Made by a program: the position numbers and the translations under genes. DNA of 5,861 bases from a virus (taxonomy: Duplodnaviria; Heunggongvirae; Uroviricota; Caudoviricetes). The notes below the pieces were generated by a model. That model was given only the letters and a program-made list of their open reading frames with translations. It had not been told where the DNA came from and did no database searches. The stretch's first letter is position 1; the number at the start of each line of letters is the position of its first letter. Location: the IMG/VR virus record IMGVR_UViG_2534681663_000011; one strand, 5' to 3'. Positions 1 through 5,861 of the stretch are shown one piece after another.

Positions 1-279
1 AATCTGGAGGCCACAGGGCTGTATCAGGTGCCGTTGTCAGCGGCGCAGCCGGGCGATGTGCTGCTGTGCTGTTTTGGTTCATCGGTGCCGAATCATGCCG
101 CCATTTACTGTGGTGACAGCGAGCTGCTGCACCATATTCCTGAACAACTGAGCAAACGAGAGAGGTACACCGACAAATGGCAGCGACGCACACACTCCCT
201 CTGGCGTCACCGGGCATGGCACGCATCTGCCTTTACGGGGATTTACAACGATTTGGCCGCCGCATCGACCTTCGAGTGA
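1..279 (+). CDS. K: Tail tip assembly protein K, C-terminal part (5' end lies outside the window)
   Basis: Frame 1 is open from position 1 to the TGA at 277-279. Translation (...PLSAAQPGDVLLCCFGSSVPNHAAIYCGDSELLHHIPEQLSKRERYTDKWQRRTHSLWRHRAWHASAFTGIYNDLAAASTFE) closely matches the C-terminus of lambda gpK as I recall it, with conserved Cys/His residues consistent with an NlpC/P60-type domain. Its 3' end overlaps the start of I out of frame, as in lambda. Confidence 0.85.
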   Translation, partial: NLEATGLYQVPLSAAQPGDVLLCCFGSSVPNHAAIYCGDSELLHHIPEQLSKRERYTDKWQRRTHSLWRHRAWHASAFTGIYNDLAAASTFE

Positions 280-818
280 AAACGGGGTCCGAAGCCATCC
301 GGGCGCTGGCCATGCAGATCCCGGCATTTCGTCAGAAACTGAGCGACGGCTGGTACCAGGTACGCATTGCCGGGCGTGATGCAGGTGAAACCGAATTGTC
401 TGCCCGTCTTAATGAGCCGCTGGAAAATGGTGCCGTGATCCATATCGTGCCGCGTCTGGCAGGAGCCAAAAGTGGCGGTGTGTTTCAGGCTGTGCTGGGG
501 GCGGCTGTTATGGCGGTTGCTATATGGATGCCGGGGGTAGGAATTATGGCGAGTAATCTGCTGTTTTCTCTCGGTGCCAGTATGACGCTTGGCGGTGTTG
601 CACAGATGCTGGCCCCTAAACCCAAAACCCCCCGCACACAGACAACGGATAACGGCAAACAGAATACCTATTTTTCTTCACTGGATAACATGGTTGCCCA
701 GGGCAATGTTCTGCCGGTTCTGTACGGTGAAATGCGCGTGGGGTCACGCGTGGTTTCTCAGGAGATCAGCACGGCAGACGAAGGGGATGGTGGTCAGGTT
801 GTGGTGATTGGTCGCTGA
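177..818 (+). CDS. I: Tail assembly protein I
   Basis: 213-aa ORF. The N-terminus (MAATHTLPLASPGMARICLYGDLQRFGRRIDLRVKTG...) and C-terminus (...KQNTYFSSLDNMVAQGNVLPVLYGEMRVGSRVVSQEISTADEGDGGQVVVIGR) match lambda gpI as I recall it; the central Gly/Ala-rich hydrophobic stretch differs. The start lies 103 nt inside K in another frame, and the gap to J is 60 nt, the same geometry as lambda. Confidence 0.9.
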   Translation: MAATHTLPLASPGMARICLYGDLQRFGRRIDLRVKTGSEAIRALAMQIPAFRQKLSDGWYQVRIAGRDAGETELSARLNEPLENGAVIHIVPRLAGAKSGGVFQAVLGAAVMAVAIWMPGVGIMASNLLFSLGASMTLGGVAQMLAPKPKTPRTQTTDNGKQNTYFSSLDNMVAQGNVLPVLYGEMRVGSRVVSQEISTADEGDGGQVVVIGR

Positions 819-836
819 TGCAAAATGTTTTATGTG

Positions 837-860
837 AAACCGCCTCCGGGCGGTTTTATC
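837..860 (+). promoter_or_regulatory. GC-rich hairpin in the I-J intergenic spacer
   Basis: Stem AAACCGCC (837-844), loop TCCG, stem GGCGGTTT (849-856), followed by TTTTAT. It sits between the I stop (816-818) and the J ribosome-binding site GGAG (867-870). Function is unknown; it could be an attenuator, an mRNA stability element or a modulator of J translation. Confidence 0.35.
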
Positions 861-878
861 GTTTATGGAGCATGACGA

Positions 879-1766
879 ATGGGTAAAGGCAGCAGTAAGG
901 GGCATACCCCGCGCGAAGCGAAGGACAACCTGAAGTCCACGCAGCTGCTGAGTGTGATCGATGCCATCAGCGAAGGGCCGGTTGAAGGTCCGGTGGATGG
1001 ATTAAAAAGCGTGCTGCTGAACAGTACGCCGGTGCTGGACAGTGAGGGGAATACCAACATCTCCGGTGTCACGGTGGTGTTCCGGGCCGGTGAGCAGGAG
1101 CAGACACCGCCGGAGGGATTTGAATCCTCCGGCTCCGAGACGGTGCTGGGTACGGAAGTGAAATACGACACGCCGATCACCCGGACCATCACGTCGGCAA
1201 ACATCGACCGTCTGCGCTTTACCTTCGGTGTGCAGGCACTGGTGGAAACCACCTCAAAGGGGGACCGGAATCCGTCGGAAGTCCGCCTGCTGGTTCAGAT
1301 ACAGCGTAATGGTGGCTGGGTGACGGAAAAAGACATCACCATTAAAGGCAAAACCACCTCGCAGTATCTGGCATCGGTGGTGGTGGGTAACCTGCCGCCG
1401 CGCCCGTTCAATATCCGGATGCGCAGGATGACGCCGGACAGCACCACAGACCAGCTGCAGAACAAAACGCTCTGGTCGTCATACACCGAAATCATCGATG
1501 TGAAACAGTGCTACCCGAACACGGCACTGGTCGGCGTACAGGTGGATTCGGAGCAGTTCGGCAGCCAGCAGGTGAGCCGTAATTATCATCTGCGCGGGCG
1601 TATTCTGCAGGTGCCGTCGAACTATAACCCGCAGACTCGGCAATACAGCGGTATCTGGGACGGAACGTTTAAGCCAGCATACAGCAACAACATGGCCTGG
1701 TGTCTGTGGGATATGCTGACCCATCCGCGCTACGGCATGGGGAAACGTCTTGGTGCGCGGATGTGA
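879..1766 (+). CDS. J: J N-terminal fragment (295 aa), ended by a premature TGA
   Basis: The ORF translation matches the lambda gpJ N-terminus over its whole length up to ...WCLWDMLTHPRYGMGKRLGA. The same frame reads J-like sequence (KWALYVIGQYCDQSVPDGFGGTEPRITC) immediately after the stop, which indicates a local frame-neutral indel created the stop. Confidence 0.8.
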   Translation: MGKGSSKGHTPREAKDNLKSTQLLSVIDAISEGPVEGPVDGLKSVLLNSTPVLDSEGNTNISGVTVVFRAGEQEQTPPEGFESSGSETVLGTEVKYDTPITRTITSANIDRLRFTFGVQALVETTSKGDRNPSEVRLLVQIQRNGGWVTEKDITIKGKTTSQYLASVVVGNLPPRPFNIRMRRMTPDSTTDQLQNKTLWSSYTEIIDVKQCYPNTALVGVQVDSEQFGSQQVSRNYHLRGRILQVPSNYNPQTRQYSGIWDGTFKPAYSNNMAWCLWDMLTHPRYGMGKRLGARM

Positions 1767-2065
1767 AAATGGGCGCTGTATGTCATCGGCCAGTACTGCG
1801 ACCAGTCGGTGCCGGACGGCTTTGGCGGCACGGAGCCGCGCATCACCTGTAAGCTACCTGACCACACACGAAGGCGTGGGATGTGCTCAGTGATTTCTGC
1901 TCGGCGATGCGCTGTATGCCGGTATGGAACGGGCAGACGCTGAGTTCGTGCAGGACCGACCATCGATAAGGTGTGGACCTATAACCGCAGTAATGTGGTG
2001 ATGCCGGATGATGGGCCCTTCCGCTACAGCTTCAGCGCCCTGAAGACCGCCATAATGCCGTTGAG

Positions 2066-2425
2066 GTGAACTGGATTGACCCGGACAACGGCTGGGAGAC
2101 GGCGACAGAGCTTGTTGAAGATACGCAGGCCATTGCCCGTTACGGTCGTAACGTCACGAAGATGGATGCCTTTGGCTGTACCAGCCGGGGGCAGGCGCAC
2201 CGCGCCGGGCTGTGGCTGATTAAAACGGAACTGCTGGAAACGCAGACCGTGGACTTCAGCGTGGGTGCCGAAGGGCTTCGCCATGTACCGGGCGATGTCA
2301 TTGAAATCTGCGATGATGACTATGCCGGTATCAGCACCGGTGGTCGCGTGCTGGCGGTGAACAGCCAGACCCGGACGCTGACGCTCGACCGTGAAATCAC
2401 GCTGCCATCTCCGGCACCACGCTGA
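2066..2425 (+). CDS. J: J internal fragment, in a different frame from the N-terminal fragment
   Basis: The ORF uses a GTG start as listed in the track. Its translation matches the middle of gpJ (about residues 385-500 of lambda J). The J-like reading in this frame begins about 24 nt upstream at roughly 2042 (EDRHNAVEV). It ends at the TGA at 2423-2425 after ...ITLPSPAPR, where J similarity continues in another frame. Confidence 0.7.
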   Translation: MNWIDPDNGWETATELVEDTQAIARYGRNVTKMDAFGCTSRGQAHRAGLWLIKTELLETQTVDFSVGAEGLRHVPGDVIEICDDDYAGISTGGRVLAVNSQTRTLTLDREITLPSPAPR

Positions 2426-2712
2426 TAAGCCTGGTTGACGGAGGGATCCGGTCAGCGTGGAGGTTCAGTCCGTCACCGACGGCGTGAAGGTGAAAGTGAG
2501 CCGGTTCCTGACGGCGTTGCGAATACAGCGTTGGGGGCTGAAGCTGCCGACGTGCGCCAGCGCCTGTTCCGCTGGTGAGTATCCGTGAGAACGACGACGG
2601 CACGTATGCCATCACGCCGTGCAGCATGTACCGGAAAAAGAGCCATCGTGGATAACGGGGCGCACTTTGACGGCGACCAGAGCGGCACGGTAATGGTGTC
2701 ACGCCGCCAGCG

Positions 2713-4344
2713 GTGCAGCACCTGACCGCGAAGTCACCGCAGACAGCGGGGAATACAGGTGCTGGCCGCTGGGACACGCCGAAGGTGGTGAAGGGCGTGA
2801 GCTTCCTGCTTCGCCTGACCGTGGCAGCGGATGACGGCAGTGAGCGGCTGGTCAGCACGGCCCGGACGACGGAAACCACATACCGCTTCACGCAACTGGC
2901 GCGGGAACTACAGGCTGACAGTCCGGGCGGTAAATGCGTGGGGCAGCAGGGCGATCCGGCATCGGTATCGTTCCGGATTGCCGCACCGGCAGCGCCGTCG
3001 CGGATTGAGCTGACGCCGGGCTATTTTCAGATAACCGCCACGCCGCATCTTGCGGTTTATGATCCGACGGTACAATTTGAGTTCTGGTTCTCGGAAACGC
3101 GGATTACCGATATCAGGCAGGTTGAAACCACAGCCCGCTATCTTGGCACGGGGCTGTACTGGATAGCCGCCAGTATCAATATCAGGCCGGGCCATGATTA
3201 TTACTTTTATATCCGCAGTGTGAACACCGTTGGCAAATCGGCATTCGTGGAGGCTGTCGGTCAGCCGAGTGATGATGCATCAGGCTATCTGGATTTTTTC
3301 AAAGGCGAGATAGGGAAAACCCATCTGGCTCAGGAGCTGTGGACGCAGATTGATAACGGTCAGCTTGCGCCTGACCTGACTGAAATCAGGACGTCCATAA
3401 CGGATGTCAGCAATGAAATAACACAGACCGTCAATAAGAAACTGGAAGACCAGAGTGCAGCGATCCAGCAGATACAGAAGGTTCAGGTTGATACAAATAA
3501 TAACCTGAACAGCATGTGGGCAGTGAAGCTGCAGCAGATGCAGGACGGACGCCTTTATATTGCGGGTATCGGTGCCGGTATTGAGAACACCCCTGACGGC
3601 ATGCAGAGTCAGGTGCTGCTGGCAGCAGACAGGATTGCGATGATTAATCCTGCGAATGGCAACACAAAGCCGATGTTTGTTGGTCAGGGCGATCAGATAT
3701 TCATGAATGAAGTGTTCCTGAAACGCTTGACGGCCCCCACCATTACCAGCGGCGGTAATCCTCCGGCATTTTCCCTGACATCAGACGGGAGACTGACGGC
3801 GAAAAATGCGGATATCAGTGGCAGTGTGAATGCGAACTCAGGAACGCTCAACAATGTCACGATTAACCAGAACTGTACGATTAAGGGCATGCTGGAGGCG
3901 ACCCAGGTCAGAGGAGATTTCGTTAAAGCTGTATCAAAAGCCTTCCCGAAAAAAGTCGGTACGTGGGGTAACACGGAAACACCAAACGGTACGGTTACAG
4001 TCACCATCAGCGATGATCATAACTTTGACCGCCAGATTATTATTCCGCCCATTATTTTTAACGGTATAGCGTATGACGATCCGGGGAGCGGAAATAACCC
4101 AGGAGGCACGCGATACACGGGTTATGGTTTTGAAGTTCGCAAAAACGGCGTATTAATCGCATCCAGAGAAACTAAAGGGGCCATTCCCGGTAGTTACAGT
4201 GCAGTTATTGATATGCCGAGTGGCAGGGGAAGCGTCACTCTGGAGTTTAAGATTTTCCAGAAAGGCAATCAGGGGGCAGGCAATATCACCGACTGTACGG
4301 TGATTGTGACCAAAAAAGCCGCTTCCGGCATCAGTATTCGTTGA
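2713..4344 (+). CDS. J: J C-terminal fragment (543 aa) including the distal, presumed receptor-binding region
   Basis: Long ORF in frame 1 ending at the TGA at 4342-4344. It contains conserved gpJ blocks ([126 protein letters not shown]). The first 12 or so codons are out of the true J frame. A compensating frameshift pair lies near 2900-2945. Confidence 0.8.
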
Positions 4345-4363
4345 AATATTTATAACCCCAATA

Positions 4364-4392
4364 AAGGGCGTCAGGAATGACGCCTTTTTTAT
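4364..4392 (+). terminator. Rho-independent terminator between J and lom
   Basis: Stem GGCGTCA (4367-4373), loop GGAA, stem TGACGCC (4378-4384), followed by TTTTTT (4385-4390). An AAA tract precedes the stem and can extend the pairing. It lies 20 nt after the J stop. Confidence 0.7.
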
Positions 4393-4414
4393 TGCAGAAA
4401 AGCGAGAGGTAATT

Positions 4415-5014
4415 ATGCGTAAAGTTTGTGTAGCAATTTTGTCCGCAGCCATTTGTCTGGCCGTATCCGGTGCGCCTGCATGGGCGTCTGAACATCAGTC
4501 CACGCTGAGCGCGGGGTATCTTCATGCCTCGACGAACGTCCCCGGCAGCGATGATCTGAACGGGATTAACGTGAAATACCGTTATGAGTTTACGGACACA
4601 CTGGGGCTGGTGACGTCATTCAGCTATGCAGGAGACAAGAATCGCCAGCTGACCCGTTACAGCGATACCCGCTGGCATGAAGATTCCGTTCGTAACCGCT
4701 GGTTCAGCGTAATGGCGGGGCCGTCTGTGCGCGTGAATGAATGGTTCAGCGCGTATGCGATGGCGGGTGTAGCTTACAGCCGTGTGTCGACTTTCTCCGG
4801 GAATTATCTTCGCGTAACTGACAACAAGGGGAAAAAGCACGATGTGCTGACCGGAAGTGATGACGGTCGCCACAGCAACACGTCTCTGGCGTGGGGGGCT
4901 GGCGTGCAGTTTAACCCGACCGAATCCGTGGCCATTGATATTGCTTATGAAGGTTCCGGCAGTGGTGACTGGCGCACTGACGGTTTCATCGTGGGTGTCG
5001 GTTATAAATTCTGA
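4415..5014 (+). CDS. lom: Lom-like outer membrane protein (Ail/Lom/PagC family beta-barrel)
   Basis: 199-aa ORF with a GAGAGG ribosome-binding site 6-11 nt upstream. The N-terminus is a signal peptide (MRKVCVAILSAAICLAVSGAPAWA). The C-terminus (AYEGSGSGDWRTDGFIVGVGYKF) and internal blocks (GINVKYRYE, SVMAGP, SAYAMAGVA) match lambda Lom as I recall it, and the terminal Phe is typical of outer-membrane beta-barrels. Its position between J and stf is as in lambda. Confidence 0.88.
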   Translation: MRKVCVAILSAAICLAVSGAPAWASEHQSTLSAGYLHASTNVPGSDDLNGINVKYRYEFTDTLGLVTSFSYAGDKNRQLTRYSDTRWHEDSVRNRWFSVMAGPSVRVNEWFSAYAMAGVAYSRVSTFSGNYLRVTDNKGKKHDVLTGSDDGRHSNTSLAWGAGVQFNPTESVAIDIAYEGSGSGDWRTDGFIVGVGYKF

Positions 5015-5040
5015 TTAGCCAGGTAACACAGTGTTATGAC

Positions 5041-5068
5041 AGCCCGCCGGTTCAGGCGGGCTTTTTTG
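5041..5068 (+). terminator. Rho-independent terminator downstream of lom
   Basis: Stem AGCCCGCC (5041-5048), loop GGTTCA, stem GGCGGGCT (5055-5062), running into TTTTTTG (5062-5068). It lies 27 nt after the lom stop and ends 10 nt before the stf start codon. Confidence 0.7.
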
Positions 5069-5078
5069 TGGGGTGAAT

Positions 5079-5861
5079 ATGGCAGTAAAGATTTCAGGTG
5101 TACTGAAAGACGGCACAGGAAAACCGGTACAGAACTGCACAATCCAGCTGAAAGCAAAACGTAACAGCACCACGGTGGTGGTGAACACGCTGGCCTCAGA
5201 AAATCCGGATGAAGCCGGGCGTTACAGCATGGACGTTGAGTACGGTCAGTACAGCGTTATTCTGTTGGTGGAAGGATTCCCGCCGTCACATGCCGGGACC
5301 ATCACCGTGTATGAAGATTCCCGACCCGGTACGCTGAATGATTTTCTCGGTGCCATGACGGAGGATGATGCCCGTCCGGAGGCACTGCGCCGTTTTGAAC
5401 TGATGGTGGAAGAGGTGGCGCGTAACGCGTCCGCGGTGGCACAGAACACGGCAGCCGCGAAGAAGTCAGCCAGCGATGCCGGCACATCAGCCCGTGAGGC
5501 GGCAACCCATGCGACTGATGCTGCAGGCTCAGCACGCGCAGCCAGCACGTCAGCCGGACAGGCCGCTTCGTCGGCTCAGTCAGCGTCTTCCAGCGCAGGA
5601 ACGGCATCAACAAAGGCCACTGAAGCGGAGAAAAGTGCTGCCGCTGCAGAGTCCTCAAAAAGCGCGGCAGCTACCAGTGCCGGTGCGGCGAAAACGTCAG
5701 AAACGAATGCGGCAGCGTCACAACAATCAGCAGCCACTTCTGCATCCGCCGCGACCACGAAGGCGTCAGAAGCAGCCACCTCAGCCCGGGATGCGGCGGC
5801 CTCAAAAGAGGCAGCGAAATCATCAGAAACGAACGCATCATCAAGCGCCAGTAGTGCCGCT
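5079..5861 (+). CDS. stf: Side tail fiber protein, N-terminal part (3' end lies outside the window)
   Basis: The ATG at 5079 opens a frame that runs without a stop to the window end (261 codons). It was not in the ORF track because it has no stop inside the window. The translation (MAVKISGVLKDGTGKPVQNCTIQLKAKRNSTTVVVNTLASENPDEAGRYSMDVEYGQYSVI...TITVYEDS...MVEEVARNA...) matches the lambda Stf N-terminus as I recall it, followed by the characteristic Ala/Ser/Thr-rich repeat region. Confidence 0.85.
   Translation, partial: MAVKISGVLKDGTGKPVQNCTIQLKAKRNSTTVVVNTLASENPDEAGRYSMDVEYGQYSVILLVEGFPPSHAGTITVYEDSRPGTLNDFLGAMTEDDARPEALRRFELMVEEVARNASAVAQNTAAAKKSASDAGTSAREAATHATDAAGSARAASTSAGQAASSAQSASSSAGTASTKATEAEKSAAAAESSKSAAATSAGAAKTSETNAAASQQSAATSASAATTKASEAATSARDAAASKEAAKSSETNASSSASSAA

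Follow-up and report, generated by a model that had tools for sequence, protein, structure and literature searches.

Probable assembly origin of the 32 frameshifts in the prophage gene J of a draft Escherichia coli contig

The tail tip gene J on a prophage contig of E. coli 2865200 lacks 32 single bases, most of which fall at sites where natural J alleles differ. We conclude that these lesions are very probably an assembly artefact, in which two J alleles were merged and no base was emitted at their SNPs. The prophage J gene itself is most likely ordinary and intact in the strain, and the lesions represent nothing biologically new. The window analysed here is the entire 5,861-bp contig AQDJ01000090.1 of the draft assembly GCA_000354975.1. 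Its content is solely a commonly repeated prophage module with the gene order K-I-J-lom-stf, as in lambda (Table 1).

Table 1. Genes, deposited J fragments and lesions in the 5,861-bp window
Feature	Coordinates	Strand	Remarks
K, 3′ part (C40/NlpC-P60 peptidase)	1..279	+	PF00877 gene call; truncated at contig start; zero indels vs STE15
I, tail assembly	216..818	+	PF06805 Lambda_tail_I gene call; intact, 200 aa; zero indels vs STE15
J, tail tip attachment, as deposited	879..4344	+	3,466 nt vs 3,498 nt in intact relatives
J fragment 1	879..1766	+	frame 0, 295 aa, EMV84283.1
J fragment 2	2066..2425	+	frame 2, 119 aa, EMV84285.1
J fragment 3	2713..4344	+	frame 1, 543 aa, EMV84287.1
Lesion zone	1756..2943	+	32 single-base omissions; J nt 879-2097; alignment-based
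Omissions, one base after each position	1757, 1765, 1766, 1852, 1854, 1868, 1870, 1943, 1964, 2014, 2016, 2018, 2045, 2409, 2445, 2446, 2504, 2520, 2531, 2552, 2574, 2615, 2641, 2691, 2729, 2755, 2767, 2902, 2905, 2943
Omission, two bases after the position	2443
Premature TGA	1764..1766	+	intact GTG GAT/C AAA appears as GTGAAAA; bases lost on either side
lom (Ail/Lom outer-membrane beta-barrel)	4415..5014	+	intact, 199 aa; zero indels vs STE15
stf (side tail fibre), 5′ part	5079..5861	+	gene call; continues past contig end

The reading frame of K is intact, and its counterpart in the relatives is annotated as a C40 family peptidase. The counterpart of stf is annotated there as a prophage tail fibre N-terminal domain protein. 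In contrast to an uninterrupted J ORF, the deposited J shows 32 frame changes and a premature TGA. Besides the three fragments listed in Table 1, it is readable only as small pieces. The submitter deposited the fragments as proteins, each of which occurs on a single contig only. Since the protein records already correspond to the truncated fragments, the loss of bases predates deposition, and a stripping of ambiguity codes after deposition was rejected on the same ground.

The 32-nt shortfall relative to the J of the closest relatives resolves completely into single-base deletions under a linear gap cost. The alignments were made with three references and with a set of 83 J genes whose mutual alignment has no gaps. 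A profile alignment in which any observed allele could be matched left the gap placement too free; single-reference linear-gap alignments were adopted instead, and the null was treated identically. The placement of an omission within a short run is uncertain by 1-4 nt. All 32 missing nucleotides lie within 1.2 kb, none is missing from the other 4.6 kb of the contig, and there are no insertions. Compared with the intact STE15 prophage, no indels occur in J on either side of the zone (879-1755 and 2944-4344) or anywhere on the contig outside J, and gap-free neighbours of the J flanks were found at 99.5-99.6% identity. The J frame resumes past the premature TGA because the losses after 1756/1757, 1764/1765 and 1766 total -3. 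Other groups of deletions are likewise frame-neutral, for example those after 2014/2016/2018. The preliminary description of this DNA had reported the split of J over frames 0, 2 and 1, the premature TGA with resumption of the same frame, additional frame-neutral indel groups and cleanly reading flanks, and all of these are confirmed. It had also spoken of mostly 1-2 nt deletions and of three or more frames. The deletions and the loss of frame stand, but every lesion is a single-base deletion and the frame changes 32 times.

The distribution of the missing bases is far from random. Thirty of the 32 are compatible with a site that is polymorphic among 79 distinct J alleles (null 0.21, P=1.5e-18), and 28 can be placed at codon position 3 (P=1e-5). 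If only the 20 unambiguous placements are considered, 19 are polymorphic at MAF≥0.03 (P=3e-14), all 20 are variable and 17 occupy position 3. The dropped bases thus coincide with differences between J copies, as is expected of a mixed-allele consensus. The limits of the zone are not explained by the diversity profile along J, as the flanks are equally polymorphic in the population. It had been held that the sequence alone cannot decide between decay of the gene and error; the comparison with other J alleles does decide.

Several dropped stretches are reproduced exactly by pairs of natural alleles. In five dense clusters the string of the window is identical to the string on which two observed haplotypes agree. 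Over J nt 955-1199 the alleles L011 and L067 show exactly 10 differences, and these are exactly the 10 dropped sites, among them the rare codon-position-2 site J 1073. All 13 sites dropped in J 879-1179 are L011/L067 differences (13/13), and over J 827-1218 the window is identical to L011 at every retained site. Between the alleles L075 and L082, the sole differences over J 1761-1917 are six consecutive dropped sites. The exact fits are provided by segment-level allele pairs only. Of the 91 alleles examined, no two together match the whole 1.2-kb zone; the best pairs cover 245 nt and about 160 nt. The best pair among 83 IMG/VR and reference alleles differs at 11 dropped but also at 8 retained sites, and the 8 best complete-genome matches fall into two haplotype classes that differ at 14-21 dropped and 22-28 retained sites.

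Restoration of one base per site yields a J gene of 3,498 nt with a single 1,165-codon ORF and no internal stops. The intact relatives also have 1,165 codons, and not the about 1150 previously assumed. The repaired J and the STE15 J are identical at 1154 of 1166 positions; within the zone, 22 of the codon differences are synonymous and four non-synonymous. The repaired protein matches the Pfam families PF24801, PF13550, PF24421, PF24489, PF09327 and PF12421, all far above the cut-offs, whereas the deposited fragments carry the same gpJ domains piecemeal. With lambda gpJ, a member of the TipJ family, it shares the domains FNIII-A_GpJ, Phage-tail_3, Ig_J, Ig_J_second, Phage_Tail_Tip and Ig_GpJ_C, and the genes share the order K-I-J-lom-stf. 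Residues 1-836 match residues 1-836 of the solved lambda gpJ structure 8iyk_J (E=0, 2150 bits), and the strong match is limited to this part. The lambda chain comprises 1,132 aa compared with 1,165 aa in the repaired J, whose C-terminal receptor-binding part is a variant relative to lambda gpJ. Unlike lambda gpJ, the deposited J is unreadable owing to the artefact.

In 5,426 complete E. coli genomes with a total of 15,242 J places, no place showed the deletions; the best identity was 96.6%. These genomes contain a median of 3 J-like places each, and up to 14-15. A 33-mer spanning three deletions had no exact match in a genome contig collection with one genome per species, but an exact-match scan of viral contigs with the same 33-mer led to a second affected draft, the contig AQAA01000221.1 of E. 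coli P0302293.10. This contig carries 70 deletions in J nt 1-2110 and no insertions there; 62 of the 70 are at polymorphic sites (P=6e-34) and 64 are compatible with codon position 3. It shows no lesions outside the L-to-stf module, and its tube and tape-measure genes are intact. Within the zone, 16 sites are shared by both drafts, 16 are dropped in the window only and 44 only in P0302293.10, which has 60 in total, so that the two sets are not nested. The recurrence of the same indels in another isolate had been named as a refutation of the error interpretation. Such a recurrence exists for 16 of the 32 sites, but it does not refute error, because P0302293.10 is itself a draft with the same artefact signature and non-nested sites. 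A further candidate, the 294-aa J fragment KDX24941.1, was rejected as a third instance since it is merely cut by a contig end.

We propose the following origin of the lesions. Strain 2865200 most likely contains two lambdoid prophages with the K-I-J-lom-stf module in common, so that a second J allele would be co-resident in the strain. Over J nt 879-2097 the two J copies would differ by about 2.6%; elsewhere they would be either identical or not co-assembled. A single short repeat contig would have been built from the reads of both copies. At the mixed columns no base would have been emitted, because either neither allele beat the gap call or ambiguous calls were stripped out ahead of annotation; removal of ambiguity codes before deposition is a possible variant of the artefact. 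Each SNP would in this way have become a 1-nt deletion, and their sum would account for the 32 frameshifts, the premature TGA and the three spurious 'proteins'. A majority-rule consensus normally chooses one allele and not a gap, so that this origin requires some special behaviour of the pipeline. The bases would have been dropped at a software step; one candidate is a consensus drawn from gap-aware multi-alignments, as in the Celera Assembler. The draft of P0302293.10 is of contemporaneous accession and has the same annotation style as that of strain 2865200. Accession series, annotation vocabulary and strain naming suggest that both drafts came from a common pipeline. A strain series that apparently includes P0302293.10 was sequenced on Illumina at >200x and assembled with the Celera Assembler (PMC4462620); both strains are tied to this paper by strain naming and accession series only.

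In a literature search, no published description of a consensus emitting 1-nt deletions at mixed columns was found. The closest known errors are those of collapsed repeats, in which paralogues are merged. These likewise give a short contig of a multi-copy module with errors at the copy differences and clean flanks, and they are likewise absent from finished genomes. They usually result in a chimeric consensus or a contig break, however, whereas in this contig each of the mixed columns would have turned into a 1-nt deletion. The resulting pattern mimics a heavily frameshifted pseudogene, unlike the usual outcome of a collapsed repeat.

The same consensus artefact could also have arisen with DNA of another strain as the second template, through mixed culture, carry-over or index bleed. 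The signature requires just two templates, and the series to which P0302293.10 appears to belong has many isolates per patient, which were processed together (PMC4462620). We nevertheless regard a foreign template as unlikely. Mixed columns would be expected at all differences between the strains and not in one 1.2-kb patch of a prophage gene, and the flanks in the window are clean despite a population polymorphism equal to that of the zone. The lesions of P0302293.10 are limited to the module that lambdoid prophages share, and multiple copies of J are the norm in E. coli.

According to a second reading, which the preliminary description had offered as one of two options, the J of a cryptic prophage physically acquired 32 single-base deletions and its tail tip can no longer be built. 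E. coli commonly carries cryptic lambdoid prophages whose tail genes are broken, both the deposited sequence and the annotation by the submitter show the deletions, and 16 of the sites recur in a second record. Real decay is nevertheless very unlikely, and this option is not upheld. Mutation has no reason to favour SNP and wobble sites (P about 1e-18; 20/20 unambiguous sites variable); the lesions of a pseudogene should be indifferent to codon position and polymorphism. A pseudogene is also expected to show mixed lesion types and relaxed selection. The J lesions are 1-nt deletions only; insertions, nonsense substitutions and larger deletions are all absent, and the repaired ORF is clean, its zone being as rich in synonymous differences (22:4) as the flanks. 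K, I, lom and the remaining part of J are untouched, and none of the J copies in the finished genomes carries the deletions. The inheritance of one decayed allele by both strains is ruled out, since their deletion sets are not nested.

The deletions could also be real if recombination between co-resident J alleles had formed a heteroduplex in which each mismatch was resolved by the loss of one base. This is extremely unlikely; if true, recombination between diverged sequences would have a mutagenic effect not described before, by which duplicated prophage genes are inactivated exactly at their SNPs.

Homopolymer-length miscalls localised to the zone, of the undercall type known from 454, Ion Torrent and nanopore data, can practically be dismissed. 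Every lesion is a 1-nt deletion and a few do lie in G/C runs, for example in the G5 run at 2939-2943. The run-length test, however, refutes this explanation: 20 of the 32 deleted bases are in no run, and five lie in runs ≥3 (null 0.11), which is no enrichment (P=0.27). The earlier claim that the lesions often lie in G/C runs, with a homopolymer bias, is therefore not supported. Miscalls of this kind would also be expected to scatter over the whole contig and to include insertions, unlike the pattern in the zone, and the platform of the related strain series was Illumina at >200x (PMC4462620). Homopolymer errors of this kind can be seen in E. coli ET82 (NZ_CP101005.1), a long-read-only assembly that also yields 'frameshifted' prophage genes in public records. 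Its indels relative to the window fall in A5-6 and G4-6 runs and are dispersed across K, I, J and lom, whereas the lesions of the window are found in a single 1.2-kb zone, at SNP sites most of which are not part of a run. The second of the two earlier options, localised error, had been slightly favoured on the grounds of indel density and homopolymer bias. It holds in its version of a collapsed repeat among lambdoid prophages and not in that of homopolymer undercalls, the missing bases being mostly wobble SNPs. Programmed ribosomal frameshifting, for which one or two shifts at a conserved slippery site common to the homologues would be expected, was rejected, as 32 shifts would be required here and none in the 83 homologues, which are gap-free over J 1-2300.

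The combined test of codon position and SNP sites can separate pseudogenes from consensus artefacts with a sequence and a panel of homologues, and it does not require reads. At least one further draft of contemporaneous accession is affected, and more heavily than the window. The pseudogene counts, prophage-integrity calls and pangenome gene counts of the batch may therefore be inflated for any multi-copy gene. Spurious proteins derived from the broken J have already entered public databases as EMV84283.1/WP_001711269.1, EMV84285.1/WP_001711272.1, EMV84287.1 and UniRef100 entries.

The ORFs of the window follow the order of the lambda tail-tip module, from the end of K through I, J and lom to the start of stf. 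By exact protein look-up, the window corresponds in full length to AQDJ01000090.1, a contig of 5,861 bp in the draft assembly GCA_000354975.1 of E. coli 2865200. The proteins EMV84283.1, EMV84285.1 and EMV84287.1, each found on one contig in an exact look-up among about 15 billion proteins, are the submitter's own and are fragments of J. The lesions are therefore part of the deposited record and do not stem from later data handling.

Features of the window and deposited fragments of J
Feature	Position (nt)	Protein	Length	Source
K, 3′ end	1-279			ORF layout
I	216-818			ORF layout
J	879-4344			ORF layout
lom	4415-5014			ORF layout
stf, 5′ start	5079-5861			ORF layout
J fragment	879-1766	EMV84283.1 / WP_001711269.1 / UniRef100_UPI0002C9FAB6	295 aa	submitter's protein
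J fragment	2066-2425	EMV84285.1 / WP_001711272.1 / UniRef100_UPI0002CA7372	119 aa	submitter's protein
J fragment	2713-4344	EMV84287.1	543 aa	submitter's protein

J-like DNA of 95-97% identity is plentiful in phages and E. coli genomes. In the window J measures 3,466 nt, compared with 3,498 nt in intact relatives. Global alignment with three relatives places all length differences within 1756-2943 (J nt 879-2097), each being a deletion in the window, and global alignment with the intact STE15 prophage shows no indels outside this zone across 5.86 kb. Over J nt 1-2300, 83 other J genes are mutually gap-free; gaps occur in the window alone, in 32 columns. A linear gap cost was used to resolve the 2-3-nt gaps flanked by mismatches. 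These gaps and the adjacent mismatches then separate into single-base losses with zero mismatch, as in the 'TGC' gap after 2014, which breaks up into separate losses at J 1146, 1149 and 1152. All losses are thus of single bases, giving 32 frame changes in J. The TGA at 1764-1766, downstream of which the original frame resumes, is present as stated in the preliminary description.

Compared with STE15, 21 of the 23 single-base gaps can be placed at the third codon position. For the polymorphism test, a site counted as polymorphic if its minor allele frequency in a set of 79 distinct J alleles was 0.03 or higher, and one placement rule was applied to both the observed deletions and the null. The deleted base is compatible with a polymorphic site in 30/32 cases (0.21 expected, P=1.5e-18) and with codon position 3 in 28/32 (P=1e-5). 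Twenty deletions are placed unambiguously; 19 are polymorphic (P=3e-14), 17 lie at codon position 3 and none of the 20 is invariant across the alleles. Most distances from one lesion to the next are divisible by three. This preference for SNP sites is expected of a two-allele consensus, and there is no reason for it under decay or base-calling error.

The missing bases can be reconstructed from natural alleles. In the five densest clusters, the window string is exactly that of two observed haplotypes minus their differing columns. The natural J alleles L011 and L067 show exactly ten differences over J 955-1199 (245 nt), and the window lacks precisely these ten bases, with the lone rare codon-position-2 site, 1073, among them. 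Over J 879-1179, 13/13 dropped sites are L011/L067 differences, and the window is identical to L011 at all retained sites of J 827-1218. The alleles L075 and L082 differ over J 1761-1917 solely at six consecutive dropped sites. The nearest complete-genome alleles form two haplotype classes, differing at 44-66% of dropped versus about 2% of retained sites. One allele pair accounting for the whole zone was not found in the allele panels compared.

In 5,426 complete E. coli genomes with 15,242 J-like places, the window's deletions do not occur at any of these places, and the best identity of 96.6% corresponds to the 32 gaps and about ten SNPs; each flank has neighbours that align to it without gaps at 99.5-99.6%. 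A 33-mer spanning three deletions gave one further exact match, in the IMG/VR locus L084, part of contig AQAA01000221.1 (also L095) of E. coli P0302293.10. The sequence of L084 differs from the window and shows the same lesion type in more severe form. In J nt 1-2110, the stretch quantified, 70 single bases are deleted and insertions are absent. Polymorphic sites account for 62 of the 70 (P=6e-34), and 64 could lie at codon position 3. On this 27-kb contig the genes for tube, tape-measure, M, distal fibre and tfa are intact, and L, K, I, J, lom and the N-terminus of stf carry single-base deletions at SNP sites (L095 about 5993-13440). The shredded L-to-stf stretch is a module common to lambdoid prophages. 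Within the window's zone, 16 deletion sites are common, 16 are confined to the window and 44 to L084; such non-nested sets imply recurrence at common SNP sites rather than inheritance of one decayed allele. Bases are absent exactly at inter-allele SNPs, in an event that is recurrent and, among the genomes compared, specific to these drafts. The WGS prefixes AQDJ and AQAA belong to one series, and the two records use identical annotation vocabulary. For ETEC isolates named 'P0xxxxxx.N', Illumina HiSeq2000 reads at >200x are reported to have been assembled at one centre with the Celera Assembler (PMC4462620), and both E. coli 2865200 and P0302293.10 appear to be linked to this series.

We propose that reads from two J alleles diverging by about 2.6% (32 differences over 1,219 nt, with local densities reaching 7 per 100 nt) entered one multi-alignment. 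In a mixed column, neither base would have outscored the gap state and no base would have been called; alternatively, an ambiguous call may have been stripped before annotation. Assemblers of the overlap-layout-consensus type accept mismatches at the level of a few per cent and apply gap-aware column refinement, which makes a gap outcome at SNP columns plausible. A literature search found no published description of such consensus behaviour. E. coli genomes contain a median of three J-like places, and up to 14-15, so co-resident alleles are the rule. Diversity is even along J, and the limits of the zone must therefore stem from the overlap or difference of the second template, not from a property of J. 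The J lesions very probably arose as an artefact of assembly or consensus calling and do not reflect the biology of the prophage. Origin of the second template from a contaminating strain rather than a co-resident prophage fits poorly, since the lesions are restricted to a module shared by prophages.

Real decay of J is rejected because the lesions favour SNP sites, are all of one type and recur as a non-nested set in the second draft, and because the repaired ORF is clean. When one base is restored per site, J becomes a single 1,165-codon ORF of 3,498 nt with zero internal stops, identical to STE15 J at 1154/1166 positions. Within the zone, 22 codons differ synonymously and 4 non-synonymously, and the flanks are similar. 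All domains of gpJ are present in the repaired protein, which matches solved lambda gpJ (8iyk_J) with 2150 bits. The underlying J is most likely healthy; a genuine 32-frameshift gene would not look so.

Homopolymer error is ruled out by the run-length test: 20/32 deleted bases lie in no run, and runs of at least 3 are not enriched (P=0.27). The preliminary description, leaning slightly towards sequencing or assembly error, was right about a collapsed repeat and wrong about a G/C-run bias. The contrast with E. coli ET82 supports the rejection of homopolymer error, its indels relative to the window falling within A5/A6 and G4-G6 runs and being spread over K, I, J and lom. This record (L001, NZ_CP101005.1) is the closest overall relative, with all four genes annotated 'frameshifted', indels at window 613, 3949, 4272 and 4893, and a 7-nt tandem CCCTAAA duplication in I. 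Its indels have the appearance of true homopolymer-type assembly error and were used as the contrast class.

Within the zone, window 2046-2409 (J nt 1180-1544) is a stretch of 366 nt that has zero dropped bases and yields the 119-aa fragment. Population polymorphism here equals that of other stretches; the merged alleles were presumably identical across it. Just 3′ of the zone, window 3001-3250 differs from the overall closest relatives by 16-19 substitutions per 250 nt; unlike these, other genomes match window 2945-4344 at 99.5-99.6%. A mosaic junction in J adjoins the right edge of the zone. At the left edge (J 879), a contig of another draft (L094, JNQB01000043.1, 6001-6881) stops within 2 nt, at J nt 881. 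Co-resident J alleles may often begin diverging near J 879, with other assemblers breaking the contig there, an impression that cluster membership criteria may bias.

The pattern yields a simple reads-free diagnostic and a warning of spurious pseudogenes and proteins from this draft batch. The artefactual J fragments now stand as separate database proteins, one of the three under the name 'fibronectin type III family protein'. In the protein clusters related to window 2066-2425 and to the tail fibre of L084, several NCBI records title prophage tail-fibre proteins 'short-chain fatty acid transporter', probably through annotation propagation. In the same clusters HCL3630571.1, a J fragment from a contig of 636 nt, bears the label Pseudomonas aeruginosa, probably through contamination.

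Follow-up and report, generated by a model that had tools for sequence, protein, structure and literature searches.

The C-terminal receptor-binding domain of protein J in a lambdoid prophage tail-tip block is of the phage 434 allelic type and most likely targets OmpC

The C-terminus of the tail tip attachment protein J sets the host specificity of lambdoid phages, and once lambda J is replaced by the J protein of phage 434, the phage binds to OmpC, which also serves 434 as receptor (PMC3509688, PMC11101478). LamB is the receptor of lambda itself and OmpC that of the 434 class (PMC11101478), and 434 J has also been treated as OmpC-targeting in other work (PMC12502783). An identity profile of the two proteins shows ~98% identity over residues 1–972 and ~38% from residue 973 onward; hence, the host-range switch from LamB to OmpC in lambda h434 maps to the module of the receptor-binding domain (RBD). 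For the lambda gpJ RBD (residues ~977–1132), solved structures represent the closed (PDB:8xck) and the LamB-bound (PDB:8xcj) states, and four bottom loops have been described (PMC11101478); the names of the fiber domains used below (helical shaft, beta-prism) follow the same study. Solved structures are also available for the RBD of A8 gpJ713, known here from the PDB entry title, both closed (PDB:9wca) and with OmpC G17 of Escherichia coli EDL933 (PDB:9wcb).

The window considered here, i.e., the whole stretch of DNA that was analyzed, is identical to contig AQDJ01000090.1 (5861 bp) over its full length, which belongs to the draft assembly GCA_000354975.1, and it represents a lambdoid prophage tail-tip block. 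It comprises the 3′ end of K (28–279), gene I with an open frame (177–818 or 216–818), gene J (879 to 4344), which sits between I and lom, an intact lom gene encoding an outer-membrane protein of the Ail/Lom type (4415–5014, plus strand; Pfam PF06316, full length, E = 2.4e−121), and the N-terminal part of the side tail fiber gene stf (5079–5861, plus strand). The latter begins with MAVKISGVLKDGTGKPVQNCT, has no stop codon and is open to the contig end; in relatives it is annotated as stfR, and after approximately residue 110 its translation continues as a long low-complexity stretch rich in Ala, Ser, and Thr. Both contig ends lie within genes, K at the start and stf at the end, a pattern expected of a repeat contig whose limits are the points at which prophage copies become different.

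The RBD occupies positions 3859–4341 of the plus strand (161 codons, followed by the stop codon at 4342–4344) in the frame of the open reading frame 2713–4344. In a BLASTP comparison with residues 977–1131 of lambda J, 63 of 166 positions are identical (38%, 17 gap positions, E = 2e−29), while the 150 residues directly upstream of the RBD retain ~90–95% identity to lambda J. The domain is therefore a clear homologue of the lambda J C-terminus, yet strongly diverged, exactly as an earlier note on this DNA, made from the sequence alone, had claimed. Near-identity to lambda J residues 977–1132, contact loops included, is what a lambda-type LamB-binding domain would show and what the note itself had named as contradicting its claim; at 38% identity with 17 gap positions it is excluded. 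The scattered lambda J motifs that the note had listed as retained, DDHxFDRQI, DMPxGRG, and KK.A.GIS (KKxxxGIS), are all real, being invariant or nearly so in all RBD classes that were aligned. Only the proposed span, 3860–4344, needs adjustment, as it starts one base past the codon boundary at 3859 and runs to the third base of the stop codon.

The domain matches Pfam family PF12421 (Ig_GpJ_C), the C-terminal receptor-binding domain of tip attachment protein J, with 94.1 bits against a gathering cut-off of 26.2 bits (E = 9.9e−27, profile positions 1–134 of 135), and in the domain order over 2941–4341 of the window (Ig_J_second, Phage_Tail_Tip, Ig_GpJ_C) it occupies the extreme C-terminal position. 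From an alignment of 11 sequences, AlphaFold2 gives an all-beta model of moderate confidence (pLDDT 75.8, pTM 0.73), the loops being its weakest parts, which shows the Ig-like beta-sandwich known from the gpJ RBD structures. When this model is compared with the PDB in Foldseek, the four best matches are the gpJ RBDs 9wcb, 9wca, 8xck, and 8xcj (TM 0.73–0.76, E ~1e−11), all subsequent matches having E of 1e−4 or weaker, and the PDB search with the RBD sequence yields the same gpJ entries. The structural comparison with the lambda J RBD proposed in the note thus gives the same fold, with TM 0.73–0.75. Taken together, the window RBD and the lambda RBD share the Pfam family, the Ig-like fold, the core motifs, and the place at the tip of a trimeric fiber, but they are only 38% identical, and each of the four predicted contact loops contains indels. 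Among solved structures, the best match in both sequence (E = 7e−32) and fold is A8 gpJ713; its RBD belongs to a different class, with ~42% identity to the window RBD and other loop lengths.

The indels and variable columns that distinguish RBD classes fall into four alternate loops, at residues 34–39, 74–83, 105–110, and 137–145 of the domain, whereas the loops at the opposite end of the beta-sandwich carry the invariant motifs DDHxFDRQ, NG, and DMPxGxG. Given the alternating topology of the beta-sandwich and the bottom loops of lambda gpJ, these four variable loops, all encoded on the plus strand, are likely to be receptor-facing and to lie at the distal end of the fiber. The first predicted loop, L1 (GTWGNT, 3958–3975, residues 34–39), is flanked by predicted strands (DSSP), coincides with an indel and a variable column across RBD classes, and is two to six residues longer than in other classes. 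The predicted loop L2 (4078–4107, residues 74–83) is six residues longer than in lambda; the putative L3 (TKGAIP) spans 4171–4188 (residues 105–110); and the candidate L4 (NQGAGNITD, 4267–4293, residues 137–145) is shorter than in lambda and holds G139, replaced by Arg in phage 434.

A search of the C-terminus against characterized J proteins, suggested by the note as a check, identifies the domain as the phage 434 allele of the J RBD. The RBD is identical to residues 977–1137 of 434 J (UMO75286.1) at 156 of 161 positions (97%) without gaps; for the J C-terminus of lambda h434 imm21, a hybrid phage, the identity is 96.3%. The five substitutions that lead from the window to 434 are N43D, R123G, I132V, Q134H, and G139R. 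The two J proteins agree in RBD length and in the junction with lambda-like sequence (the recombination boundary relative to lambda J is at approximately residue 973), and both genes are followed by a J–lom terminator of the same type; they differ in the shaft, where the window carries a module, 28 residues longer, that is absent from 434. Moreover, the J C-termini of nine phage records are 100% identical to the window RBD, among them those of mEp332, vB_EcoS-569R4, PhiR34_1, ev243, Kati, phiSTEC1575-Stx2k, PhiR42_1, and PhiR68_2, and those of several Stx2 phages are 99.4% identical. In several of the phages with an identical RBD the whole K–I–J–lom–stf region is 96–97% identical to the window at the nucleotide level; in mEp332 and other such phages J is annotated as intact, whereas J of the window carries a cluster of deletions (see below). 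We conclude, with a probability of about 0.85, that this segment is the C-terminal RBD of a lambdoid J protein in its 434 (h434) allelic form and that the porin it recognizes is most likely OmpC rather than LamB.

The suggestion of the note that the receptor is other than LamB is supported by the same 97% identity to J of phage 434, which uses OmpC, and on this ground we infer that the window allele would use OmpC as well. That the domain might still bind LamB, as lambda does, is very improbable: although it shares with the lambda RBD the fold and the conserved core motifs, the overall identity of 38% speaks against this, as do the indels that occur in each of the four predicted contact loops, and the near-identical 434 allele represents the classical switch away from LamB (PMC3509688, PMC11101478). 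LamB specificity was rejected at this level of identity to lambda J.

Another possibility is that the domain belongs to the 434 class, but that its five differences from 434, including the one at position 139 in a predicted contact loop, shift the specificity, so that only certain OmpC variants, or a different general porin such as OmpF, would be bound. Since G139 lies in the predicted loop L4 and N43 adjoins L1, both being changed relative to 434, a shift in fine specificity may have occurred; the few differences within the 434 class are concentrated at or close to the predicted distal loops (KKVGTW vs. KQAGTW/KRAGTW, YDDPG vs. YSDPG/YDNPG, QKGNQG vs. HKGNQR), and for lambda J, point mutations that broaden the range to OmpF are known (PMC11101478). 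Still, we consider such a shift unlikely, given the 97% identity to 434 and the fact that the recorded host of phages carrying the identical RBD is K-12 MG1655, the background in which 434 uses OmpC; phages that carry the entire module are active and form plaques on K-12, and evidence of a different receptor was not found. Our literature search yielded no receptor experiment on this exact allele or on phages with the identical RBD (mEp332, mEp460, and the ECOR-derived PhiR phages), and the GpJ classes treated in a receptor-prediction preprint of 2026 are all different from that of the window.

In the A8 structures 9wca and 9wcb, released in 2026, another J RBD class ("A8 gpJ 713") is seen in complex with OmpC of E. 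coli EDL933. If phi330 (PMC12502783) is counted as well, the J RBD classes reported to use OmpC number at least three, with ~35–45% mutual identity. As RBDs with ~40% identity may share a receptor (OmpC for 434, phi330, and A8) or differ in it (LamB for lambda), specificity is not a simple function of the class (PMC12502783).

The boundaries of the 434-type segment are sharp. In the nucleotide alignment the window abruptly diverges from lambda at approximately 3851–3866 and converges again only at the ribosome-binding site of lom near position 4400; the three-way nucleotide alignment of the window, lambda, and 434, together with the protein identity profile, places the mosaic junction between lambda-like and 434-type sequence at 3851–3866 (plus strand). 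Hence, the start of the divergent region given in the note coincides with a true mosaic junction. Downstream, the 434-type sequence runs past the J stop codon through positions 4345–4400, including an intrinsic terminator between J and lom (4367–4393, plus strand), and lambda homology resumes at the lom ribosome-binding site, so that the unit of recombination consists of the RBD and the terminator. The terminator, a part of the swapped module, is formed by the hairpin GGCGTCA-GGAA-TGACGCC (4367–4384) followed by the T-run TTTTTTATT; the hairpin was read directly from the sequence; the scan detected it in the minus-strand reading only. The annotation of phage 434 has a terminator at the corresponding position, and the window differs from lambda in this stretch. 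A cassette of ~545 nt, comprising the RBD, the J stop codon, and the J–lom terminator, has been swapped onto an otherwise lambda-like J.

The RBD is carried by the tail-tip fiber region of J with its alpha-helical shaft and beta-prism (3460–3846, plus strand; Pfam PF09327 Phage_Tail_Tip, E = 2.9e−31). Upstream of the RBD, a second mosaic module, a variant of the helical shaft and upper fiber (3262–3690, plus strand), is 28 residues longer than the corresponding part of lambda and 434 J. Its identity to these two proteins in consecutive 40-column blocks is 22/40, 5/40, 18–19/40, and 30/40 (12–75%), and it is 100% identical to J of E. coli SE11. Given this second module, J of the window is a three-part mosaic.

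The note had qualified its prediction by the proviso that J be functional, and this proviso matters, as 23 small deletions upstream of the RBD break J as sequenced. In the N-terminal two thirds of the gene (879–2940, plus strand) residues 1–293 are intact, after which breaks of the frame recur from 1756 to 2939. A comparison with the intact J of E. coli SE11 by ungapped tblastn reveals ~16 frame changes at 1757–2941, with clean frames on both sides, and the nucleotide alignment to strain ET82 resolves them into 23 deletions of 1–4 nt and no insertions, all within 1756–2939; in total, 31–32 bases are missing. These deletions are not tied to homopolymers, and substitutions are not elevated in this stretch. 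Hence, instead of the single open frame of ~1130–1165 codons expected of a functional J, the contig contains a broken one, and the RBD, as sequenced, cannot be delivered on a functional fiber. The RBD itself is undamaged and has 100% nucleotide identity to intact genes.

Outside 1756–2939, the window and ET82, the closest match among complete genomes, differ in length at four places only: at position 613, in gene I, the window lacks one 7-nt repeat unit CCCTAAA present in ET82, and at 3949, 4272, and 4893, in the J RBD and lom, the differences are single extra bases in homopolymer runs. As K, I, J, and lom of ET82 are all annotated as frameshifted, while the I frame of the window is open, we attribute these four differences, which look like assembly errors, to ET82.

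Two explanations of the deletion cluster were weighed. If J were a true pseudogene, its RBD would be an intact remnant without a role. The lesions themselves, 23 deletions of 1–4 nt causing ~16 frame changes between 1756 and 2939, are what this reading has in its favor, as is their absence from all 5426 complete E. coli genomes, where the best match to the deletion-bearing stretch reaches 96.8%; an exact 67-mer across four of the deletions likewise has no match among the GTDB species representatives. On the other hand, all 23 lesions are deletions within 1.2 kb, while the other 4.7 kb of the window have none relative to ET82, the sole further differences being the repeat unit at 613 and the three homopolymer bases, all of which go with annotated frameshifts of ET82. 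Neutral decay would not be so localized, and it is an unlikely cause of frameshifts that are exclusively deletions clustered in such a short stretch; the substitutions, which are not elevated there, and the 100% nucleotide identity of the RBD to intact genes also argue against this reading. Furthermore, J-like sequence occurs at a median of three places per E. coli genome, and a draft contig of such multi-copy sequence is the setting in which errors of a collapsed-repeat consensus arise. As the lesions are of one kind and sharply localized, and the contig of multi-copy sequence stands alone, we regard a collapsed-repeat consensus artifact as more likely than pseudogenization. The frameshifts in J are probably an assembly artifact, and a genuine pseudogene is the weaker possibility, although one that deserves some weight.

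One could also imagine that the deletions are real and that the intact 3′ part of J (2941–4341) is expressed alone in the lysogen as an OmpC-binding protein, which would mask the receptor against superinfection or have some other host-side use. The gpJ713 fragment used for structural work, which is soluble and forms trimers, is the counterpart of this part of J. We nevertheless consider such a role extremely improbable.

By analogy with the structures of lambda gpJ in complex with LamB (PMC11101478) and of A8 gpJ in complex with OmpC, the following mode of action may be proposed for an intact virion. Three J chains would form the central fiber, with three Ig-like beta-sandwich RBDs at its tip, and the four variable loops of each chain would reach into the extracellular opening of a porin trimer, most likely OmpC for the window allele. 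Binding to the porin would spread the bases of the RBDs apart, and this movement, transmitted upward through beta-prism and helical shaft, would open the tail tip and lead to DNA ejection. The lambda-type side tail fiber protein Stf has also been reported to bind OmpC (PMC12312913). If this holds for stf of the window, OmpC would be the target of both the side fibers and the central fiber in a phage that carries the block.

The window allele is not rare. Among 5426 complete E. coli genomes, 2113 (~39%) contain the 486 nt of the RBD, 565 records matching at 99% or more, and in the protein database numerous clusters from E. coli, E. albertii, and Shigella bear the name "host specificity protein J". 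At least six other RBD classes occur on otherwise similar J proteins; this variety is the well-known swapping of J tips as modules, and the window allele is an ordinary member of it. The 434-type allele is already known, named, and very common, and the divergence from lambda observed here is that of the textbook h434 host-range module rather than a new one.

In practical terms, the tail tip of the prophage in this contig can be labeled as 434-type, probably OmpC-dependent, while frameshifts in J of a draft contig should not be taken as biology before the reads have been checked. Beyond annotation the finding has little significance; it is a textbook-like example of how lambdoid phages exchange the receptor-binding cassettes of J as modules.

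Follow-up and report, generated by a model that had tools for sequence, protein, structure and literature searches.

The window (the whole stretch of DNA that was analysed, 5,861 nucleotides long) covers the tail-tip end of a lambdoid phage or prophage and carries the 3' end of K, the genes I, J and lom, and the 5' part of stf (Table 1). The gene lom, a textbook prophage cargo gene, lies between J and stf. A spacer of 70 nt between J and lom had been given in an earlier description made from the letters of the DNA (here called the sequence-only reading), and the spacer at 4345-4414 delimited by the J stop codon (4342-4344) and the lom start (4415) agrees with this length. The GC content is 0.47 at the 3' end of J, 0.51-0.57 in lom and 0.55-0.64 in stf. 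A repeat search around lom returned short chance matches, the hairpin of terminator 1 (hairpin 1) excepted, and an Rfam scan of the whole window gave no match at the gathering score. A sub-threshold match to isrG (RF01390), a Salmonella Hfq-binding sRNA, was seen on the minus strand at 5659-5861, antisense to stf (28 bits against a gathering score of 100, E = 1e-4, truncated at the window end).

Table 1. Coordinates of the genes and features of the window.
Feature	Coordinates	Strand	Remarks
K (3' end)	Left part of window		ORF list, profile search
I	177-818		Profile search, ORF list
J, tail-tip gene	879-4344	+	Stop codon 4342-4344
J 3' part, receptor-binding end	2713-4344	+	PHROG 2148/31 tail fibre J; J annotated in relatives
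Terminator 1	4363-4390	+	Hairpin 4367-4384, T6 4385-4390
lom cassette	4392-5064	+	673 bp segment missing from lom-less lambdoid phages
Shine-Dalgarno GAGAGGT	4404-4410	+	4 nt upstream of ATG
lom coding sequence	4415-5014	+	199 aa plus stop
Lambda-like block	4935-5129	+	87-100% DNA identity; last ~80 nt of lom, terminator 2, stf start
Terminator 2, lom's own	5041-5068	+	Hairpin 5041-5062, T6 5063-5068
stf 5' part, side tail fibre	5079-5861	+	Leaves window; PHROG 3279/1419 tail fibre; stf/stfR annotated in relatives

About 27 deletion events, which together remove about 32 bases and all lie within 1757-2944, divide J into three ORFs. Every event is a loss, none lies in a homopolymer, most are in GC-rich contexts, and outside this stretch the window is clean. 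None of the deletions was found in any comparator or in any of the 5,426 complete E. coli genomes, in which the corresponding stretch is always 1332-1333 nt long where the window has 1301 (best identity 96.8%). Because the deletions span no more than 1.2 kb, consist of losses alone and are unique to the window, an artefact is favoured over decay; they probably mark a low-quality stretch of sequence, and the alternative is that they may belong to a truly dead tail gene.

The family, the locus and the arrangement of lom are already known and present in public annotation. Region 4300-5100 was matched by 212 phage records and is 99.4-99.6% identical in PhiR34_1, PhiR68_2, Kati and ev243. A match to the window was found in 5,026 of the 5,426 complete E. 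coli genomes, and 3000-5861 occurs at equal length and 99.3% identity in many E. coli genomes. In lambdoid and Stx prophages (mEp460, PhiR34_1, Kati, ev243 and Stx2a phages) the DNA is 96-99.6% identical, from the spacer through both terminators, and the product is named 'Ail/Lom family outer membrane beta-barrel protein' in RefSeq; the window differs from these by a few private substitutions such as N130, which was found only in the window among 66 alleles. The allele occurs in thousands of E. coli genome sequences and is of little importance by itself. The additions made here are modest, namely cassette ends at a terminator T-tract, the lack of a promoter and an internal mosaic junction; the cassette ends and the missing promoter sharpen the question of whether Lom acts for the lysogen, through adhesion or serum resistance, or for the phage late in infection, through the block to adsorption suggested by an over-expression study of 2025.

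The lom product was assigned to Pfam family PF06316 (Ail_Lom) with 403.2 bits against a cut-off of 23, residues 1-199 being aligned to profile positions 1-199, and matched PHROG 108 'Lom' with E = 9e-110. A signal peptide was predicted at residues 1-24 (4415-4486), with cleavage between AWA and S after residue 24. The C-terminus (GVGYKF) ends in an aromatic residue, the beta-signal, and a Sec signal peptide combined with a beta-signal would suit insertion into the outer membrane. A first AF2 model based on 34 close homologues had a pLDDT of 56 and was not used for mapping; the model used was obtained from a 67-sequence alignment including 50%-cluster representatives and had a pLDDT of 91.6. 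It consists of a signal-peptide helix (residues 2-17), a low-confidence linker (19-25) and eight strands (29-40, 47-58, 63-81, 86-106, 111-135, 141-166, 172-181 and 188-198). The closest solved chain was lambda Lom (9wso_C, E = 1e-50, end-to-end alignment), followed by OmpX and Ail. In Foldseek searches Ail (3qra) was matched with E = 8e-15 and a target-normalised TM score of 0.84 and OmpX (1qj9) with a TM score of 0.85; sequence E-values for the group of Ail, OmpX and Rck/PagC were 1e-17 to 1e-19. On the basis of the model, Lom is predicted to be a secreted eight-stranded outer-membrane beta-barrel with the Ail/Lom/OmpX fold. PDB entry 9wso contains two Lom chains (chain C, lambda Lom, 206 aa, in the 2026 PDB sequence file); J is not among the partner chains, and an accompanying paper was not found in a literature search.

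The fold, the C-terminal aromatic strand and the long protruding strands are shared with Ail (Yersinia), OmpX (E. coli) and Rck/PagC (Salmonella) at about 30% identity; Lom of the window differs from these proteins in having much longer loops 2 and 3 and in being phage-borne. Scores of 115.1 bits for the Rck/PagC equivalog (NCBIfam NF011777, cut-off 258) and of 99.4 bits for the OmpX equivalog (NCBIfam NF006917, cut-off 176) lie under the respective cut-offs, so that Lom is placed as a member of the family that is an orthologue of neither.

The protein of the window (199 aa) is 46% identical to lambda Lom (NP_040601; 206 aa). Both belong to the eight-stranded barrel family, both are encoded between J and stf behind a homologous leader with GAGAGGT, and they share all of the last 28 residues. 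The mature N-terminus reads SEHQSTLSAGY here and EGGHGTFTVGY in lambda, loops 2 and 3 are largely different, and loop 1 is shorter in the window, the eight extra residues of lambda Lom all being located there. A matching C-terminal strand together with a divergent N-terminus and divergent internal segments had been noticed in the sequence-only reading, and the alignment bears out both observations.

For the mapping of the differences, each strand contributed the 10 residues closest to its periplasmic end (12 in the last strand, 188-199) to the membrane set, and the remainder of each hairpin was taken as extracellular. With loop and strand boundaries set by this fixed rule on the modelled strands rather than by a membrane-positioning calculation, identity to lambda Lom is 68% (56/82) in the membrane segments and 29% (22/76) in the extracellular segments (Fisher p = 8e-7); without the residues from 172 onward the values are 60 and 23% (p = 3e-5). 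Divergence concentrated in transmembrane strands had been named beforehand as the outcome that would speak against variable surface loops, and the divergence was instead found to be mainly extracellular. On the modelled barrel, the membrane-proximal strands thus appear to be kept relative to lambda Lom, with the loops and protruding strand tips differing most.

Part of the similarity has another origin. The lambda-like block of Table 1, which covers the final ~80 nt of the gene, its terminator and the beginning of stf, is nearly identical in lambda, and lom upstream of about 4935 has a sliding DNA identity to lambda of 23-77%, except for 4560-4604 (80-90%). This pattern marks a mosaic (recombination) junction inside lom at about 4935. 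The last two strands and loop 4 are identical at least partly because the DNA is shared, and conservation of a barrel strand is not the sole cause. Within the 199-aa class, 66 DNA alleles from 82 loci gave pN/pS values of 0.15 for membrane codons and 0.14 for extracellular codons, which indicate purifying selection within the allele class; no loop-specific diversifying selection was found among these 66 alleles.

The stem of terminator 1 (GGCGUCA/UGACGCC) comprises 7 bp, five of them GC, with the loop GGAA, and is extendable to 4363-4388; the minimum free energy of folding is -17.6 kcal/mol (z = -4.2). In the terminator scan it was listed for the minus strand only, since on the plus strand the extended A-U stem consumed the T run and the scan missed it; a hairpin of this type was called on the plus strand in locus L213. 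Across 12 variants all 84 of 84 pair cells are paired. In two of the pairs both partners have changed (from G-C to A-U and from C-G to U-A), wobble intermediates are present, and the conservation of pairing was equalled by one of 500 shuffles. Terminator 2 has an 8 bp stem (seven GC), a 6 nt loop and T6. It is near-invariant over 83 loci and for this reason uninformative on the evolution of pairing; its hairpin is kept in the lambda version. Both terminators are annotated as rho-independent in the mEp460 record. Each has a GC-rich stem with a short loop and, directly behind it, a U-tract, and both hairpins are predicted on these grounds to be intrinsic terminators, as had been proposed for the flanks of lom. 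It is very unlikely that they are recombination boundaries or RNA-stabilising stem-loops that resemble terminators without working as such. Both cassette ends and the mosaic boundary of J do fall at T-tracts, as would be expected of recombination boundaries, but T6 follows each GC-rich stem directly on the coding strand, a clean T run is missing from the minus strand of both hairpins, and the pairing of hairpin 1 has been kept via compensatory changes.

Three lambdoid phages without lom, ev207, Lambda_4C10 (4C10) and ev017, keep just one terminator in the J-stf spacer, which is about 58-60 nt long in these phages; the window is 673 bp longer. The lom-less spacer consists of the J stop, the hairpin, TTTTTTATT and then TGTGGAGTGAATATG-stf, and alignment to the three phages identified this junction as the left flank of the window fused to its right flank (1462-1503 in locus L007, 1477-1518 in loci L008 and L009). 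The additional segment, the ends of which are ambiguous by 2-3 T each, contains a 22 nt leader with the Shine-Dalgarno sequence, lom and most of terminator 2. The exact empty junction was found in 86 IMG/VR contigs, from which the lom-less state is seen to be common, and the occupied left junction in more than 120 IMG/VR contigs (a lower bound). Since the upstream hairpin stands directly before stf in the lom-less phages, terminator 1 is the resident J terminator, part of the J-stf backbone and not of the cargo. The mobile unit comprises the Shine-Dalgarno sequence, lom and its own terminator, placed directly after the T-tract of the resident terminator. That lom is cargo, as had been proposed, is shown by its presence in some phages and absence from others between fixed ends, a polymorphism that may stem from either insertion or deletion.

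Lambda lom occupies the same pair of junctions and has a homologous leader, so that two allele classes share one site; the sequence of the upstream hairpin differs in lambda. The 30 nt after hairpin 1 showed no variation in the 82 non-lambda loci (of 83 compared), and among these 82 loci hairpin 1 and the end of J vary together, which places a mosaic boundary at the T-tract. The same Lom allele (at least 95% identical) follows at least four types of J C-terminus that are 49-67% identical to one another. No coupling of the Lom allele with the receptor-binding type of J was found, which argues against a J-specific mechanism.

Two records contain more than one lom. In L213 (IMG/VR contig 2671180353_000009), positions 4235-6460 hold J, a hairpin, lom, a copy of the J C-terminus (241 aa), a hairpin, a second lom, a terminator and stf, in this order; the tandem is either a duplicated module of the J end plus lom or an assembly join of two prophages. 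In the PhiR49_1 record Lom is listed twice.

The duplex of GAGGU in the lom Shine-Dalgarno sequence with the 3' end of 16S rRNA has an energy of -7.1 kcal/mol, within the top 8% of window positions, and is stronger than those of the J site (-5.6 kcal/mol) and the stf site (-6.0 kcal/mol). The Shine-Dalgarno sequence is invariant across the 82 non-lambda loci and kept in lambda, and the strong ribosome-binding site attributed to lom was confirmed by the duplex energy. A consensus scan, which overlooks weak, unusual or non-sigma-70 promoters, found no promoter-like site on the plus strand of the whole window. A position weight matrix (PWM) scan of 3900-4420 reached a maximum of 7.7 bits, which equals the window background, and yielded no sigma-70 promoter; with the same matrix, the frequencies of which are approximate, lacUV5 scored 14.4 bits and the activator-dependent PRM 8.1 bits. 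These scans agree with the earlier statement that the spacer contains no convincing sigma-70 promoter. Of the two hexamers quoted with that statement, TATAAC was correctly placed at 4351-4356, and TTGAAA, given as 4342-4347, lies at 4341-4346, where it overlaps the J stop codon; the gap between them is 4 nt and not 3 nt. The distance from terminator 1 to the lom ATG is 22 nt, and this is too little space for a sigma-70 promoter. In lambda a -10-like TATTAT/TATAAA lies directly 3' of the hairpin; at the same position the window has TATTGC, in which the critical last T is lost. Nothing usable on a mapped lom transcription start was found in the literature.

The classic moron in the sense of Juhala and Hendrix, as defined for HK97 gene 15, consists of a promoter, a gene and a terminator inserted in a late operon (PMC3594210). 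Morons of this type and the lom cassette have in common an extra gene between otherwise adjacent tail genes and an own terminator, and their likeness in prophage expression rests on the lambda homologue. The cassette differs in that it has no detectable promoter, starts 22 nt before the ATG behind a resident terminator and has a base composition that is not clearly foreign. As no promoter was found, the lom unit is not a complete classic moron. In the sequence-only reading the layout had been called that of a classic moron; the extra gene and its own terminator stand, and the upstream terminator as a flank of the cargo does not.

The locus is probably best described as a common 199-aa lambdoid lom allele in a promoterless cassette behind the J terminator, expressed by late read-through and acting through a change of the surface. 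A transcript starting in J must cross terminator 1 before it reaches lom. By analogy with lambda, most lom transcription would belong to the late operon, where RNA polymerase modified by Q and resistant to terminators would proceed through both hairpins to stf; in the lysogen the level of lom would be low and would stem from terminator leakage or from a weak unmapped start. Lom would insert into the host outer membrane and alter the surface that is presented. The altered surface may then confer adhesion, as for lambda Lom, serum resistance, as for its relatives, or reduced adsorption of lambda-like phages; the link of this Lom to adhesion and serum resistance is borrowed from relatives.

The functional data are all from lambda Lom, which is 46% identical to the protein of the window. 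Expression of lambda lom rises strongly late in infection (PMC12366544, 2025). When over-expressed, lambda Lom blocks lambda-vir and not T7 and reduces the adsorption of lambda-like phages, and Lom at the prophage level does not protect lysogens from lambda-vir (PMC12366544). The over-expression result fits the promoterless layout and may by analogy apply to the present allele. Adhesion to buccal cells for lambda Lom, and adhesion, invasion and serum resistance for Ail/Rck, are mentioned in passages of PMC7067206 and PMC3594210 that refer to earlier work. Transcription of lambda lom in lysogens has also been reported (PMC7067206, PMC1151598); it implies that some start site exists and counts against the promoterless view.

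In one rival explanation lom is a self-contained classic moron, with its own constitutive promoter of weak or non-consensus type in the spacer or the end of J, and with prophage expression that aids the host through adhesion or serum resistance. Lambda lom is among the few genes transcribed in lysogens (references above), the -10-like hexamer of lambda directly follows its hairpin, and expression of phi24B lom, a lom in a different genomic context, was reported to be independent of induction (PMC3342100). We consider this explanation unlikely for the window, however, given that the plus strand holds no promoter-like site, the best PWM score is at background and the hexamer reads TATTGC; any start upstream of 4390 would face a canonical terminator, with 22 nt left beyond it, and the scores for Rck and OmpX fall short of the equivalog cut-offs. 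That Lom serves the phage instead seems somewhat unlikely. Lom would here be made late and lower the adsorption of sibling lambda-like phages to infected or lysing cells, and the divergence of its loops would track phage or receptor specificity. The promoterless late-operon layout fits late expression, and over-expressed lambda Lom combines a strong lambda-specific defence that leaves T7 unaffected with a late rise (PMC12366544). Against this, one Lom allele accompanies at least four J receptor-binding ends (49-67% identical) and does not co-vary with J specificity, pN/pS shows no loop excess (0.14 extracellular, 0.15 membrane), lysogens gain no protection from lambda-vir by prophage-level Lom (PMC12366544), and the defence data come from a protein 46% identical to this allele.

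A more specific proposal, which we regard as quite unlikely, is that the cassette is promoterless by design, near-silent in the lysogen and switched on late by Q, so that Lom coats dying cells and debris against re-adsorption and its loops define exclusion classes independent of J type. It is highly improbable that the locus belongs to a decayed prophage in which lom is a leftover without a current role. The roughly 32 single-base deletions at 1757-2944 do break the frame of J, but lom is intact, many genomes match positions 3000-5861 at 99.3% identity, the allele class has a pN/pS of 0.15, and deletions that are all losses within 1.2 kb and occur in no other genome favour an artefact. The preferred reading is that of a promoterless cassette transcribed by late read-through from behind the J terminator.

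The small RNA 24B_1 next to phi24B lom (PMC4426718) was considered as a candidate and rejected: it belongs to a short-tailed phage context, and its region is stated to be absent from lambda. In E. coli ET82 (NZ_CP101005.1), the closest full-length genome match to the window, the annotation marks each of K, I, J and lom as frameshifted, a pattern more suggestive of an error-prone assembly than of a decayed prophage. The G6 run of lom at 4888-4893 is G5 in the ET82 and mEp332 records, and lom is thereby frameshifted; it is annotated as a frameshifted pseudogene in ET82, and a 603 nt 'hypothetical protein' is called in mEp332. G5 in these two records is probably a homopolymer sequencing error, although the difference in length recurs.
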